64,000 nucleotides of DNA from Chloroflexota bacterium (GTDB lineage Bacteria; Chloroflexota; UBA6077; CF-72), in NCBI GenBank assembly GCA_035309865.1, contig DATGER010000134.1:5331-69330 (forward strand), written 5' to 3'. The position numbers and the translations under genes are program-made. Below are positions 1 through 64,000 of this stretch, one piece after another. Below the pieces are notes generated by a model. The model was not told the origin of the DNA. It was given only the letters and a program-made list of their open reading frames with translations, and made no database searches. How positions within the stretch are numbered: position 1 is the first letter of the stretch; each line of letters starts with the position of its first letter.

Positions 1-460
1 GGTTTTGAAACAACGGGTTGAAATTAAACGTGTAGCTCAGCGAAATCTGCACGAATCCATCTTGCGGGGGTGGGCTGAGGGTGCACGCTGCCGACCGGAG
101 CGGAAGTGTGCAGGTGACACTCGTCGAGGTGCCCGGCGCGCTGCATGGCAGCGTGCCACCGGTATCCAGCGCCGTGGCACACGCGGCGTTGCCAATCGTA
201 ATCGTCATCTGGTCGGTGCTCGCGTGCTGAGCGCCCGCCACGATGGTGTAGTTGTTGAACGCATCGATTGGCGCGGTCGGACTCCAGTTCGTCGTGAGGA
301 CCGCTGCGCGGGCCATTTCGCGAGCCCCGTTCGACAGCGAAATGTACGTGAACAAGAGGCGGGAGAAGTCCAGGAGCCCCAACATCAGCAGCAGCAGGAG
401 CGGCACGACTACAGCGAACTCGATGATCGCCTGCGCTCGCTGGCGCGGCCGCGCGGTCAC
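1..460 (-). CDS. TadE-like Flp/Tad pilus assembly protein (3' end runs off the window)
   Basis: Absent from the ORF track because there is no stop in the window. My minus-strand translation from GTG at 460 gives MTARPRQRAQAIIEFAVVVPLLLLLMLGLLDFSRLLFTYISLSNGAREMARAA... ending ...VQISLSYTFNFNPLFQN. The QAxxEFAxxxP motif plus hydrophobic helix is the TadE/TadG-type N-terminus. GTGA start/stop overlap with the upstream paralogue. Confidence 0.7.
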   Translation of the reverse strand, partial: MTARPRQRAQAIIEFAVVVPLLLLLMLGLLDFSRLLFTYISLSNGAREMARAAVLTTNWSPTAPIDAFNNYTIVAGAQHASTDQMTITIGNAACATALDTGGTLPCSAPGTSTSVTCTLPLRSAACTLSPPPQDGFVQISLSYTFNFNPLFQN

Positions 461-963
461 AGGATCACCATCGCCGACTGACCCTGAACGCTGATCTGCG
501 GCATTTTGAGGCCCCAGGCCCCCAGTTGCATGCCCGGGAAGAGCGCGACCGACCCGCGGGCCGTAATCGTTACCTGTGCGCCCGCGAGGGCTCCAGCCGC
601 GCGCGCTGCTGAGATCGACGAATAGCTCGTTGCACCGTTGTCCACGGACAGGGTGAAAGTCCAGCCGCACGGCTGCAACCCCCACGCGGTCGGGTTCGAG
701 CAAGCCGTGAGCGCGGGATTCGAAGTCCCAACCAGCCGCCCGAGCACGACGGCGTCGTCGACACTGGCATCGTAGTTTGACTTGGCGCTCACGCGAGCGG
801 CAGCGTGCGCGCCGTCCTGGACCACGACCCCGAACACGAAGGCGCGGCCCAAATCAATCATGCCGAGCAAAAGCATGAGTATGACAGGCAGTACGAACGC
901 GAACTCAACCAGCGCCTGTGCCCGACCACTCGAATGCCTCATGTATTGACTATCGGCAGGCAC
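457..963 (-). CDS. TadE-like Flp/Tad pilus assembly protein
   Basis: 168-aa ORF. The N-terminus ...RAQALVEFAFVLPVILMLLLGMIDLGRAF is a TadE signature. An alternative start is M8 at 942. Confidence 0.75.
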   Translation of the reverse strand: MPADSQYMRHSSGRAQALVEFAFVLPVILMLLLGMIDLGRAFVFGVVVQDGAHAAARVSAKSNYDASVDDAVVLGRLVGTSNPALTACSNPTAWGLQPCGWTFTLSVDNGATSYSSISAARAAGALAGAQVTITARGSVALFPGMQLGAWGLKMPQISVQGQSAMVIL

Positions 964-1039
964 CCCGTTCGGACCTAGCTGCCACGTGGCAGGTTTGCGT
1001 GGCTGACGCGCCGGTCAGCTAAACTGCGCTGGAACGCCG

Positions 1040-1876
1040 GTGTCTCACCCACCCCAGCGGGGACTGGCGAGCTACGCCGCCTACCTGTTCGACGTGGACG
1101 GGACGCTCACGTACCACGGTCACGCCGTGCCCGGCGCGGCCGAAGCGCTCCAGGCGTTGAAGGCGCACGGTAAAAAGATCGTTGCCGTCACGAACAATTC
1201 GTCGCTGAGTCGGCACCAGCTGGCCGAGCGATTTCGCCGGTTCGGCCTGCCTCTGGACGACCACGAGGTCTTTTCGGCGATGGTCGCCACGGCCCAGCTC
1301 GTGGCCCACGAGATGCCGGGCGCGCGCGTCCTGGTGTTTGGCAACCCTGGCTTTCGGAACGAGGTCGAGCGGTGCGGGCTGGTCGTCAGCGACGACGTAG
1401 AGGTCGACTACGTGGTGGTCGGGAACCACACGGGGATCTCGTATAAAGCGCTCACAACCGCGTTGCGGGCCCTGCTGCGCGGGGCGAGATTTGTGGCGGT
1501 CAACGTCGACCGCACGTATGTTGGCGCGGATGGTGATCTGGTGCCGGGCGCGGGCGTCTTCGTCGCCGCCCTCGAGCGTGGGGCGGGTCGGCCACCGGAC
1601 GTGGTCGTCGGCAAGCCGTCGATCACGCTGCTGCTCGAGGCGGCGCACAGCATCGGCCAGCCGGTCGGCGAGTGCCTGTACACGGGTGACAATCTCGAGG
1701 CCGACGTCGCCGGCGCGCACGCGGCCGGCATGGACGCGCTGCTGGTCCTGACCGGCGTCGCCACCAGCGCCGAAGGGTCCGCCGATCCGCCCGAGCACGT
1801 CCTGCCCAGCGTCGCCGACCTGGGGCGGCGGTTCGACGAAGCCGATCGGGGCAGTGATGCTAGTATGCACGTATGA
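1040..1876 (+). CDS. HAD-superfamily hydrolase, subfamily IIA (NagD-like sugar phosphatase)
   Basis: FDVDGTL motif I, VTNNS motif II, GKP and GDNLEADV motifs III/IV. 278 aa. Confidence 0.85.
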   Translation: MSHPPQRGLASYAAYLFDVDGTLTYHGHAVPGAAEALQALKAHGKKIVAVTNNSSLSRHQLAERFRRFGLPLDDHEVFSAMVATAQLVAHEMPGARVLVFGNPGFRNEVERCGLVVSDDVEVDYVVVGNHTGISYKALTTALRALLRGARFVAVNVDRTYVGADGDLVPGAGVFVAALERGAGRPPDVVVGKPSITLLLEAAHSIGQPVGECLYTGDNLEADVAGAHAAGMDALLVLTGVATSAEGSADPPEHVLPSVADLGRRFDEADRGSDASMHV

Positions 1877-2115
1877 AGCGCACCACGATCAGCCTGCCCG
1901 ACGACCTTGCCGCGACTGTCGAACGCGAGGCCCGTCGCCGCCGCAGTTCCGTCTCTGAGATCGTTCGTGCAGCGCTCGCGGCGCATTTCCATCTCGGCGG
2001 CCCGAGGCGCCTCCCGTTCGAATCTCTTGGCAGTAGTGGCCATCGGCACACCGCGCGCGACATCGAGGACATCCTTGCTCGGGAATGGGTCGATGCCATC
2101 GATCGCGATCGTTGA
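1873..2115 (+). CDS. vapB: Ribbon-helix-helix (CopG/VapB-type) antitoxin
   Basis: 80 aa. MKRTTISLPDDLAATVEREARRRRSSVSEIVRAAL is a typical RHH N-terminus. ATGA overlap with the HAD stop. Immediately followed by a PIN gene. Confidence 0.8.
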   Translation: MKRTTISLPDDLAATVEREARRRRSSVSEIVRAALAAHFHLGGPRRLPFESLGSSGHRHTARDIEDILAREWVDAIDRDR

Positions 2116-2509
2116 CACCGGCCCTCTGTACGCCTGGGCTGATCGCTCAGATGAGCACCATGATGCATGTCGTGGCATTCTGGCACGGCCAGATTTCGAG
2201 TTGATCATTCCCACCATGGTTGTCGCAGAGGTCACGTATTTTCTTGGCCTCCGACTTGGCGCGCCCGCCGAAGCTGGCTTCCTGCGGGCTTTGCGCGAGT
2301 TCGAGGTCGAAGCGCCCCTATCCGCCGAATGGCTGCGGATCGCCGAACTTGTCGAACAATACGCCGACTTCCCGCTGGGTGGCACCGACGCTTCCATTGT
2401 CGCGCTCGCCGAGCGGCTCGGCACGGACCTGGTGATTACCCTCGATCGTCGCCATTTGGGCGCTGTTCGGCCACGGCATGTGGCGGCGCTGCGACTGTTG
2501 CCGGATTGA
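2093..2509 (+). CDS. vapC: PIN-domain toxin (VapC family ribonuclease)
   Basis: Internal ATG at 2093 of ORF 1907..2509 gives MPSIAIVDTGPLYAWADRSDEHH...GGTDASIVALAERLG...ITLDRRH, with PIN acidic residues in the expected positions. Overlaps the vapB 3' end by 23 nt. Confidence 0.8.
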   Translation: MPSIAIVDTGPLYAWADRSDEHHDACRGILARPDFELIIPTMVVAEVTYFLGLRLGAPAEAGFLRALREFEVEAPLSAEWLRIAELVEQYADFPLGGTDASIVALAERLGTDLVITLDRRHLGAVRPRHVAALRLLPD

Positions 2510-3269
2510 CCTCGCGGGCCGGGCCGAGCGATCGTGCCCAGGCACGGAGTCGGTACCGCAGCACCAGGGTGATCATCCAGACACCCAGCACGATGGCTTT
2601 GCGCGTGTCGCCGGTGACGCTGGAGATGCCGACGCGGGGCAGATAGTTCACCGGGATCTGGATGACGCGCAGCCCATGCAACAGGCTGAGCAGCATCATC
2701 TCGGGCCCAAAGGCACTGCCGCCGATCGTGAATTCAGACGCGACTTGCGCCAGCGCGTCCCGGCGAATCAACCGCATGGTGCAACCCACATCGGTCAGGT
2801 TCGTGCTGTTGAACAGGAACTCCATCAGCTTGGCCACGCCCCAGTTCCCCCAGCGCAACAGGGCGCCCATGTTCGCGCCGCGCCAGATGAAGGTCCGCGC
2901 GGTGCGGCTGCCGTACACCACGTCGAAGTCGTCGACATAGGCCAGCAGCTTGAAGGTGTCGCGGCCCAGAAAGGTCCCGTCGGGCTCAGAGATCACGATG
3001 TAGTCGCCGCTGGCCTCGCGCAATCCGCGCTGGATGGCATAGCCGTAGCCCTGCCGACGTTCGTGGACTTCCCGTACCAGCGTGCCGCTGACGACCTGCG
3101 CCGTGGCCGCGGCGACTTCTTCGGACGTGCCCGCCGCGGCGTTGTTGTTGACGACCACGATCTCGTCGACAACCTCCGTCGAGGCAAAATCGAGGATGGC
3201 TGCCCGAATCGACTCGCGCTCGTTGTAGGTTGGGAAAATGACTGATATGCGGCTGCCGCGCCACGCCAC
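2436..3269 (-). CDS. Family 2 glycosyltransferase (dolichyl/polyprenyl-phosphate sugar transferase-like)
   Basis: SVIFPTYNERESI...VVNNNAAAGT...DYIVISEPDGTF (DxD-like) ...C-terminal TM segment. The ORF track extends to 3692, but the N-terminal 140 aa are Arg/Ser/Pro junk. I place the start at GTG 3269 (uncertain, since it overlaps the divergent neighbour's start). Confidence 0.8.
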   Translation of the reverse strand: MAWRGSRISVIFPTYNERESIRAAILDFASTEVVDEIVVVNNNAAAGTSEEVAAATAQVVSGTLVREVHERRQGYGYAIQRGLREASGDYIVISEPDGTFLGRDTFKLLAYVDDFDVVYGSRTARTFIWRGANMGALLRWGNWGVAKLMEFLFNSTNLTDVGCTMRLIRRDALAQVASEFTIGGSAFGPEMMLLSLLHGLRVIQIPVNYLPRVGISSVTGDTRKAIVLGVWMITLVLRYRLRAWARSLGPAREVNPATVAAPPHAVAEQRPNGDDRG

Positions 3270-4023
3270 GCCTCTCAGCCTACCAGCCGAGCCGCCGCGC
3301 GAAGCGCTGGCGCGAGACGAAGCGCTGCTCGACCAAGTGCAGTCGGGCGGGCCGCACCTCGAACGCTGGTACGTGGCCGCGTCGCCCGCGGTCGTGCTGG
3401 GCCTCGGTCTGCGGCGGCGGGTGGCGGAGGTGGTTGATCTGGCGCGGTGTGCGGCCGCGGGCGTCGAGGTGCTGCATCGGCGCGCCGGTGGCGGCGCGGT
3501 CCTGGTCGATCGCGACAGCATGCTGTGTGGCGCGATCTGCGTGCCGCTGCCGCATCCGCTACTCGGCGACGACCTGACGGCGTCGTACCGCTGGCTCGGC
3601 GAGCATTTGTCAGCGCGCCTCGCGGGTCTCGGTGTGCAGGGTGCCCGCCGCGTTGAGGTCGACGAGGCTCGCGCTGACGTTGCCGCGCTCAAGACGCAGG
3701 ATGATGCGGTCTCGCGGCTGCTGCTGACGACCTGCTACGGCGCGCTGTCGCCGCACGAGGTGGTGGTCGGCGCGGCCAAACTGGTCGGCCTGGCCCAGGT
3801 TCGCCGCCGCCACGCGGCACTGTTCCAGTTCGGCATTCTGTTAGCTGACCAGTCGCCGCTCGCCGACTTTGTCTTCGTCCGCGACGAACCAACGCGCGAA
3901 GCGGTCAGGGCCGAGCTTCGGCGTCGCACGGTTGGCGTTGCCCAGCTACGCCATGCGCTGCTGGACATGCTGACGCTCGTCGAGCAACTCCGGGTCTCCG
4001 CCTCGCTTCGCTCGCTCCCTTGA
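3238..4023 (+). CDS. Biotin/lipoate A/B protein ligase family protein (LplA-like)
   Basis: HRRAGGGAVLVDRDSMLCGAICVP and AKLVGLAQVRRRHAALFQFGILL match the RRxSGGGAVyHD and K-x-GsAq motifs of the BPL_LplA_LipB domain. Exact start is uncertain. The last ~8 codons are encoded by a dispersed repeat copy. Confidence 0.7.
   Translation: MTDMRLPRHATPLSLPAEPPREALARDEALLDQVQSGGPHLERWYVAASPAVVLGLGLRRRVAEVVDLARCAAAGVEVLHRRAGGGAVLVDRDSMLCGAICVPLPHPLLGDDLTASYRWLGEHLSARLAGLGVQGARRVEVDEARADVAALKTQDDAVSRLLLTTCYGALSPHEVVVGAAKLVGLAQVRRRHAALFQFGILLADQSPLADFVFVRDEPTREAVRAELRRRTVGVAQLRHALLDMLTLVEQLRVSASLRSLP
3998..4020. repeat. Copy of the dispersed intergenic repeat core (reverse orientation)
   Basis: ccgcctcgcttcgctcgctccct is the reverse complement of agggagcgagcgaagcgaggcgg. 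It lies at the convergent junction of the LplA-like and IMPase genes. Confidence 0.6.
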
Positions 4024-4065
4024 GGCCAGAGATCCAGATGACTATTCCACGGCGCCTCAGCGCAG

Positions 4066-4971
4066 CTACGCGCCGATGAGCTTCTGCAGGGGCTTTGGCA
4101 GCTTCGGATGCCACGCCATCCGCGCGGTGAGGCGGTCGACGGCATCGGGGGCGCCCATCAGGAGGGGGCGGCCCCAGTGGCGCAGGGCGGGCGGGCCTTT
4201 GCCACGGTCCGGTGGCTCGGGCTCAAAGCGTTCGAACGCTCGCCAGTGGCCGGTGTTCCAGGTCAGTACCTGTCCGCCGGCTTCGCGCACGATCAGCGCC
4301 CCCGCCGCGACGTCCCAGATGCTCGGCTTGATGAACACGCCCGCCCGAAGGGCGCCGCTGGCGATGAGCACGAGCTCGGCGGTGCAACTGCCCGTGGTGC
4401 GCGCATCGGGCAACGCCCGCGCCGGCCGCGGCACGTCTCGCGCCGGGCGGCGGAAGCGAAACGCGCGCAGGTAGCCGCCCGGCATGGCCATGATCTGGCC
4501 GCGCTCGTCGACGGCGCGCGAGACGCGCACCGGTTGATCGTCGAACCACGCGCCGCCGTCGACGCGCGCGTGGTAAACGCCGGGTCCGAGCGACGGACCG
4601 ACCGGCACCCAGATGCACCCGGCCACGGGCGCGCCATCCGCCAGCAGACCGATCGAAATGCCGAACAGCGGTAAACCAGAGGCGAAATTCATGGTCCCGT
4701 CGATGGGGTCGATCACCCAGACGAAGCGTGCCTCTGCAGCGATGTCGTCGGCGTGCTCCTCGCCCAGCAAGCCGTGGTCGGGAAACGCCGCGCGCAGCTC
4801 GGTGCGCAGGAACGTCTCGACGTCGCGGTCGAGCGCCGTGACGGGATTGTCTTGCTTCTTGCCCTTGAACTCGAGCACGACGACGCTCTTGAACGCGCTG
4901 AGCGCGCGCTCGCCCGCGGCGCGCGCAAGCTCGATCGCCGTCGTCTCGAAGCGTTGGTACTCCGCGCTCAC
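4066..4971 (-). CDS. Inositol monophosphatase family protein
   Basis: WVIDPIDGTMNF and WDVAAGALIVREAGG motifs. 301 aa. 4-nt overlap with the accA stop. Confidence 0.85.
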   Translation of the reverse strand: MSAEYQRFETTAIELARAAGERALSAFKSVVVLEFKGKKQDNPVTALDRDVETFLRTELRAAFPDHGLLGEEHADDIAAEARFVWVIDPIDGTMNFASGLPLFGISIGLLADGAPVAGCIWVPVGPSLGPGVYHARVDGGAWFDDQPVRVSRAVDERGQIMAMPGGYLRAFRFRRPARDVPRPARALPDARTTGSCTAELVLIASGALRAGVFIKPSIWDVAAGALIVREAGGQVLTWNTGHWRAFERFEPEPPDRGKGPPALRHWGRPLLMGAPDAVDRLTARMAWHPKLPKPLQKLIGA

Positions 4972-5816
4972 ACGTTGAAGACGCCGATGCCGCGATAGCG
5001 GTGTGCGCGTTGCACAAGGAGGTCGTCGATGTCGACGCCGTCCAGGGCCGCGAGTTGGGCGACCAACGCTTTTTGGAGCGCTTGCGCGGTGGCGGCGTGA
5101 TCGGTGTGCGCGCCCTCGGGCGGCTCGGGAATGATGGCGTCGATGATGCCGAAGCCGAGCAGGTCGGGCGCGGTGATCTTCAAGGCCTCGGCCGCCTCCG
5201 GGCCGCGCGCGCCGTCATTCCAGAGAATGCTGGCGGCGGCCTCCGGCGAGGCGACCGAATAGATCGCGTTTTCGAGCATCAGAACGCGGTCCGCGAGCCC
5301 GAGGGCGAGCGCGCCACCCGAGCCGCCCTCGCCGACGATGACGCTGACGATCGGGGTCCGCAGACGGCTCATCGCCAGCAAGTTCTCGGCAATCGAAAAG
5401 GCCTGACCCCGTTCCTCGGCGACCAGCGACGGGTCGGCGCCGGGGATGTCGATCAGGGTGATCACCGGGATGCCAAACTTCTCGGCGTGGCGCATGAATC
5501 GCAGCGCCTTGCGATGGCCTTCGGGCCGCGTCATGCCGAAGCGGCGCAGCATGTTCTCTCTGGTGTCGTGGCCCTTCTGATGACCGATGACCATCACCGT
5601 GCGTTGCTCGAGCACTGCCAGGCCGCCGACGATGGCCGCGTCGTCGCCGAACAGGCGATCGCCGTGGAGCTCGAGGAAGTCCGAAAAAGCGAGTTGCAGA
5701 TAGTCGAGCGTGTACGGTCGCTGCGGGTGGCGAGCCAGTTTGACTCGCTCCCAGGCCCCCCGCCGCGGCGCGTCCTGAGGCTTGAGTTTTAGCCGCACCG
5801 GCCCGTTCCGGCTCAT
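4968..5816 (-). CDS. accA: Acetyl-CoA carboxylase carboxyltransferase subunit alpha
   Basis: RHPQRPYTLDY..., VMVIGHQKG..., GEGGSGGALA motifs. Directly downstream of accD with a 4-nt overlap. Confidence 0.9.
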   Translation of the reverse strand: MSRNGPVRLKLKPQDAPRRGAWERVKLARHPQRPYTLDYLQLAFSDFLELHGDRLFGDDAAIVGGLAVLEQRTVMVIGHQKGHDTRENMLRRFGMTRPEGHRKALRFMRHAEKFGIPVITLIDIPGADPSLVAEERGQAFSIAENLLAMSRLRTPIVSVIVGEGGSGGALALGLADRVLMLENAIYSVASPEAAASILWNDGARGPEAAEALKITAPDLLGFGIIDAIIPEPPEGAHTDHAATAQALQKALVAQLAALDGVDIDDLLVQRAHRYRGIGVFNV

Positions 5817-6766
5817 GGCGCCGTTTTCGTCGGAACCCGGCGGACAACGCCGGCGTACAGCCGCAGCACCCGGCTGAGCGTCGGCCGCAGGTCGCGGCGC
5901 TGCACGACCAGGTCGACCATCCCGTGTTCGAGCAGGAACGCCGCGCGTTGAGCATCGGGCGGCAGCTTCTGCTTGGTGATCTGTTCGATGACCCGCGGGC
6001 CGGCAAAGCCGACCAGCGCGCCCTGCTCGACCAGGATGACGTCTCCGACGCCGGCGTAGCTGGCCGTCACGCCGCCCAACGTCGGATCCGCCAGGATCGA
6101 GATGTGCGGCGCCTGCGCCGCGCCGAGGCTGGCCAGCGCGGTCACGGTCTTGGCCATCTGCATGAGCGAGAAGATGCCCTCGTGCATGCGCGCGCCGCCT
6201 GAGGCGCTCACGGTCACGAGCGCCACGCCCCGCCCTGCCGCGCGTTCGGCGGCGCGGGCGATCTTTTCGCCGACGACGCTGCCCATGCTGGCGCCCATGA
6301 AGCCGAAGTCGAGGACCACCAGTTCGAGCGGGACGCCATCGACCGTCGCCCGGCCGCCGATCGCGGCCTCGCGTTCGCCGGTCTTTGACGCCGCCGCGAT
6401 CAGCCGGCGGCTGTAGCTTTCGCCGGTCGCCGCGAACCCAAGTGGATCGGCCGGCGCCAGGTCGGTGTCGTGCTCCACAAACGAGCCGGCGTCAGTGAGC
6501 TGCGCGATCCGCTCGCGTGCGTTGAGCCGCGCATGGTGGTCGCATTTCTGGCAGACCTTCAGGTTGTTCTCGAACTCGCGGATGTACAGGAGCTCGCGGC
6601 AGCGCTCGTTCTCGCACCGCACCCACAGGCCGTCGGCCGTTCGATCGGCGCCTGCGCCAGGCGCCGTACGCGCGACACCCGGGACGGAAATGTGGCGCGG
6701 CTCCTTACGAAACAGGTTGCGCATGCGGCCGTCCCACGGGACTCTAGCATGCTCGGATAGGGCCAT
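5813..6766 (-). CDS. accD: Acetyl-CoA carboxylase carboxyltransferase subunit beta
   Basis: N-terminal zinc ribbon CENERCRELLY...CQKCDHH, followed by a carboxyltransferase domain (GGARMHEG, MGSVVGEK). An alternative start is ATG 6724 (MRNLFRK). Confidence 0.9.
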   Translation of the reverse strand: MALSEHARVPWDGRMRNLFRKEPRHISVPGVARTAPGAGADRTADGLWVRCENERCRELLYIREFENNLKVCQKCDHHARLNARERIAQLTDAGSFVEHDTDLAPADPLGFAATGESYSRRLIAAASKTGEREAAIGGRATVDGVPLELVVLDFGFMGASMGSVVGEKIARAAERAAGRGVALVTVSASGGARMHEGIFSLMQMAKTVTALASLGAAQAPHISILADPTLGGVTASYAGVGDVILVEQGALVGFAGPRVIEQITKQKLPPDAQRAAFLLEHGMVDLVVQRRDLRPTLSRVLRLYAGVVRRVPTKTAP

Positions 6767-7008
6767 TCGGCCCGGCCAGGGGCTTGCCGGGTCGCCCGCC
6801 GCTGGCTATAAGGGCGCACACCGCGCCACTGAGCGCTCAATACCTCCTCGCGCCGGTCTCTAAAGCGACCGGCCCGCCGAGCGTCGCTTGGGCCCCCCAA
6901 GCTTCGCTTGGCGCGAGTCTCGCGCGCTAGCCCTGCCTTCTTGCGGGTTGGCGTTTCCACTCGCGTCACCGCTCGGCCAATCCGCGTTTCCAAGGAGACC
7001 TGTGGTCC

Positions 7009-7515
7009 TTGCTGCCTGTTTTTGTCCGTCACGTCTGGCGCCGTGCGCTGATCTGCGCCTTGTTCAGCACTTTTTCGACCTTTGGCACTGCCGCCGCGGC
7101 ACCCGCGTCGGGTACTCAGGTGGCGGATCTGGCCGAGCACTACGTCGGCAGTCGCTACATCTGGGGCGGAGCCTCGCCCACGGGCTTCGACTGCACCGGT
7201 TTTGTGATGTGGGTCTTCGGCCAGTTCGCCGTGTCACTGCCCCACAACGAGGCCGGCCAGTTAGCGAGCGGCGCCTCGATCAGCGCCGACGACCTGGCGC
7301 CAGGCGACGTGGTCGTCTTTGCCAACACCTACCGGAGCGGTCTGAGCCACGTCGGCATCTACGTCGGCGACGGTCAGTTCGTGCACGCCGCCAACGAATC
7401 GACCGGTGTCATCGTCAACAACCTGTGGGATGACTACTGGGGCCCGCGGTTTGTCGGGGCGAGCCGGCCGATCGCCGGCGGACTAGCGGCGGACAAGGCT
7501 TCCGTCAGTCGCTGA
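7009..7515 (+). CDS. Secreted NlpC/P60 family peptidoglycan endopeptidase
   Basis: Signal-like N-terminus, then YIWGGASPTGFDCTGFV (catalytic Cys) and SHVGIYVGDGQFVHA (catalytic His). AAGGAG RBS about 10 nt upstream of TTG 7009. Confidence 0.85.
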   Translation: MLPVFVRHVWRRALICALFSTFSTFGTAAAAPASGTQVADLAEHYVGSRYIWGGASPTGFDCTGFVMWVFGQFAVSLPHNEAGQLASGASISADDLAPGDVVVFANTYRSGLSHVGIYVGDGQFVHAANESTGVIVNNLWDDYWGPRFVGASRPIAGGLAADKASVSR

Positions 7516-10500
7516 GCTGTCGACGACCAGGTTCTCCGCGCCGACCAGGGTGCGGACCTGCGACTCCAGGTCAGGGGTGTCGCGCACCAGGATGTCGGTG
7601 CCCGCCAGTTCGATGCGCCCCCCGGAGCGATCGTGCAGGACCAGCCGAATCTCGTCCGAGCCCGGGAACCGCTCGACCAGACCGTGCAGTTGTTCGAGGA
7701 CGCGCACGCAGGCGTTGTCGTCTTCGCCGCGCGGGATCACCACTCGCAACACGCGCCGCGCGGGCGCCGGCGCCGGCAGCGGCCCGTCTTCGCGCGCAAC
7801 ACCGCTGGACGCACCGACGTTCGGCCCGCCACCGCTGGAGGCACCGACGTTCGCAGCGGTTGGACCTGCCTGTCCAACAACATGGGTACCGTTCGCTGGT
7901 TGGCGTGGTACGCCGTCACTCGCGGCCGGACCCAGTCGTAGCGGCGGCGCCGTCTTTCCGTGCGGCGGACCGGACCACTCGTCGGCGCGGTCGACGACCA
8001 GCTGCGGCCGGTCGCTGCGCGTGTCGACCTTGCCTTCGACGATCAAGATCGCGTCTTCGCGCCACAGCTCGATGCCGCGCTCGTACACGCGCGGGAACAC
8101 GACGGCTTCGATCGTGCCGTGCAGATCCTCCAGCGTCAGCACTGCCATCTGTGACTTCGTCTTCGTCACGATCCGCCGCACGCCGGTGACCAGGCCGGCG
8201 ATCTTGACCCGTTCCCCGCTCAGTTCGGCCGTGAGCTGACTCGTGTCGTGGCTGAGGTCATTCGCGAGCCAGGCGGCCGCCTGCATGAACGGGTGATCGC
8301 CAAACTGGAATCCGAGCACTTCCTTTTCCCACAGGGCACGCTCCCTGGACTGGCTGGGCCCGCTCGCGGCATCCAATGGCACGGCCGCCACGACTGGTTT
8401 CGGCGCCAGCGATTCAACGCCGCCGACCAGGTCGAACAGGCTGACCTGTCCCGTGCTGGCCGCCTTCTGGTCGATCTGCGCCGCGGCGATGGCCGAGTCG
8501 AGGCGCTTGCTGTCGAGCAGGGCCTCGCGCTGGCCAAGTGCGTCCAGCGCGCCGCACTTGGCCAACGACTCGATGACCCGCTTGTTGATCGTGTGCAGGT
8601 CCTGACGCCGGCAGAACTCTTCCAGGCTGGTGTACGGACCGCTGGCCAAACGCTCGCTCACGATCTGCTCGACCGCCCCTTCGCCGACATTCTTGACCGC
8701 GGCCAACCCGAACCGGATGCCGCCGCTGGCTTCGACGCGGAAGGCGAGCGCAGAGGCGTTCACATCCGGCGGCAGCAGCGCGACGCCGACCCGGCGGCAC
8801 TCACCCACCACGCCGACGACTTTCTCTGTATCCCCGGCGATCGTGCTCAACACCGCGGCGAACCACTCGGCCGGGTAGTTCGCTTTGAAGTAGGCCGTCT
8901 GATACGCGACGAGCGCATAACAGTAGGCATGCGCCTTGCCGAAGGCATAGCCAGCGAATGGTTGCAGCAGCTCCCAGACGCGCTCGGCGGTGTTCGCCGA
9001 ATAGCCGTGTGACAGGACGGCCTGCATGAACTTCGGCCCTTCGTGGGCCATGACTTCTCGGTCCTTCTTGCCCATCGCGCGGCGCAGCACGTCGGCCTGG
9101 CCCAGGCTGTAGCCCGCCAACTTGCGCACCACCTCGAGGACCTGATCCTGATACACGATGATCCCGTAGGTCTCTTCGAGCACGTCGGCCAGCGACGGAT
9201 CGGGCGGGACGGGCGGCTCGCGGCCGTCGCGGCGCGCGATGTAGCTCGGGATGTGCGCCATCGGGCCGGGCCGGTACAGCGCGACCAGTGCCGCCAGGTG
9301 GCCGAGGGTGCTGGGTTGCAGCTCCTGGACACTGCGCGTCATGCCGCCGCCTTCAAGCTGGAAGACGGTCCGCGTCTCGCCGCGACTGAGCATGGCGTAG
9401 GTGGTGGCATCGTCGAGTGGCAGCCTGGCGAGGTCGAGCTCGATGCCCGTCCTGGCCTTGACGTTGTCGAGGGCCTTGGACAGCATCGTCAGGTTCGCCA
9501 GCCCCAGGAAATCCATCTTGAGCAGGCCAATCTTGTCCAGGACCTTCATGTCGTACTGGGTCATGGCGCTCTCGCCGCGCGTGGCGCGCTGCAGGGGCAC
9601 ATAGTTGATCAGCGGCTGGTCGGCGACGACCACGCCGGCCGCGTGCGTGCCGGCGTTGCGGGCCACGCCTTCGACGCTCTGGGCGGTCTTGATCAACCGC
9701 TGGATGTGCGGCTGACCGTCGTACAGGGTTTTCAGCTCCTGGCTCTGTTCGAGCGCGTCGGCGATCTTCAAACCAATCGGGATCTGGGGGATGAGCTTGG
9801 CGACCCGGTCGACCTCGTTCAACGGCAGGTCAAGTGCGCGGCCCACATCGCGAATGGCGGCCCGCGCCTGGAGACGGCCAAACGTGATGATCTGCGCCAC
9901 GCGATCGGAGCCGTACTTGTCGATCACGTACTGGATGACTTCGTCCCGACGGTCATCGGCGAAGTCCATGTCGATGTCGGGCATCTGAATGCGCTCGGGG
10001 TTCAGGAACCGCTCGAACGCGATGCCGTACTTCACGGGGTCGAGGTCGGCAATCCCCAGGCAGTACACGATGATGCTGCCCGCCGCGGAGCCGCGCGGAC
10101 CGCACGGTATCCCGCGCTGGCGGGCCCACGCGACGAAGTCCCACACGAACAGGATGTAGGCCGCAAAGCCCGTCTTCTCGACGACCTCGAGCTCGTACTG
10201 CAGCCGCTGGCGGTGCTCGGCCGTGAGCCCGGCGCCATAGCGGCGCACCAGCCCCTCGTTGCACGTCCGGGTCAGGAATTCTTGCGGCGTCTGGCCGGCC
10301 GGGACGAGGTGGTCCAGAGTCGGAAAGCTGAGGCGACCGAACTCGAGTTGCACGTCGCACTGCTCGGCGATGGCCACCGTGTTGCGCAGCGCATCCGGGA
10401 GATGTCCAAAGAGTTGCCACATTTCGGCCGGCGACTTCAGGTAGAAGGCCTCGGGCTGCATGCGCATCCGCTTGGGATCTTCGAAGTTGCTGTTGGTCTG

Positions 10501-11313
10501 GATGCAGAGCAGGATGTCCTGAGCGGGGGCCTGATGCTGCAGGGCGTAGTGGGTGTCGTTGGTCACGACCAGCGGGATGCCCAGTTGCTGGTGCAACTCC
10601 AGCAGCCCGGCGTTGACGACCTGATCGTCGGGATTGCCGTGGTCCTGCAGCTCGAGGTAGTAGTCCCTGCCGAACACTTCGCGGTACCAGCCGGCCGCCT
10701 CGCGAGCCCGATTCGGGTCACTGTCGAGGATGGCCCGCGAGGGTTCGCCGCTGTAGCACGCGCTGAGCGCGATCAACCCGGCCGCGTGCTCGGCAAGCAG
10801 CGCACGGTCGATGCGCGGCTTGTAGTAGTAGCCCTCGAGGCTGGCGCGCGACACCAGCTTGATCAAGTTGTGGTACCCCTCGAGGTTCTTGGCCAGCAGC
10901 ACCAGGTGGAAGTAGTTGCGGTCCTGATTGCCAACCTTGTCGGACATGCCGCGCGGACTGACGTACGTCTCGACGCCGAGGATGGGCTTGATACCGGCGG
11001 CTTTCGCGTGCGAGTAGAAGTCGACGGCGCCGTACATGTTGCCGTGGTCGGTCAACGCGACGGCACGCATGCCGGTGCGCTTGACCGCGTCGACGACGTG
11101 TCTGACGGGCGACAGGCCGTCGAGTAGCGAGAACTCGCTATGGACGTGCAGGTGGACGAAGTCGTGCGTCGGCTCGGCCGGCGGTGGCTCAGGGCCCGCG
11201 GGGGCGGGTTCATCTTCAACCGGGTCGTACGCCTGGAGATCGCCCTCAGCGTCCTCGTCCCACCAGGCGCGCACATTCTCGAGCGGGTCAGCAACAGTCA
11301 CGGCTGGCACCAA
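7483..11313 (-). CDS. dnaE: DNA polymerase III subunit alpha
   Basis: 1276 aa. PHP domain HLHVHSEFSLLDG, polymerase core (MPDIDMDF, GLLKMDFLGL), HhH and OB-fold regions. Has an acidic N-terminal extension and a Gly/Ser/Ala-rich linker before the C-terminal domain. Confidence 0.95.
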   Translation of the reverse strand: MVPAVTVADPLENVRAWWDEDAEGDLQAYDPVEDEPAPAGPEPPPAEPTHDFVHLHVHSEFSLLDGLSPVRHVVDAVKRTGMRAVALTDHGNMYGAVDFYSHAKAAGIKPILGVETYVSPRGMSDKVGNQDRNYFHLVLLAKNLEGYHNLIKLVSRASLEGYYYKPRIDRALLAEHAAGLIALSACYSGEPSRAILDSDPNRAREAAGWYREVFGRDYYLELQDHGNPDDQVVNAGLLELHQQLGIPLVVTNDTHYALQHQAPAQDILLCIQTNSNFEDPKRMRMQPEAFYLKSPAEMWQLFGHLPDALRNTVAIAEQCDVQLEFGRLSFPTLDHLVPAGQTPQEFLTRTCNEGLVRRYGAGLTAEHRQRLQYELEVVEKTGFAAYILFVWDFVAWARQRGIPCGPRGSAAGSIIVYCLGIADLDPVKYGIAFERFLNPERIQMPDIDMDFADDRRDEVIQYVIDKYGSDRVAQIITFGRLQARAAIRDVGRALDLPLNEVDRVAKLIPQIPIGLKIADALEQSQELKTLYDGQPHIQRLIKTAQSVEGVARNAGTHAAGVVVADQPLINYVPLQRATRGESAMTQYDMKVLDKIGLLKMDFLGLANLTMLSKALDNVKARTGIELDLARLPLDDATTYAMLSRGETRTVFQLEGGGMTRSVQELQPSTLGHLAALVALYRPGPMAHIPSYIARRDGREPPVPPDPSLADVLEETYGIIVYQDQVLEVVRKLAGYSLGQADVLRRAMGKKDREVMAHEGPKFMQAVLSHGYSANTAERVWELLQPFAGYAFGKAHAYCYALVAYQTAYFKANYPAEWFAAVLSTIAGDTEKVVGVVGECRRVGVALLPPDVNASALAFRVEASGGIRFGLAAVKNVGEGAVEQIVSERLASGPYTSLEEFCRRQDLHTINKRVIESLAKCGALDALGQREALLDSKRLDSAIAAAQIDQKAASTGQVSLFDLVGGVESLAPKPVVAAVPLDAASGPSQSRERALWEKEVLGFQFGDHPFMQAAAWLANDLSHDTSQLTAELSGERVKIAGLVTGVRRIVTKTKSQMAVLTLEDLHGTIEAVVFPRVYERGIELWREDAILIVEGKVDTRSDRPQLVVDRADEWSGPPHGKTAPPLRLGPAASDGVPRQPANGTHVVGQAGPTAANVGASSGGGPNVGASSGVAREDGPLPAPAPARRVLRVVIPRGEDDNACVRVLEQLHGLVERFPGSDEIRLVLHDRSGGRIELAGTDILVRDTPDLESQVRTLVGAENLVVDSSATDGSLVRR

Positions 11314-11405
11314 TGGTAGGGCTCAAGCCAGGGTCCGAGGCGGACTTTGTGATGGCCCGGCCTGACTCGGCCGTCGCGGGCGGGTTTCGGCCGCGCGGCC
11401 AGGAC

Positions 11406-11943
11406 TCAGTCCAGCGGCACGCGGACGCTCGCGCCCTGGAGCGCGAGCGGATTGGACAGCGAGAAGAACGCGCCAACGGTGCGCACGTAGTGGGCCCGCT
11501 CGAACGCCGCCGGCTCGGCGACGTGCACCTGACTCATGCTGCCGCGCAGCTGCGCGCCCGTCGCCGCGAAGTCCGCCGCAACGCGGGTGTAGAGGATCGC
11601 AATCCAACGCAGCGGCAGGCGCAACGCCGCACCATCACCACTCCGACTGATCATCGGACGGTCGATGCGATCTCGGTCGGTACGTCGTGGGCGAACCAAC
11701 GTCGCGCGCCGACACGGCGTGCGCCGCCCGGATGTGCCCGCCGACGATCCAGCCGGGGTGACCCAGGACCTCGACTTTCCCTGCCGCCTCGACCGTGCTC
11801 CGCATGACGCCATCCGACGCGTACATGCCGCCCGCCAGCGCGAACGAGCGCGAACTCGATGAATTTGGCGCGGACGACGCCAGCGGCGATCAGCCGTCCG
11901 TGACCCCTGTGCCCGGCTGGGTGGTAGTCTCGGTGCTCGACAT
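11406..11943 (-). pseudogene. Unidentified gene apparently broken across three reading frames (or several small overlapping ORFs)
   Basis: High third-position GC switches frame. ATG 11943 is followed by an in-frame TGA at 11890-11892. The same frame continues as ...FALAGGMYASDGVMRSTVEAAGKVEVLGHPGWIVGGHIRAAHAVSARDVG to about 11690. Coding signal then moves to the frame ending at 11406 (...LRWIAILYTRVAADFAATGAQLRGSMSQVHVAEPAAFERAHYVRTVGAFFSLSNPLALQGASVRVPLD). No family recognised. Confidence 0.35.
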
Positions 11944-12016
11944 AGCCGTATTTGTTAGCTGATCGTCGCCGATTCGTGGCGCCGCGGCAAGTAGGCTTCA
12001 CAGGGAGCACCTATCT

Positions 12017-13666
12017 ATGGCCACCACCTCCAATCAAGTCAGCCATGCGCGGCTCACCCAGTTGCCGGCCTGGCGCGCGCTTTCCGAGCATTTCGGCCAG
12101 ATCAAAGACGTGCATCTGCGCCAGCTGTTCGCCGACGACCCGCGGCGTGGCGAGCGACTTGCGACCGAAGGCGTCGGGCTGTACCTCGACTATTCCAAGC
12201 AGCGTGTCACCGACGAAACCCTGCGCTTACTGGTGCGTCTTGCCGCGGCCCGCGGATTGAGAGCGTCCATCGACGCGATGTATTCGGGCGAAGCGATCAA
12301 CACCACTGAAGGCCGCGCCGTCCTGCACACCGCGCTGCGCGCGCCGCGCGACGCGCACATCCTGGTCGATGGCCACGACATTGTGCCTGACGTCCACGCC
12401 GTGCTCGACCGCATGGCCGCGTTCGCCGAACGCGTGCGCCGCGGCCAGTGGACCGGTCACACGGGCAAACCGATTCGCAACGTGGTGAATATCGGTATCG
12501 GCGGGTCGGACCTCGGCCCGGTGATGGCCTACGAAGCGCTGCGGTACTACGCGCAGCGCGACCTGACCTTCCGGTTCGTTTCGAACGTCGACGCCACCGA
12601 CTTCGTGGAGTCCACCCGCGATCTGGATCCGGCGGAGACGCTGTTCATCGTGGTCTCGAAGACGTTCACCACCCTCGAAACGATGACCAACGCGAACTCC
12701 GCTCGGGCCTGGACCGTGGCGGCCCTGGGCAGTGAAGCGGCAGTTGGGCGGCACTTCGTCGCGGTGTCCACGAATGCCGAAGGCGTCCGTGAGTTCGGCA
12801 TCGACGCCGAGAACATGTTCGGCTTCTGGGACTGGGTTGGTGGCCGCTACTCGATGGATGCGGCCGTCGGTCTGTCGACCATGCTGGCGGTCGGCCCGGA
12901 GGCGTTTCGTGAGCTGCTCGCCGGCTTTCACGCGATGGATGAGCACTTCCGGACCACACCCCTGGCGGAGAACCTGCCGGTGCTCATGGGCATGCTCGCG
13001 GTCTGGTATGCGGACTTCTTCGGCGCGCAGACAGTCGCCGTGCTGCCGTATGACCAGTATCTGAAGCGATTTCCGGCGTACCTGCAGCAGCTGACGATGG
13101 AAAGCAACGGCAAGCGCGTCACGCTGGACGGAGCGCCGGTCGACTACGAGACCGGCGCCATCTACTGGGGCGAGCCTGGCACCAACGGGCAGCACTCGTT
13201 TTACCAGCTGATCCACCAGGGCACCCGGCTGGTGCCGTGCGACTTTATCGGCTTCTACCACGGCGTGAACCCACTCGGTGCACATCACGACCTGCTGATG
13301 GCCAACGTCTTTGCCCAGAGCGAAGCGCTGGCGTTTGGCAAGACCGCCGAGGAAGTGCGCGCCGAAGGGACTCCGGACTGGCTGGTGCCGCACCGCACGT
13401 TCCCGGGCAACCGACCGTCCAGCACGATCCTGGCCGACCGGTTGACGCCGCACACCCTGGGCGTGTTGGTGGCGCTGTACGAGCACAGTGTCTTCGTGCA
13501 GGGCGCCATCTGGGACATCGACTCGTTCGACCAGTGGGGAGTGGAGCTGGGCAAGGTCCTCGCGCAACGCATCGTGCCCGAGCTCTCGGCGTCCGTCGAG
13601 GCGCCACTCGCCCATGACTCATCAACGGCCACGCTGATCCGCCGCTATCGCCAGCACCGCGCATGA
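12017..13666 (+). CDS. pgi: Glucose-6-phosphate isomerase
   Basis: 549 aa. [24 protein letters not shown] and [18 protein letters not shown] motifs. Confidence 0.95.
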
Positions 13667-13765
13667 CCCGCACACAGCGCCCTCCCTGTGCGCAGCTCGG
13701 TGTCACGTTGTCGAAGGACGACCAAACATGACCCTCCCTCCGGGGAGTGAGCGAAGCGATGCGGG
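13667..13765. repeat. Inverted pair of the dispersed repeat core
   Basis: Degenerate left arm cccgcacacagcgccctccct (13667-13687) and right arm ggggagtgagcgaagcgatgcggg (13742-13765), between pgi and the next gene. Confidence 0.5.
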
Positions 13766-13781
13766 CGGGCCACGGCCGCGC

Positions 13782-14165
13782 ATGACCAGAGTGGCCCTGG
13801 CGCCCTGGCGGCTCGCCGTCGCCGTGCTGCTCGCGCTCGCGGTCCTGGCGCTGATCATCGCGGTGGCGGTGTGGCTGGCGATCGCCCTGGCGGTTGTCGG
13901 CGCCATCCTGTGGCTCAACCTGGTGCTGATCCCGCGCCTGGCGGCCCGCCTGCACGCGCCGCGGCTGGTGCTGGAACTGATCCTGCTGCCGCTGTTCGCC
14001 GGCGCCGGCTGGGCCATCGGCGGACCAACCGGCGCCGGGCTCGGCGCCACTGCCTGGCTGGCCGGTATCGCCGTGCCGCGGCTAATCGGCCGCCGCCTGC
14101 GCGCCCGTCAACGGCGTGCCGCACCGCCGGGCAGGATCATCGTCGTCGACCGTCTCACCGACTGA
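13782..14165 (+). CDS. Small hydrophobic membrane protein, unknown function
   Basis: The ORF track starts at 13728, but the first 18 codons are the repeat element. Internal ATG 13782 gives MTRVALAPWRLAVAVLLALAVLALIIAV..., with 3-4 predicted TM helices. Confidence 0.5.
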   Translation: MTRVALAPWRLAVAVLLALAVLALIIAVAVWLAIALAVVGAILWLNLVLIPRLAARLHAPRLVLELILLPLFAGAGWAIGGPTGAGLGATAWLAGIAVPRLIGRRLRARQRRAAPPGRIIVVDRLTD

Positions 14166-14982
14166 GCGCCGCCTGTCGGCGGACGGCCTCGCGCCAGCGG
14201 AACCACAGGATGGCCAGCCCGGCGACTCCAACAGCCCCCTGGCTGAGTAAGACGTTGAGCTCCTGACCGGTCATGATCCCGACAACTGGCGGCAGACCGT
14301 CCCACAGCCCGTGCAACACGACCACCGTGAGATACGCGCCAACCACCGCGCGGTCGAGCCGAAATCGGCTGGGGCGACTCTCGCGGAACATGACGCTTGC
14401 GAGGATCGCGGTCCACGTGCCGTGTCCGACCGGTGACAGCAGCCCGCGCAGCAACGTGACCAGCACCAGGGCGCTCAGGCTTCCACCGCTTTCGATGAAT
14501 GCCGTGAACACGTAGCCGCTGCTCTCCAGCGCGGCGAATCCCATGCCGGCTGCGCCGCCCAGGATGATGCCGTCGATCTCAGCGTCATGGCGGTGATGAC
14601 GGGCGACGACCAGGACGCCCAGAATCTTGGCGAACTCCTCGATCAACCCCACCTCGAATGCGGACAGCACCGTCAACCGGCGTATGAACACCGGTTCGAG
14701 CAGCGCCGCGGCGAAGACGCCGAGTACGCCACCGTAGAAGAACGCGCGTGCCGTACTGACCAACGTGACCCGGCTCAGGTGCCGGCGTTCATAGAAAAAC
14801 GCCACGTAACTGACCGGCACCACGAAATTGCCGATCAGTGCCGCGGTCGGGAACAGATTCGGGTTGCCAGTCACGGCAAACACCACCACGGCCAGGACGA
14901 ACAGCCCCAGCCCGACGAGCAAGATACGCCACCAGCCACTGGTGCCGGACGCCACCGGAGAGGCGACGACAGCGGGGCCCAT
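14155..14982 (-). CDS. PrsW family intramembrane metalloprotease
   Basis: Multiple TM helices with GLIEEFAKILG (EExxK) and SPVGHGTWTAI (HxxxT/N) PrsW signatures. The ORF extends to 15078, but that overlaps the divergent neighbour's start. ATG 14982 or 15042 is more plausible. Confidence 0.8.
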   Translation of the reverse strand: MGPAVVASPVASGTSGWWRILLVGLGLFVLAVVVFAVTGNPNLFPTAALIGNFVVPVSYVAFFYERRHLSRVTLVSTARAFFYGGVLGVFAAALLEPVFIRRLTVLSAFEVGLIEEFAKILGVLVVARHHRHDAEIDGIILGGAAGMGFAALESSGYVFTAFIESGGSLSALVLVTLLRGLLSPVGHGTWTAILASVMFRESRPSRFRLDRAVVGAYLTVVVLHGLWDGLPPVVGIMTGQELNVLLSQGAVGVAGLAILWFRWREAVRRQAALSR

Positions 14983-15076
14983 TACGATGCGATCACCTGC
15001 GACACGGGAGGCCGGCTGACAGGATAGCGCCGCGGAACGCATCGGCGATCGCCAGGTGGAGTAAAAGAACAGCACC

Positions 15077-16417
15077 ATGGCACTTGCAGCTCACCCGACG
15101 TCGCGCCTGGACCGCGCGACCCTTGGCATTCCCGATGAGCGGGCGCGCTATCTCATCCAGTGTGAAATCGTGCTCAAGAAGATCGACGCACTCTTGCTGC
15201 CGTTGATGCGCCGGCACCAGATCGACATGTGGATCACGCTCGACCGCGAGTACAACCCCGATCCATTTGCCGACGAGCTCGCGGGCCAGGGCGGCGTCCG
15301 CAACGCGCACATCTTCTTTGACTCAGGCGACCGCCTGGAAAAGGTGTTCATCTTTTCGCACCCACCCCGGGCGGACCTCGCGCCGCGGCTGTACGACGAG
15401 CTGATCCACTACGGGTACCGACCGGAGGGCCTGCGGCCGTATCTCGCCGACGCCGTCCAGAAGCGTCAGCCGCGGCGCATCGGCCTGAACATGTCGCCGA
15501 CGCTGCCCATGGCCGACGGGCTCACCGTGTCGCTCAAGCGCTACCTGGATGACGCCATCGGACCGGAGCTCGCGGCTCGCGAAGTCTCGGCTGAGCTCCT
15601 GCAGCGCGACTTTCGCACCACTCGCATCCCTGAAGAAACCGCGACGTATCGCACGCTAGTCGAGTGGACGACGGTCTGGGAAGAAGAGGGTCTGAGTCGA
15701 TTGGCAATCACGCCCGGAGTCACGACGCCGGACGACGTGCACTGGTGGTGGCGCGACAAGGCGAAGGAGATCGGCCTCGACATTTGCTCTTTCTTACCCG
15801 GCCTGCGGATCATGCGCAACGGCCAGATCATTGAGTCCAACGACCCGCACACGCCGATCGAAGCGGGCGACTGCCTGAGCATCGACGCCGGCCTGCAGTT
15901 CTTGCACTTTCAGACGGACATGAAGCGCAGCGCGTACGTCCTCCGCCCGGGCGAGACGGCCGCGCCGCGGGGGATGCTAAAGGCGCTCGCGGCGGCGAAC
16001 GCCGTCACCGACCGGCTGATCGCGAACATGCAGCCCGGCCGACTCGGCCACGAGGTGTGGAGTATGACGATGGCCGCCCTGAACGAGGACGGCTACGAGA
16101 CGGCGTATGCGATGGGCAGCGCGGCCGGCCCAACCACGCCGGAGGTCGGCATCTACTGCCACTCCGTCGGCACGTCGGTGCACGATATCGGTGCCCGCAC
16201 GGCGGAGAACAATCCGCATGCCTTCGGCGATCGGGTCGGCTATCCGCTTGCGCTCGACAACTGGTACTCGATCGAGCACCACACTGCGACGCCGATCGCC
16301 GAATGGGACTACCGCACGTTGCGCGTGAACACCGAGGAAGATTCGATGCTGACTGAGCGCGGCATCGAGTTCTTCGTCCCGCGCCAGACGGAGTGGCTGC
16401 TTATTCCGTCGGACTGA
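15077..16417 (+). CDS. M24 family metallopeptidase (Xaa-Pro aminopeptidase/creatinase fold)
   Basis: 446 aa. The C-terminal pita-bread region has IEAGDCLSIDAG, HSVGTSVHD and NWYSIEHH...NTEED metal-ligand-like motifs. Confidence 0.7.
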   Translation: MALAAHPTSRLDRATLGIPDERARYLIQCEIVLKKIDALLLPLMRRHQIDMWITLDREYNPDPFADELAGQGGVRNAHIFFDSGDRLEKVFIFSHPPRADLAPRLYDELIHYGYRPEGLRPYLADAVQKRQPRRIGLNMSPTLPMADGLTVSLKRYLDDAIGPELAAREVSAELLQRDFRTTRIPEETATYRTLVEWTTVWEEEGLSRLAITPGVTTPDDVHWWWRDKAKEIGLDICSFLPGLRIMRNGQIIESNDPHTPIEAGDCLSIDAGLQFLHFQTDMKRSAYVLRPGETAAPRGMLKALAAANAVTDRLIANMQPGRLGHEVWSMTMAALNEDGYETAYAMGSAAGPTTPEVGIYCHSVGTSVHDIGARTAENNPHAFGDRVGYPLALDNWYSIEHHTATPIAEWDYRTLRVNTEEDSMLTERGIEFFVPRQTEWLLIPSD

Positions 16418-16421
16418 GCGT

Positions 16422-16540
16422 CCCGGATCGCTTCGCTCGCTCCGTTGCGATTCTCAAGGGAGGGAAGGTCACGCGCGTCGTGTCACGCACCAGCATGCGG
16501 ATTATCGGTCCCTGAAAGGGAGCGAGCGCAGCGATGCGGC
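16422..16540. repeat. Inverted pair of the dispersed repeat core at a convergent gene junction
   Basis: Left arm cccggatcgcttcgctcgctcc (16422-16443) and right arm gggagcgagcgcagcgatgcggc (16518-16540). About 21 bp of complementarity with 2 mismatches and a ~74-nt spacer. Confidence 0.7.
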
Positions 16541-16555
16541 CGGCGGAATGCTCGC

Positions 16556-17830
16556 TCAGAGGTAGTGAGTGCGTACCGCCCAGGCGCGCAGATCGTCGCG
16601 GAACGCGGGGTGCGCGATGCCAATCAGCGCTTCGGCCCGCTCGCGGATGCTCTTGCCGTGCACATAGGCGACCCCGTACTCGGTGACGATGTAGTGCACG
16701 TGGGCTCGCGTGGTCGTCACCCCGGCGCCTTCGGCGAGCGTCGCCACAATCCGCGAAACGGTTCCCTGCCGAGCCGTGGACGGCAGCGCAATGATCGGCT
16801 TGCCACCGAGCGACAACGCCGCGCCGCGCATGAAGTCCATCTGGCCCCCGACACCGCTGAACAGCTGGGTGCCCATCGAATCCGCGCACACCTGGCCAGT
16901 CAGGTCCACCTCGATGGCCGAGTTGATCGCCGTCATCCGCGCGTTTCGGCGAATGATCGCGGTGTCGTTGGTGTAGTCAACCGGGTGCATCTCGATCATC
17001 GGGTTATCGTGGACCCAGTCATACAACCGCTGACTGCCCATCAGGAATGTGGTGACAATCTTGCCGGGGTGCAACGTCTTGGCGGCGCCCGTGACGACGC
17101 CAGCTTCCACCAGGTCCAGCAGTCCGTCGGCGAACATTTCGGTGTGCACGCCCAGGTCGCGTTTGGTGCGCATTGCCGCGAGGGCGGCATTGGGAATGCC
17201 GCCGATGCCCAGTTGCAGCGTGGCGCCGTCCTCGACCAGGTCGGCGACGTACTCGCCAATCCGCTGCTCGGTGGGACTGATCGGCGCATCGGGGTGGGCG
17301 ACGAGCGGGCAATTCGACTGGACCGCCCAATGGATCTGGTCCAGCCGGATGAAACTGTCGCCGAGCGTTCGCGGCACGTGCGCGTTGACCTGCGCGATGA
17401 CGGTGCGGGCGGACTCCGTCGCTGCCTTCGCGGCATCCACCGATGTTCCCAGCGAGCAATAACCGTGGGCATCTGGTGGGCTGACCTGAATGCAGGCCAC
17501 ATCCAGTGGCAGGGCGCCACTGCTGAAGAGGTACGGAATGTCCGAGAGGAAGATGGGCACGAAGTCGGCGCGACCCTGGTTCACCGCCTGGCGAACATTG
17601 GCGCCGATGAACAGCGCGCGATGCCGCAGGTGCCCATCCATGTCGAGGGCGACATGCGGCGCCGGCCCGTCGGCGTGCATGTGCACAATCTCGACATTTT
17701 CGAGCGTCTGGGCACGCGCCACTAACGCGTTGAGCAAGACGGCGGGCGTCGCCGCGGCGCCATGCAAAAACACGCGATCGCCAGACCGCACGTGCTGGAC
17801 CGCTTCTTCCGCGGACACAAACGCGGTCAT
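16556..17830 (-). CDS. Acetyl-CoA hydrolase/transferase family protein (4-hydroxybutyrate/succinyl-CoA:acetate CoA-transferase-like)
   Basis: Start moved to ATG 17830 (MTAFVSAEEAVQHVRSGDRVFLHGAAATP...). SDIPYLF, HTEMFADG and GGQMDFMRGA motifs. 424 aa. Confidence 0.85.
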   Translation of the reverse strand: MTAFVSAEEAVQHVRSGDRVFLHGAAATPAVLLNALVARAQTLENVEIVHMHADGPAPHVALDMDGHLRHRALFIGANVRQAVNQGRADFVPIFLSDIPYLFSSGALPLDVACIQVSPPDAHGYCSLGTSVDAAKAATESARTVIAQVNAHVPRTLGDSFIRLDQIHWAVQSNCPLVAHPDAPISPTEQRIGEYVADLVEDGATLQLGIGGIPNAALAAMRTKRDLGVHTEMFADGLLDLVEAGVVTGAAKTLHPGKIVTTFLMGSQRLYDWVHDNPMIEMHPVDYTNDTAIIRRNARMTAINSAIEVDLTGQVCADSMGTQLFSGVGGQMDFMRGAALSLGGKPIIALPSTARQGTVSRIVATLAEGAGVTTTRAHVHYIVTEYGVAYVHGKSIRERAEALIGIAHPAFRDDLRAWAVRTHYL

Positions 17831-17840
17831 TGCGGGCCAA

Positions 17841-18305
17841 TCATCGCAACTCGCGGCGTTTGATCTCCTCCAGGTGGTGGCGCGCACCGCGCTGGAGCGG
17901 ACCCGGCAACGCGTCGAGTGCAAAGAACTCGAGCTCCGCGACCTCGCCGGGATCGAGCCGGAACTCGCCGCGCATATCCCGGGTCTGAAATGCAACGCCG
18001 ACGTGGTACACCTCGTCACCCGTGGGGTACGTGTGGAAGAACGCCGGCCCCGAGTAGACCTCTAACGGCTCGAGATCGCCGAGTTCGACGCCGATCTCCT
18101 CGCGGACTTCACGCCGGGCGGTCTGCTCGAATGTCTCGCCGGGCTCCATGGAGCCGCCGATCAGGTCCCAGGAACCGTCATCGGTGCGGCGATGGAGCAG
18201 GACGCGGCCGGCGTGGTCGCGGATCGCGACGCACGCTCCAGGCACGATCAGCGCGCGCTGGCCCACTGCGCGACGCAGTTCCTCCAGGTAGCCGCCGGCT
18301 GGCAT
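17841..18305 (-). CDS. NUDIX hydrolase
   Basis: Nudix box GGSMEPGETFEQTARREVREEIGVE. Confidence 0.85.
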   Translation of the reverse strand: MPAGGYLEELRRAVGQRALIVPGACVAIRDHAGRVLLHRRTDDGSWDLIGGSMEPGETFEQTARREVREEIGVELGDLEPLEVYSGPAFFHTYPTGDEVYHVGVAFQTRDMRGEFRLDPGEVAELEFFALDALPGPLQRGARHHLEEIKRRELR

Positions 18306-18310
18306 GTCGC

Positions 18311-19054
18311 TCAGGCCCTCAGTCCGCTGGCGTAGGCTTCGACCTGGTCGCCGAACGAACGCCAGTCCGTGACCACGAAGTCAGCGTCCGTTTCGATCCG
18401 GCCATCGGTGCCGGGCACGTACCGCGCCGAGTGCAGCCCCGCGCGCCGAGCGCCCTCCACATCCAGCTCCTCCAGGTCACCAACGTGCAGCGCCTCGCTC
18501 GGCGTCACTCCGCCGAGTTGCGCCAGGGTGTGCGCGAAGATGCTCGGGTGTGGTTTCGACACGCCGAACTCGTTCGAGAACACCGTGAGCTCGAAGTACT
18601 CGAACAACCCGTGGCGCTTGAGGACCTCGCGCAGGATTTGCCCGCCAACCATGCCGGTGTTGCAAATCACCGCTAGCCGGTAGCCGGCCCGCTGCATCGC
18701 GTGGACGGCGGCGTGGACGTGGGGCATCGCCTCCGGCACTGGCTCCAGGGTCATGTCCGCGAAGACTTGTTCGACGAGCTTGTAGGCGATCATGCCATCC
18801 GGGATCCCGAGCTCGGCTGCCAGGATCGCCCAGCGGCCTTGCGGCCCGACGTCGATCAGGGTCTCGCGGGCGTCGTCGTCGACCCGTCGGAGGCTCCGCT
18901 CGACGGCGTCTGCCAACTCTTCAGCCGTGCACGCATACCCGCCCCTTACGAGCGCCGCCTGCAGCCGTGCCACCCGCAGCGCCAACCGATCGGGCGTCAT
19001 TTCCCCGTCAACCAGGGTGCTCCAGAAGTCGAACGTCACTGCCTTTAGTGTCAC
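18311..19054 (-). CDS. HAD family hydrolase (subfamily IA-like)
   Basis: VTFDFWSTLV (DxD-type motif I variant), ICNTG, SKPHPSIF and HVGDLEELDVEGA motifs. Confidence 0.75.
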   Translation of the reverse strand: MTLKAVTFDFWSTLVDGEMTPDRLALRVARLQAALVRGGYACTAEELADAVERSLRRVDDDARETLIDVGPQGRWAILAAELGIPDGMIAYKLVEQVFADMTLEPVPEAMPHVHAAVHAMQRAGYRLAVICNTGMVGGQILREVLKRHGLFEYFELTVFSNEFGVSKPHPSIFAHTLAQLGGVTPSEALHVGDLEELDVEGARRAGLHSARYVPGTDGRIETDADFVVTDWRSFGDQVEAYASGLRA

Positions 19055-19079
19055 CGTGTCAGCCTGCGCCGTTCAGCTC

Positions 19080-19271
19080 CCCGCATCGCTGCGCCCTGCT
19101 CCGTTGCGGTGCAGCTTCCCGCTGGCGCACCCCCTCGCGGGCACCCCCTCGCGGGCACCCTCTCGCGGGCACCCTCTCGCGGGCACCCCCTCGCGGGCAC
19201 CCCCCGCGGGTAGCTCCCCCGTGTGCAACTCGGCCCCTTGGGGCCAGAGGGAGCGAGCGCAGCGATGCGGG
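19080..19271. repeat. Composite intergenic element: inverted repeat arms flanking a 14-nt x6 tandem array
   Basis: Arms cccgcatcgctgcgccctgctcc (19080-19102) and gggagcgagcgcagcgatgcggg (19249-19271) flank six head-to-tail units gcacccc(c/t)tcgcgg at 19127-19209. Confidence 0.85.
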
Positions 19272-19325
19272 CAGCGGGCAACTCCGCGAGCGGTGAGAGG
19301 CAAACGAACGCAGGCCTGGCAACCG

Positions 19326-19604
19326 TCACTTCCTGCGGAACGTGACGTTCTTGAGCATCAGGTCCAGGTCTTCGACGGTCCAGCCGATCTCTTCCCAGGC
19401 GCGCTGCTGCACCTGGTCCTGCCAGTTGGCGTCGATCCGGCCGCGTTTGACGTGGCCGCCACGCCACCACTGTTCGTACTCGAGGGCCGACGCCGGCAGC
19501 GGCTCGCCGAGCATGTCTTCGACGCGCTTGAAGCCCAGCGTGACCTGCTTCTGGCCTCTGGGCAGCCCGTTGAGAAACGCCCGCAGCGGGTCGTACTTCG
19601 CCAT
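19326..19604 (-). CDS. Small conserved hypothetical protein
   Basis: 92 aa: MAKYDPLRAFLNGLPRGQKQVTLGFKRVEDMLGEPLPASALEYEQWWRG...WEEIGWTVEDLDLMLKNVTFRRK. It resembles a widespread small-protein family (MxKYxPLxxxL...LxFxxIExILGxxLPxSA...WW) whose function I do not know. Confidence 0.6.
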   Translation of the reverse strand: MAKYDPLRAFLNGLPRGQKQVTLGFKRVEDMLGEPLPASALEYEQWWRGGHVKRGRIDANWQDQVQQRAWEEIGWTVEDLDLMLKNVTFRRK

Positions 19605-19641
19605 ACATCTGGTCTCAAGATACTAATCGGGCCCACGCGTT

Positions 19642-19700
19642 TGGACACTTTGCACAACCGCGCGCCCGGAAACTCGGACACTGTACACGTCCCCAGGTGT
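19642..19700 (+). promoter_or_regulatory. Candidate regulatory repeats in the glnA upstream region
   Basis: Direct repeat GGACACTTTGCACA (19642-19655) / GGACACTGTACACG (19675-19688), 33 nt apart, plus TACAC-N8-GTGTA (19683-19700). These lie 150-200 nt upstream of the glnA ATG. Confidence 0.3.
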
Positions 19701-19849
19701 AGGGATCGCCCGGGACAATCGCAGGCGCGGGACGTGCGGCCGCTTTATGAGTGGCCGTTCGCGGAAGGAGCGCCGACAACACGCCGTCGCTGGCCCCGCG
19801 CGACGGCCTCAGACGAGGTGTGCTGACACCGAGAGGAGAGTGCCTCACT

Positions 19850-21313
19850 ATGGCCATTGCGACAGGGCCAAAGATCGCCGAACCCAAGACCTCGCCCAAG
19901 ACTGTACTCGCCCAGGCGAAGGACCTGCAGGTCAAGATGGTCGACTTCAAGTTCATCGACCTGCCTGGCCTCTGGCAGCATTTCTCGATCCCTGTCGAAG
20001 AGCTGGTCGAGGATCTTTTCACCGACGGCATCGGCTTTGACGGGTCGTCAATTCGCGGCTTCCAGAAGATCAACGAGTCCGACATGCTGCTGCTGCCGGA
20101 TCCGGACACCGCGTTCCTGGACCCGGCCTGCACCATCCCGACGCTGAGCATCATTTGCGACGTGATCCAGCCTGGCTCGATGGAGCGCTACTCGCGCGAT
20201 CCGCGCTTCGTCGCCAAGAAGGCGGAAGCCTTTCTGACCGAGTCCGGCATCGCGACGACCGCCTATTTCGGACCCGAAGTGGAGTTCTACATCTTCAATT
20301 CGATCCGCTTCGGTCAGGACGCGCGGTCAGGGTTCTACGAGATCGACTCCGACGAGGGAATCTGGAACAGCTCGAAGAACGGCTCATCCAATCTTGGGTA
20401 CCGGCCGCGCTACAAGGAGGGCTACTTCCCGGTCCCGCCGATGGACAAGCTGCAGGACCTGCGGAGCGAGATCGTGCTCGAGATGCAAAAGGCCGGCATC
20501 AAGATCGAGGTCCACCACCACGAGGTCGGCACCGCCGGCCAGACCGAGATCGACATGCGGTTCGGGACGCTGGTGAAGATGGCCGACCAGGTCCTGAAGT
20601 ACAAGTACATCGCGAAGAACGTCTGCTATCGCAACGGCTACACGGCGACGTTCATGCCCAAGCCGCTCTTCGGCGACAACGGGTCGGGCATGCACACCCA
20701 CCAGAGCCTGTGGAACGACGAGACGCCGCTGTTCTTCGACAAGAATGGCTACGCGCTCCTGTCTGAGATGTGCCGCCACTACATCGGCGGCTTGCTCAAG
20801 CACGCCCCGTCGATCCTGGCGTTCGCCGCGCCGACGACTAATAGCTATCGGCGGTTGGTACCGGGCTACGAGGCCCCGATCAATCTCGTCTATTCGCAGC
20901 GCAATCGGTCGGCCTGCATTCGCATCCCGACGTACTCGAATAGCCCCAAAGCGCGCCGCCTGGAGTTCCGCGCCCCGGATCCGTCATGTAACCCGTACCT
21001 GGCCTTCTCGGCCATGCTCATGGCCGGTCTGGACGGGGTCATCAACAAGATCGAGCCGCCCGATCCGGTCGACGTGGACCTGTACGAAATGCTGTCGCAC
21101 AACGGCACCAGTGGCCCCAAGATTCAGAGCACGCCAGGTAGCTTGCCCGAAGTCCTGGACGCCCTCGAAGCGGATCACGAGTTTCTGTTGCGGGGCGGAG
21201 TCTTCACCGACGACGTCATCGAGGAGTGGATCGCCTACAAGCGCGAGCGCGAAGTCGATCCGATCGCCCTGCGCCCGCACCCGTACGAGTTCCAGCTGTA
21301 CTACGACATCTAG
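19850..21313 (+). CDS. glnA: Glutamine synthetase, type I
   Basis: Start moved to ATG 19850, preceded by [53 protein letters not shown] and [13 protein letters not shown] motifs. Confidence 0.95.
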
Positions 21314-21314
21314 C

Positions 21315-21343
21315 TTGGACAGGGGCCGGAAGGCCCTGTCCAA
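21315..21343 (+). terminator. Hairpin immediately after the glnA stop
   Basis: ttggacaggggcc-ggaa-ggccctgtccaa: a 12-bp stem with one bulged G, starting 2 nt after the stop. No clear U-tract. Confidence 0.5.
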
Positions 21344-21888
21344 CGTTCAAATCGCGTTCGTCCAGGGACCCAGCGAAGCGACGTGAGGCGATTTGGCAGC
21401 ACTGTTGGCAGAACTGTAAGCCGTTTTTCCGTGCCGATTCGTGACAGTTGAGCCGTTGCGATTGACTCGCTCCGCGGCGGCATTTTCAAGCGGGGCAGGC
21501 GCTCCTTCCTGACAGGCGACCCGTGGGTCATCCGACCTACGGGTCGCTCTGTGTGTGCCGCCGGTTGCCCGTGCCTTGGCTGTCTTCGGCGTGGCTCCCG
21601 CGATCAACCGGGTCCGATGCTACCCGACACCGGTCGGCGGACACCCAGCGATAGGCGCAGCGGGTCCACCTTGGCTGGACCGTAGGTCGGCGATCGGTGA
21701 CGCGTGCGCCTGGCCAGCGGAAGGTGTACGTCGAATTTCGGAAGATGCGATGCGGGCTCATGCAGCCCAACGCCGTTGATCCTGCGGGTCAGGTGCGCAC
21801 GATCAGCGTCACACCGCCTGCCCCGGACTGACCGTCCGTCAGGATCGGCCTGGGCGGTAACCTCTGCACGAGTCACAAAGGAGCCCAG

Positions 21889-22275
21889 ATGCCAAACAAA
21901 GAAACCATCAAGGTAGAAATGGCCGGGGCCAATCCGAACCTTTCGCCCGCCACCAGGTTCGGGAACCTCGTGTTCGTCGCCGGGCAGACAGGCCGTCACC
22001 CGACCACCGGAGAAGTGGGCAAGGACATCCGCGAACAAACGCGCAACGTTCTGGAACGGATCAGGGTAGTCCTGGAGGCCGCGGGCACATCGCTGGACAA
22101 CGTGCTCACCGTCACCACGTACCTGACCAGCCGTCAGGATCTGGCGGCTTACAACGAGGAGTACGCGAAGTACTTTCACAACGCCAAGCCGGCTCGGACC
22201 ACGGTCACGGTCGCATCGCTGAACGCACCGGAGCTCGTGATCGAAATCACGGTTACCGCGTGTGTTCCTTCTTGA
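21889..22275 (+). CDS. ridA: RidA/YjgF/UK114 family reactive-intermediate deaminase
   Basis: 128 aa. GNLVFVAGQTG, VLTVTTYL and PARTTVTVASL...IEITVTA motifs. AAAGGAG RBS upstream. Confidence 0.85.
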   Translation: MPNKETIKVEMAGANPNLSPATRFGNLVFVAGQTGRHPTTGEVGKDIREQTRNVLERIRVVLEAAGTSLDNVLTVTTYLTSRQDLAAYNEEYAKYFHNAKPARTTVTVASLNAPELVIEITVTACVPS

Positions 22276-22662
22276 CGGTCGGGCGGACCGGCGTCCGCGG
22301 CCGCTCTGTCGTTCACGTGCGGACCACGGACCGCATCGACCAGCAAGCGGAAGCTCTCAACGCTGCCGCGTGTTGCTCGCGGGATTAGATGATCGTCATT
22401 CGCGACTGTGGGTAACGACGGTTTGGCAGGCTTCAGTGGTGACGGCGATGGTGGGACGGAAAGGATCGTCGGGCTAAATCCTCCGCTTCGGGATCGCGAA
22501 CAGACCAAGGAGCCGTCAGGCCAATGACCCTGAGTCTGCGCGACCCCAGCGAGATGGTCGACGCAAAGGATTCAGGTCAGCCACGTGCTCCCAGCACGTC
22601 TCACGGAAGCCGAAGTTGACCACGCCGAATCGCACCGGCGCTAAAACGCGCCCTGGTTCGTG

Positions 22663-23517
22663 TCAAGCGGCCGCCTGACACGCGGCGAGTGCCGCCTGCG
22701 CGTCGGCCAGGCGCTGTGCGTCAGTTACCGCGTTCTCAATCAACCCCTGCGCTTCCGTCAACAACGCTTGCGCGTTAGCCGCAAGCCCGCTCGCCAGCCC
22801 GTTCGAGGCCGTTGTCGACAGGGCAAACTGCTGGTTGAGCTCCTGCACCCCGAGGCCCTGTGCCCATGCCTGGGCGGCTGCGGCGTACGCACCGCCGTCG
22901 ATTGATGGATCCTGATACATCGCGCTGAGCTGGGTGAGGTCACGCGCTATTTGCGTTGCAAGGGGAGTGAGCTCGGGCGCCATGCCTGCCAGGATGGTCG
23001 ACAGGTTCTGGATTTGATCGAGCATTCCGCTGACAACAGCGTTGTCTGCTATGAGCTGAGCCGCGACGGTATCCGCCCTGGCTTGAAGCACGTCGCAGCT
23101 GGCGGTGACGCACACTCCATTCACGCAGGTCTGGTTCTGACTCGACTGGCAGCAGGTGTCCCCACAGCACGTGCTCCCGGCTGGACAGCAAGCCCCGCCG
23201 TTCGCCAACCCGTTGCCGTGCGCACTGGGGCAGCACACGTCGTCCGGGCCGCAACACACCGCGAGGCCACAACACACCGACTGCGGACCGTTGTTGAAGC
23301 AGCAGTGGACATCGCCTGGACAGCAGTGGGTGGAGCCAGCACTGCAGCACTTGCCGTTGGAACACGTTCCTCGGTCGCCGCAATCGGCCGCGTGAACGGT
23401 TCGTGGAAACGCGGAGAACATACTGGCGGCGACAACGCCCAGCGTGATCCGGAGTGCCCGGTGACGTGGCATTGGCCCCGCGAGGGCGCGTGAGAACTCA
23501 TCGAACAGAACGCTCAT
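22663..23517 (-). CDS. Secreted cysteine-rich (granulin-like CC-repeat) protein with an Ala/Gln/Leu-rich helical C-terminal domain
   Basis: Signal-like N-terminus (...RHRALRITLGVVAASMFSAFPRTVHA/ADCG). Residues 46-141 hold 23 Cys including nine CC doublets (C-x5-C-x4-CC-x6-CC-x5-CC-x8-CC-x4-CC-x5-CC-x13-CC-x5-CC-x3-CC-x7-C-x4-C-x4-C, with THCCPGD). A ~140-aa low-complexity helical tail follows, ending ACQAAA. ATGA overlap with the upstream gene; an alternative start is 23472. Confidence 0.7.
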   Translation of the reverse strand: MSVLFDEFSRALAGPMPRHRALRITLGVVAASMFSAFPRTVHAADCGDRGTCSNGKCCSAGSTHCCPGDVHCCFNNGPQSVCCGLAVCCGPDDVCCPSAHGNGLANGGACCPAGSTCCGDTCCQSSQNQTCVNGVCVTASCDVLQARADTVAAQLIADNAVVSGMLDQIQNLSTILAGMAPELTPLATQIARDLTQLSAMYQDPSIDGGAYAAAAQAWAQGLGVQELNQQFALSTTASNGLASGLAANAQALLTEAQGLIENAVTDAQRLADAQAALAACQAAA

Positions 23518-24605
23518 ACCGTGGCTCGAACCACAGGCGGATGTTGCATGGATTTCACGGCGTTGGACTGGCGCACGGTTTGCGTAAACAGACCGCGCAG
23601 CTCGTCAGCGCCGGCAACGACCGGGCTTGCAATCAGCCCATCTGCTCCGATGAGCACCGCGCTCGGCGTGCCAGCGTACTGGAAGATCGTGGCCACCTCC
23701 CGGTCCTTCTGCAGCAACACCTGACTCAGCCCGTATTCACGAGCTTTTTCGCGATTGACCTCGATGTCACCACTGCTGATCAGAACGATGTTGAGTTTGC
23801 TCGATTGTTCACGTTGCCATCGTGCGACCTCCGGCAGCAGCGCCTTACAGGGGCCGCAGCCGGGATCTGAGAACACCAGCAGCAGCGGCCGACTCGACTC
23901 CAGCAAGGCGCGCAGGGTGACAGACCCACCGGTTAGCCGCGGCAGCGCAAAGTCGGGCGCCTGGCTGCCTATCGCAAGCCCAGCGTGCGACCCGTTTGCC
24001 GCACGGCTAGCCGACGCGGGCGTGCCGATCGAAGCCTCCAGAGCTTCGAGCCGCAGGAGCAGCCGTCCTTGCTGGGAGGTGAGGTTGAGGAGCAACCAGC
24101 CCTCCACAAGGATGAGTCCGATCGCTACCACGACGACGGCCGCGGACACCCACACCAGCGGCGTCAGACCTGCCAGCCACAGGCCCGCGTCGAGCCCGGG
24201 CCCCTGCCAGACGATCACGCCGGCCGCGCCTGCCAGCACGCCGTTGCGTACCAGCGTGGACCATTCGACGGGTGCCGAATGCAGGAGCCCGAAACAGTGG
24301 CAGTCAGGGTGTTTCCCGCGCACCAGGTTGAGACCGATAGCAGCGGCAAATACACCCAGCAGCACGAGCGCACCTGCGCCGGCCCAGCGCGCCGACACGT
24401 TCGCGAGCAGACCGACAGCGACACCCAGCTCTGCAATGGGTAAGCCCCATGCAAGTACGCCGACCAACCAGCCGTCAACGCCAAACTGTCGGAGCGCATG
24501 GCGAGCACCGCTCGGATCCATGAGTTTGGTCGCCCCGGCGACGGCAAACACGACGGCCAGGAGAAGCCTGGCAACCAGCACGCCCTCAAGCATGGAAATG
24601 CTCAC
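23514..24605 (-). CDS. MauE/DoxX-family membrane redox protein fused to a TlpA/MauD-like thioredoxin domain
   Basis: The N-terminal ~135 aa have 4 TM helices and HPDCHCFG (the MauE C-x-C-x-G motif). An extra TM and a coiled segment follow. The C-terminal domain carries APDFALP...LLVFSDPGCGPCKALLPE (CxxC thioredoxin fold). Confidence 0.8.
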   Translation of the reverse strand: MSISMLEGVLVARLLLAVVFAVAGATKLMDPSGARHALRQFGVDGWLVGVLAWGLPIAELGVAVGLLANVSARWAGAGALVLLGVFAAAIGLNLVRGKHPDCHCFGLLHSAPVEWSTLVRNGVLAGAAGVIVWQGPGLDAGLWLAGLTPLVWVSAAVVVVAIGLILVEGWLLLNLTSQQGRLLLRLEALEASIGTPASASRAANGSHAGLAIGSQAPDFALPRLTGGSVTLRALLESSRPLLLVFSDPGCGPCKALLPEVARWQREQSSKLNIVLISSGDIEVNREKAREYGLSQVLLQKDREVATIFQYAGTPSAVLIGADGLIASPVVAGADELRGLFTQTVRQSNAVKSMQHPPVVRATV

Positions 24606-24614
24606 GTCGGGTGC

Positions 24615-25559
24615 TCAATGGACAGTGCGGAGATAGGCGTCAATGGCTCTGAGCTCATCATCACTCCACGTGGCCGAAAACTGGGGCCAGGGCATCATGT
24701 CAGGCGGCAACTGGACTCCGGACGGGTCTGTGCCAGTGCGGATCGTGTTGACAAACTGATCCGTCGACCAGGTTGCCACCAGTGCCACCAGCGACGGACC
24801 GCGTGGCACAAAGGTATTTGTGCCGCCAGTCAGGTTTTGCCCGTGGCACGTGCGGCAGCCCGAGATGTTCAAAAGATACTCGCCATATGTCGCTGTCACC
24901 GCTGCCGGCGGTGCCACCACCGGCGCGGTGGTCGGCGTTTGCGCCGTCATCGGGAGTGCGCCGAAGGCGCCCAGGACTGCTCCCAGCAGGTGCAGCTGAG
25001 TCGGGACGGCAGTGCGTGCGACTGGCGGTTGTGATCGCAGGTACGTGACCAGCGACTGCACATCATCATCCGACATCAGGTGAAAGGTCTCGGCAGGCAT
25101 GATCAACAGCGATCGTCCGTCGGGTGCCACGCCGTCGCGCACCGCGCGAACAATGTCACCGTCGGACCAGCCGGCCAGCGGCCCGGCCGGTGTCAGGTTC
25201 GGTGCGTACAACGTGGCCAGCGGCCCGAGAAAGTCCTCGTTACCGCCGCCGAGCGGGAGTTGTTGCGTCGTCGCATGGCATCCGGAACACAGGTTGGCGA
25301 GATGCTGGCCGCGTGCGAGTCGCTCCGGGCTGGCGGCAATCGGCTGTGTTGCGGCTGGGATGGAGGGCGGACGCTCGAAGCGGTAGACGCCAATCAGCGC
25401 CAGAATCGCCACCAGCGCGAGCACGACGGTTCCCAGCGCCAGAGCGCCGGCGCCGAGCCAACGCAGCACGGCCCCACGCACTCGCCAGGCGCGCGTGGCG
25501 AACCAACCGCCCAGCACGGCTCCGACGAGCAGCCCGGAGATACTGAGGACCAGATCCAT
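24615..25559 (-). CDS. Membrane-anchored diheme c-type cytochrome
   Basis: Two heme motifs, CSGCH and CRTCH, each followed by a distal Met-containing segment (LLIMPAE, DMMPWPQ). N-terminal TM helices. Start moved to ATG 25559 (MDLVLSISG) to avoid overlapping the cupin gene. It resembles the cytochrome c subunits of membrane dehydrogenases. Confidence 0.8.
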   Translation of the reverse strand: MDLVLSISGLLVGAVLGGWFATRAWRVRGAVLRWLGAGALALGTVVLALVAILALIGVYRFERPPSIPAATQPIAASPERLARGQHLANLCSGCHATTQQLPLGGGNEDFLGPLATLYAPNLTPAGPLAGWSDGDIVRAVRDGVAPDGRSLLIMPAETFHLMSDDDVQSLVTYLRSQPPVARTAVPTQLHLLGAVLGAFGALPMTAQTPTTAPVVAPPAAVTATYGEYLLNISGCRTCHGQNLTGGTNTFVPRGPSLVALVATWSTDQFVNTIRTGTDPSGVQLPPDMMPWPQFSATWSDDELRAIDAYLRTVH

Positions 25560-25569
25560 GGGAGTGAGG

Positions 25570-26085
25570 TCAGGACGCTCGCGCGGCCGGCGCACGAACC
25601 TCGATCGGCGGACCTAGCAGTCGACTCCCGTGGTGAGTTCCAATCCTGCCGAGTATTGCCAGGTCTGGCGGACCGTCGAGCTGGTCGAAATACTGTTGCC
25701 GCTCGGCGAAGAATTCTTCGATGCCGCTGGGGACGGCCACGCTGAGCAGGCGGGTCGCGCTCCCGCTCGCATTGGCAAACGCGTGTGGAGTCCCGCGCGG
25801 TATCCACACAAAGGATCCAGTGGTGACCTCGCGCTCTTCGTCACCGAGCTGTACGACGAGTGTCCCTTCGAGCACGTAAAAGGCCTCGTCCATTTCCCCG
25901 TGGAGGTGCAGCGGCGGCCCAGATTGCCAGGGCGCGAGAGTGTCCTGAAAAACACTGAGCAGTCCGGCGGTGTCGGTGGCGTCGGCCTTGACGCCGGGCG
26001 AGACGGTCGGGTTGCGACGAACGTCGCCAGGGGCGAGCACGTAGGCCTGGGCGCGATGGTCGGTGGGGTGCAAAGCGTCGGTCAT
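25570..26085 (-). CDS. Cupin domain protein
   Basis: PPLHLHGEMDEAFYVLEG...WIPRGTPHAF is the two-motif cupin signature. It is the first gene of the four-gene minus-strand cluster. Confidence 0.8.
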   Translation of the reverse strand: MTDALHPTDHRAQAYVLAPGDVRRNPTVSPGVKADATDTAGLLSVFQDTLAPWQSGPPLHLHGEMDEAFYVLEGTLVVQLGDEEREVTTGSFVWIPRGTPHAFANASGSATRLLSVAVPSGIEEFFAERQQYFDQLDGPPDLAILGRIGTHHGSRLLGPPIEVRAPAARAS

Positions 26086-26099
26086 GCCGCGGTTCCCTT

Positions 26100-26146
26100 T
26101 CGTAGACGATATATATTGAGTAGATGTAGACTATATCTGGTAGACT
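26100..26146. promoter_or_regulatory. AT-rich divergent promoter/operator region with GTAGAC repeats
   Basis: 71-nt intergenic region between the cupin (-) and TetR (+) starts. GTAGAC occurs at 26102, 26126 and 26140, GTAGAT at 26120, interspersed with TATATAT / TATATCT. The AT richness stands out sharply in a ~70% GC context. Confidence 0.5.
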
Positions 26147-26156
26147 GAGGCTGTCA

Positions 26157-26813
26157 ATGACCACGCAGACGTGGCGCCGGCGCCAGGCGCTCGAAACGCG
26201 ACGTCAGATCGTCCGCGCCGCCCGCCGCCTGTTTGTCAGCCTCGGCTACGTCGGTACGACCGTCGAGGCGATCGCCGCCGAAGCCGGCGTCGCGGTCCCC
26301 ACCGTGTACAAGGCGTTCGGTACCAAAGCCGCGATCGCGCGCGAACTCAACGACCTGATCGACGAGGAAGCCGGTGTCGCCGCATACACCCAGCGCGTCG
26401 CGCTGGCCAGCCAACCGACGGAGCTGATCGCCGCGGCCGTCGCGTTGAACCTGAGCCTGCATGAACACTGCGGGGACATCATCGAGGCGACCCGCGCAGG
26501 CGCGGCCGTCGACGCTACGCTCGCGCACGTCTACGCCGAAGGCACGCGCCGGCATGACGACGGCATGCGCTCGCTGATCGACAGTCTCCAGGCGTCGGGC
26601 GCGCTCCGCGCTGAGCTGGAACCGGTCCAGGCGGTCGGGTTGCTGTCCAGTCTGTGCGCGCCGGAGGTATTCGCCGAGTTGACCCGCCGCCACGGCTGGA
26701 CCGTGCACAACTGCGAGGCCTGGACGGTCGAAGCGCTGTGCTGGCTGCTGCTGAGACCCGTCGCAACCCGTCGTCATCGGAGCCCGGCTACCCAGCCGCG
26801 GACTGCGCGGTGA
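26157..26813 (+). CDS. TetR/AcrR family transcriptional regulator
   Basis: The N-terminal HTH RRQIVRAARRLFVSLGYVGTTVEAIAAEAGVAVPTVYKAFGTK is a classic TetR_N signature. Confidence 0.9.
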   Translation: MTTQTWRRRQALETRRQIVRAARRLFVSLGYVGTTVEAIAAEAGVAVPTVYKAFGTKAAIARELNDLIDEEAGVAAYTQRVALASQPTELIAAAVALNLSLHEHCGDIIEATRAGAAVDATLAHVYAEGTRRHDDGMRSLIDSLQASGALRAELEPVQAVGLLSSLCAPEVFAELTRRHGWTVHNCEAWTVEALCWLLLRPVATRRHRSPATQPRTAR

Positions 26814-27192
26814 ACCGTGGACGGTTGCTGTCCTCGGCAAGCGCGCCGGGTTGCCATGTCGAGCTGCCGAGCATCACCAGCCAGACGACGATCAGCAGGA
26901 AGCTGACGTGCGGCGGCAGACCCAGGGCCCGCGCGAACGCCAGATCGAGCCAGCCCAGCGCGGCATTGACCAGCGCCAATCCGCCGAGCCAGTTGCGGCG
27001 GTCACCGAGCAGCACGCAGCCCACCATCGCCAGCGCGACAGACAGGAAGTGGTTGCCCACGGTGTCGCGAATGGCGGTCGTGATCACCCACACGCCTTGT
27101 CGATCGTGCAGGGCCCCGTCTCGGGCGGTGGCTTCCGTCGCGGTGGAAGGCAGATCGGTCGCTCCGTCCAGCTGAGTAGTCATCGTCGTCAC
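26788..27192 (-). CDS. Small membrane protein, unknown function
   Basis: 134 aa with three hydrophobic helices (FLSVALAMVGCVLLG, LGGLALVNAALGWLDLAF, VSFLLIVVWLVMLG). No family recognised. Confidence 0.45.
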   Translation of the reverse strand: MTTMTTQLDGATDLPSTATEATARDGALHDRQGVWVITTAIRDTVGNHFLSVALAMVGCVLLGDRRNWLGGLALVNAALGWLDLAFARALGLPPHVSFLLIVVWLVMLGSSTWQPGALAEDSNRPRFTAQSAAG

Positions 27193-27330
27193 CCCTCCTG
27201 TGTGGGTTGCCGCCCAGTCTGCGGGCCAACCGTGCGTCCCGAAACCCGACAGGCCCCCCAGATCGTTCTGGCAAACCCCCCGGTTGCCGGGGGCTAGCTG
27301 GGTTAGACGCCGCGGCTGGTTCCGGACATC

Positions 27331-27801
27331 ATGGCCGCGTGGTGGCCAGGTCAGAGGTGCGGGTGCTCATCCTGGCGGTGCCCGGGCGGTCGGCTGCCGC
27401 TGGAGCTGGGACTGGATATCGAGCCCGGGCTGGCCCATGCCCGGTTCGAACGCGACTCGGAAGCGTGCCTGTACTTCGTGGCGATGGAGGCTCTGACGAA
27501 CGCCCAAAAGCGCGCCGATTGCTCCGCCGTGACCGTCAGCATGCACGCTCGGCCGCAGCCGCGTGGCGTGGTCCTGGAGGTCCACGACGATGGCCGCGGC
27601 TTCAAGCCAGATTCAACCCTCGTCAGTGAAAGGCGGCACGCGGGGCGTGGGCTCCAGAATATGCGCGATCGACTGGCGGCGCTCGGCGGGCAGCTGGAGG
27701 TGCGCGGCGCGCCGGGAGCCGGTACCTGGATTGTGGCGAACCTGCCCGTGCGTGCGGAGAGGCTGCCGGTTCAGCGGCCCGGCATCGTCTCGCGCAGGTA
27801 G
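27331..27801 (+). pseudogene. Histidine kinase fragment (HATPase_c only; NarL-class sensor remnant)
   Basis: EACLYFVAMEALTNAQKRA (N box), LEVHDDGRGF (G1) and GRGLQNMRDRLAALGGQLEVRGAPGAGTWIVANLP (G2) are present. There is no HisKA_3/H-box or sensor region upstream in any frame. Confidence 0.6.
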
Positions 27802-28457
27802 ACCAGCACGGCCGCCACGCGCCTGTTCACCGCTGCCTCCTCCGGCAGACTCAGCTTCGAGAAGACACTCGCGATGCGTTTTTCCACCGTGCCGACCGAT
27901 ATTGACAGACGGCCCGCGATCGACGTGTTGCTGTGGCCTTCGGCCATCAGTCGCAGCACCTCGCGCTCGGCGGGCGTCAGGTCGGCGAGTGGCGTGCCGC
28001 GTTTACCGCTCCGGTGCGCCAGGATGTCCCGCACGATCCGCGGGTCGAGGACAGATCCGCCGGCGGCCACCTCGCGCATGGCCCGCACCAACTGGTCGAC
28101 GTCCCCAACGCGAACCTTGTGCAGATACCCGTAGCCGGCGACGCCGCCCTCCAGCAGGGCCCACACGTAGCTCTCGTCATCATGCTGGCTGAGAATGACA
28201 ATCCCGGTCTCCGGTCGCTCGCGCTTGATGACATGCGCGGCCTGGATGCCCTCCATCGTCTCTGTCGGTGGCATCTTGATGTCCATCAGAACGACGTCCG
28301 GCCGGAGCCGTTTGGCCTCACGCAGGACGCTGTCGTAATCCCACGCGGTGCCGACCACTTCAACGCCTTCGACCTCGGCGACCAGGCGGCGCGTTCCTTC
28401 GCGCATGAGGTACTGGTCCTCAGCGATCAGCACACGCAGCGGGCTTGCCATCACCAT
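27771..28457 (-). CDS. NarL/LuxR family two-component response regulator
   Basis: Start moved to ATG 28457 (MVMASPLRVLIAEDQYLMREG...). Receiver motifs (DVVLMDIKMPP, ILSQH) and a C-terminal LuxR HTH (LTPAEREVLRLMAEGHSNTSIAGRLSISVGTVEKRI). Confidence 0.9.
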   Translation of the reverse strand: MVMASPLRVLIAEDQYLMREGTRRLVAEVEGVEVVGTAWDYDSVLREAKRLRPDVVLMDIKMPPTETMEGIQAAHVIKRERPETGIVILSQHDDESYVWALLEGGVAGYGYLHKVRVGDVDQLVRAMREVAAGGSVLDPRIVRDILAHRSGKRGTPLADLTPAEREVLRLMAEGHSNTSIAGRLSISVGTVEKRIASVFSKLSLPEEAAVNRRVAAVLVYLRETMPGR

Positions 28458-28553
28458 TGCGAATGCTACCGGTGCCAGGCCGATTATGAAGTCGGGTGGT
28501 GTCTGGCCCGCTGGGGCGCCAGCAATGGACCATGGGTTCGTTCGAGGCGGGCC

Positions 28554-28582
28554 TTGACAGTACCCGCACTTCCTAATAGTAT
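28554..28582 (+). promoter_or_regulatory. Sigma-70-like promoter candidate upstream of the TetR gene
   Basis: TTGACA (28554-28559), 17 nt, TAGTAT (28577-28582), then GGGAG and ATG 28594. The 9-nt palindrome AATAgTATT overlaps the -10 and could be an autoregulatory operator. Confidence 0.45.
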
Positions 28583-28593
28583 TCGGGAGACCG

Positions 28594-29277
28594 ATGACTG
28601 TTAGAGAAATGTCGAGACTCGACCCGCCCACGCTGCGTCGCAGGCGGCAGCGCCAGGAGGTGCTCGACGCGATCCTCCTGGCCGCGCGCGACGTCATGCG
28701 CGCCGACGGAGTTGCCGCCCTCAGCTTGCACGAGGTCGCCCGTCGCGTGGGCCTGCGTGCGCCGTCCCTCTACGAATACGTCGACGGCAAGCATGGGCTC
28801 TATGACACGCTGTTCCTGCTTGGCGTGCGCCTCTTCGCCCAGCACGTCGAGCGCGCCTCGGCGGAGCTCACGCCGAACTCTTCCACCGCCGAACAGTTGC
28901 GCGCCCGTTTGATCCAGTACCTCACCTTTGCGCATGAGCAGCCGGATCTCTATTCACTCGTTTTCGAGCGACCGGTACCCGGTTTCGAGCCTTCGGCAGC
29001 CAACATGGCTGCCGCCACCGACCTGCTGGCCGCCAGCCGCGCCGCGTGGGCCGCAATGCTGTCGAGCGGCGAGCTCCAGCCGGATCTCACTCCAGATCAG
29101 TCGCACGATCTGTTCATCGCGTTACAGCACGGCTTGACGGCCTTCCACCTGGCGAACGAGCCGCACCTTCCAGTCGGGCAGGGCCGCTTCGGTGGGCTGA
29201 TCGAGGCCGCCGTCGCCCTCTTTATCACCAGCTGGGGCAACGCCTCACTACCACCTTCAGGGAGGGATCATCCATGA
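28594..29277 (+). CDS. TetR/AcrR family transcriptional regulator
   Basis: The HTH RQEVLDAILLAARDVMRADGVAALSLHEVARRVGLRAPSLYEYVDGK is a TetR_N signature. ATGA overlap with the next gene. Confidence 0.9.
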   Translation: MTVREMSRLDPPTLRRRRQRQEVLDAILLAARDVMRADGVAALSLHEVARRVGLRAPSLYEYVDGKHGLYDTLFLLGVRLFAQHVERASAELTPNSSTAEQLRARLIQYLTFAHEQPDLYSLVFERPVPGFEPSAANMAAATDLLAASRAAWAAMLSSGELQPDLTPDQSHDLFIALQHGLTAFHLANEPHLPVGQGRFGGLIEAAVALFITSWGNASLPPSGRDHP

Positions 29278-30133
29278 CCTCGCTGCTCGGCAGCTCGATC
29301 GCGTCCGACGCGGCCAATCCCCCGGTCGTCGATGCCCACTCCATCCCTGCTCTTGGCCACGGCGAGGCCGCAGCGGTGGCCCAGACGGAGCTCGAGCGCT
29401 TCCTAGCCGTGCTCGAAACCCTGAGCCACCAGGACTGGGACCGCCCAACCGCCTGCCCGCTGTGGAACGTCCGCGAGGTCGTCGCCCATGTCACCGGCGC
29501 CACGGCCGCCTTTACCAGTTGGGCACGGTCCGCCGCCAGGGAGATCCGTCGGTCCAGCGCCCTTACCGTGAGCGTGGCATGAGCCAACTGGACGCAATGA
29601 ACCAGATCCAGGTGGATGACCGCGCTGACCGTAGCCCCACCGAACTGCTGTCCGAGTTGCGCCAGGCGGGTCCGCGTGCGATCGCGACCCGCCGGCGTTT
29701 GCCGTTCCCGCTTCGGGCGCTGCGCGTCCCGCTGCCGCCGCTGGGCGGCTGGGTCCCGATCGGTTACCTGACTGACGTGATCTATCCCCGAGACATGTGG
29801 ATGCACCGCCTAGATATTTGCCGCGCAGCCGACCGGCCGATGGCACTCGACTCGGAGCACGACGGTCGCATGACCGCCCTCGTCATGCGCGACCTCGGTC
29901 AACAGCGGGCCTGGCGAGCAGCCTGCGGTTCAAGTGCTGTTGTCTACCATCTGACTGGCGTCGCGGGCGGCAGCTGGCGTCTGGGCCGCGGACACCAGCC
30001 TGATGCCGAGATCACGCTCGATGCGCCGGATTTCCACCTGCTCGCCTCTGGTCGACGGAGGGTGCCGGTCAGCGTGATCGGCGACCCAGCGCTCGCAGAA
30101 CGCGCCCTCGCGGCCACCAGAGTGCCGTATTGA
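29274..30133 (+). pseudogene. Maleylpyruvate isomerase/mycothiol-dependent (DinB-like, TIGR03083-type) protein, split into two frames
   Basis: The N-terminal frame 29274-29582 (...DWDRPTACPLWNVREVVAHVTGA...) stops at a TGA that overlaps ATG 29579 of the second frame (MSQLDAMNQIQVDDRADRSPTELLSELRQAG...). The split falls inside the N-terminal four-helix bundle. A single-base indel near 29575-29578 would restore one ORF. Confidence 0.6.
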
Positions 30134-30154
30134 GCCACCCACGAGAGGAATACC

Positions 30155-30670
30155 GTGATGACCAACCCTATCCTGACGATCCAGTCGAGGCCAACAACTG
30201 TGAGCACGAGGCCCTCCGCGACGATCATTCCGACAGCAACCCGATGGCCGCTAGCCGTCTGTGTCGCGTGGTGGACCGGAGCCGCCATTGAAACAGTGGT
30301 CGGCGTGACCGAACGCTGGCCCGCACAGTTCGGGGGCATCGGCGATCCGGACAAGATCGCGAGCCAGTGGATCACCATGGGCACCGCCATCTCACCGCCG
30401 CTCTTCCTGTTCATCGCTGTCATCCTGGGCGGAGTGCTCGCGTTTGCGGCCACACGCCGGTCCTGGCGTGTGATTGGCGGCGGACTCATCGCCGCGGTCG
30501 GCCTCATCGGTGTGGTGTCCACTCTCGGTGAGCTTCTGGCGGCGGCCACACCCGATGTGCCACGCGGTGTCCAATGGTCTTCCCTCATCGGCACCGCGCT
30601 GTCGCTCGCCCTGGCGGCGGCAGGCGTGACCCTCGCCCGTGCCGGTAACCGCCAGATTACCCGCCGGTGA
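30155..30670 (+). CDS. Membrane protein, unknown function
   Basis: 171 aa with four hydrophobic helices. No family recognised. Confidence 0.5.
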   Translation: MMTNPILTIQSRPTTVSTRPSATIIPTATRWPLAVCVAWWTGAAIETVVGVTERWPAQFGGIGDPDKIASQWITMGTAISPPLFLFIAVILGGVLAFAATRRSWRVIGGGLIAAVGLIGVVSTLGELLAAATPDVPRGVQWSSLIGTALSLALAAAGVTLARAGNRQITRR

Positions 30671-30706
30671 AAATGAAGATCCCACGCATCAAACGGAGTT
30701 GATGTC

Positions 30707-31006
30707 ATGACGCATGTAGCTATAACCCGAATTGCGCTCCAGCCCGGCAACAGTCAGCGGATGCAAGAGGCTGTGCAAGCGTTGTTGGATGCACGCCGAC
30801 CTCTTCTCGGCGGCGACCTGCGCTCAATGCAGGTCGTGCGCTCAGCGGACGGTAATGAATATGCGCTGATCTCGGTGTGGGCCAGCGCGGAGGCCGACGC
30901 GCGTCACGAGAACGACGTGGCCGAACAGCAAGCCGCCGAACGAATTGGTCCGGTTGTGGTCGGTGCGCCGGTCGAATTCATCGGCGAGGTTATCGCCGAG
31001 TTATAG
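30707..31006 (+). CDS. Antibiotic-biosynthesis-monooxygenase (ABM)/Dabb-fold protein
   Basis: 99 aa. The ferredoxin-like pattern VAITRIALQPG...YALISVWASAEADARHEN is typical of ABM domains. Confidence 0.6.
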   Translation: MTHVAITRIALQPGNSQRMQEAVQALLDARRPLLGGDLRSMQVVRSADGNEYALISVWASAEADARHENDVAEQQAAERIGPVVVGAPVEFIGEVIAEL

Positions 31007-31167
31007 CCTGTGGCGTCGCCCAGCCTGGACCTCGGCGTGAGCTTCGCCAAGCCCGGTTGGGTACGACAGCGCGGGCAGGACGGGATTCTTGTCGACCGAC
31101 GGCAGGAGGGAAAGGACACCTGGTACGTCGATCCCGTAACCGTCGGACAAGTCGGGGACAGATGCGC

Positions 31168-32760
31168 CTACTTCCTTCCGAGCAACCGATCGTGGAATGC
31201 GAATCGCTCGCGATGGCGCTCCGGTTCCGTCTGGGATTGGACATCCCAGCGCATCACGCTGATCTCGCGGCCGTCGCCGTTCGCGGGTGGCCAGCCAGGT
31301 AGGCCCGTACCGTTCGGATCTCCCGTCTTGACGAAATTCGCATAGCACGCTTGCATCGTTTCGGAGACGGCGTAGTCCTCGGCGGTCCAGGCATAGACGC
31401 GGTTCGTGGCGAGGTTACCCATCGCGTACTCGATGTCCGCGGAGTGGACCGCGCCGCGCGGCGGCGGCGCCGCCTTCGCGTCCGGGTCCGTCAGAATACC
31501 GCCAGCCAGACCGGCCACCGCATTGCCCATCTCGGGAACCATTGGCGGGCGCGGGTGGGTGTAGAAGTAGCGGTAGACCGGGCAGCCGCCGGTAGCAGCG
31601 TGCAACTCCGACCACTTCCACGTCGAATATCCAAGGAATCGGTCGCTCGCGAGGTCTGTCGCCGCGTCCATCACCTCCTCAGCGGTACTCGCCGGGTACA
31701 GTCGCAGCACCTCGTCGGCCGACTCGGCGTACAGCGCCCGAACCGCCTTCACGTAGTTCTCGGGCGTCGGGTCGGCGTCGCCCAGTGTGCCTTGAAAGTT
31801 AGCCTCCTCGGAGTTCCAGCCGACCAGCAGCGGCACGCGCGCCTGCTCGCCCGCGGCGAACGTCTCGTCCACGAACCTCGGCAGGAGGTAACCGTCCACC
31901 GAGGAACTGAACGCCGCGACATTCAGTCCGTTTGTCGCTTCGAGCAGGTGGTCAGCAGGCATGGCGCGCAGCGCCGCAAGTGAACCTGCACCCACCGTGG
32001 CAGCGAACTCGGCGCCGGTGCGCTCCTTGTCGGCGAGCGTGACGGGCGCCAGGACCGAGCCGAGCGCCGCGCCACTCGAGCCGATCGCGCCGGCGATGAG
32101 GTCCTTCGACAGCGGCGAGGCCATCTGGACGCTGACCGAAATCGACCCGGCCGACTCGCCCGCGATCGTCACACGCCGCGGGTCGCCGCCGAAGGCGTGA
32201 ATGTTGTCGCGTACCCACACCAGCGCCGCGTTCTGGTCGAGGTATCCCTGGTTCCCCGACGCACCGCGTGGCGATTCGCGCGACAGTTCCGGGTGCGCGA
32301 AGAAACCAAAGACGCCGAGCCGATAGTTCACCGTCAGCGTGACGAGGCCCCGGCGCGCGAGCGCCGCGCCGTCGTAGCGCGGCTCCGAGCCGTCGCCAGC
32401 CATGTTTCCCCCGCCGTAGAAGTAGACGAGCACCGGCAGCCGGTCGTCCGCCGACTTCGCCGGCGTCCAGACGTTCAGGTAGAGACAGTCTTCGCGCATT
32501 CCGTTCGAGCGGAAATTCATGTCGCCGAACATTGACAACTGCATCGGGCGGGGGCCGAACCTGTCCGTCCGGCGCACGCCGAGCCAGCTTCTGACCGGCT
32601 GGGGCGGCGCGAATCGCAGTGGGCCCACTGGCGGCTCGGCGAACGGGATCCCTCGGAAACTCAGGAGGTCCGAACCCGGCTCGCGGGTTCCTTCCACGAC
32701 ACCGGTCGAGGTGGCGATGCGGTTGTCGACGAAGGAGCTCTGGCTAGTTGCGATGTTCAC
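31168..32760 (-). CDS. Type B carboxylesterase (para-nitrobenzyl esterase-like)
   Basis: 530 aa. FRGIPFAEPPVGPLRF, EDCLYLNVW, the oxyanion HGGG variant (YFYGGGN) and the nucleophile elbow GESAGS. Confidence 0.9.
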   Translation of the reverse strand: MNIATSQSSFVDNRIATSTGVVEGTREPGSDLLSFRGIPFAEPPVGPLRFAPPQPVRSWLGVRRTDRFGPRPMQLSMFGDMNFRSNGMREDCLYLNVWTPAKSADDRLPVLVYFYGGGNMAGDGSEPRYDGAALARRGLVTLTVNYRLGVFGFFAHPELSRESPRGASGNQGYLDQNAALVWVRDNIHAFGGDPRRVTIAGESAGSISVSVQMASPLSKDLIAGAIGSSGAALGSVLAPVTLADKERTGAEFAATVGAGSLAALRAMPADHLLEATNGLNVAAFSSSVDGYLLPRFVDETFAAGEQARVPLLVGWNSEEANFQGTLGDADPTPENYVKAVRALYAESADEVLRLYPASTAEEVMDAATDLASDRFLGYSTWKWSELHAATGGCPVYRYFYTHPRPPMVPEMGNAVAGLAGGILTDPDAKAAPPPRGAVHSADIEYAMGNLATNRVYAWTAEDYAVSETMQACYANFVKTGDPNGTGLPGWPPANGDGREISVMRWDVQSQTEPERHRERFAFHDRLLGRK

Positions 32761-32768
32761 GTGGCCTC

Positions 32769-33800
32769 CTACGGACGAATGTGGACCTTCAACGAACCGT
32801 GCGATTTGTCGGCGGCGGTCTGAAATGCGGCCGCCGCCTGCTCGAGTGGGAACCGGTGGGTCACCATCCCCTGTGTCCCCGCTCGGCCGGACGCGATGAT
32901 CTCGATGGCGACGTCGAAGTCGTGCCGTCCGTCAATGACGCCATAACAGATCGGAAACGTGATGGACACTTCGCGGAGAATCGGGCGCATCAGGTTGAGC
33001 ATTACGGGTTGCGGAAAGATGCCGAGCACCGCGAGGCTGCCCTGAGGCCGCACCAGTTGCCACGCGAGTTCAAGCGGCTCCGCGTGCCGCCCAACCGCCT
33101 CGACGACAAGATCCGCTCCGACTCCGCCGGTGAGATCGCGTATCCACGCCACCGCATCGGCCCCTTCGGCCTGCACCGCCGTCGCGGCGCCAAAGGTCCT
33201 TGCCGCCGCCGCTTGATGCGCGTGGCGCGCCACGACGTGGACCCTGTCCGCTCCCAGAGCTCGGGCGGCGAGCAGCGTCATCAGACCGATCGTGCCTGCG
33301 CCGACGATGACCACCGTCGCGCCCGGCGCCATTCGGGCCCGGCGAATCGCGTGGACCCCAACCGCCAGCGGCTCGACGAGCGCACCCTGTTCCGCGGACA
33401 TGCCAGGCGGGAGCCTGAACAACCCGGCGGGGTGCCTCTGGATCAGGTCAGCGAAGGCGCCACCCCAACCGGCCGTTTTGTCACGCTCGAGACAATGGAA
33501 CGTCTGCCCGGCCCGACAGAACCCGCACGCTCCGCATGCCCGCCCGTGACAGATGGTGTCGACGGCGACCAGATCGCCGATGCGAATCGGGCCTGCGTAG
33601 GCGTCTGGCAGAGATACCACCTCGCCAGCCACCTCGTGGCCCTCAGGCAGGGGTTGCGGCTCGGTGCGGTGGAGATAGACGTGCAGGTCGGATCCACACA
33701 CTCCCGCCGCCACGACGCGGACCAGCGCGCCGTCCCGGCCGGGTGCCGGAACATCGCGCACGTCGATTTCAGAAAGACCGTTCTGGATGGCCGCTCGCAT
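32769..33800 (-). CDS. Zinc-dependent medium-chain alcohol/polyol dehydrogenase
   Basis: GVCGSDLH, the structural-zinc Cys cluster (CGACGFCRAGQTFHC) and the Rossmann motif VIVGAGTIG. Confidence 0.85.
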   Translation of the reverse strand: MRAAIQNGLSEIDVRDVPAPGRDGALVRVVAAGVCGSDLHVYLHRTEPQPLPEGHEVAGEVVSLPDAYAGPIRIGDLVAVDTICHGRACGACGFCRAGQTFHCLERDKTAGWGGAFADLIQRHPAGLFRLPPGMSAEQGALVEPLAVGVHAIRRARMAPGATVVIVGAGTIGLMTLLAARALGADRVHVVARHAHQAAAARTFGAATAVQAEGADAVAWIRDLTGGVGADLVVEAVGRHAEPLELAWQLVRPQGSLAVLGIFPQPVMLNLMRPILREVSITFPICYGVIDGRHDFDVAIEIIASGRAGTQGMVTHRFPLEQAAAAFQTAADKSHGSLKVHIRP

Positions 33801-33849
33801 GCGTCACTCCGTGTTGTAGAGATCCTAATGCGTCCGTGCCAGCCTGCGG

Positions 33850-35022
33850 CTACGCGGGCAACCCGGGGGTGCACGCGTAGTGACGGCCGCCGCGGATCAC
33901 GGCTACGGGGTCGAGCCGGGTACCCGCCAGTTCTTCGACGCCCGCGCTGTCTCGAAACCGGAACTCGCCGTCGGTCAAGCGCAGGAGGGTGATGTCCGCA
34001 GCGGCACCAGGACTCAGGGTGCCGAGCTCGTCCGCGCGGCCAATACACGCGGCCGGGGTGGTGGTTACCCGTTCCAGGACGGCTGGCAACGTCAGGCCGA
34101 GGTGGAGGAATTTGCTGGCCGTCGTCGCCAGGTCGTACACCGGCCCGGCGATGTTCCACGCGTGGATGTCTGAGCTGATGGTTGTCGGCAGCAGGCCCTG
34201 CGCCAGGCCAGCCCGAGCCACCGTCCAGTCGAAGCTGCCGGCGCCATGGCCGACATCGAAGTGCACCCCGCGGTCGACGGCGGCACGGACCGAGGCCCGC
34301 ACACGTGCGTGTTCGTCGAGCACTCCCTCGGTGCGCGCGTGGTACACGTGCGTGACGACGTCGCCGCGCACCAGGTTCCCCAGGATCTCATCCAGTGGGA
34401 TCGCGGTGTGACCGGCGTGAACCATCACCGGCTTCCCGATCGCGTCGGCCACCTGTCTGGCCCGCCGCAGGACCTCGCGGGTGTGCTCTGCGTCCGGGCC
34501 GACGAGTTCTTCACTGATGCGGAGCTTGATACCGGTAATCGTGTCGGCATAGGCACGCGCGACCGCGAGCGCGCGCTCGACATTCGCCCAGCGAATATCT
34601 TCGAGCTCGCCGATAGCTTCGGCGCCGAAGCTATCGTCGCGCGCCATCCCGATGGCCGAGAGATGCAGCATGGCCACGACGCGGGTCAGCGACACGTCGA
34701 TCACGTAGCGCTTGAAGCCTGGAAAGGTCGAGGCCCCAGCGGAGCCCGCGTCGACCGCCGTCGTCACGCCACGCCGCAGGCAGTGTGCATCGGCGTCGAC
34801 GCCAAGGGGCGCCACACCCCAGTACACGTGGGTGTGCAGATCGACCCAGCCAGGTGTCACCACCAGTCCGCTGGCATCGACCACCGCGCCGCGGACGCCC
34901 TGCCGAGCGAGATCAGGCCCGATCTCGGCGATCCGGGGTCCAATGACGCCGACATCGCGTACGCCGTCCAGATCCTGGCTCGGATCGATCACGCGCCCAC
35001 CGCGCACGATCAGATCAAACAT
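33850..35022 (-). CDS. Amidohydrolase/deacetylase family metallohydrolase
   Basis: MFDLIVRGGRVIDP...VVTPGWVDLHTHVY (HxH metal motif), later HAGH and FDVGHG motifs. 390 aa. Confidence 0.8.
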   Translation of the reverse strand: MFDLIVRGGRVIDPSQDLDGVRDVGVIGPRIAEIGPDLARQGVRGAVVDASGLVVTPGWVDLHTHVYWGVAPLGVDADAHCLRRGVTTAVDAGSAGASTFPGFKRYVIDVSLTRVVAMLHLSAIGMARDDSFGAEAIGELEDIRWANVERALAVARAYADTITGIKLRISEELVGPDAEHTREVLRRARQVADAIGKPVMVHAGHTAIPLDEILGNLVRGDVVTHVYHARTEGVLDEHARVRASVRAAVDRGVHFDVGHGAGSFDWTVARAGLAQGLLPTTISSDIHAWNIAGPVYDLATTASKFLHLGLTLPAVLERVTTTPAACIGRADELGTLSPGAAADITLLRLTDGEFRFRDSAGVEELAGTRLDPVAVIRGGRHYACTPGLPA

Positions 35023-35037
35023 GGATTCCGCCCCGAG

Positions 35038-35634
35038 CTACCTCGCCGCGGCTCGCTCGATCCGCGTGATCTCGGTTGCGCCGAGCTTCTCCGCCTGGCG
35101 AACGGCATCCAGAATGTCCAGCGCGTCGACGATTCGAACACCCACGAAGCTGACCCGGTACCTGGCCAGGCCATTTGCCCGCGCCGCCGCCGCCGGACGA
35201 CGTCCGGCGCGTGTTCCCAGTGCCGGCCGACCGCGCCGGCGGGCGACGGGCCGCTCCGCCCGGGCAGGCGCCGTGGCACTCCGAGCCCGCCTGCCGCGCA
35301 GCCTGATACCGCGTTGCTGCAGCAGCCGATAGAGCGACGATTCCGCGATCCCGAATCGCGATTTGATCTCCGACAGAGAAGTCGACGTCTCGGCATACAG
35401 TCGACCGAGCTCCGCTTTCTGAACTTCGGTCAGGTTGCGTCGCCTGGCGCGCGGACGTGGTGTAGCCACCGGTGCGGCAGGCTGGTCGGAGGTCTCATCC
35501 GTCGGCACCGACGTGGCGGTGACAGCACTGATTGTCAAAATCGATAGCTCCCTGGCGCGCGCTGCGCGCGAATTGTCCGGATCACGGCTTCGAACTTGTG
35601 TGAAGACGTGAGTAAGCATCATAGCCTGGACCAT
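35038..35634 (-). CDS. Putative helix-turn-helix DNA-binding protein
   Basis: LTEVQKAELGRLYAETSTSLSEIKSRFGIAESSLYRLLQQRGI looks like a resolvase/sigma-r4-type HTH. The rest is Arg/Ala-rich. Start uncertain. Confidence 0.45.
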   Translation of the reverse strand: MVQAMMLTHVFTQVRSRDPDNSRAARARELSILTISAVTATSVPTDETSDQPAAPVATPRPRARRRNLTEVQKAELGRLYAETSTSLSEIKSRFGIAESSLYRLLQQRGIRLRGRRARSATAPARAERPVARRRGRPALGTRAGRRPAAAARANGLARYRVSFVGVRIVDALDILDAVRQAEKLGATEITRIERAAAR

Positions 35635-35669
35635 CTCTCACGCGACGCTTGCGGGGCCGAGCGGCGTGC

Positions 35670-37727
35670 TCAGGACGGTGGTCCGCTGTGAGCGGTTTGG
35701 GCCAGATCGGCCAGATAGCTGGAGCTCAGCGCCATAAGTGCGCCATCACTCGGGATTCCCTGAGGGTCCACCAACCCGAAGACCCGGTCGAGCTCCTCGG
35801 GGCCATTGGTGGCCCACGTATATGCCAGCCCGCCCAGCACGACGCCGGGCCGCGAGCGAATGATCGCCCAGTCCCGTTCAAAGCCGAGCGGCCGCTCGGC
35901 CGGGCCCACACCCGCCGGCGCAAACTCGGAAAGCACCAGGGGACCACCCAGCCACTGGCTGGGCCACGTGGCGACGATTTGCTCGAGCCGCGTCTGCGAG
36001 TAGACATTGGCCCCGTAGACCAGCCATGGCCGCTCGACCCCAGTTGCCAGAAACGCTGTTTTGAGTCGAGCGAGGTACACGTCCTCGGCGTCCCGATAGA
36101 TCACCGGATGATCCGGGTCGAGCTGGTGAATCCGGTCGACAAGCACCGGCAGGAAGGCGGCGAAGGCGTCCGCGCGGGCGCGCGCCACGGGGTTGTTTTC
36201 CTGGCTCACCCACTGCGGATACAGGATGCGGTGCAGGTCTTCATTGCCCGGCGCCCACATGCGCACGGCCGGATTGTTCTTGTACCGTTCGACGTACGCC
36301 GAAACATGGTCCAGAATGCTCTGGCGGACGTTTGGATTGTCGTACGGCCAGTCCTGATTGAGCTCGAACGGCATCAGCACCCCGATCCCGTTGCGCGCGG
36401 CGTAGTCAAGGGTCAGCTCATCGAACTGGGTTTCGAACCAGCCTTCAATCGTGTTGATGCCGAGCCCGCGCATCGCGCTGAAATCGCGCTGGTAGAGTCG
36501 TGCTCGATCGCCGGCAGTCAGGCCGGCGTATTGCGGGTTGTAGCCGACGCCGCGAATAATGCGCGGTTGGCCGTCGACCAGGTATCGCCACGCCCCATCT
36601 GTACCGTGCGCGAGCCGCACGCTGACCGGCCCCACAGCCGGGCGGTTCGGGAGTGATAACTCCGCCGCTTCGGGCAGCGGCTGAGGCGCTCCAGTCAGGG
36701 TTGGACGCGGGTCTCCCGCCCAGTTCGATCCGCCGATTGCGAGCGCGCCAATCGGCGATACCGCCAACAACACGGCCACCCCCCCGCCGGCCAGCAGCAG
36801 CCGACGCTGGCGGGTCGGTGCTGCTGCTGGCCGGTCACGCCGGCGACGCCGCACGAGCCGGCTCAGCCGGCTGCCCGACGCCAGGACGAGCGCCGCGCAC
36901 GCGTACGCCCCAACGCTGAGACTGCCGCCGAAGATGAACGCAGACAGCGGCTGGGGCAGCTGCGCGAGAGCGGTTGTGAACCACGCGCCGTTATTCGGCA
37001 GTGCCAGGGCAAGCGCGAACGGCAGTCCGGATGCCTCGACATCCGGAATGGCGAGGCGGGCCGCGAGCAGATGGTTGACCACGATCTGGGCCTGGATGAA
37101 CAGACCCAGCAAACCCAGCGTCACGTCACGGTCCGACCGCCGCGCGAGCCAGAGACCCAGCGTCAGCCAGAGCACGTCGGCGCCAAAGCTGGCCAGTCCG
37201 CGGCCGAGCGCCGGGGCGCCTGGCGCAGCGACCATACTGACGCCGGCGTCGGGGATCACGCGGTCGGGGCCGAGCACGAGCCACGGCACGAGCCCGTGCA
37301 GCCAGGTGCCGAGCGGCCCGGCCACGGCCAGACCAGCAATCTGGACCCCGCCCGCGGCGCGCACGGCGCCCCCGGCATAGATCGGATCCAGGCCCAGCCA
37401 ACCGATGACTGGTTGCCAGAAGCCGGTCCCGATCGCGGCGTGCAACAGGCCCGCGACACCGCACACCGACAGCTCGTGGCCAAGCCCCACAAACGGTCGC
37501 AGGACCACGTAGACGCCGATCGCCAGGCAGCCCAGTCGCCAGACATCCGGCGACCGAGGCGCGCGCGCCCGAGCCGGCTCCGCGGGCGCTCCAGCGTGCG
37601 CGAACACGCCTTGCGCGACTGCCCGGGTGAGTACGTCCCAGGGCACCTTCGCGCGGCGAGCACGCGCGAACGTCGCGCACGCCTCGGCTGAGATGCCCTG
37701 GCCGAATGCCTGGCGCAAGCATGCCAC
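35670..37727 (-). CDS. Polytopic membrane domain fused to a clan GH-A (GH2-TIM-like) glycoside hydrolase
   Basis: 685 aa. The N-terminal ~330 aa have many TM helices. The C-terminal domain has YLVDGQPRIIRGVGYNPQY, MWAPGNEDL (acid/base NE) and LVLSEFAPAG (nucleophile E). Paralogue of 38687..40501 over both domains. Start uncertain. Confidence 0.7.
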   Translation of the reverse strand: MACLRQAFGQGISAEACATFARARRAKVPWDVLTRAVAQGVFAHAGAPAEPARARAPRSPDVWRLGCLAIGVYVVLRPFVGLGHELSVCGVAGLLHAAIGTGFWQPVIGWLGLDPIYAGGAVRAAGGVQIAGLAVAGPLGTWLHGLVPWLVLGPDRVIPDAGVSMVAAPGAPALGRGLASFGADVLWLTLGLWLARRSDRDVTLGLLGLFIQAQIVVNHLLAARLAIPDVEASGLPFALALALPNNGAWFTTALAQLPQPLSAFIFGGSLSVGAYACAALVLASGSRLSRLVRRRRRDRPAAAPTRQRRLLLAGGGVAVLLAVSPIGALAIGGSNWAGDPRPTLTGAPQPLPEAAELSLPNRPAVGPVSVRLAHGTDGAWRYLVDGQPRIIRGVGYNPQYAGLTAGDRARLYQRDFSAMRGLGINTIEGWFETQFDELTLDYAARNGIGVLMPFELNQDWPYDNPNVRQSILDHVSAYVERYKNNPAVRMWAPGNEDLHRILYPQWVSQENNPVARARADAFAAFLPVLVDRIHQLDPDHPVIYRDAEDVYLARLKTAFLATGVERPWLVYGANVYSQTRLEQIVATWPSQWLGGPLVLSEFAPAGVGPAERPLGFERDWAIIRSRPGVVLGGLAYTWATNGPEELDRVFGLVDPQGIPSDGALMALSSSYLADLAQTAHSGPPS

Positions 37728-37873
37728 CTGGGCGGCCTGGCCAGGGGATGGCGGCGCGACTGGCGGCGCGGGCGGCGGATTGCGCGCGAACGTAGGCGTA
37801 GATCCTCCATGGCATGCCTCGACTCGGCCAGCCAGCGCCCTGGCCGGCTTGACGGGGCGGCGTGATTTCCCTT

Positions 37874-37889
37874 TAATGTACGTACATTA
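37874..37889. promoter_or_regulatory. Perfect 16-nt palindrome, candidate GntR/HutC operator
   Basis: TAATGTACGTACATTA at 37874-37889, 4 nt upstream of the GntR ATG (37893), in the 165-nt divergent region shared with the membrane-GH gene. It contains the GT...AC half-site pattern typical of GntR operators. Confidence 0.55.
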
Positions 37890-37892
37890 TCG

Positions 37893-38690
37893 ATGTCGAC
37901 GCAAGGGCGGCCCGGCGGCGCAGACGCACGCACGATTGCCCGCTCGCTCAGGTCAGAGCCCGGTGAGCCGCTCCATCGGCAGCTGGAAGCCACGCTGCGG
38001 CGGCTGATTCACCTGGGCGAGTTCCGTCCGGGCTCGAGCTTGCCCGCCGAGCACGAGCTGGCCGCCGCGCTCGGTTTGAGTCGCCACACGGTGCGCCATT
38101 CTCTCGGCGTCCTGGCCGCCGAAGGTCTTGTCCAGCGCCAGCGAGGTCGAGGCGGCGGCACCCGGGTGCTGGACCCCGCGGCGCCGATCATCGAGCGCAG
38201 CCTCTCGAGCTTCTATGCGTTTGCCTGGGAGGTCCAGGCGCGCGGCGAAACTCAGCGTTCGTTTGTGCTCGAACGCACCACCATTGCCGCCGCTCCCGCT
38301 GATCTCGCGGAACGGGTGGGAATCGCAGGCGGCGATCCGATCGAGCGGATCGTGCGTTTGCGGACCGCGGATGGAGAACCGCTGGTGCTCGAAACCGCGT
38401 ATCTGTCAGCGCGACTGGCCAGCCGTCTGGAACAGGCCGTGCTGGAGCAGGGTTCCGTCTACGATGCGGTCGAGCGCCTGCACGGAACTCGCATCGTCAA
38501 GGCCCACGAGACGATCCGGCCGATCGCGCTGACGCGCGCGGCCGCCAGGCTCCTGGGCGTGCGGGCCGGCTCGCCGGCCTTGCTGGTCGAGCGTCAGACC
38601 CTGGCGGAAGACGGACCCATCGAGTGGCAGGAGAGCATCGTGCGCGGCGACCGCTACCTGTACTCCATTGACCTGCCTCGCCGCCGATGA
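37893..38690 (+). CDS. GntR family transcriptional regulator, HutC subfamily (UTRA effector domain)
   Basis: The winged HTH LPAEHELAAALGLSRHTVRHSLGVLAAEGLVQRQRGRGGGTRV is followed by a ~140-aa UTRA-like domain. ATGA overlap with the next gene. Confidence 0.85.
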   Translation: MSTQGRPGGADARTIARSLRSEPGEPLHRQLEATLRRLIHLGEFRPGSSLPAEHELAAALGLSRHTVRHSLGVLAAEGLVQRQRGRGGGTRVLDPAAPIIERSLSSFYAFAWEVQARGETQRSFVLERTTIAAAPADLAERVGIAGGDPIERIVRLRTADGEPLVLETAYLSARLASRLEQAVLEQGSVYDAVERLHGTRIVKAHETIRPIALTRAAARLLGVRAGSPALLVERQTLAEDGPIEWQESIVRGDRYLYSIDLPRRR

Positions 38691-40501
38691 TGTGTACCGT
38701 ACGACGCGCCGCGATCGGGTTGGCCGCGCTCCTTGGAGGCAGCGCGGTTGGAGTGGCCGTGCGCCTGGCGCTCTTTGCGCTCGGCTGCCTGACCGTCAGA
38801 CTGCTGAGTGTACTCAGCCTGGCGGTGGTGCCGACCTCGGGCGCACTCGACCCGGTGTACACGCATGCGCTCCTGCGCAGCCTCGCAGATATCCAGCTGC
38901 AGGGCCTGGCAATTGCCGGTCCACCAGGTGATTGGCTGCACGCCACGTGGCCCAATCTGTTTACCGAATCAGCGCTCGCGCATTGGGCGCCGGCGCGATT
39001 GGTGATCCAGCCAGGCAGTCCGGTGCTCGCGCGGTGGTCCGCGGCCGCGATCGCCCATGCCGGCGTGCTGGGCGCCGGCCTGATGCTCGTGCGTGCGGGC
39101 TGGCGCCGTCGATCGTCCGTCATGTTGGCAGGCCTGGCGATGCAGTCGCAGGTCGCTCTCGGTATTCTTGGCGCGCAGCCGTCGGTCCGTGAGCTCGAGG
39201 CGACGGGAGTTTCCTTTGCGGCAAGTGCAATCCTGCCGTGGCTCGCACTGCGTGGACATGCGCTGAGCGACGCGATCGACCCCGCGTGGTACCCGCTGAT
39301 GCCTGCCCTGCTGGTCGCACTGGCGTTGTGCCTGGCCTACACGCCGGTGGCGGTCTTGCTGTGCCTGCGCCGACGGCTCGGTCGCATGGCGGTCGGCACC
39401 GCCCTGGCGGTGATTGTGGCCTCGGCGGCCTGCGCCGGCGCGATGCGACAGGACGTGGCCGCGGCCTCGCCCGGACCAGCCGGCGTCGCCGAGATAAGTG
39501 CGGCACCGCGGCTGACCGAAGCGTTCGATCGTTGGTTCGACGAGCAGTCATCCGCGATGCCACCGCCGGTAGCCGGTCCGAGCCGAGTCCAGATCGTCGG
39601 GACGGCGTATCACTATACCTACGTCGTCAACGGTCAGCCCGAAGTCATCAAAGGCATGGGCCTGAACACCCAGTACAGCCAGCAACTGACGCCCCCCGAG
39701 CGGGCCGCGCAACTGGATTCCGACATGCAAGCTCTGCAGGCGCTGGGGGTAAACACCGTACTTGGTTGGGACCCAGCTGAGTTCGACGGCGTCCTGTTGG
39801 ATGCGGCGCAGAAATACGGCATCGGCGTGGTGATGCCGTTCGACCTCGATCCGGAGGCTGACTACGCCGATCCTGGAGTACGCCAACAGCTCCACGACGA
39901 GGTGCTGGCCTGGGTCGCCCGGTATCGAGCCTACCCGGCTATGCGGATGTGGGGGCTCGGCAACGAAGTGCTGCACAAGATCGTGCATCCGGCCTGGGTC
40001 GGGCCGCAGGACCCTCAACGTGAGCGTAACGCCGAGGCGTTCAGCGACTGGCTCGTCGAGACCGCCGACGCCATCCACGCGGCCGACCCGGATCACCCGG
40101 TGACGTACCGCTCAGCGGAGGATGCGTTTGTCGATTGGGTTGCCGCGGCGATGCAGCGACGTGGCGGCGGACCGCGATCATGGTTTGTGTGGGGCACCAA
40201 CTGCTATCAGGACTATCTCGCGCACATCGTGGATCACTGGTCAGAATCGGGGCTGCAGTCGGCGCTGTGGGTATCTGAGTTCGCACCCGGCGGGCTGGCG
40301 GTTCCAGATCGCCCGGCCGGCTTCAGCGCCATGTGGGCGGCTATCCGACACGATCCGGATTGGGTCCTGGGTGGCGCGGTCTACGCCTGGACACGCAATG
40401 GCCCGGAGGGAGTCGATCGCAATTTCGGCTTGACGGACGACGGCGTACCGGTCGACGGTCGTTCGCTGGAGATGTTGAGCGCACTGTTCCACACCGAATG
40501 A
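38687..40501 (+). CDS. Polytopic membrane domain fused to a clan GH-A (GH2-TIM-like) glycoside hydrolase (paralogue)
   Basis: 604 aa. The TM-rich N-terminal ~290 aa contain DIQLQGLAIAGPPGDWLH (compare GVQIAGLAVAGPLGTWLH in the paralogue). The C-terminal domain has YVVNGQPEVIKGMGLNTQY, MWGLGNEVL and LWVSEFAPGG. Confidence 0.7.
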   Translation: MMCTVRRAAIGLAALLGGSAVGVAVRLALFALGCLTVRLLSVLSLAVVPTSGALDPVYTHALLRSLADIQLQGLAIAGPPGDWLHATWPNLFTESALAHWAPARLVIQPGSPVLARWSAAAIAHAGVLGAGLMLVRAGWRRRSSVMLAGLAMQSQVALGILGAQPSVRELEATGVSFAASAILPWLALRGHALSDAIDPAWYPLMPALLVALALCLAYTPVAVLLCLRRRLGRMAVGTALAVIVASAACAGAMRQDVAAASPGPAGVAEISAAPRLTEAFDRWFDEQSSAMPPPVAGPSRVQIVGTAYHYTYVVNGQPEVIKGMGLNTQYSQQLTPPERAAQLDSDMQALQALGVNTVLGWDPAEFDGVLLDAAQKYGIGVVMPFDLDPEADYADPGVRQQLHDEVLAWVARYRAYPAMRMWGLGNEVLHKIVHPAWVGPQDPQRERNAEAFSDWLVETADAIHAADPDHPVTYRSAEDAFVDWVAAAMQRRGGGPRSWFVWGTNCYQDYLAHIVDHWSESGLQSALWVSEFAPGGLAVPDRPAGFSAMWAAIRHDPDWVLGGAVYAWTRNGPEGVDRNFGLTDDGVPVDGRSLEMLSALFHTE

Positions 40502-42045
40502 TGGGCTGTGTCGGTGGTCGTGCCTTCGCCATGTTGACCGCGGCGAGTTTGCTGGTGATCGGTTCCAGCCCGGACGTCGCACAGGTGGCCGAGGGTCCGT
40601 GGCAGGAAACTCGATTCCGAACTGGCTGCGACCCGGGCCCGTTCGAGCCGCCCGCGCCGCCCGAACACCTGCAGACGGCCTATCCACCGCTCGGTACGGT
40701 GGCCACGCCCGCCGCGCTGCGGGTTGACCTGGCGACCGACTCCGCGTCGGAAACGCACCCGATACTGGGTGCCGGGTTCAATTTCGAACATGGCTTGTGG
40801 AGTTGTCCCGAGTTCCGGGGTCTTTTTCGGACTGAGATTCTGGACCCGTTCAAGCCGTCGATCGCGCGCATCGACACCGGCTTGCTGCCAGCCGCTCCAG
40901 CCGACCTCCCGGCCGCGGCGCTCGGACCGTCAGTTTATGTGTCGGTCCTGTCCTCGGCCCCGTATGCCGAGAGCTGGCGGTTCTTTCGCCGACTCAACCG
41001 CGCTGGCGTCAAGATTGTTCTCGGCGTGTGGGGCGGTCCCGCGCAATTCACCGACGATGGCACCCGACTGGGCGTCCTGAAGCCCGCGCACTACGACGAC
41101 TACGTCGAGTACGTCGCCACCCTGGTCGACTTCCTCGTCCACCAGCAGAATGTCCAGATCTGGGCCACCACGATCGCCAATGAACCCGACGGCGGCGACG
41201 GAAACCAGATTCCGCCGGCGGGCCTCGCGTACATCGCGGCCCAGCTTGCGCCGCGCATCGCTGCCGACGGAGTGAAGCTCTATGGACCGGACACCGCCAA
41301 CGCGGCAGATGCACTCCTGTACCTGCCGCCGCTCCTGGACGACCCCGTGGTCGCGGGCAACCTGGCCTTCGTCGGTTTTCACCAGTACTACGCCAGTCCG
41401 GACGTAGGTACACTGGTCAACTTCGTCCGCGCGCGGCGTCCCGACTTGCCAGTGGTCGCCACGGAGTACACCTCGTTCGGATTTGGCGACCTGGACGCGG
41501 GTCAGGAAGCCAACGCCCAGATTGGCTTCGCGCTCGACATCGCCAGCACCGTGCTGGCTCACTACCGTTCCGGGGTTGACGCCGCCATCTACTGGGACGC
41601 CGTCGACTATCTCCAGCCGGGCCATGACGCGATCACGAAGTGGGGCCTCTTGCGCGGTCCAGCCGATAACTTCCAGCGCCGGCTGCGTTACTACGGCTTG
41701 CTGCAGATCCTGGCCTATCTGCAGCCGGGATCACGCGTGCTCAATCAGCGTCAGGAGGGAGCGTCCGCCCTCCAGAGTTTGGCCATTCGCACCCCGGATG
41801 GCGTCCCGGTCATCTTCCTGATCAATCAGGACTTCTCGCCAACGGACCTGAGCCTCACGCTCACCGGCCCAGACCAGGGTGCGTATCCCGACCTGGTGGT
41901 TACGCGCACGTCCCGCGGGCACCTGGGCGAAGCGCTCGGCTGGGTTCGACTGCACGCTGGCGACGGCTCGCTGACGCTGCCGCCGCGCTCGATCACCACC
42001 CTGTTTCCCGCTGGCACCGCGCCGCAAGGGGATGACTCTCCCTGA
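40498..42045 (+). CDS. Secreted clan GH-A glycoside hydrolase (GH30-like, with a C-terminal beta-sandwich)
   Basis: Start at ATGATG 40498/40501, overlapping the upstream stop. Signal-like MMGCVGGRAFAMLTAASLLVIGSS. WATTIANEPDG (acid/base) and LPVVATEYTSFG (nucleophile). The C-terminal ...VIFLINQDFSPTDLSLTL...LTLPPRSITTLF is beta-sandwich-like. Confidence 0.6.
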   Translation: MMGCVGGRAFAMLTAASLLVIGSSPDVAQVAEGPWQETRFRTGCDPGPFEPPAPPEHLQTAYPPLGTVATPAALRVDLATDSASETHPILGAGFNFEHGLWSCPEFRGLFRTEILDPFKPSIARIDTGLLPAAPADLPAAALGPSVYVSVLSSAPYAESWRFFRRLNRAGVKIVLGVWGGPAQFTDDGTRLGVLKPAHYDDYVEYVATLVDFLVHQQNVQIWATTIANEPDGGDGNQIPPAGLAYIAAQLAPRIAADGVKLYGPDTANAADALLYLPPLLDDPVVAGNLAFVGFHQYYASPDVGTLVNFVRARRPDLPVVATEYTSFGFGDLDAGQEANAQIGFALDIASTVLAHYRSGVDAAIYWDAVDYLQPGHDAITKWGLLRGPADNFQRRLRYYGLLQILAYLQPGSRVLNQRQEGASALQSLAIRTPDGVPVIFLINQDFSPTDLSLTLTGPDQGAYPDLVVTRTSRGHLGEALGWVRLHAGDGSLTLPPRSITTLFPAGTAPQGDDSP

Positions 42046-42237
42046 CGGCGCCTCCGGTTGGCCGAACGGCTCAAGGCGCTGGTGTCGCGGTTCCAGCTTG
42101 ACGACCAGGCCGCCCCCGGCGGGCCTGCTGGTCGCAGCGCAGCGGGCAAGGCGAGCGTGTCGCTGCGGCGTATCGCCTGAGTTTCAAGGTCACCGGCGCG
42201 GCCCCGCTGGGCCCGACGCCTGTGACAGAATCGAGGG

Positions 42238-44796
<2,559 letters not shown>

Positions 44797-44809
44797 AATC
44801 TCGCGGCGC

Positions 44810-45292
44810 TCAGGCGTCGACGAGGTCCTCGGTCGCGCGCTGGCCCGCGCTGGCGGTCACCCGCAGGAAGTCGGCCAGGAGCTCCAGTTCGCCCTCCGCG
44901 TAGCTGGCGCAAATGCGGTCCATCGACGTGTTCATCCCTGAGTACAGCCGCATCAGCTCCGCGTTGCGCGACCTCAGGGCCTGCACGACGACCGCGCGGC
45001 GGTCAGCCGGGTCGCGCTCGCGGGCCACCCAGCCGCCGCGTTCGAGTCGGTCGAGGATGCCGGTGATCGTGGCGGGGTGGAGCCCGGCGCGGCGGGCGAG
45101 GGCGGTCGGGCTGAGCGGACCATGGCCGGCGATCAGATCGAGGCAATTGAGATCGACGTCTTTGAGGTCGAGGTGGGCGCCGACGTGCAGATTGAGCAGG
45201 GAGAGCTGCATGCGCAGCTCGCGCATGGACTGCTTGATCGCCGCGGTCAGCCGTTTTCGACGGCGGAGCGTCTCATTTATTTCGGAATTCAT
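44810..45292 (-). CDS. MarR family transcriptional regulator
   Basis: Winged HTH LSPTALARRAGLHPATITGILDRLERGGWVARERDPADRRAVVV. Confidence 0.85.
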   Translation of the reverse strand: MNSEINETLRRRKRLTAAIKQSMRELRMQLSLLNLHVGAHLDLKDVDLNCLDLIAGHGPLSPTALARRAGLHPATITGILDRLERGGWVARERDPADRRAVVVQALRSRNAELMRLYSGMNTSMDRICASYAEGELELLADFLRVTASAGQRATEDLVDA

Positions 45293-45330
45293 ACAATTTG
45301 GAATCCGTATGCTATGCTACCAGTATTGTA
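45292..45330. promoter_or_regulatory. Imperfect inverted repeat, candidate MarR operator
   Basis: TACAATTTGG (45292-45301) ... CCAGTATTGTA (45320-45330), in an AT-rich stretch directly at the MarR start and upstream of the DoxX-like remnant. Confidence 0.4.
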
Positions 45331-45349
45331 CCGCGCTGGAGCGTCACCC

Positions 45350-45530
45350 ATGTCGACCGCTTACCTCACGCTCGCCCTCCTGGCCGTCTTCGCCAACGGC
45401 GGCTCGTTCATCGCCGCCCTCGTCCACTTCAAGCCCATCGTCCCCGCCAGGTTGAGCGCCGCGTGCCCGAATCCTGGCTGACCTTCCCCATCGGCACCTT
45501 CAAGCCCGCGCCTCGCCTGCCCGCGCACAC
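45350..45530 (+). pseudogene. DoxX-like membrane protein remnant (frameshifted and truncated)
   Basis: ATG 45350 gives MSTAYLTLALLAVFANGGSFIAALVHFKPIVPA..., then a stop. The expected continuation ...VPESWLTFPIGTFK... appears in a second frame and then decays into non-membrane sequence before the next gene. Confidence 0.45.
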
Positions 45531-45560
45531 CACTTTCGTCAAGTCAACAGGAGACATCTC

Positions 45561-45998
45561 ATGGCCAAGCAATTTCAGTACACGTTCGTCTTCAAGGCCG
45601 GCAATTTCGTAACGAAGAGCCTGCTGGCACTCGGGATCAGCTACAACGGCTCGGCGCTCATCACCGTGGCCGGCCGCAAGAGCGGCGTACCCCATTCGAC
45701 GCCCATCAGCCTGGTCGAGTTCGAAGGCCAGCGCTACGTCCAATCGCCCTTCGGCAGCGTCAACTGGGTGCGTAACCTGCGCGCCGCCGGCAAGGCCACG
45801 TTGAGCTGGGGCAGCCGCCACGAGACGATCGTCGCGACCGAGCTCAGCCCCGAACAGGCGGCCCCGGTCATCAAGTCGATGCTGGCCCATGCGCCGAAAA
45901 TGATCCAGGCGTATTTTGACGTCACCGCTGAGTCCAGCCTCGAGGACGTCATCCGCGACGCCCCGAACCACGCGGTGTTCGCCGTCCGCGCGGCCTAG
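45561..45998 (+). CDS. Deazaflavin (F420H2)-dependent nitroreductase/quinone reductase family protein (Ddn-like)
   Basis: ALITVAGRKSGVPHSTPISLVEFEGQRYVQSPFGSVNWVRNLRAAGKATL matches the GRKSG..R.TP...G..Y.V...G...WV.NL.A core of the family. AGGAGA RBS upstream. Confidence 0.7.
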   Translation: MAKQFQYTFVFKAGNFVTKSLLALGISYNGSALITVAGRKSGVPHSTPISLVEFEGQRYVQSPFGSVNWVRNLRAAGKATLSWGSRHETIVATELSPEQAAPVIKSMLAHAPKMIQAYFDVTAESSLEDVIRDAPNHAVFAVRAA

Positions 45999-46026
45999 CT
46001 CTGAAGTTCGCACCTCAACCCCTGGC

Positions 46027-46052
46027 CCCTCTCTCCTCCCGAGGAGAGGGGG
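46027..46052. terminator. GC-rich hairpin between convergent genes
   Basis: ccctctctcct-cccg-aggagaggggg: an ~11-bp stem (one G-U pair) with a 4-nt loop, between the Ddn-like (+) and sigma factor (-) 3' ends. Confidence 0.4.
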
Positions 46053-46081
46053 AATGATCGTCGCCGCCAAATGATCACCGC

Positions 46082-47296
46082 TTAGGTGAGGCGGGCGGCG
46101 CGTAGCGCGAGGTAGCGTTGCTCGGGCAGGCTGGCAGTCATGCGTGCCGCCCGGAGATAGGCCGCGCGGGCTTCGACGGCGTCCCCGGCCAACTCGAGCA
46201 GGTGCCCGCGGACCGCGGCGAGCCGGTGCGTGTGGGCCATGCGCTCGTCGGCGTCGAGCGTGCCGAGCAGCGCGAGCCCGGCTCGCGGCCCCTTCACCAT
46301 GGCGAGCGCGACCGCGCGGTTGAGGGTGACGACCGGACCTGGCGCGACACGTTCGAGCACCTCGTACAGCGCCAGAATTTGCGGCCAGTCCGTTTCACTG
46401 TCGCTCGGCGCTTCGTCGTGCACCGCGGCGATCGCGGCCTGCAGTTGATACGGGCCAATCGGCGCCTTGCCGAGGGTCCGCGTGACCAGCGCCACGCCCT
46501 CCTCGATCTGGGCCGCGTTCCAGCGCTCGCGCGGCTGTTCGGCGAGCGGGACCAGCGATCCGTCCGGCGTCGTCCGGGCCGCTCGCCGGGCATCGGTCAG
46601 CAGCATGAGGGCGAGCAGACCGGCCACCTCGCCGTCCCCGGGCATCAACTGCTGGACCAGGCGCGCCAGCCGGATGGCCTCCGAGGTGAGGTCGGCGCGC
46701 TGCAGCGCGGGACCCGAGCTCGAGGTGTAGCCCTCGTTGAAGACCAGATACAGCACGTGCAGCACCACGCGGAGGCGTTCGGCGCGCTCCGGCTCCGGCG
46801 GCAGCTCGAATCTGACGTCCGAATGCCGAATGGTCTGTTTGGCGCGGCTGATGCGCTGGGCCATCGTCGCTTCGGGCACCAGGAACGCATTCGCGATCTC
46901 TGCCGTCGTCAGCCCACCGACCGCCCGCAGCGTGAGGGCCAGCTGCGACGGCACCGACAGCGAGGGATGGCAGCACAGGTACAGCAGCGTGAGTGTGTCA
47001 TCCTGGTCGGCGGGCTGCATCTGGCCGGGCAATTCGAGGGCGACGGCGGACTCCTCGCGCCGGCGGCGCGCGCTGTCGCTCCGCCACTCGTCGACGAGAC
47101 GCCGGGCGGCGACCGTCACGAGCCACGCGCGCGGATTGTCGGGCACGCCCTCCGCGTCCCATTGGAGCGCCGCGGCGAGCAGCGCCTCCTGGACGGCATC
47201 CTCGCACGCGTCGAACTGTCCGTGCCGCCGCACCAGGGTGCCGAGAACCTGCGGCGCCAGGTCGCGCAGCAGGCTCTCGATGGGGACGTGGGTCAC
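46082..47296 (-). CDS. ECF-type RNA polymerase sigma factor with a long C-terminal TPR-like extension
   Basis: Region 2 (EDAVQEALLAAALQW...NPRAWLVTVAARRLVDEWR) and region 4 (GGLTTAEIANAFLVPEATMAQRISRAKQTI), followed by a ~230-aa helical extension. Coupled to an upstream YciI gene. Confidence 0.85.
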   Translation of the reverse strand: MTHVPIESLLRDLAPQVLGTLVRRHGQFDACEDAVQEALLAAALQWDAEGVPDNPRAWLVTVAARRLVDEWRSDSARRRREESAVALELPGQMQPADQDDTLTLLYLCCHPSLSVPSQLALTLRAVGGLTTAEIANAFLVPEATMAQRISRAKQTIRHSDVRFELPPEPERAERLRVVLHVLYLVFNEGYTSSSGPALQRADLTSEAIRLARLVQQLMPGDGEVAGLLALMLLTDARRAARTTPDGSLVPLAEQPRERWNAAQIEEGVALVTRTLGKAPIGPYQLQAAIAAVHDEAPSDSETDWPQILALYEVLERVAPGPVVTLNRAVALAMVKGPRAGLALLGTLDADERMAHTHRLAAVRGHLLELAGDAVEARAAYLRAARMTASLPEQRYLALRAARLT

Positions 47297-47667
47297 AGCT
47301 CCGGTGGGGCGTCCATGATCTGTCGGATCTCGATCGGCGGTGCGCCCACCAGGCCGATGAAGGCCACGACTCGCGACGCCAGTTCGATCGCCCGCGCTTC
47401 GCCGTCGACGTCGACGATCCAGTATCCGGCCAGCGATTCCTTCGATTCGGCATACGGGCCGTCGGTCGCGACGGGGATACCGTTTTTCAGGCTCACCGTC
47501 TTCGCCTGACTGGCATCGGCCAGGCCCTCGGCGTCCACCAGTTCACCCGAGGCGGTGAGATCGGCGTTGAACCGGTGCATGAAGTCGAACATCTCGGTGA
47601 TCCATTCGCGCGACTGGTTCTCCAGCATCGTGGACGGGGCCCCGAACATCATGATCATGTACTTCAT
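47293..47667 (-). CDS. YciI family protein
   Basis: 124 aa. MKYMIMMFG...DGPYAESKESLAGYWIVDV is the typical YciI/DGPF pattern. 4-nt overlap with the sigma factor start. Confidence 0.8.
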   Translation of the reverse strand: MKYMIMMFGAPSTMLENQSREWITEMFDFMHRFNADLTASGELVDAEGLADASQAKTVSLKNGIPVATDGPYAESKESLAGYWIVDVDGEARAIELASRVVAFIGLVGAPPIEIRQIMDAPPEL

Positions 47668-47760
47668 TGGTGTGCATTCTCCCTGGGTGATTCGCGGTCA
47701 CACTCCTCGGTCGGAGCCGTCGCGCCGGGCTCGACATCGGACACAATAACGGACACGCTG

Positions 47761-48579
47761 ATGTCAACCGATCGAGATGTCGCGCGCTGCCTCAGCTCCA
47801 TTCGAGAGCTGTCCGCGGCGCTGGCGGCCGAGCTGGTGTCACTTCGGCCCGCGGCGTGGGATGGTCCGACGAACTGTCCACCCTGGCGGGTGCGTGACCT
47901 GGTCGCTCACGTGGTGGTCAGCGGCGAGGGCTTCGCGGCCAGCGTTCGCCAGGGGCTGGCGGGGTCCGTCGAGCCGAGTATCACCAGTGAGGCGCGTGCG
48001 CGGCGGCAGACCGAGATCGAGACGGCGGGCCCGCGGAACGCGGCGCGGGCGCTGCAGGCGGTCACCGACGACTTCGCGGCGCTGTATGCCGGCCTCGCTG
48101 ACGATCAGTTGGCGACGATCTGCTTCCATCGGCGTGGAAATCGCTCGGTCCGCTGGTACGCGGCGCACCGCCTGGCCGAGGTGGCGTTTCACTGGTGGGA
48201 CGTGCAGGTCTCGCTCGGACACGAGCCGGAGCTGAATGAGCAGGTCGCGGCGCTGCTGTTGCCGACCCTGCTGGAGAGCAACGCCCCGCGGACCTACGCC
48301 GTCGGCCTGACGCCGCGACGGGGCAGTGGGGAGCGCTATCTGCTGGCGGTCGCGGACGACCCGCTGGCGCGGTGGCTGGTCACGATCGAGCCCGACAGGC
48401 TCGAAGCCCGGCGGGCCGATGCACCGGCGGACCTGACCGTCACGGGCTCGGCGGCGGCCCTGGCGCTGCTGGCGTACGGCCGTTTCGAGCTGCCAGCGCT
48501 GATGCAGTCTGGTGCGCTCCGCGTGGCCGGCGATCTGACCCTGACCGATCGATTCGCGCTGATCTTCCCCCGGCCATGA
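47761..48579 (+). CDS. Maleylpyruvate isomerase family mycothiol-dependent (DinB-like) protein
   Basis: Start at ATG 47761 inside the long ORF 46993..48579. ...AWDGPTNCPPWRVRDLVAHVV... is the N-terminal domain, and the C-terminal ...GALRVAGDLTLTDRFALIFPRP is an SCP2-like tail. Confidence 0.75.
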   Translation: MSTDRDVARCLSSIRELSAALAAELVSLRPAAWDGPTNCPPWRVRDLVAHVVVSGEGFAASVRQGLAGSVEPSITSEARARRQTEIETAGPRNAARALQAVTDDFAALYAGLADDQLATICFHRRGNRSVRWYAAHRLAEVAFHWWDVQVSLGHEPELNEQVAALLLPTLLESNAPRTYAVGLTPRRGSGERYLLAVADDPLARWLVTIEPDRLEARRADAPADLTVTGSAAALALLAYGRFELPALMQSGALRVAGDLTLTDRFALIFPRP

Positions 48580-48616
48580 CCTGCCGAATGCGCCGGCGCT
48601 CGTTCGACGTGTTGGT

Positions 48617-48974
48617 ATGCGAAAGATCATCCTGACAGAGTGGGTGAGCATTGACGGCTTCACCTCCGGGCCAGACAACGACACAAGCTTACATAGGAGT
48701 ATTGAGCGAGATTAACTCCGAAGCGATCAACAAGCTCAAACAAGGAGAAGCTAAAGAAAACTTGATCTATGGGAGCGCCAGCCGTGTGCAGCAACTCACC
48801 AATCTGGGCCTGATTGACGAGTATCCGATCCTGGTGCTTCTCACTATGCTGGGCGGTAGAAAAGCACTCTTCAAGGATATCAAAGCAAAGCGTACACTGA
48901 AGCTTGTCAGCGCCCGGCCATTCAATTCAGGCGTTGTCGTGATGACCTACCAACCCCGAGGAGCGTCAGTTTGA
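48617..48974 (+). pseudogene. Dihydrofolate-reductase-like (RibD C-terminal domain) family gene remnant with an internal deletion; low-GC island
   Basis: ATG 48617 gives MRKIILTEWVSIDGFTSGPDNDTS, then a stop after a few codons. Another frame (ORF 48651..48974) encodes the family's C-terminal part, ...KLKQGEAKENLIYGSASRVQQLTNLGLIDEYPILVLLTMLGGRKALFKD...LKLVSARPFNSGVVVMTYQP. The middle ~70 aa are missing. Local GC is visibly ~50% versus ~70% in the flanks. Confidence 0.65.
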
Positions 48975-50128
48975 GGTTCGGAGCGTTCTTTTTCGGCACG
49001 GTCGACATGCCGGACGCCGGTCTCGACGGGCCGCCCGCACACCGGCGACGGTACACGCAGGCCGACTACCTGAACGTGTACCGCGACCTGACCGCGTATG
49101 CCCAGAAAGCCGAAGAGCTCGGCTTCGACTCGATGTGGACCGCGGAGCACCACTTTCAGAATCACGGCTTCGAGGTGGTGCCGAACGTGATCCTGCTGAA
49201 TGCGGTGCTGGCTCAGCGCACCCGGACCCTGCGCTTCGGCTCGCTGGTGCACGTGCTTACGACGTGGCACCCGGTGCGGTTTGCCGAAGACTTCGCGCTC
49301 GCCGATGTGCTGTCCGGTGGCCGCCTGCTGTGCGGCCTCGGCCGCGGCACGGAGCCGCGGGAGTCGAATCCATTTGGCGTCAATGTTGGCTGGAACGCCG
49401 ATGCGGACGACGTGCGCAACCGCCAGGTCTTCGAAGAGCAGGTCGCGATCTTCAAGTTGGCGACCACCCACGAGCAGTTCAGCTTTCGCGGCAAGCACTA
49501 CGTCTTCCCACCCGACGGGCTGGAGTTCCGCGACGAACCGGTGACGCGCTTGCCGCTGGTGCCCCGTCCAGTCCAGACGCCGGTGCGCATCTACCAGGCA
49601 GTGAGCAGCGACGACACGATGCAGTACGCCGCGCGGGAGCGTCACGTTGCCGTCTTGTGGCAGGTTCCCCGGGATCGGCTGGTCCCGACCTGGCGCCGCT
49701 ACCAGCAGCTCGTCGAGGAGCTCCACGGCGTCGCGTTGCGGCCCGGCGAAGACCGCATGCTGGTGGTGAATATGCAGATCGGCGACTCCACCGAGGCCGC
49801 GATGCGCGCCGCTCGACCGGGTCACGATGAGCTGCGCAAACTCATCTGGCCGAACATCGTCAAGCGGAACCCGGCGCTGGCCGGCCGGCCAGCGCCGTCG
49901 CTCGAGGAATCGATGGCCTCCGGCGCGTGGCTGGTGGGGACTGCCGAGGCGGTCCGCGACCAGTTCCTGGAGTGGCAAGCGGAGCTGGGGCTGGAGGACC
50001 TGACGATCTTTCCGCACTTCCCGGGGATGACCCAGCACGACACCCTGCGCCAGTTGGAGCGATTTCATGCGGAGGTCATGCCCGCGCTCAATCGAGCGGC
50101 GTCGCATGCGGAGGTTCGAGTGTGTTGA
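48971..50128 (+). CDS. LLM-class (luciferase-like) flavin/F420-dependent oxidoreductase
   Basis: MRFGAFFFG...ELGFDSMWTAEHHF...RLLCGLGRG is the typical LLM TIM-barrel pattern. TTG start. Confidence 0.8.
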   Translation: MRFGAFFFGTVDMPDAGLDGPPAHRRRYTQADYLNVYRDLTAYAQKAEELGFDSMWTAEHHFQNHGFEVVPNVILLNAVLAQRTRTLRFGSLVHVLTTWHPVRFAEDFALADVLSGGRLLCGLGRGTEPRESNPFGVNVGWNADADDVRNRQVFEEQVAIFKLATTHEQFSFRGKHYVFPPDGLEFRDEPVTRLPLVPRPVQTPVRIYQAVSSDDTMQYAARERHVAVLWQVPRDRLVPTWRRYQQLVEELHGVALRPGEDRMLVVNMQIGDSTEAAMRAARPGHDELRKLIWPNIVKRNPALAGRPAPSLEESMASGAWLVGTAEAVRDQFLEWQAELGLEDLTIFPHFPGMTQHDTLRQLERFHAEVMPALNRAASHAEVRVC

Positions 50129-50994
50129 AAGTGCTGCCCACCGTTTCGAAGACCAGCGTCCACGGACCCATCCCGCCACATCGGTTCTGGGGGTACTACA
50201 CCGGGCCCGAGATCGCCCAGCTGGCGGCCGAGGATCCGAACGCGACGGCCGTGCTGAACGTCGGCGCGGTCGAGCAGCACGGGCCGCACCTGCCGGTGAT
50301 GACCGACACCTTGAATGGCATGGAAGTGCTGGGCGCGGCCCTGGCGCGTTTGCCGGCTGAGGTGGTGGTCCTGGCCCTGCCGCCGACCAACCTCGGCAAG
50401 AGCGAGGAGCACCGCGACTTTCCCGGGACCCTGTCCTATCGCGCGGACACGCTGCGCATGGTGCTCCTCGACATCGCCACGTCCGTCGCCCGGAGCGGCT
50501 TCAACAAGCTCCTGCTCTTCGGGACCCACGGCGGCAATGTCGGCGCGATCGACGACTATTTTCGCGATCTGCGCATCGAGACGGGCATGCGGATCTTCAA
50601 GATTCATTCGGGCAGCCTCGGCAACGTGCCCGGCCTGATCAGCCCCGCCGAGGCGGCCGTGGCCATGCACGCCGGCGACTCCGAGACGTCGATGGTGCGC
50701 TATCTGGCGCCCGAGCTGGTCCAGATGGAGCGCGCCGAGGGCTACCTGTACGCGCCGAATCCGGACATCGGCTACTCGTTCAAAGGCAATGAAGTGATCG
50801 AGGCCTGGGTAACGCCCGACCTGTCGCCAACTGGCGCCATCGGCAATCCGCACCTGTCGTCACCGGACAAGGGTCGGATTCAGTTCGAAGCGATGGTTTC
50901 GCGCCTGGCCGAGCTGTTGGAGGCGGTCTATCGCTGCCCGCCCCGCGAGGTCTACCTGGCCCCAGCCGCACTCGCCGACGCGCACACGGGCTGA
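50122..50994 (+). CDS. Creatininase family amidohydrolase
   Basis: VLNVGAVEQHGPHLPVMTD, LLFGTHGGN and HAGDSETS motifs. The start is ambiguous (GTG 50122, TTG 50125 or GTG 50131) and overlaps the LLM stop. Confidence 0.8.
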   Translation: MLKVLPTVSKTSVHGPIPPHRFWGYYTGPEIAQLAAEDPNATAVLNVGAVEQHGPHLPVMTDTLNGMEVLGAALARLPAEVVVLALPPTNLGKSEEHRDFPGTLSYRADTLRMVLLDIATSVARSGFNKLLLFGTHGGNVGAIDDYFRDLRIETGMRIFKIHSGSLGNVPGLISPAEAAVAMHAGDSETSMVRYLAPELVQMERAEGYLYAPNPDIGYSFKGNEVIEAWVTPDLSPTGAIGNPHLSSPDKGRIQFEAMVSRLAELLEAVYRCPPREVYLAPAALADAHTG

Positions 50995-51021
50995 GTCGGC
51001 GAGTGCTCAGCGCACGCGGGC

Positions 51022-52110
51022 TCAGAAGTCGATCACGCTCTTGAGCGTCTCGCCCCGCTCCATGGCTGCAAATGCCGCCTGGACCTGGTCCAGCTGAACC
51101 CGCTGGGTGATGAGCTGGTCGAGCAGGAGGTCGCCCTTCAGATACCAGTCCACCAGCAGCGGAAAGTCACGCGACGGCAAGCAGTCGCCGTACCAGCTGA
51201 CGCGGAGGGACCCGCCGAGGTCGAAAAAGCGCGGCAGGTTGACGCTGATCGCGCTGCCGCGGGCGGGCACGCCGATGAGCGTCGCCACCCCGGCCAGGTC
51301 GCGGCATTCGAGCACCTGCGCGAGTACGTCCGGGTGGCCGACCGCTTCGAACGCGAAGTCGACGCCAGATCCATCGGTCAACTCTCGAATGGCCTGAACG
51401 GCGTCGGACTCGCTGGCGTTGACGGTGTGTGTGGCGCCGAACTGACGCGCCCATTCCAGTTTGCGAGGCGCGATGTCGACCGCGATGATGCGCGCCGCAT
51501 GTGCCAGCCGAGCACCTTGAAGCACGCTCGTGCCGACGGTGCCACAACCAAAGACCGCCACGCTGCTGCCGGCGCGCACGCCGGCCGTATACAGCGCCGC
51601 GCCGACGCCGGTCATGACTCCGCAACCGATCAGGCTGGCTTGCGCGGCGGGAATCGCGCGCGAGACCGGAATTGCCTGTCGCGCGGCGACGACCGTGTGT
51701 GAGGCGAAGGTTCCGATCCCCAGCAGCGGCGGTGGGAACGTTCCGGCGGGCGTGTGCTGGCGGGGCTGCGCGTTCAGGCTCGCGGCGCACAGGTGCAGCC
51801 GACCCTGACGGCAGAAGCGGCACACGCCGCACGGAGCTCGCCAGGCCAGGATGACATAATCGCCGACACGGGGTTCCGCGACACCCGCTCCGACGGCCTC
51901 GACGACGCCGGCGCCTTCGTGCCCGAGCAGGATCGGCGGCGTGCCAATGTGGCCGCGCTGCACGTGCAGGTCGGTATGGCACACGCCGCTCGCCTCAATG
52001 CGGACGAGCACCTCGCCGGGACCAGGCGCGTCCACCACGATGGGCTCCGGCGTGACGGCGGCCCCGGCCTCCCAGACGATCACACCACGCGTTTCAATCG
52101 GCATACGCAC
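51022..52110 (-). CDS. Zinc-dependent alcohol dehydrogenase (class III/mycothiol-formaldehyde-dehydrogenase-like)
   Basis: GVCHTDLH, the structural-zinc cluster CGVCRFCRQGRLHLC and the Rossmann motif AVFGCGTVG. Confidence 0.85.
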   Translation of the reverse strand: MRMPIETRGVIVWEAGAAVTPEPIVVDAPGPGEVLVRIEASGVCHTDLHVQRGHIGTPPILLGHEGAGVVEAVGAGVAEPRVGDYVILAWRAPCGVCRFCRQGRLHLCAASLNAQPRQHTPAGTFPPPLLGIGTFASHTVVAARQAIPVSRAIPAAQASLIGCGVMTGVGAALYTAGVRAGSSVAVFGCGTVGTSVLQGARLAHAARIIAVDIAPRKLEWARQFGATHTVNASESDAVQAIRELTDGSGVDFAFEAVGHPDVLAQVLECRDLAGVATLIGVPARGSAISVNLPRFFDLGGSLRVSWYGDCLPSRDFPLLVDWYLKGDLLLDQLITQRVQLDQVQAAFAAMERGETLKSVIDF

Positions 52111-52215
52111 CTCTCGCGAAAGTTGCCCCTCTAGCTTAGGCAGCCCTGAACGTTATGCGCCTTCACGTTCCCTGGTCGAACCTGGCTGGATCCAGGCGCC
52201 GCCGGTGCCAGGCCG

Positions 52216-53469
52216 TCATTCGACGCCGCGGTACAGCATCTCGCCCGCGTTGTGGACGGTTAGCAGACCTTCGGCCGCGCGGTTCTCCCAGGCAGCGGGA
52301 TCGATGTCGCGGTAGTCCAGATAGCCGAGATTGATGCGCCGGCACCGATCTTCGGGGATGCCCGTCGCCAGCGTGACCTGGATCCGGGGTGCCTCGATGC
52401 CCGAGCTCACGTCGAAGGTGCCGGTGCCTTTGACGTGCGTGCTGTGGGCCTTGATCATGCCTGGCACGCCTTCGAACCGCGCCGGTTGCTTCAGGAAATA
52501 GTCGCGCACGTGGTAGCCGACGGCGTCGATCAGCTTGCCGTGAGTGAACGACACCTCGGTCAGGTGCGGCGCGTAGATGACGACCTCGCCGCCATCGGCG
52601 ACGGCGGGCTCGGTCTTGTACATCGCCTTGGCGGCGGTCCACAGGTCGTCGTAGATCTTCGATGGCATCGACAGCACGCGCTTGAAGCGCCGTGGCACCT
52701 GGACGATCTCGAGCTGGCCCGAGAGGTCGGCAGCGGCGCTCCACGCGTCCACTGAATTGCCGACGTACATGCCGTGGAAGGCCTGGCCCTTGACGACCAG
52801 GGCGATGCACAGCACCGGACGAGGCACCAGTTCCGCCGCACGGTGAATGATCCGTCGGGTCGGCGTGTCCTTGACGCCGATGGTCTGCAGGCTGGTTACG
52901 AGGGCGCCTAGCCAGTGACTGGCGTTGATGATGTCGGGGCCGGCGATGCCGGGAAAGAGGTACTTGGCGCCGCCGGAGAAGCCGGCCACCTCGTGCGGGA
53001 ACACGGGGCCGCAGATGATCAGCTGATCGTAGTCCAGGATGCGCCGGTTGAGCGTCACATCGATCGCCTGGCTCAGCAGGCCGTTGGTGATGCGCTCGAC
53101 TTCCGGAGCCGCGATCGACCCGATCGTTTGCAGGGTGTCGGCGCGGTCCCAGGTGTGATTGAAGATCTGGACGTTCGGATACCGGTCCGCGCGGCCGGCC
53201 GCCGGGACGCCGACCAGTTTGTCCACCGCGGCCTCCGACATCGGCGGATGCGTGCCCAACGCAATCAAGTAATCCAGCTGCGCGACGCGCTTCCCAAGCA
53301 CGTCGTGCAGCAGTCGGAACAGGGTCGGTATCGGCGCATTGCGCGTGCCATCCGGGATGAGCACGAGCACGCGCCGGCCATCCAGCGCCATCGCGTCGCA
53401 CTCCGCGGCGAGCAACTCCAGGGCCACCGCGCTGTCCAGAAGTTCGGTCGCGGACCCCTGGCCGTGCAT
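52216..53469 (-). CDS. LarA-like (nickel-pincer-cofactor-dependent 2-hydroxyacid racemase/epimerase family, DUF2088) protein
   Basis: Start moved to ATG 53469. RVLVLIPDGTRNAP (compare DHTRP), LIALGTHPPM and HEVAGFSGGAKYLFPGIAG (compare SHFFAGFSGGRKSVLPGIAS in LarA, Lys retained). The 91 upstream codons of the ORF track are encoded by the 51-nt tandem repeat and are treated as non-coding. Confidence 0.75.
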   Translation of the reverse strand: MHGQGSATELLDSAVALELLAAECDAMALDGRRVLVLIPDGTRNAPIPTLFRLLHDVLGKRVAQLDYLIALGTHPPMSEAAVDKLVGVPAAGRADRYPNVQIFNHTWDRADTLQTIGSIAAPEVERITNGLLSQAIDVTLNRRILDYDQLIICGPVFPHEVAGFSGGAKYLFPGIAGPDIINASHWLGALVTSLQTIGVKDTPTRRIIHRAAELVPRPVLCIALVVKGQAFHGMYVGNSVDAWSAAADLSGQLEIVQVPRRFKRVLSMPSKIYDDLWTAAKAMYKTEPAVADGGEVVIYAPHLTEVSFTHGKLIDAVGYHVRDYFLKQPARFEGVPGMIKAHSTHVKGTGTFDVSSGIEAPRIQVTLATGIPEDRCRRINLGYLDYRDIDPAAWENRAAEGLLTVHNAGEMLYRGVE

Positions 53470-53546
53470 CAGATGGACGCTGCCTCCAGGCTGCTGGCAT
53501 GAGTGCGGCGAAGTAATCGTTGGACAGGACGTCCCGGGGGGCATGG

Positions 53547-53750
53547 GTGCACCGCCGAACGGCCGCGAGCGATCGGCGCGAGACGGACAGCCCCGGTCCA
53601 CGCAGCGGCACGCTCGGAGCGAGCGCAGCGACACGGACAGGCCGCGGTCCTCGCAGCGGCACGCTCGAAGCGAGCGCCACGACACGGACCGGCCCCGGTC
53701 CACGCAGCGGCACCCTCGGAGCGAGCGCAGCGATGCGGGCAAGCGGGGGC
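53547..53750. repeat. 51-nt tandem repeat x4 containing the dispersed repeat core
   Basis: Units start at 53547 (degenerate), 53598, 53649 and 53700, for example ccacgcagcggcacgctcggagcgagcgcagcgacacggacaggccgcggt. The last unit ends with the canonical core ggagcgagcgcagcgatgcgggc. Confidence 0.85.
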
Positions 53751-53769
53751 TGTGTGGCTCACGGACCGT

Positions 53770-54396
53770 TCAATCGCGGGCGGCGGCGGGGGCGAGCTCG
53801 TTCCAGATCAATTCGGACTCTCGCAGGCGCGCGTGCAGGGCGCGGAAGGCGCGCCACATCTCGTCGACCGCGGCGTGCGCGGCGGCCGAATCGGCCTGGT
53901 CCAGGGCACTGCTGAGGCGCGTGGCAGCCTGCGCCTGGGCGGCGGCATTGTCCTGGGCGGCTCGGGCGAGCGCGGTGCTGGCCGCGAGGTGACGCTCCAG
54001 CAGGGCCGCTGGGGTTGCCGACGGTTCCAAACGGGTCGACCCACCATACCGGTACGGCAGCGGCGTTCCACCTTCCTGGTCCCACTGCGTGTGCGTCGGC
54101 TCGATGTGCGGCGTCACCGATAGATACAGCGTCATCGGCCGGTCGCCGACGATGCGTATTTCGTGCCATTCGCCCGCTCGCGCGACGCACATCTGGCCCG
54201 GCCCGAGCACGGCCGACTGCCCCGCAATCGTGAACTCCGCCTGGCCGTCCACCACCAGGAACATCTCGTGACCGACGTCGTGAGTGTGACCGTGGCTGAC
54301 CTGGCCCGGCTCGAAGCGCATGATGCGCGATCGGATCTCGGGTGTTATGAAGAGATTCCGGATGTCCGTCCGAGCGTCAAAAACTTCGAGCGCCAC
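53770..54396 (-). CDS. Cupin domain protein with an Ala-rich helical C-terminal tail
   Basis: GQVSHGHTHDVGHEMFLVVDG...AGEWHEIR cupin motifs. 208 aa. Confidence 0.75.
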   Translation of the reverse strand: MALEVFDARTDIRNLFITPEIRSRIMRFEPGQVSHGHTHDVGHEMFLVVDGQAEFTIAGQSAVLGPGQMCVARAGEWHEIRIVGDRPMTLYLSVTPHIEPTHTQWDQEGGTPLPYRYGGSTRLEPSATPAALLERHLAASTALARAAQDNAAAQAQAATRLSSALDQADSAAAHAAVDEMWRAFRALHARLRESELIWNELAPAAARD

Positions 54397-54512
54397 GCGT
54401 CTCCTCCTGCAGCCCGTTCATCGAACGAAGCTCTGCTGACATGCCGCCCAGCGGCTGACTTTCGGACGATTGTCTCGCAACCTTGAACGGGAGCCCGGGC
54501 TGAATGAAGTTT

Positions 54513-55613
54513 CTAGCAACCGGCACGGGACCGATAGGTCTGAATAATGTCGCCCACCAGTTGGATGTCGGCGATGGCTTCACGACCGGGCGTGATTGGT
54601 GGCTGGCCACCGCGGATACACTCGCCAAAGTGCAGCAGCTCGAGCTTGAACGGGTTGTCGTGCCACGCGTACTCGCGGCGCCACGGCGTCAGATCGGCGT
54701 CCATCCCATGCAGGGTCACGAACGACGGCAGCCCACGGGCGAACCCGGTCGGAAACGATGCCAGGACCCGCTCACGCGAGCCGTAAATCTCCAACGTCTC
54801 CTTGAAGTCCCAGAGGTCCGGCAGGTCAACCCACGTCGCCACCGCGCGCCGTTCGTCGCCGTAGTCGAGCACGGTGCTCACGCCGCGGCCCTCGAGCCAG
54901 ATCTCGGCACTCAGCACGCGCCGCGGCGGGCCGAACAGCCCGTGCAGGTTGCCGATGTCGTGGATCATGCTGCCCAGGATCAAGTTGTACGCGTGGGCAA
55001 TCGCGGGCGGAACCGCGGCGCCATCCGGGTACCCGAGCGCTTCGGCTATCAATTCCGCCTGTTGCACCTGCCAGGCGTCGCGGACGCCGCGCGGAATGTC
55101 GTCGAACCGGCGGACCTTGAACTCGTTCGTGTGCAGGTCGTTGTTCGGATGCAGGTGATTGACCTGAATGAACCGCACGTCCGCCATGTCGCGCACGCGC
55201 GCGTGCGCGAAGCGATAGGCCGGTTCGTGGCGCTTCATGTAGCCGACCATGAGCACCACGCCCGCCCGGTCGGCGGCGGCGACCATGGCCTCGGCCTCGC
55301 GCACCGTCGTGCACATGGGTTTTTCCACGAAGACGTGCTTCCCCGCCTCGGCCGCGGCGATCGTGGGCGCCGCGTGCGAGCCTGACGGGCACACGATGAC
55401 CCCGTCGACGTCGCCCAGGAGGAGCTCTCGATAGTCGAGAAATCGTCGCTCCGCGGGCACACCATAGTCGGCGCCGACGGCCTCGAGCAGCTTCGGCGAC
55501 AGGTCCGCCAGGCCGCCGATCTCGAACTGGTCGTCCAGCTCACGCAGATGCGGCAGGTGCTGGATCTGGGCGATCGCGCCACAGCCGATGACGCCAATTT
55601 TCAGTCGTGGCAT
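54513..55613 (-). CDS. Gfo/Idh/MocA family oxidoreductase
   Basis: N-terminal Rossmann motif MPRLKIGVIGCGAIAQIQHLPHL and the EKP motif (VFVEKPM). Confidence 0.85.
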   Translation of the reverse strand: MPRLKIGVIGCGAIAQIQHLPHLRELDDQFEIGGLADLSPKLLEAVGADYGVPAERRFLDYRELLLGDVDGVIVCPSGSHAAPTIAAAEAGKHVFVEKPMCTTVREAEAMVAAADRAGVVLMVGYMKRHEPAYRFAHARVRDMADVRFIQVNHLHPNNDLHTNEFKVRRFDDIPRGVRDAWQVQQAELIAEALGYPDGAAVPPAIAHAYNLILGSMIHDIGNLHGLFGPPRRVLSAEIWLEGRGVSTVLDYGDERRAVATWVDLPDLWDFKETLEIYGSRERVLASFPTGFARGLPSFVTLHGMDADLTPWRREYAWHDNPFKLELLHFGECIRGGQPPITPGREAIADIQLVGDIIQTYRSRAGC

Positions 55614-55619
55614 GCTGTC

Positions 55620-56480
55620 TCAGCTCAACCTCGCGATCAGCTTGGGGTCCAGGAAGTCGCGCAACGCGTCGCCCAGCAGGTTGGCTGCCAGCACCGTGAG
55701 CGCGATGGCTGCCCCTGGGAAAATGACGAGCCACCACGGCGGTTGAAACGACTGCGCGAGCACTCCGCCGAGCATGTTACCCAGGCTCGGCGTCGGCGGC
55801 GGCACGCCCACGCCCAGGAAGCTCAGCGCAGCTTCGGCGAAGATCGCCGTCCCCAGGTTGAGGGTGGCGATCACGGCCACCGGTGCGAAGCACTGCGGCG
55901 CGATCTGATGCACCATGATCCGCCCGGGCGAGGCGCCGATGCAGCGGGCGGCCTCCACGTACTGGCTCTGCTTGACCGACAGGACCACCGACCGCGTGAT
56001 GCGGGTGGCCAGCGGAACCTGGGTGACGCCCACGGCGACAATGACCGTGCCGAGTCCGGGTCGCAGCGCCACCGACAACAACATCGCCAGGATCAGCGTC
56101 GGAAACGACGACAGGACTTCGATCAAGCGCTGGCTCAGCAGGTCGAAGGCGCCGGCGAGGTAGCCGCTGCTGACGCCCCAGATCAGTCCAACCGACACGC
56201 CCAGCACGATCGATGCGACGCTCACCAGCAGACTCACGCGCAAGCCGTACAGAATGCGGGTCAGCACGTCGCGGCCGAGGCTGTCGGTGCCGAGCCAGTG
56301 CTGCGCTGTCGGCGGCAAGCGCGAGACGGCGTAGTCGTTGTGAAGCGCGTCGTACGGGGCGATCTGGGCGGCAAAGACGGCGACCAGGACCGCCGCCACC
56401 AGCAGCAGCGCGGCGGCGGCCCCGAGTGGCGACGATCGAGCGAAGCGCACTAGGCGTAGCGAATGCGGGGGTCGATCCAC
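55620..56480 (-). CDS. ABC transporter permease (DppC/OppC type)
   Basis: Six TM helices. The EAA-like loop YVEAARCIGASPGRIMVHQIAPQ. The start may be downstream of 56480, because of a 31-nt overlap with the upstream permease. Confidence 0.85.
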   Translation of the reverse strand: MDRPPHSLRLVRFARSSPLGAAAALLLVAAVLVAVFAAQIAPYDALHNDYAVSRLPPTAQHWLGTDSLGRDVLTRILYGLRVSLLVSVASIVLGVSVGLIWGVSSGYLAGAFDLLSQRLIEVLSSFPTLILAMLLSVALRPGLGTVIVAVGVTQVPLATRITRSVVLSVKQSQYVEAARCIGASPGRIMVHQIAPQCFAPVAVIATLNLGTAIFAEAALSFLGVGVPPPTPSLGNMLGGVLAQSFQPPWWLVIFPGAAIALTVLAANLLGDALRDFLDPKLIARLS

Positions 56481-57409
56481 GCGTAGCTGAGGTCCACGAT
56501 CACGTTGACCAGCACGGCAATGACGCCGTAGATGAGCACCAGGTTCTGAATCACCATCCAGTCACGCGCGTTCTGCGCCTGCACGAGATAGGCGCCGAGG
56601 CCGGGCACGCCGAACGCCGTCTCGGTGGCCACGGCGCCGCCGATCAGCGCCCCGATAGCGGCACCTGAAGCCGTGACAACCGGCAGCAGGGCATTGCGCA
56701 GCACATGCCGCGTGACCACCGCGCTTTCCACCAGGCCTTTCGAGCGCGCCGTTCGAACATAGTCGTCGTGGAGCGCCTCGAGCACCGACGAGCGGGTCAA
56801 ACGTGCCAGGCCGGCGGCCAGGCCGACTCCGAGCGCCAGCGCCGGCCCGACCACCATCTGCAGATTCGTGACCGGATCCTGCCACAGCTCGGCAATGACC
56901 AGCGGCGGCCGCCACGTGAACGCCAGCACCAGCATCAGGACCATTGCCAGCCCGATCCAGAAGCTCGGGATCGCCAGGAACATCGTCATCCCCAGGCGCA
57001 CGAGGTAGTCGGGCCAGGCGTTGCGCCGCGTGGCGCTCAGGATGCCCGCCGGCACCCCGACGAGCCAGGACAGCAGCACCGCCAGCACGCCGATTTCGAG
57101 CGAGATCGCGCCGCGGCGGAGGACGGTCTCGGAGATCGGCTCCGGGTTCCAGAACGAGTGGCCGAGATCACCGCGAGCGACGTCGGCCATCCAGTTCAGG
57201 TATTGCTCGGGCAACGGTCGGTCCAGGCCCAGGCTGGCGCGCGCGTCGGCGAGCTCCTGCTCGCTCAGTCGGTACTGTCCCTGGCCTTCGCTGGCGATTT
57301 GTGCCAACGGGTCACCCGGCAAGACGCGCATGGCGATGAAAATCAGCACCGTGATGCCGAACAACGTTGGCACTGCCAGCGCCAGGCGCCGCAGAAGATA
57401 GCGCTGCAT
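56450..57409 (-). CDS. ABC transporter permease (DppB/OppB type)
   Basis: MQRYLLRRLALAVPTLFGITVLIF... N-terminus and the EAA loop YVRTARSKGLVESAVVTRHVLRNAL. Confidence 0.85.
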   Translation of the reverse strand: MQRYLLRRLALAVPTLFGITVLIFIAMRVLPGDPLAQIASEGQGQYRLSEQELADARASLGLDRPLPEQYLNWMADVARGDLGHSFWNPEPISETVLRRGAISLEIGVLAVLLSWLVGVPAGILSATRRNAWPDYLVRLGMTMFLAIPSFWIGLAMVLMLVLAFTWRPPLVIAELWQDPVTNLQMVVGPALALGVGLAAGLARLTRSSVLEALHDDYVRTARSKGLVESAVVTRHVLRNALLPVVTASGAAIGALIGGAVATETAFGVPGLGAYLVQAQNARDWMVIQNLVLIYGVIAVLVNVIVDLSYAWIDPRIRYA

Positions 57410-57418
57410 GCGGCTGCG

Positions 57419-59266
57419 TCAGGTGTCGAGCCAGGCCACCTCAACCCGGCCCCACTCGCTCTGGACTCGCTTGTCGAGCGCGAAGCCCTTGACGTTGGCG
57501 CGCCACATCAGCAGGTGATCGGTGAAACCGATGAACAGCCACGGCGGGTCCTGGTCGAGCATGTCCTGCATCTGATCGAGCATCGCCCGCCGCTTCGTTG
57601 TGTCGAGCTCACGGTCCGACTGCTTGAGCAGGTCATCGAACTTCGGGTTGCTATACGCGCCGAAGTTCTGCGAGCCACCCGTCTTGAAGTAGGTGTTGGC
57701 CAGCGGCCCGAAGTCCGAGATCGGTCCGGATGGCGTGTCCAGCACCAGCGTGAACCGCCCGGCCTTTTGGTCCTCGACCAGCAGCGAGCGCTCCGCGACG
57801 CGGATGGTGACGTCCAGCCCGAGCGCGGTCTTGAGCTGATCCTGGATGGCCGGCGCCATGATCTCGGCGTGCGGCGGGACCGAGGCGGAGAGCAGCTCGA
57901 CCGGTACGCCGCTCGCCAAGCCGGCGTCAGCCAGCAGTCTGCGGGCGTCGGCCAGATCTTGCGTTTTGTCCAGACGATAGCCGGGCAGGGTGGCGATGGT
58001 GGCCTGCGGAGTCGCGAATTCGCCGCCGTGTGGCACCCAGCGCGACAGATCGATCTGCTCCTGGGTGATGAACGCCTGGATCAGGCCCTGGCGATTCAAC
58101 GCCAGGTGGACCGCGCGGCGCACGCGTGGGTCGTCGAACGGCTTGACCCGGGTGTTGATGATGACCTGGTACGCGCCGAAGGTGGTCACCCGATTCGTGC
58201 GGATGGCGTCGGTCCGCTTGGCGCCCTCGTCCCAGGTCTCCTTCGACACGTTCCAGGACAGGTCGGCCTGACTGGTCAGCACGGCGGTCCCGCGGTCCGA
58301 CCAGGCCGCCGCGTGGATCATCTCGACCGCATCGAGATACGGCAGCTCGGGGTTCCAGTAATTGGGGTTCCGCACGAGCGTCCACTTCTCGCTGTCTTTG
58401 TATTCCTTGAACATGAACGGCCCGGTGCCGGGCGCGACCTGGACCTTGCGCAGGTCGTTGTTGTTGGCGTCCAGCGTCTTTTTCGAGTAGATGCCCTGGG
58501 TCAGGTCGGTCAGCAGTAGCAGAAAGACCGCCGACGGCTCGCTCAGCGTGAACTTCACCGTCAGCGGATCGACCGCCTCGATCTTCGAGACCGTCGAGTA
58601 GCGGTCTTTGACGAGACTGACCACGCCCGACGGCGGAAAGATCATGCGGTTGTACGTCGCCACCACGTCGTCCGCGGTCAGCGGCGTGCCGTCGTGGAAC
58701 TTGACGCCGTGGCGCAGTGTGAACGTGTACGCCAGACCGTCGGGGGCCACCTCGTAGCGCTCGGCAATGTCCGGAACGATCGTCTTCAGGCCGTCGACCG
58801 GATTGAGACGCACCAGGTTGCTGTACAGCTGGCACAGCACGCTGGCGTTGGCGCCCTGCTGCAGGTCGTAGTTGGAGGTGGTGATGCCGAAGGCGATCCG
58901 CAGCGTGCCGCCCTTTTTCGGATTGGGATCCGCCGACGTGAGCCGGCCGAGGTCGACGGTCGCGGGTGCGGCCGTGACGCCCGCGGCCGGGGCGGCGGCG
59001 GCAGGGACCGCGGTCGGCGCCTGCGCCGGGGCCGGGGCGGGCAGCGTGGCACGGGTTGGCAGCGCCGTGGGCGCGGCGGGCGGCGGTGCCGCGGTCGGCG
59101 GTGCCGCGGCTGGCGGCGTGGCCGGGCCGCACGCCGCCAGGAACGTGGCGATGGTGCCGCTGGCGAAACCGAGCGCGCTCAGCCGCTGGACAAACTGCCG
59201 CCGGCTGAGCTTGCCGGTGCGCAGCGATTCAAAAACAGCCAGGCTCCGCGGATCTAACGACGACAT
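57419..59266 (-). CDS. ABC transporter substrate-binding protein, family 5 (peptide/nickel/oligosaccharide type)
   Basis: Start moved to ATG 59266. Tat-like/lipobox signal SRRQFVQRLSALGFASGTIATFLAACGP, then a long Ala/Pro linker and an SBP_bac_5 body (GGTLRIAF..., FHDGTPLTADDV...). Confidence 0.85.
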   Translation of the reverse strand: MSSLDPRSLAVFESLRTGKLSRRQFVQRLSALGFASGTIATFLAACGPATPPAAAPPTAAPPPAAPTALPTRATLPAPAPAQAPTAVPAAAAPAAGVTAAPATVDLGRLTSADPNPKKGGTLRIAFGITTSNYDLQQGANASVLCQLYSNLVRLNPVDGLKTIVPDIAERYEVAPDGLAYTFTLRHGVKFHDGTPLTADDVVATYNRMIFPPSGVVSLVKDRYSTVSKIEAVDPLTVKFTLSEPSAVFLLLLTDLTQGIYSKKTLDANNNDLRKVQVAPGTGPFMFKEYKDSEKWTLVRNPNYWNPELPYLDAVEMIHAAAWSDRGTAVLTSQADLSWNVSKETWDEGAKRTDAIRTNRVTTFGAYQVIINTRVKPFDDPRVRRAVHLALNRQGLIQAFITQEQIDLSRWVPHGGEFATPQATIATLPGYRLDKTQDLADARRLLADAGLASGVPVELLSASVPPHAEIMAPAIQDQLKTALGLDVTIRVAERSLLVEDQKAGRFTLVLDTPSGPISDFGPLANTYFKTGGSQNFGAYSNPKFDDLLKQSDRELDTTKRRAMLDQMQDMLDQDPPWLFIGFTDHLLMWRANVKGFALDKRVQSEWGRVEVAWLDT

Positions 59267-59313
59267 GTGCGCATTCCCCCGCGCGCCCCACGCTATCACG
59301 GCCGGGCGCCGGC

Positions 59314-60474
59314 TCACCAGTTCGTGTACGACCCGTCGCGGCGATGCAGGTGGGGCGCCTCCCAGAAGCGGAACTCCTGCTGGGCGGCCTTCGTCTCGTC
59401 GAACTCCACCCCCAGCCCTGGCGAGTCCGGTACGCGAAAGCGATTGCCCTCGAGGCGCGGTTGCACGGGAAAGAGCGCCGAGTTGTCGAAACCAAGCTGT
59501 TCGGTCGGCGACGTGCGAACCTCGAGCCAGGCGAAGTTGGTCACGGCCGCCGCAAGATGGATCGTCGCCGCCGTGCAGATCGGGCCCAGCGGATTGTGCG
59601 GCATCAGGTCGAGGTAGTGTGCTTCGGCCCAGCCGGCGACTTTCAGCGCCTCGGTCAGCCCGCCCACGTTGCACACGTCGACGCGGATGAAGTTGCTCAG
59701 GCCCTGTTCGATGAACGGCACAAACGCCCACTTGCTGGCGAACTCCTCGCCGATCGCAAACGGCACGTCGGTCATGCTGCGCAGCGCGGTGTAGGCCTCC
59801 GGGCTCTCGGCGCGAATGGGCTCTTCGAGGAAGTCGAGCGTCCCGCGCGGCATCCGCTGACAGAACGAGGCGGCCTCGGGCACGCTGAGGCGGTGGTGAT
59901 AGTCGATCCCCAGCACCGGGGCTGGTCCAACTGACTCCCGCAGTCGGATAAGCCACTCGGCGGTCACGCCAATCGACTCGCGCGGTTCGAACAGCGTCTC
60001 GTCGCCCTGGCGGTCGGGATGGCCGGGGGTGGTGCGGATGACGTTCCAGCCACGCTCGAGCAGCAGGTGGGCATCTTCGAGCAGTTGCGGGCCCATCGGG
60101 GCGGCCGTGGTCGCGAAACAGGGGACGAAGTCGCGGTGTTTGCCGCCCAGCAACTGATACACCGGTACGCCGAGCGCTTTACCGGCGATGTCGTGCAGCG
60201 CGATGTCGATGGCCGAGATGGCGCCGGTCAGGACTCGGCCGCCCTCGAAGTACTGGCTACGATACATCTCTTGCCACAGTGCCCCGCGGCGCATCGGGTC
60301 TTTGCCCAGCAGAAACTCGCGGTAGTGTCGGATCGCGCCCACCACCGCCAGCTCGCGCCCGGACACGCCCGCCTCCCCCCAGCCGATCAACCCGGCGTCG
60401 GTCTCGACCTTCACGACGAGCTGGTTTCTCGACCCGACCCACGTCGGAAACGTTTTGATGTCAACGATCTGCAT
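59314..60474 (-). CDS. Enolase-superfamily acid-sugar dehydratase (D-galactonate dehydratase DgoD-like)
   Basis: MQIVDIKTF...VVKVETDAGLIGWGEAGVSGRE...AISAIDIALHDIAGKALGVPVYQLLGG, HNPLGPI, and the C-terminal ...HLHRRDGSYTNW parallels DgoD ...WRHEDGSVAEW. Confidence 0.8.
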   Translation of the reverse strand: MQIVDIKTFPTWVGSRNQLVVKVETDAGLIGWGEAGVSGRELAVVGAIRHYREFLLGKDPMRRGALWQEMYRSQYFEGGRVLTGAISAIDIALHDIAGKALGVPVYQLLGGKHRDFVPCFATTAAPMGPQLLEDAHLLLERGWNVIRTTPGHPDRQGDETLFEPRESIGVTAEWLIRLRESVGPAPVLGIDYHHRLSVPEAASFCQRMPRGTLDFLEEPIRAESPEAYTALRSMTDVPFAIGEEFASKWAFVPFIEQGLSNFIRVDVCNVGGLTEALKVAGWAEAHYLDLMPHNPLGPICTAATIHLAAAVTNFAWLEVRTSPTEQLGFDNSALFPVQPRLEGNRFRVPDSPGLGVEFDETKAAQQEFRFWEAPHLHRRDGSYTNW

Positions 60475-60521
60475 GCATGCGTCATCGTAGCCACCACGCG
60501 CGGCGCGGCTAAAATCCTCCT

Positions 60522-61988
60522 ATGGCAACCACCGTACGGGTGCGCAAGAACGTCTGGAAACTGCCTGATTGGGATCCGATCATCGACTGGTACGCCAGGG
60601 CGATTGCTGAGATGCAGACGCGTCCGCTGAGCGATCCGACGAGCTGGCGTTACCAGGCCGCCATCCACGACTACAGTCGTGGCTCCGACCCCAACGCGTC
60701 GCGGACTGACAAGCTCCCATCGACGGGCGACCAACAGACGTTCTGGGCGCAATGCCAGCACGGCAGCTGGTACTTTCTGCCGTGGCACCGGATGTACCTG
60801 GCGTACTTCGAGCAGGTGGTCGCGGCCACGGTCCAGCACCTGGGCGGTCCGGCTGACTGGGCGCTGCCGTACTGGAACTACAGCGATCCGACCAACCCGA
60901 AGGCGCGCACGCTGCCACCTGCGTTCCGCGCCCCGACGATGCCGAATGGGAAACCCAATCCACTCCGCATCCCCTCACGCGTTCGGGGCAACAGCGGCAA
61001 CGACGTGACGACCGCCGCCGGCGTCAGCGTCGCGGCCCTCAAGGACCAGTGGTTCGCCGCGCAAGCGACCGGGGGTGACCCGGGGTTCGGCGGGCCGGTG
61101 ACGCTCTTCCACCACAACGCTGGCCCGGCCGGGGCACTCGAGGTCACGCCGCACGGCAGCATTCACGTCGCGGTCGGCGGGTTTATGGGCGCCTTCAACA
61201 CCGCCGGGCTGGACCCGATCTTCTGGCTGCATCATTGCAACCTCGACCGGCTGTGGGTTGTCTGGCGCAAACGCAATCCGCAGCATGTGGACCCGGTCGA
61301 CCCGAAGTGGCTGACGTCGCTGAGCTTCAAACTCCACGACGCCACGGGCGCCCCGGTGACGCTCACCCCCGCGCAGGTGGTTGACACGACGGCGGCGCCG
61401 CTCAGCTATCAATACGACGATGTATCGGACCCGTTTGCCGGAGCACCAACGCTTCTAGAAGGTGTCGCCATGGAGCCACCGCCGCCACATCCAATTCCCG
61501 AAATGGTCGGCGCTACCGACAGCGCCGTCGCGCTCGAAGGGCAGCAGACGACCACGCAGCTGGCAGTGACGCAGCCGACTGGACCGGCGCGGTCGCTCGT
61601 CGGCGGGACCCCGGACCGGCGTGTGTACCTCAACATCGAGAACATTACTGGCAGTGGCGCGCCGACTTCGTATGGCGTGTACGTGAATCTACCGCCGGGC
61701 GCCAGTCCAGCCGACCACCCGGAGCTCTACGCCGGGCTGCTGCCCATGTTCGGTGTCGCCGAGGCGTCGCGCGCCGACGCGAATTCGCCTGGCAACGGGT
61801 TGCATTACGCGCTGGAGATCGGCGACCTCGTCCGCACGCTGGAAGCCCGCGGCGATTGGGACCCGAGCAAGCTGCAGGTCACGTTCGTGCCCGAAGAGAT
61901 CGAGCCCGATCAGCCCGAGCCAGGCTTCGCCGCGCTCATCGCGAAAGCACCGATCACCGTGGGCCGCGTCAGCCTCTACTACGCGTGA
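60522..61988 (+). CDS. Tyrosinase/polyphenol oxidase (type-3 copper) with a C-terminal cap-like domain
   Basis: CuA: H49 ... C78-Q-H80-x8-H89 (AQCQHGSWYFLPWHRMYL). CuB: HGSIHVAVGG...DPIFWLHHCNLDRLW. A ~200-aa C-terminal extension (RVYLNIENITGSG...YGVYVNLP...). No signal peptide seen. Confidence 0.85.
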   Translation: MATTVRVRKNVWKLPDWDPIIDWYARAIAEMQTRPLSDPTSWRYQAAIHDYSRGSDPNASRTDKLPSTGDQQTFWAQCQHGSWYFLPWHRMYLAYFEQVVAATVQHLGGPADWALPYWNYSDPTNPKARTLPPAFRAPTMPNGKPNPLRIPSRVRGNSGNDVTTAAGVSVAALKDQWFAAQATGGDPGFGGPVTLFHHNAGPAGALEVTPHGSIHVAVGGFMGAFNTAGLDPIFWLHHCNLDRLWVVWRKRNPQHVDPVDPKWLTSLSFKLHDATGAPVTLTPAQVVDTTAAPLSYQYDDVSDPFAGAPTLLEGVAMEPPPPHPIPEMVGATDSAVALEGQQTTTQLAVTQPTGPARSLVGGTPDRRVYLNIENITGSGAPTSYGVYVNLPPGASPADHPELYAGLLPMFGVAEASRADANSPGNGLHYALEIGDLVRTLEARGDWDPSKLQVTFVPEEIEPDQPEPGFAALIAKAPITVGRVSLYYA

Positions 61989-62702
61989 TTGATTGAGTGC
62001 AACCGAGCTATGAGGGTCTCCACTGCTGCGGTGCGGTGGTGTTGGCCGGAGTGGTGGAGTCTGGCTTTGAGCGCAGTCGCGTGGTTGGTGCTGGTCGGGC
62101 ACGCGTTGCTGGATCCAACGGGGCACCACCCACCGGGGCGGGCGGAGATCATTGGCATCTGGCTACTGATGGTGCTCGCCATGATGGTGCCGCTGCAGCG
62201 GTTCTCCATCCGCCTGACCGCGACGCGCAGTTTGTGGCGGCGGCGCGAGCGCGCCATCGCGGGCTTCCTCGTCGGGTATCTCAGCCCGTGGCTGATCGTC
62301 GGTGCGTCAGTCGCGGCGCTTGACGTCAGCGCCACGCGCAACCCGTGGCTGGGCGGCCTCGGCTTTGCCATCGCGGCCGTCTGGCAACTGACGCCCGCCA
62401 AAGCAACGGCGCTGCGGGCCTGCCATCGGTCCGTACCACTCGCGCCGCACGGCTGGCGCGCGGATCGGGACTGTTTCCGCTTCGGGTGGCTCACCGGCAA
62501 GAGCTGTCTGGTCAGTTGCTGGGCGCTGATCCTGGCCTGCGTGCTCGCCGGCCACAGCCTGGCGGCCATGGCGTGCGTCAGCGTCATCGCGTTCGCCGAA
62601 CGGTACGCCATTCGGCCGCGGCAAAAGGCGCCGTTCAGCCCGCTCCTGGGCGCGGCGCTGGTCTATGGGATTCTGGGCCTGAGCGGCCTCCAGTTCGGGT
62701 AG
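61989..62702 (+). CDS. DUF2182-like predicted metal-binding integral membrane protein
   Basis: Starts on the nucleotide after the tyrosinase stop (TTG 61989; an alternative is ATG 62010). Multi-TM with MVLAMMVPLQ and GKSCLVSCWALILACVLAGHSLAAMACVSVIAFAERY, matching the M-rich and C..CW...E[KR] features I recall for DUF2182. Confidence 0.6.
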   Translation: MIECNRAMRVSTAAVRWCWPEWWSLALSAVAWLVLVGHALLDPTGHHPPGRAEIIGIWLLMVLAMMVPLQRFSIRLTATRSLWRRRERAIAGFLVGYLSPWLIVGASVAALDVSATRNPWLGGLGFAIAAVWQLTPAKATALRACHRSVPLAPHGWRADRDCFRFGWLTGKSCLVSCWALILACVLAGHSLAAMACVSVIAFAERYAIRPRQKAPFSPLLGAALVYGILGLSGLQFG

Positions 62703-62713
62703 CATGGCGCCCG

Positions 62714-63544
62714 ATGGCCAACCTGGTGGTGAGTCTGTCTGACCTGGACGCGCTGGACAACGCGCGGCTCATCGACGCGCGGTGGAAACTGGGCGCGCCA
62801 GACGCCGGCCGAGCGATGTTCGAGCACGGTCACATTCCCGGCGCGGTCTACGTGGATATGGACCAGGACCTGGCCGATCCGCCGGGCATCGGCGGGCGGC
62901 ATCCGCTGCCGAGCGTCGAGCGTTTCGAGCAGGCCATGTCACGCGCCGGCGTGGCCGCCGAGACATTCGTGGTGGCGTACGACGACGGCGGCGCGGGCGC
63001 GGCCCGCTTGTGGTGGCTGCTGCGCCACTTCGGACACCCGGGCGTCGCCGTCCTGGATGGCGGCTTCCCGGCGTGGGCGGCCAGCGGACGGCCGGTCGAG
63101 ACGGGCCCGGGCAGAGCGGCTGCGCAGACGCACTTTCACGCCATACCCCGCGCGGACGACTTGGTGGCAGACACTGATGCGCTGCGCCACGCGCTCGACC
63201 ACGCCGAAATCCATCTGCTGGACGCGCGCGCGCCCGAGCGCTGGCGTGGGGACGTCGAGCCGGTCGATCGCATCCCCGGGCGGATCCCGGGCGCGATCAG
63301 CGCGCCCGCCGCGGACAACCTGCGCAGCGCCGCCTTCCGATCCCCCGACGAGCTCCGACGCCAGTACGAAGCGCTCGGCGTCCTCGACGGCAAGCCCATC
63401 GTCGTGGCGTGCGGCTCAGGCGTGAGCGCGTGCGTCGATCTCGTGGCCCTCGAACTGGCCGGCATCACCGGTGCCAGGCTCTTTCCCGCCTCGTATTCGG
63501 GCTGGCTCGCCCGCGGACTCCCGGTCCAGACTGGCCCGGCCTGA
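62714..63544 (+). CDS. Tandem-rhodanese sulfurtransferase (3-mercaptopyruvate/thiosulfate sulfurtransferase)
   Basis: Start at ATG 62714 within ORF 62345..63544. HIPGAVYVDM, RWRGDVEP...GRIPGA and the active-site loop VVACGSGVSAC (MST-type CGSGVTA). Confidence 0.85.
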   Translation: MANLVVSLSDLDALDNARLIDARWKLGAPDAGRAMFEHGHIPGAVYVDMDQDLADPPGIGGRHPLPSVERFEQAMSRAGVAAETFVVAYDDGGAGAARLWWLLRHFGHPGVAVLDGGFPAWAASGRPVETGPGRAAAQTHFHAIPRADDLVADTDALRHALDHAEIHLLDARAPERWRGDVEPVDRIPGRIPGAISAPAADNLRSAAFRSPDELRRQYEALGVLDGKPIVVACGSGVSACVDLVALELAGITGARLFPASYSGWLARGLPVQTGPA

Positions 63545-63698
63545 CCCGCGCACGGCGACAGATCGGCTGACTCGCTGGTCTCGCTCCGGGTCGTCGATCG
63601 TTTTTTTGGACGCACCGAGCACCTGACGGGCTTGATGGCCCACGCCGCCCTGTCGCGCTCGAGCGTTACAGCCGTGTGGCACACTCTGGGACAGTACG

Positions 63699-64000
63699 TG
63701 AAGATCGTCGGACCTGACGCAGCACCCCCTGGCTACCGTGGGGCGCCCCTCGCGGTTGCACGCCTGGCTGTCGCCGCGGCGATTTTGTGCTGCGCAAGTC
63801 TCGTCTGGGCTGGCTCATCCCAGGCCGCTGCCCAGGGCGGTCAAAAGCCGGCTAACCAGGCGCTGCCTGCTTCGACATCTTGCGAAGTGCTCAGCGTCGA
63901 TTGCGTGCTGACTCATCCGTGGTGGCCAGGCATCATCGGCCTTACCCAGTTTCTCGTTGTCGTGGTCGGTATATGGGCGGTTTCAACGACGATTGATGCC
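63699..64000 (+). CDS. Hypothetical secreted/membrane protein (3' end off the window)
   Basis: Open frame from GTG 63699 to the window edge: VKIVGPDAAPPGYRGAPLAVARLAVAAAILCCASLVWAGSSQAAAQ...WWPGIIGLTQFLVVVVGIWAV. Signal-like and TM-like segments only. Confidence 0.35.

Follow-up and report, generated by a model that had tools for sequence, protein, structure and literature searches.

Do four close-packed genes, among them a MauE-thioredoxin fusion and a gene for an exported protein with 24 cysteines, encode one machine for oxidative folding, and which of them belong to it? The first-pass annotation of the window (the whole 64-kb stretch of Chloroflexota DNA analyzed here) proposed that the fusion is a private disulfide-forming or isomerizing enzyme for the cysteine-rich protein, and that a membrane cytochrome c could serve as its electron sink. 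On balance, we read the locus as a TetR unit of two separable modules, one of which is probably a MauE-MauD thiol:disulfide relay together with its cysteine-rich client.

Gene layout, promoter region and products

The four minus-strand genes encode, in order, a cupin, a dihaem cytochrome c, the MauE-thioredoxin (MauE-Trx) fusion and the cysteine-rich protein; the first three are separated by gaps of 10 and 9 nt, and the last two share an ATGA stop/start overlap (23514-23517). A TetR-family regulator (26157..26813, plus strand; TetR_N, E=3e-13) diverges from them. Its identity is 84-86% with the TetR proteins of contigs L087 and L083, and 42% (E=5e-43) with the one flanking a MauE-Trx gene and client in L167. 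The 71-nt TetR-cupin intergenic region (26086..26156, minus strand) is a putative promoter/operator. Its -35/-10 match (26157-26130; TTGACA-16-TATAGT, 11 of 12 matches) is the only promoter-like site within the 4-kb region 22300-26400, a scan that found none between the cytochrome and fusion genes. Three of the 20 GTCTAC copies in the whole window are found in this intergenic region, inside 44 nt (26102-26107, 26126-26131 and 26140-26145), and L083 and L087 have the core of the region, TTGACAGCCT.AGTCTACCAG, unchanged. The genes probably form a single TetR-controlled transcription unit. The arrangement first described, repeat region included, was confirmed throughout, and profile searches matched Cupin_2, Cytochrome_CBB3, MauE, AhpC-TSA and TetR_N.

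The fusion (23514..24605, minus strand; 363 aa) begins with a MauE membrane core (residues 9-133; 24207..24581, minus strand) that scores 102 bits with the Pfam MauE model, against a cut-off of 27 (E=3.9e-29), and holds the motif HPDCHCFG, with the codons of C102-H-C104-F-G at 24288-24302. Hydropathy and alignment with the MauD N-terminus identify a fifth transmembrane segment (24081..24167, minus strand), equivalent to the MauD anchor, which is followed by a Q-x-G-R…R linker (residues 177-190) and by a thioredoxin domain of the MauD/ResA/TlpA type (residues 207-332; 23610..23987, minus strand), where AhpC-TSA matches residues 212-326 (E=8.7e-10) and the CGPC codons lie at 23847-23858. Residues 13-128 align to Paracoccus MauE (40% identity, E=7e-11), and residues 159-325 to Paracoccus MauD, membrane anchor included (30% identity, E=2e-16). 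Judged by these alignments, the protein corresponds colinearly to canonical MauE followed by MauD, in agreement with the domain fusion first proposed. The MauD model itself stays below its cut-off (score 47 against 189, E=1.6e-12), the ResA model also matches the thioredoxin domain, and the nearest solved relative of this domain is ResA. The genome collection holds 277 relatives of the fusion, with up to four copies of the ResA/TlpA/MauD-type domain, and single-TM di-thioredoxins share its anchor and linker. Across 46 fusions, K27, E59, C102, C104, F105 and G106 are invariant in the MauE core, as are G180, R181 and R185 in the linker, and C250, P252, C253 and the T313-P314 loop in the thioredoxin domain.

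The cysteine-rich protein (22663..23517, minus strand; 284 aa) matched no family in Pfam or NCBIfam. Its leader (residues 1-43, FDEFSRALAGPMPRHRALRI…VHA; 23389..23517, minus strand), recognized by a leader profile, precedes a domain with 23 cysteines, mostly in CC pairs (residues 46-141; 23095..23382, minus strand), and a C-terminal bundle of five helices (residues 141-283; 22669..23097, minus strand) that is bracketed by Cys141 and by the one remaining cysteine, Cys280. The count of 23 cysteines in 96 residues given earlier holds; what had been called a signal peptide is rather a long leader of the twin-arginine type, with R-H-R in place of RR, and the helical domain has to be added as a separate part. 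All cysteines of the cysteine-rich domain are invariant in the four nearest family members, and this domain is modeled as short beta-hairpins (pLDDT 48-77). The C-terminal domain is modeled with a pLDDT of about 76-95, mostly around 90; it has no significant Foldseek match in the PDB, and occurs with both cysteines in secreted proteins that are not cysteine-rich (P0130, P0131 and P0169). The leader resembles that of MauA (FDxL…RR). Its N-region scores 17.3 bits with a profile built from other clients, with which MauA leaders reach a median of 13.7 bits and shuffled sequences a maximum of 12.3. Related leaders carry SRRRALK or PMPRRRAL, the c-region of client and MauA leaders contains basic residues in 62 of 66 cases, and the Tat signal model recognizes one client but not the window protein, which has R-H-R and not RR.

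Recurrence of the enzyme-client gene pair

Six members of the cysteine-rich family have genomic context (the window, L083, L081, L082, L167 and L169), and in all six a MauE-Trx gene, or one ending in a thioredoxin domain, lies directly upstream; the L169 protein is 100% identical to that of the window and not independent of it, and L081, L082 and L167 provide three cases independent of the window lineage. Family members lacking an adjacent MauE-Trx or thioredoxin gene, which would have counted against the first-pass reading, did not turn up among those with context. Around 77 MauE-Trx genes, cysteine-rich open reading frames reach 4.16 per 10 kb within 500 bp, compared to 0.44 and 0.16 further off, a density about 10-26 times higher. 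Such frames, mostly co-directional and leader-bearing, are present near 26 of the 77 MauE-Trx loci and near none of 76 control TlpA-like loci. In the reverse direction, the leader motif alone retrieved 58 open reading frames, 54 of them cysteine-rich, and 38 of the 58 adjoin, in the same 8-kb block, either a MauE-Trx gene (26) or a membrane-anchored di-thioredoxin gene (12). Enzyme and client are the sole conserved neighbors in 162 loci. From gene context, the pair recurs in several bacterial phyla and is conserved in both directions, which supports a functional tie between the fusion and the adjacent exported protein. To call the machine private is too strong, as genomes contain several leader-bearing cysteine-rich genes for each MauE-Trx gene, and some two thirds of the MauE-Trx genes lack a cysteine-rich neighbor.

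Electron acceptor, redox direction and membrane side

The cupin (25570..26085, minus strand; 171 aa; Cupin_2, E=9.8e-18) is a single-domain and predicted cytoplasmic protein, free of cysteines and with neither a signal peptide nor a hydrophobic segment; among solved structures, it comes nearest to quercetin 2,3-dioxygenases (E about 3e-15). The cytochrome c (24615..25559, minus strand; 314 aa from its ATG; Cytochrome_CBB3, E=2e-14) has two haem motifs, CSGCH and CRTCH, and two N-terminal hydrophobic segments that would form a two-helix membrane anchor. An alternative GTG start at 25595 would add 12 residues, but both its homologues and the distribution of charges at the anchor favor the ATG. 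Among solved structures, the cytochrome is nearest to the cytochrome c subunits of alcohol, fructose and glucose dehydrogenases, membrane-bound enzymes that reduce quinone (E=4e-17 to 1.5e-12). Those subunits have three haems and partner a catalytic dehydrogenase subunit, whereas the window protein has two haems plus its anchor and no dehydrogenase gene adjoins it. Because L087 has TetR, the cupin and a cytochrome 89% identical to that of the window without MauE-Trx or client, because L167 has TetR, MauE-Trx and a client of the same cysteine-rich family without cupin or cytochrome, and because 81 other MauE-Trx loci contain no homologue of cytochrome or cupin, these two genes appear to be a separate add-on: a quercetinase-like cupin and a membrane-anchored cytochrome that travel with the TetR gene and have no conserved link to MauE. 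The same 81 loci lack TetR homologues. Of the four-gene neighborhood first put forward as a unit, it is the enzyme-client pair that is conserved.

This distribution makes it very improbable that the MauE-thioredoxin machine uses the cytochrome as a dedicated electron sink in place of quinone, and it contradicts such a sink as a general rule: within 6 kb of MauE-Trx, the 81 loci encode no other CxxCH protein either, and five of six more distant cytochrome contexts are without MauE or DoxX. The idea draws on the absence of a promoter-like site between the cytochrome and fusion genes, on the four-gene order, which is repeated in L083, L259 and L260, on relatives that carry electrons to quinone, and on one distant homologue that adjoins a DoxX-family membrane protein; the 9-nt spacing between cytochrome and fusion genes, kept in four related contigs of the window lineage, leaves room for a lineage-specific role. 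We also judge it improbable that the fusion supplies reducing power, either to reshuffle or keep reduced the client cysteines or, in the manner of ResA and CcmG, to reduce the CxxCH cysteines of the apocytochrome encoded upstream. The motif CGPC is classical for reducing thioredoxins, the ResA/TlpA-type fold is likewise typical of reductants and not of oxidants, the ResA and MauD models both match, and a c-type cytochrome gene lies directly upstream; however, we know of no route by which MauE would import electrons, MauE-Trx elsewhere accompanies cysteine-rich proteins and not cytochromes, and the L087 cytochrome occurs without a fusion. An earlier study proposed MauE as a reductase, as cited in a preprint in which MauE replaced DsbB, an oxidase, in two assays (bioRxiv 10.64898/2026.03.05.709764). 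Most improbable in our view is that the client, as a Tat substrate, binds a metal or cluster in the way of metallothioneins or copper-storage proteins, the fusion protecting or loading its thiols and forming no structural disulfides. Twin-arginine-type leaders are typical of cofactor-containing proteins, and weak Foldseek helical-bundle matches include copper-storage proteins (E about 0.5), but these are not significant and fall on the cysteine-free helical domain. Three features point to disulfides instead: the hairpin pattern of CC pairs, the Cys141/Cys280 pair around a domain that ordinary secreted proteins have too, and the precedent of MauA with its six structural disulfides.

On which side of the membrane the relay would work is a related question. 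By the parity of transmembrane segments, the CXC loop and CGPC share a side. Across 101 fusions, the side with loop 1-2, the CXC loop and the linker after the fifth segment has 9.1 Lys plus Arg residues compared to 1.3 on the other, canonical Paracoccus MauE has the same pattern (12 compared to 2), and MauD and six single-TM di-thioredoxins have none before their anchor and two or three after it. By the charge rule, which is empirical, this bias argues that the loop and the thioredoxin domain are cytoplasmic, and not in the final compartment of the client, which makes the shared compartment assumed at first less secure. They would then oxidize and fold the cysteine-rich precursor ahead of its export, perhaps with the FDxLxxxLA stretch conserved in its leader as a docking site, and the folded, disulfide-bonded protein would leave via Tat; MauE/MauD would act likewise on MauA. 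The same rule correctly places the haem domains of the neighboring cytochrome outside, the conserved leader N-region would be exposed to the cytoplasm, and the twin-arginine-type leaders described above fit such a route, apart from the R-H-R of the window. We nevertheless hold this arrangement to be rather doubtful and extracytoplasmic placement to be the more likely one: the cytoplasm is reducing, and the ResA/TlpA/CcmG-type thioredoxins studied so far are extracytoplasmic. Moreover, E. coli lacking dsbB is complemented by two other MauE proteins, whose CXC loop TOPCONS puts in the periplasm (bioRxiv 10.64898/2026.03.05.709764), a predicted topology that disagrees with the charge bias of the fusions.

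Known systems and the proposed relay

The closest parallel is mauE-mauD-mauA of Paracoccus (L261; canonical order mauB-E-D-A in the methylamine dehydrogenase cluster), in which the same two helpers directly precede, in the same order, a cysteine-rich exported client. MauA is small, with 12 cysteines in 6 disulfides where the window client has 24 cysteines, and the two are unrelated in sequence; the long form of its leader, FDDxVEKxSRRVAGxTSRR, is similar. In mau clusters, E and D are separate, the CXC motif is CGC and the CxxC motif CPVC, whereas the window has a single polypeptide with CHC and CGPC; the 64-kb window contains none of mauB, C, G, F, J, M and N. Dedicated oxidoreductase pairs encoded beside the disulfide-containing protein that they serve are known from DsbL/DsbI and arylsulfate sulfotransferase; pairs of this type belong to protein families different from MauE-Trx, and their clients have one or few disulfides and Sec signals.

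The view that no such system had been described is partly true. MauE has been presented as a DsbB-like disulfide-forming protein that replaces DsbB experimentally through its CXC motif, with 8.2% of MauE entries fused to thioredoxin-family domains (bioRxiv 10.64898/2026.03.05.709764, March 2026). This preprint tested stand-alone MauE of Caldithrix and Desulfatibacillum on E. coli DsbA and casts MauE as a generalist, without considering gene neighborhoods, cysteine-rich clients, leaders or Tat; the residues it highlights (CXC then FG, a Lys in TM1 and a Glu in TM2) are the invariant ones of the window fusion. It also draws the parallel with VKOR-thioredoxin fusions, which we reach via the parity of transmembrane segments: like DsbB/DsbA, these have a four-helix quinone-linked core, an extra TM helix and a thioredoxin fold on the active-loop side, a likeness of architecture with no sequence relationship detected; the window thioredoxin is of the ResA/TlpA/MauD type. 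Outside methylotrophy, mauE/mauD homologues were noted in candidate RiPP clusters of Streptomyces, next to a gene whose product, containing eight or more cysteines, they were proposed to modify, and no experiment followed (decRiPPter, 2020, PMC7794033). Those predicted precursors are short peptides, whereas the clients described here have 100-700 residues and share a leader of the twin-arginine type; the enzymes here are fusions, and their pairing with clients is quantified across phyla.

We propose that the second module comprises the fusion as relay and the client encoded by the overlapping next gene. MauE would contribute a core of four helices, with K27 and E59 as a pair and C102-H-C104-F-G as the active loop, and MauD its own anchor, the Q-x-G-R linker and the CGPC thioredoxin fold; the client would consist of a MauA-like twin-arginine-type leader, a domain of stacked hairpins with 22 cysteines, and a helix bundle that one more cysteine pair closes. 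We infer an oxidizing direction: the thioredoxin domain would take electrons from the client cysteines, so that up to 12 disulfides arise, which it would probably also reshuffle, and would pass the electrons on to the CXC pair of MauE, which may hand them to membrane quinone. By analogy, the logic of such a relay would be the same as that of DsbA/DsbB, of VKOR-thioredoxin fusions and of mauE-mauD-mauA.

Gene layout and the fusion protein

The four minus-strand genes at 22663-26085 are as tightly packed as the first-pass annotation had described, with spacers of 10 nt and 9 nt and, at the last junction, an ATGA overlap. They encode a cupin (25570-26085; 171 residues, Cupin_2 E = 9.8e-18, no export signal), a cytochrome c (24615-25559; 314 residues, CSGCH and CRTCH motifs, two N-terminal hydrophobic segments), a MauE-thioredoxin fusion (23514-24605; 363 residues, with a MauE domain at residues 9-133 and an AhpC-TSA/thioredoxin domain at residues 212-326) and a Cys-rich protein (22663-23517; 284 residues, 24 Cys, 23 of which lie in residues 46-141). 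The sole promoter-like site of the 4-kb region, TTGACA-16-TATAGT, is located in the 71-nt spacer that separates the cupin gene from a divergent TetR gene (26157-26813, plus strand). Since this spacer also holds 3 of the 20 GTCTAC copies of the window, and its core is unchanged in two related contigs, the four genes are most simply predicted to form one TetR-controlled transcript. A terminator-like hairpin within the fusion gene (24556-24572) was dismissed, as shuffled sequence yields 2.3 such sites. The divergent TetR and quercetinase-like cupin genes (25570-26813) are reminiscent of a Bacillus subtilis pair, in which a flavonoid-responsive TetR accompanies a quercetin dioxygenase; by analogy, a phenolic compound may be the inducer of the window operon.

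The N-terminal part of the fusion is recognized by the Pfam MauE profile (PF07291; 102 bits on residues 9-133, cut-off 27), and residues 13-128 are 40% identical to Paracoccus MauE (E = 7e-11). Its C102-H-C104-F-G motif is placed between hydrophobic segments 72-98 and 115-134, and K27, E59, C102, C104, F105 and G106 are invariant among the 46 fusions compared. The Lys on helix 1 (K27), the Glu on helix 2 (E59) and the CXC-FG motif are the same features that a preprint of March 2026 identifies in MauE (bioRxiv 10.64898/2026.03.05.709764). The X of CXC is His in 89 of 94 relatives of the fusion, and mostly Gly or Ala in the MauE proteins of that preprint, which further reports that two MauE proteins substitute for DsbB in E. 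coli via the CXC motif, and that 8.2% of MauE entries carry a fused thioredoxin-family domain.

The remainder of the fusion resembles MauD: residues 159-325 align with residues 13-161 of Paracoccus MauD (30% identity, E = 2e-16), and because the alignment includes the membrane anchor and the juxtamembrane linker, the fifth hydrophobic segment of the fusion corresponds to the N-terminal anchor of MauD. Linker residues G180, R181 and R185, then C250, P252, C253 and the T313-P314 loop, are invariant in the 46 fusions. Anchor, linker and CxxC thioredoxin fold are thus shared with MauD-type proteins, but the CxxC is CGPC in the fusion and CPVC in canonical MauD, and the MauD equivalog model TIGR02661 is not reached (47.3 bits, cut-off 188.6); judged by sequence, this part is MauD-like and no MauD equivalog. 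Gene order also matches that of the canonical Paracoccus cluster (L261; mauB-mauE-mauD-mauA-mauC-mauJ-mauG), in that the MauD part sits between the MauE part and the Cys-rich protein as mauD sits between mauE and mauA. When ten Paracoccus Mau proteins were searched against the window by tblastn, MauD alone matched (E<=1e-3), and mauA, mauB and mauG are absent. The sub-cut-off MauD score and the lack of any other mau gene in the window point to a MauE/MauD-type module outside methylamine metabolism.

Relatives of the fusion number 277 in a one-genome-per-species collection; most are from Chloroflexota, others from Actinomycetota, Verrucomicrobiota, Acidobacteriota, Alphaproteobacteria and Nitrospirota, and they carry one to four thioredoxin domains, two being commonest. 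In the gene calls at three loci of close relatives (L083:2994-4072, L259:4953-5820 and L260:6721-7359), the MauE part and the thioredoxin part are separate or cut short, which could reflect either sequencing frameshifts or a real split; two of the contigs concerned are perhaps long-read assemblies.

Enzyme genes and their proposed Cys-rich clients

The first-pass annotation had tied the MauE-thioredoxin protein to the Cys-rich protein encoded next to it, and homologues of the latter were checked for such a neighbor. In all six family members with genomic context (the window and loci L083, L081, L082, L167 and L169), a gene for a MauE-thioredoxin or for a protein ending in a thioredoxin domain lies directly upstream, so that the proposed tie holds; L169 duplicates the window protein (100% identity) and is not independent of it, while L081, L082 and L167 are independent of the window lineage.

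This association extends well beyond the family, and is found in both directions. Starting from the enzyme, Cys-rich ORFs (100 or more residues, with 12 or more Cys that make up at least 7%) were counted at 77 MauE-thioredoxin loci: their density is 4.16 per 10 kb within 500 bp of the enzyme gene, 0.44 at 500-2000 bp and 0.16 at 2-6 kb. An adjacent Cys-rich ORF is present at 26 of the 77 loci, a few of these being alternative-frame artefacts; nearly all are co-directional with the enzyme gene and start with an FDxLTKxLA…SRRxxLK leader. At control loci with TlpA-like thioredoxins only, none of 76 has an adjacent Cys-rich gene. Starting from the leader, a degenerate DNA pattern encoding only [FL]D-x-h-x-R-x-L-A-x-P-M-P-R matched 89 places (about 15 expected by chance). 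The motif stands at an ORF start in 58 of the 80 blocks read, and 54 of these 58 ORFs are Cys-rich. A MauE-thioredoxin gene is found in the same 8-kb block for 26 leader ORFs, and 12 more adjoin a single-anchor di-thioredoxin without MauE, whose anchor and QQGRLLLRLD linker are common with the MauE-thioredoxins. When the 1537 ORFs of 162 loci were clustered all against all, no other conserved neighbors emerged (such as Tat components, CcdA/DsbD or proteases). The annotation had pictured a private machine for the adjacent substrate; as three to five leader-bearing genes are found on each of several contigs, the enzyme would rather serve a class of clients, and of that proposal the tie to an adjacent client stands and the privacy does not.

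Examples of the MauE-less partner are L187:1955-2998, L191:4561-5712, L242:2708-3805, L182:3544-4656, L177:650-1795 and L195:982-1971, which all combine a single N-terminal anchor, the QQGRLLLRLD linker, and CGFC then CGPC domains. The genes adjoining these di-thioredoxins are Cys-rich and have a PMPRR leader, in genomes of Proteobacteria, Acidobacteriota, Planctomycetota and Armatimonadota. Contigs of uncultured actinomycetes hold several PMPRR-leader Cys-rich genes, sometimes in tandem (CAVWIV010000007.1 with L197, L215, L224 and L238; CAVPLG010000001.1 with L217, L218 and L245; CAVTWR010000021.1 with L204 and L208), and a large ATPase/LuxR-type regulator recurs in 15 of the loci.

Clients at other loci can be very large. 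A client from Verrucomicrobiae (L096:3649-5694; 681 residues, 111 Cys) has a Hint/intein-like domain at its end (E = 2.5e-8 for Hint, with an intein C-terminal motif), which suggests that it may process itself. One three-thioredoxin MauE fusion is followed by two clients in tandem, of 662 residues with 123 Cys (L119:8082-10070) and of 687 residues with 124 Cys (next ORF, about 2.4 kb downstream); they have MXAN_6577-like and Stig1 family matches. In a Chloroflexia genome, an ORF with a TatA-like segment (L003:5065-5817) is flanked by a large Cys-rich leader-bearing gene and a MauE-thioredoxin gene.

As for the window protein itself, it has no Pfam or NCBIfam match (E<=0.01). Granulin, Stig1, MXAN_6577-like and other named Cys-rich domains were considered and gave no profile match; Stig1 or MXAN_6577-like matches do occur in some clients at other loci, and one retrieved protein, P0125, has a weak Stig1 match. 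Sequences of this family are very rare: a set of 5.8 billion clustered proteins yielded three relatives, a full HMMER scan of 1.84 billion representatives yielded 11 matches at E<=1e-10, and a metagenome scan returned solely a contig identical to the window. Every Cys of the Cys-rich domain is invariant across the four closest relatives, and AlphaFold models this domain as short hairpins (pLDDT 48-77), followed by a five-helix bundle at residues 141-283 (pLDDT about 76-95, mostly around 90). For the bundle, a PDB sequence search and Foldseek on the model returned generic helical bundles only (best E = 0.18). The same helical domain (22669-23097), with both bracketing Cys, ends three Thr-rich secreted proteins (P0130, P0131 and P0169) that lack a Cys-rich domain and bear ordinary signal peptides; at L168, the context of one of them, there is no MauE nearby. 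Its occurrence in ordinary secreted proteins fits an extracytoplasmic client with up to 12 disulfides.

Cytochrome and cupin as a separate module

The cytochrome is a genuine c-type protein (PF13442 E = 2e-14, PF00034 E = 1.8e-11, CxxCH motifs), and had been proposed as a possible electron sink of the MauE machine. We reject it as a conserved partner: within 6 kb of the MauE-thioredoxin gene at 81 other loci, there is no homologue of the window cupin, cytochrome or TetR, nor any other credible CxxCH protein, and the two parts of the operon separate in both directions. At L087, the same TetR and cupin accompany an 89%-identical cytochrome, and an unrelated gene stands next in place of the MauE-thioredoxin; at L167, a member of the Cys-rich family stands behind a two-thioredoxin MauE fusion, without cupin or cytochrome, and that fusion gene is divergent from a TetR gene whose product is 42% identical to the window TetR. 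The four-gene order is kept in three close relatives of the window. The closest solved relatives are haem subunits of quinone-reducing dehydrogenases for the cytochrome and quercetin dioxygenases for the cupin. Cupin and cytochrome form a different module from the enzyme and its client, and their common TetR suggests that they are regulated together, not that they act by one mechanism.

More distant cytochrome homologues lie among unrelated genes, bar one. Within a cluster for cytochrome oxidase assembly (SURF1, CtaG, CoxC) in an alphaproteobacterial genome, a 43%-identical homologue (L084:4947-6575) directly precedes a membrane protein of the DoxX family; outside the window's lineage, no other link between the cytochrome family and the DoxX/MauE superfamily was seen.

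Leaders, membrane side and significance

MauA precursors, to which client leaders could be compared, were taken from PDB entry 3c75, which gives the full precursor (N-terminus MLGNFRFDDMVEKLSRRVAGRTSRRGAIG), and from a protein search; a plasmid search for mau clusters returned Streptomyces MauE-like matches only. An F-[DE]-x-hydrophobic motif is present in the first 20 residues of 86 of 117 MauA precursors. A profile built from 18 client leaders, selected by cysteine content and adjacency only, scores MauA leaders at a median of 13.7 bits (composition-matched shuffles: median -0.8, maximum 12.3). With the pre-arginine part only, MauA leaders have a median of 4.4 bits and shuffles one of -1.0, and 48% of the MauA leaders score above the shuffles' 99th percentile; the N-region of the window leader itself scores 17.3 bits. 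The resemblance in sequence is real but modest, and supports a shared type of client without proving common descent. The leaders are predicted to be of the Tat type from their motif and from the c-region, which has basic residues in 62 of 66 of them. The Tat signal model TIGR01409 does not match the window protein, where P-R-H-R-A-L-R replaces the consecutive Arg-Arg of the S/T-R-R-x-F-L-K consensus; its relatives have SRRRALK or PMPRRRAL, and only one client passes the model (20.7 versus 16.7), another falling just below (14.9).

In the relay that we infer, including its direction of electron flow, acceptor and compartment, electrons would pass from client thiols to the CGPC of the thioredoxin domain, from there to the CHC pair of MauE and on to quinone, so that disulfides would be formed in the client and probably reshuffled. 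This proposal is based on the MauE/MauD/MauA precedent and on the complementation data of the preprint (bioRxiv 10.64898/2026.03.05.709764).

The membrane side on which the relay would operate is less straightforward. By parity of transmembrane segments, the CXC loop and the thioredoxin domain are on one side, and this side carries 9.1 Lys+Arg, against 1.3 on the other, in 101 fusions; canonical MauE has 12 versus 2 (L261:4778-5957), and in MauD and the single-anchor di-thioredoxins the anchor is preceded by no basic residue and followed by two or three. By the positive-inside rule, which correctly puts the haem domains of the neighboring cytochrome outside, the charge bias would assign the CXC/thioredoxin side to the cytoplasm. 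Together with the twin-arginine-type leaders of the clients, it leaves room for client oxidation before Tat export. It is conceivable that MauE/MauD-type modules, classical ones included, act at the cytoplasmic face, Tat then exporting folded, disulfide-bonded, very Cys-rich FDxL…RR precursors; this would explain why MauA and all the clients have twin-arginine leaders, and would parallel in nature the engineered systems that link disulfide formation in the cytoplasm to export by Tat. We hold this to be rather unlikely. Topology prediction and dsbB complementation, both with other MauE proteins, conflict with the charge bias and argue for a CXC loop outside (bioRxiv 10.64898/2026.03.05.709764).

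The first-pass annotation knew of no described system of this kind, which proves correct in part. That MauE is DsbB-like and that MauE-thioredoxin fusions exist was published in 2026 (bioRxiv 10.64898/2026.03.05.709764), and a 2020 genome-mining study pointed out clusters in Streptomyces where mauE/mauD homologues adjoin precursors of at least 8 Cys (PMC7794033). In the literature searched, we did not find the colinear E-D-client arrangement, the MauA-like leader common to clients, the two-way, cross-phylum link to very Cys-rich proteins, the MauE-less di-thioredoxin variant or the conflict over MauE topology.

MauE is a third major disulfide-forming membrane enzyme, recognized only recently. 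To our knowledge, its only known natural client is methylamine dehydrogenase's small subunit. The window locus and its relatives point to a whole class of clients, exported proteins with up to about 120 Cys, recognizable by a MauA-like leader, with the gene of a fused MauE-MauD enzyme as neighbor, and ranging over Chloroflexota, Actinomycetota, Verrucomicrobiota, Acidobacteriota, Proteobacteria and Planctomycetota. They also sharpen an old puzzle, that of the twin-arginine leader on the disulfide-rich MauA, into the question of which side the CXC loop and thioredoxin domain face. Finally, they offer matched enzyme-substrate pairs for the study of how very dense disulfide patterns form, and such pairs could aid the production of disulfide-knotted proteins.

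Follow-up and report, generated by a model that had tools for sequence, protein, structure and literature searches.

The granulin/epithelin module (PF00396; PDB codes 2JYE, 1G26, and 1QGM) is a secreted domain with two single cysteines, a run of four CC pairs, and two further single cysteines (12 Cys), and its ladder has the disulfide connectivity C1–C3, C2–C5, C4–C7, and so on. Granulin modules have been reported in eukaryotes only (PMC4527844). MauE was only recently proposed as the third bacterial disulfide-forming enzyme; it complements E. coli dsbB via a CXC-F-G site as a DsbB-like oxidase, which was demonstrated for just two MauE proteins, from other phyla than that of the present DNA, and thioredoxin-family fusions account for 8.2% of MauE proteins (bioRxiv 10.64898/2026.03.05.709764). 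No specific natural MauE clients beyond methylamine dehydrogenase are named in that study.

The window, a 64,000-nucleotide stretch of soil Chloroflexota DNA, contained a locus in which these two systems meet. A gene for an exported cysteine-ladder protein was preceded by a gene whose product joins a MauE membrane domain to a thioredoxin-fold domain (MauE-Trx), and both belonged to an operon flanked by a divergent regulator (Table 1). We regard the ladder proteins as a granulin-like family of probable disulfide ladders that has not been described before and that has a proposed foldase of its own. The family is in neither Pfam nor NCBIfam, and no description of it was found in the literature searched, which gave nothing relevant on granulins in bacteria or Chloroflexi or on cysteine-rich clients of MauE.

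Table 1. Features of the ladder-protein locus (positions in the window).
Feature	Position	Strand	Evidence
Exported cysteine-ladder protein gene, 284 aa (leader, ladder, and helical module)	22663..23517	-	ORF list; homologues P0001-P0006
N-terminal leader, residues 1-44: FDEFSRALAGPMPRHRALRI, then hydrophobic stretch, then VHA/AD	23386..23517	-	Family leader consensus
Ladder with 22 Cys in the layout C,C,(CC)x9,C,C (residues 46-136)	23110..23382	-	Pattern, conservation, AlphaFold, relatives' layout
Helical module, residues 141-280, Ala/Gln/Leu-rich, bracketed by C141 and C280	22678..23097	-	AlphaFold; module recurs in P0010, P0011, and P0013
MauE membrane domain fused to thioredoxin-fold domain, 363 aa	23514..24605	-	Pfam MauE, AhpC-TSA, DoxX; partial NCBIfam MauD
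CGPC active-site motif of thioredoxin domain, residues 250-253	23847..23858	-	Sequence motif
CHC (residues 102-104) of MauE domain, then FG	24294..24302	-	Motif KHPDCHCFG, residues 98-106; matches MauE CXC-F-G site
Dihaem cytochrome c with hydrophobic N-terminal stretch, same operon	24615..25595	-	Pfam Cytochrome_CBB3 and Cytochrom_C, two stretches each
Cupin-domain protein, first gene of operon	25570..26085	-	Pfam Cupin_2, 64 bits; L003 has same gene order
Promoter-like TTGACA-16-TATAGT upstream of cupin gene	26130..26157	-	Consensus match only
Divergent TetR-family regulator	26157..26813	+	Pfam TetR_N, 49.8 bits

The ladder protein contained 24 Cys, at residues 46, 52, 57/58, 65/66, 72/73, 82/83, 88/89, 95/96, 110/111, 117/118, 122/123, 131, 136, 141, and 280, with the spacing C-x5-C-x4-CC-x6-CC-x5-CC-x8-CC-x4-CC-x5-CC-x13-CC-x5-CC-x3-CC-x7-C-x4-C-x4-C-x138-C. 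The sequence-only reading had reported this pattern for residues 46–141 (exactly positions 23095–23382), the motifs THCCPGD and VHCCF, and the total of 24 Cys, all of which were confirmed on the ORF translation. The Cys residues are better split into the 22 of the ladder and two, C141 and C280, of the helical module. When the 96-residue segment was shuffled 200,000 times with its 24% Cys retained, at least nine isolated CC doublets appeared in 23 shuffles, and the singles/pairs/singles layout was reproduced in none (0 of 200,000). Conservation of the Cys pattern, which had been proposed as a check, was borne out: the ladder Cys were all invariant in close homologues (60–95% identity) over the regions covered, as were the His residues beside the CC pairs in THCC and VHCC. 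In comparison with the 63%-identical homologue L001, differences at the first, second, and third codon positions numbered 71, 51, and 117 over the whole gene and 12, 15, and 40 in the ladder region, and the whole-gene values indicate purifying selection. An out-of-frame artefact of GC-rich DNA was ruled out by the codon-position statistics and by the homologues.

An AlphaFold model of the ladder domain (6-sequence alignment; pLDDT 75.3, pTM 0.55) assigned a short β-strand to almost all CC pairs. The window protein had no match in Pfam and NCBIfam scans, and neither the ladder nor a ladder profile found a match among PDB sequences. When the ladder model was compared with the PDB by using Foldseek, no similar fold was returned, the best match being a TNFR/EGF-like module at E = 5. 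The lack of a similar solved fold in Foldseek counts against the hairpin-rod explanation given below.

The C-terminal module was modelled as five helices across residues 140–283 (pLDDT 70–82), and the C-terminal 143 residues included 37 Ala, 19 Leu, and 17 Gln. The earlier description of an unrelated helical domain was upheld, since the module, with both bracketing Cys, was found behind unrelated N-terminal domains in P0010, P0011, and P0013. The C141/C280 pair was retained wherever the module occurs; C280, formerly taken for a single extra Cys, is thus half of a conserved pair and would form a disulfide with C141 that closes the module. When PDB sequences were searched with this domain, the sole match, to an amidohydrolase, was spurious (E = 0.014), and Foldseek with the whole-protein model returned generic helical bundles only. 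Csp-like copper storage in this domain was considered and rejected; with just two Cys, the domain is not a Cys-lined bundle of the Csp type.

The leader followed a consensus, FDD[LI][AS]R[IA]LA[ST]PMPRR[RQK]AL[RK]L, common to about 90–95 representatives, and the RR was retained in 85 of 97 family sequences (PRR[RQK]AL[RK]). The leader of the window protein reads PRHRALRI, in which the second Arg of the twin is replaced (RH), and it lacks the consecutive RR that a Tat leader carries in an S/T-R-R-x-F-L-K-like motif before the hydrophobic stretch. Pfam TAT_signal matched one of the 97 family members scanned (E = 0.009). The window leader would be a Tat-type family leader with a degenerate twin arginine, which suggests the export route, and it is probably cleaved after VHA. 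Tat-type leaders usually carry already folded proteins, which makes an awkward fit for a domain requiring 11 disulfides. A RiPP precursor was rejected: the leader is Tat-like, no maturase genes lie nearby, and the products reach 600 aa.

The stop codon of the MauE-Trx gene overlapped the ATG of the ladder gene, as read from the sequence (ATGA at 23514–23517). The partner protein matched Pfam MauE (PF07291) with 102 bits against a cut-off of 27, AhpC-TSA with 39 bits against a cut-off of 26, and DoxX, and its match to the NCBIfam MauD equivalog was partial (47 bits, far under the cut-off of 188.6). Hydrophobic segments were located at residues 1–30, 46–69, 72–99, and 140–178, and the CHC, followed by FG, came after the third of these, as in MauE proteins. 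The CGPC motif and a cis-Pro loop, AGTP (residues 311–314), lay within the AhpC-TSA fold, as is characteristic of thioredoxin-fold proteins. CGPC with Thr-cisPro is the motif of classical reducing thioredoxins and of TlpA/CcmG-type reductants, whereas DsbA has CPHC and Val-cisPro; this thioredoxin-like rather than DsbA-like site counts against a foldase role.

The locus resembled the mau cluster (MauE/MauD and MauA), where MauE and a thioredoxin-fold CxxC protein also stand beside a small, exported, disulfide-dense client (six disulfides within the roughly 130 aa of MauA), and the MauE CXC-F-G motif was conserved in the window partner. However, MauE and thioredoxin are fused in the window and often arranged as MauE-Trx-Trx in relatives, the ladder client is unrelated to MauA, and the operon is without MauB, MauG, or other methylamine genes. 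In DsbB–DsbA and VKOR–thioredoxin fusions, a membrane thiol oxidase is likewise coupled, in the window by fusion, to an extracytoplasmic thioredoxin-fold domain through which exported proteins are oxidised. Those are general housekeeping oxidases, whereas the window MauE-Trx is translationally coupled to one extremely Cys-rich client, and MauE-Trx recurs beside members of a single leader-defined family. The CGPC and Thr-cisPro of the window protein resemble thioredoxin or PDI/DsbC, not DsbA.

Among the other genes of the locus, the cytochrome c gene was also present in L003 and absent from L084, and the TetR gene adjoined the locus in L003 and L084 as well. The promoter-like site agreed with the consensus at 11 of 12 positions (one site found, against 0.3 expected in shuffles). 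A CcdA/DsbD-type supplier of reductant was not found in the operon by the ORF list and Pfam, and an Rfam scan of the window gave no RNA families.

A thioredoxin-fold gene was located immediately upstream on the same strand in nine of the nine loci first examined (the window, L003, L001, L002, L084, L087, L088, L089, and L090, with a weak thioredoxin match in L090). A metagenome scan by leader-only alignment yielded 49 loci, 40 of which had at least 300 nt of upstream sequence. Trx or Trx-Trx ended less than 400 nt upstream in 18 of these 40, and five further leader-selected loci had MauE-Trx-Trx, or the Trx part of it, at another place on the contig. For roughly half of the leader-bearing genes in this unbiased scan, the contig contained neither a MauE nor a Trx gene, an observation that counts against the coupled-foldase explanation given below. 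No thioredoxin gene adjoined P0010 and P0011, which have the helical module only. A scan of 185,579 species genomes found no relatives; in the nearest genomes (GlnA identity of 93% and 91%), synteny was lost directly after glnA.

The mature ladders varied among relatives, which kept the singles/pairs/singles layout with 1 to 13 CC pairs and included 12-Cys members (P0019, P0032, and P0064). A conserved leader before a hypervariable mature region is also found in conotoxin genes. Some members carried phospholipase A2 XII, Stig1/MXAN_6577-like, or FecR domains as cargo, and the cargo domains of the family are of a secreted, disulfide-rich type. In the close relatives P0006 and, by sequence inspection, P0003, repeats of the Stig1/MXAN_6577 type were C-terminal to the same ladder. 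These exported bacterial Cys-rich modules (NF041328, PF04885) are present in ladder relatives, but neither domain occurs in the window protein, and their repeats are of a single-Cys type (CxxCGxC) without a CC ladder.

We consider it rather probable that the ladder protein is an exported modular protein, a disulfide-stapled hairpin rod with a helical module, that is folded oxidatively by the coupled MauE-Trx. The N-terminal domain would be a rod of short β-hairpins in which the 22 Cys of C,C,(CC)9,C,C are joined by 11 consecutive disulfides, and the C-terminal helical module would be closed by the further C141–C280 disulfide. The protein would be made from the TetR-controlled operon, exported through the family-specific Tat-type leader, degenerate (RH) in the window copy, and freed of its leader after VHA. 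Outside the membrane, it would then be folded oxidatively by MauE-Trx, whose upstream gene is translationally coupled to the ladder gene and which is probably the dedicated disulfide oxidase/isomerase of the ladder protein. The MauE domain would be DsbB-like, with CHC-FG as its active site and electrons passing presumably to quinone, and the cytochrome c of the operon may serve as electron acceptor. The thioredoxin domain (CGPC, Thr-cisPro) would, like DsbA or PDI, introduce and shuffle disulfides. For the folded protein we favour the role of a stable stalk or scaffold outside the cell that presents the C-terminal module, because a conserved leader is followed by a hypervariable Cys-rich region and some members have secreted-enzyme or Cys-rich cargo; in short family members, the secreted product would be a mini-protein consisting of the ladder.

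When the ladder was compared with granulin, both were secreted, and the reassignment of C141 to the helical module left the ladder as C,C,(CC)9,C,C, which is the granulin layout, C,C,(CC)4,C,C, extended by further pairs. The loops of 3–8 residues between pairs, the HCCP and CCPxG motifs, the predicted short hairpin strands at CC pairs, and a weak profile similarity that depended on sequence direction were further likenesses. The ladder differs in its nine CC pairs (22 Cys) against the four (12 Cys) of granulin, its x13 Gly/Asn loop, its bacterial (Chloroflexota-type) origin, its Tat-like leader, and its dedicated MauE-Trx partner. The pair number and spacings do not follow the 12-Cys granulin motif C-x5-6-C-x5-CC-x8-CC-x6-CC-x5-CC-x4-5-C-x5-6-C. 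The proposal of an extended granulin-type ladder, as made in the sequence-only reading, thus stood in so far as the ladder is real, conserved, exported, and of granulin layout with more pairs, whereas homology to granulin is unproven because Pfam, the PDB, and Foldseek gave no match and hhalign just 39%. Of the two findings named there as jointly speaking against it, a missing HMM match and a missing hairpin ladder, the first alone was obtained: the window protein had no match to PF00396 even at E ≤ 10, and AlphaFold gave short strands at nearly every CC pair (pLDDT 75), although Foldseek returned no granulin.

It is unlikely, though conceivable, that the ladder is a true homologue of the granulin/epithelin superfamily, ancient or horizontally transferred, that was expanded from four to nine CC pairs with the same hairpin-stack fold and connectivity. 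This reading concerns ancestry and is compatible with the protein being an exported disulfide client. The identical layout, the 12-Cys members, and the HCCP and CCPxG motifs agree with it, as do the profile comparisons. In hhalign against granulin modules, the window subfamily scored 23.7 (probability 39%) against 14.7–16.1 for reversed controls, and four-pair members scored 26.8 (78%) against 17.0 reversed; forward family sequences also outscored reversed ones with the granulin HMM (Wilcoxon p = 2e-11). Ten members pre-selected with our own granulin HMM gave a weak, sub-threshold Pfam Granulin match in seven cases, often the sole one listed, with three at E ≤ 1.2 (best E = 0.024). These matches are biased by the pre-selection, and the unbiased scan of 97 members is more trustworthy; there, PF00396 matched three, the best with 15.3 bits (E = 0.024) and all under the cut-off of 20.9, against four matches to Dickkopf_N. 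Our own HMM scored the window ladder at −6.5 bits, equalled by 10 of 300 Cys-fixed shuffles; the HMM is sound, since a profile of the same human modules and carp granulin (A5) matched PDB Granulin A with 84 bits. Granulin structures exist in the PDB, but none was returned by sequence searches or by Foldseek, and the CPxG..CC motifs may reflect tight hairpins, and thus convergence. The restriction of reported modules to eukaryotes also stands against common ancestry.

Less probable still is a thiol-rich protein for metal binding or storage, metallothionein-like or for copper handling, with its Cys kept reduced by a TlpA-like thioredoxin and perhaps exported by Tat with cofactor loaded; we regard this as improbable. 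The invariant His beside CC pairs, the reductant-like CGPC/Thr-cisPro of the partner, the Tat-type family leader, and the cytochrome c and cupin genes of the operon would suit it. An earlier proposal regarded MauE as a reductase (Alvarez et al., as cited in bioRxiv 10.64898/2026.03.05.709764), which would suit a metal-binding protein and counts against a foldase role. However, the Cys count was even in 78 of 88 family members (p = 3e-14), for which metal clusters offer no rationale. Adjacent Cys (gap of 0 residues) occurred 481 times in the family, CxC (1 residue) 24 times, and CxxC (2 residues) 40 times, and the most common non-adjacent gap was 5 residues. Metallothioneins and Csp proteins share the very high Cys content and the CC doublets, but the ladder protein is exported and has even Cys counts, rare CxC and CxxC, predicted β-hairpins, and a two-Cys helical domain; neither dominant CxC/CxxC in a cytosolic protein with no parity constraint nor a Cys-lined four-helix bundle was found. 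MauE acted as an oxidase in E. coli, the operon has no CcdA/DsbD-type reductant supplier, the twin arginine is lost in the window copy, and the cargo domains of the family (PLA2 XII and Stig1) are classical disulfide proteins. The metal-binding alternative raised at first sight of the sequence is accordingly disfavoured, and disulfides appear much more likely in the ladder, given the MauE-Trx partner, the thioredoxin-fold genes upstream, the even Cys counts, and the rarity of CxC and CxxC.

That the ladder is a redox partner and not a client, storing disulfides/thiols outside the cell or relaying electrons for MauE-Trx and cytochrome c, is very improbable. Its co-transcription with the genes for MauE-Trx and a membrane cytochrome c and its very high density of potentially redox-active Cys would suit such a role, but the cytochrome c gene does not accompany the gene pair consistently (absent in L084), the mature regions, hypervariable in length and with diverse cargo, fit a client or effector rather than a conserved relay, and we know of no precedent for such an extracellular Cys-ladder relay.

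If the ladder proteins are indeed exported disulfide clients, the newly proposed MauE pathway would gain natural clients in this family. The locus offers a genetically linked and very demanding one, for which 12 disulfides are predicted within 241 mature residues, and because the pairing of MauE-Trx with ladders recurs across the leader-defined family, the pathway is directly testable. We suggest, tentatively, that soil Chloroflexota-type bacteria may secrete a large and so far undescribed set of mini-proteins and stalks that are hairpin stacks of granulin architecture, with 1 to 13 CC pairs, a conserved leader, and a dedicated MauE-Trx(-Trx) foldase. Should their fold and connectivity prove to be those of granulin, they would be the first granulin-type family from prokaryotes, and the eukaryotic module would either derive from them or have converged with them to a striking degree. 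The ladders show that the granulin-type CC-pair layout can naturally gain or lose pairs one at a time, which bears on how hyperstable disulfide scaffolds may be designed and on how the granulin fold arose.

The ladder protein was composed of a leader, a cysteine ladder, and a helical module, in that order, with cysteines at residues 46, 52, 57/58, 65/66, 72/73, 82/83, 88/89, 95/96, 110/111, 117/118, 122/123, 131, 136, 141, and 280. The cysteine spacing, the THCCPGD and VHCCF motifs, the location at 23095–23382, and the total of 24 cysteines, all claimed in the sequence-only reading, were reproduced from the translated open reading frame. Judged from sequence, the cysteines are parsed as 22 + 2, a ladder of C,C,(CC)9,C,C at residues 46–136 and a bracketing pair, Cys141 and Cys280, of the helical module, because this module is elsewhere bounded by cysteines equivalent to these two. 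Cys280, previously described as a single extra cysteine, was thus present but is the partner of Cys141, with which it may form an intramolecular disulfide. When the 96-residue segment was shuffled 200,000 times, at least nine isolated CC doublets appeared in 23 shuffles and the singles/pairs/singles layout in none, so composition alone does not account for the arrangement. The differences from a 63%-identical homologue at codon positions 1, 2, and 3 numbered 71, 51, and 117 over the whole gene and 12, 15, and 40 within the ladder, which indicates a real gene.

Word-indexed searching of 5.8 billion proteins gave three relatives, and 105 matches (E ≤ 0.001) were obtained when 1.84 billion representatives were searched exhaustively with HMMER. 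The nine-pair subfamily had no relative among 185,579 species-representative genomes. The CC periodicity, whose conservation had been put forward as a check, was kept in the close relatives P0001–P0004 and P0006, which retained every ladder cysteine together with T63-H64, H71, the GNG..NGG loop, and CCPAGSTCCG. The ladder protein is real and conserved. P0001 (95% identical) diverged at residue 235 and ended early, with another 'gene' called across the remainder; an apparent frameshift, from assembly error or a pseudogene, removed the equivalent of Cys280.

The last 143 residues, described earlier as an Ala/Gln/Leu-rich helical domain, indeed contained 37 Ala, 19 Leu, and 17 Gln, with five helices predicted. 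The same module stood behind unrelated Thr-rich, probably beta-rich, N-terminal domains in P0010, P0011, and P0013, which bears out its proposed independence from the ladder. In these three proteins it started with C-D-x-L-Q and ended with L-x-x-C without exception, corresponding to Cys141 and Cys280. The module had no Pfam, PDB, or Foldseek match. The start of the P0010 gene was overlapped by a small secreted protein.

Features of the window, of loci of relatives (L), and of family proteins (P)
Feature	Location	Strand	Description
Ladder gene	22663–23517	-	284 residues encoded
Leader of window protein	23386–23517	-	consensus shared with family proteins P0012–P0106
MauE-Trx gene	23514–24605	-	MauE membrane domain (102 bits) fused to thioredoxin-fold domain
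Dihaem cytochrome c (membrane-anchored) and cupin genes	24615–26085	-	upstream of MauE-Trx, co-oriented with MauE-Trx and ladder genes
Window-only segment	11306–18339		~7 kb without counterpart in L004, L005; between dnaE and HAD-hydrolase/glnA regions
P0001	L003 4069–5311		close relative
P0010	L085 6001–7197		helical-module protein
P0011	L086 540–1706		helical-module protein
TPR-repeat gene	L087 1094–1882		after Cys-rich gene
TPR-repeat gene	L088 1537–2796		after Cys-rich gene
Tandem leader genes	L108 778–2018		two Cys-rich genes behind one Trx-Trx gene
Window protein			C-terminal cargo: helical module
P0006 (312 aa)			C-terminal cargo: Stig1/MXAN_6577-like repeats
P0068 (333 aa)			C-terminal cargo: group XII secretory phospholipase A2, 46.4 bits (cut-off 34)
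P0069 (280 aa)			C-terminal cargo: FecR

The ladder shares its singles/pairs/singles layout with granulin. The AlphaFold model of the ladder alone (6 sequences; pLDDT 75.3, pTM 0.55) had a short strand at essentially each CC pair, and low confidence was confined to the GNGLANGG loop. The window protein lacked two granulin-defining features, a match to the Pfam Granulin profile and the 12-Cys motif. Across 97 family members this profile gave three matches, all sub-threshold. PDB sequence searches with the ladder returned no granulin, although the PDB contains granulins and a control granulin alignment retrieved them with up to 84 bits. Foldseek, which is weak for small disulfide-rich folds, gave no granulin match to the ladder model. 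When compared with granulin modules by hhalign, the window subfamily reached 39% probability (score 23.7) against 2–3% (14.7–16.1) for reversed-sequence controls, and four-pair members reached 78% against 8.6%. Granulin HMM scores of family sequences were also higher forward than reversed (p = 2e-11). Of the suggested extended granulin-type ladder, the layout and the predicted strands at CC pairs stood, whereas matches to granulin in Pfam, PDB, and Foldseek were lacking. Most probably the ladder behaves as an extended hairpin stack of the granulin type; granulin-family membership is not established.

About 90 representatives shared a strongly conserved N-terminal leader, [SD]x[LF]-F-D-[DE]-[LI]-[AS]-R-[IA]-L-A-[ST]-P-M-P-R-R-[RQK]-A-L-[RK]-L, with a hydrophobic stretch behind it. 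By its sequence this is a predicted Tat-type motif with an unusually conserved segment ahead of the twin arginine; this segment was conserved beyond the apparent needs of Tat export. The twin arginine was retained in 85 of 97 family sequences, and the window leader had R-H, the second arginine being lost, as the same or similar in about 12% of members. The mature regions were hypervariable, yet almost always Cys-rich with CC doublets, and the exact C,C,(CC)n,C,C layout occurred in 21 of 89 members, where n ranged between 1 and 13 and was 4 in several (12 cysteines, the granulin count). Above-cut-off Pfam matches in the family were to cargo domains only. No curated NCBIfam cut-off was reached by the window protein or any of ten members scanned, the only sizeable match being MXAN_6577-like in P0006 (69.6 bits; cut-off 100). 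The leader-defined Cys-rich family is undescribed.

The stop codon of MauE-Trx overlapped the ladder start codon in ATGA. MauE-Trx carried KHPD-CHC-FG past the third hydrophobic segment, as well as CGPC and an AGTP cis-Pro loop. One near-consensus promoter-like site lay ahead of the cupin, cytochrome c, MauE-Trx, and ladder genes, with a divergent TetR gene beyond. The cupin/cytochrome c order was repeated in L003, not in L084. The cytochrome may be an acceptor of electrons from MauE. In all nine of the first relatives' loci examined, a thioredoxin-fold gene lay directly upstream on the same strand, often with a 4-nt overlap and often as Trx-Trx, with MauE in front where the contig was long enough. 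The helical-module-only proteins P0010 and P0011 had no adjoining thioredoxin gene. An unbiased set of 49 metagenome loci, selected by the leader alone, included 40 with sufficient upstream sequence; in 18 of these, Trx domains ended <400 nt upstream of the leader gene. In five further loci MauE-Trx-Trx, or the Trx domains of it, stood at another position on the contig. In L120, L122, and L135, MauE-Trx-Trx lay 1–1.5 kb up- or downstream of the leader gene, which, with the tandem genes of L108, suggests small arrays of leader genes served by one foldase. The pairing is strong, not universal, and would fit several paralogues per genome sharing one foldase locus. TPR-repeat genes followed the Cys-rich gene in two distant family loci, and none was present in the window operon.

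A 2026 preprint demonstrates complementation of E. coli dsbB by two MauE proteins, whose active site, facing the periplasm, is CXC with a conserved F-G after it; a thioredoxin-family fusion is reported there for 8.2% of MauE proteins (bioRxiv 10.64898/2026.03.05.709764). The window MauE had both this site and the fusion. The cysteine number after the leader was even in 78 of 88 family members (binomial p = 3e-14), and P0001, whose C-terminus is lost, was one of the ten exceptions. Metallothionein-type spacings were rare, with 24 CxC and 40 CxxC against 481 CC doublets. Together with the export leader and disulfide-type cargo domains, these features favour a ladder protein that would be fully oxidised. 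Reduced or metal-bound cysteines, the alternative offered earlier, would suit the reductant-like CGPC/Thr-cisPro of the Trx domain, the conserved His adjoining CC pairs, the Tat-type leader, and an earlier proposal of MauE as a reductase, as cited in the same preprint; cysteine parity and spacing, the MauE-Trx partner, the export leader, and the cargo disfavour this alternative.

The genes around the operon were ordinary chromosomal ones (DnaE, Pgi, PrsW, GlnA, RidA). The window GlnA had 93% identity to its counterpart in an uncultured Chloroflexia MAG; soil Chloroflexota and Dormibacterota-type MAGs were the nearest relatives. Compared with the two nearest genomes (L004, L005), synteny was lost at ~21563, just past glnA, and the RidA gene and ladder operon lie beyond this point. 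The window-only segment contained Pgi, PrsW protease, M24 peptidase, and an unassigned 426-aa ORF.

The ladder protein is a variant of granulin-like ladders. It would be exported and disulfide-bonded, with a putative dedicated MauE-thioredoxin foldase, and the pair is a variant of DsbB/DsbA-like or MauE/MauD-client systems.
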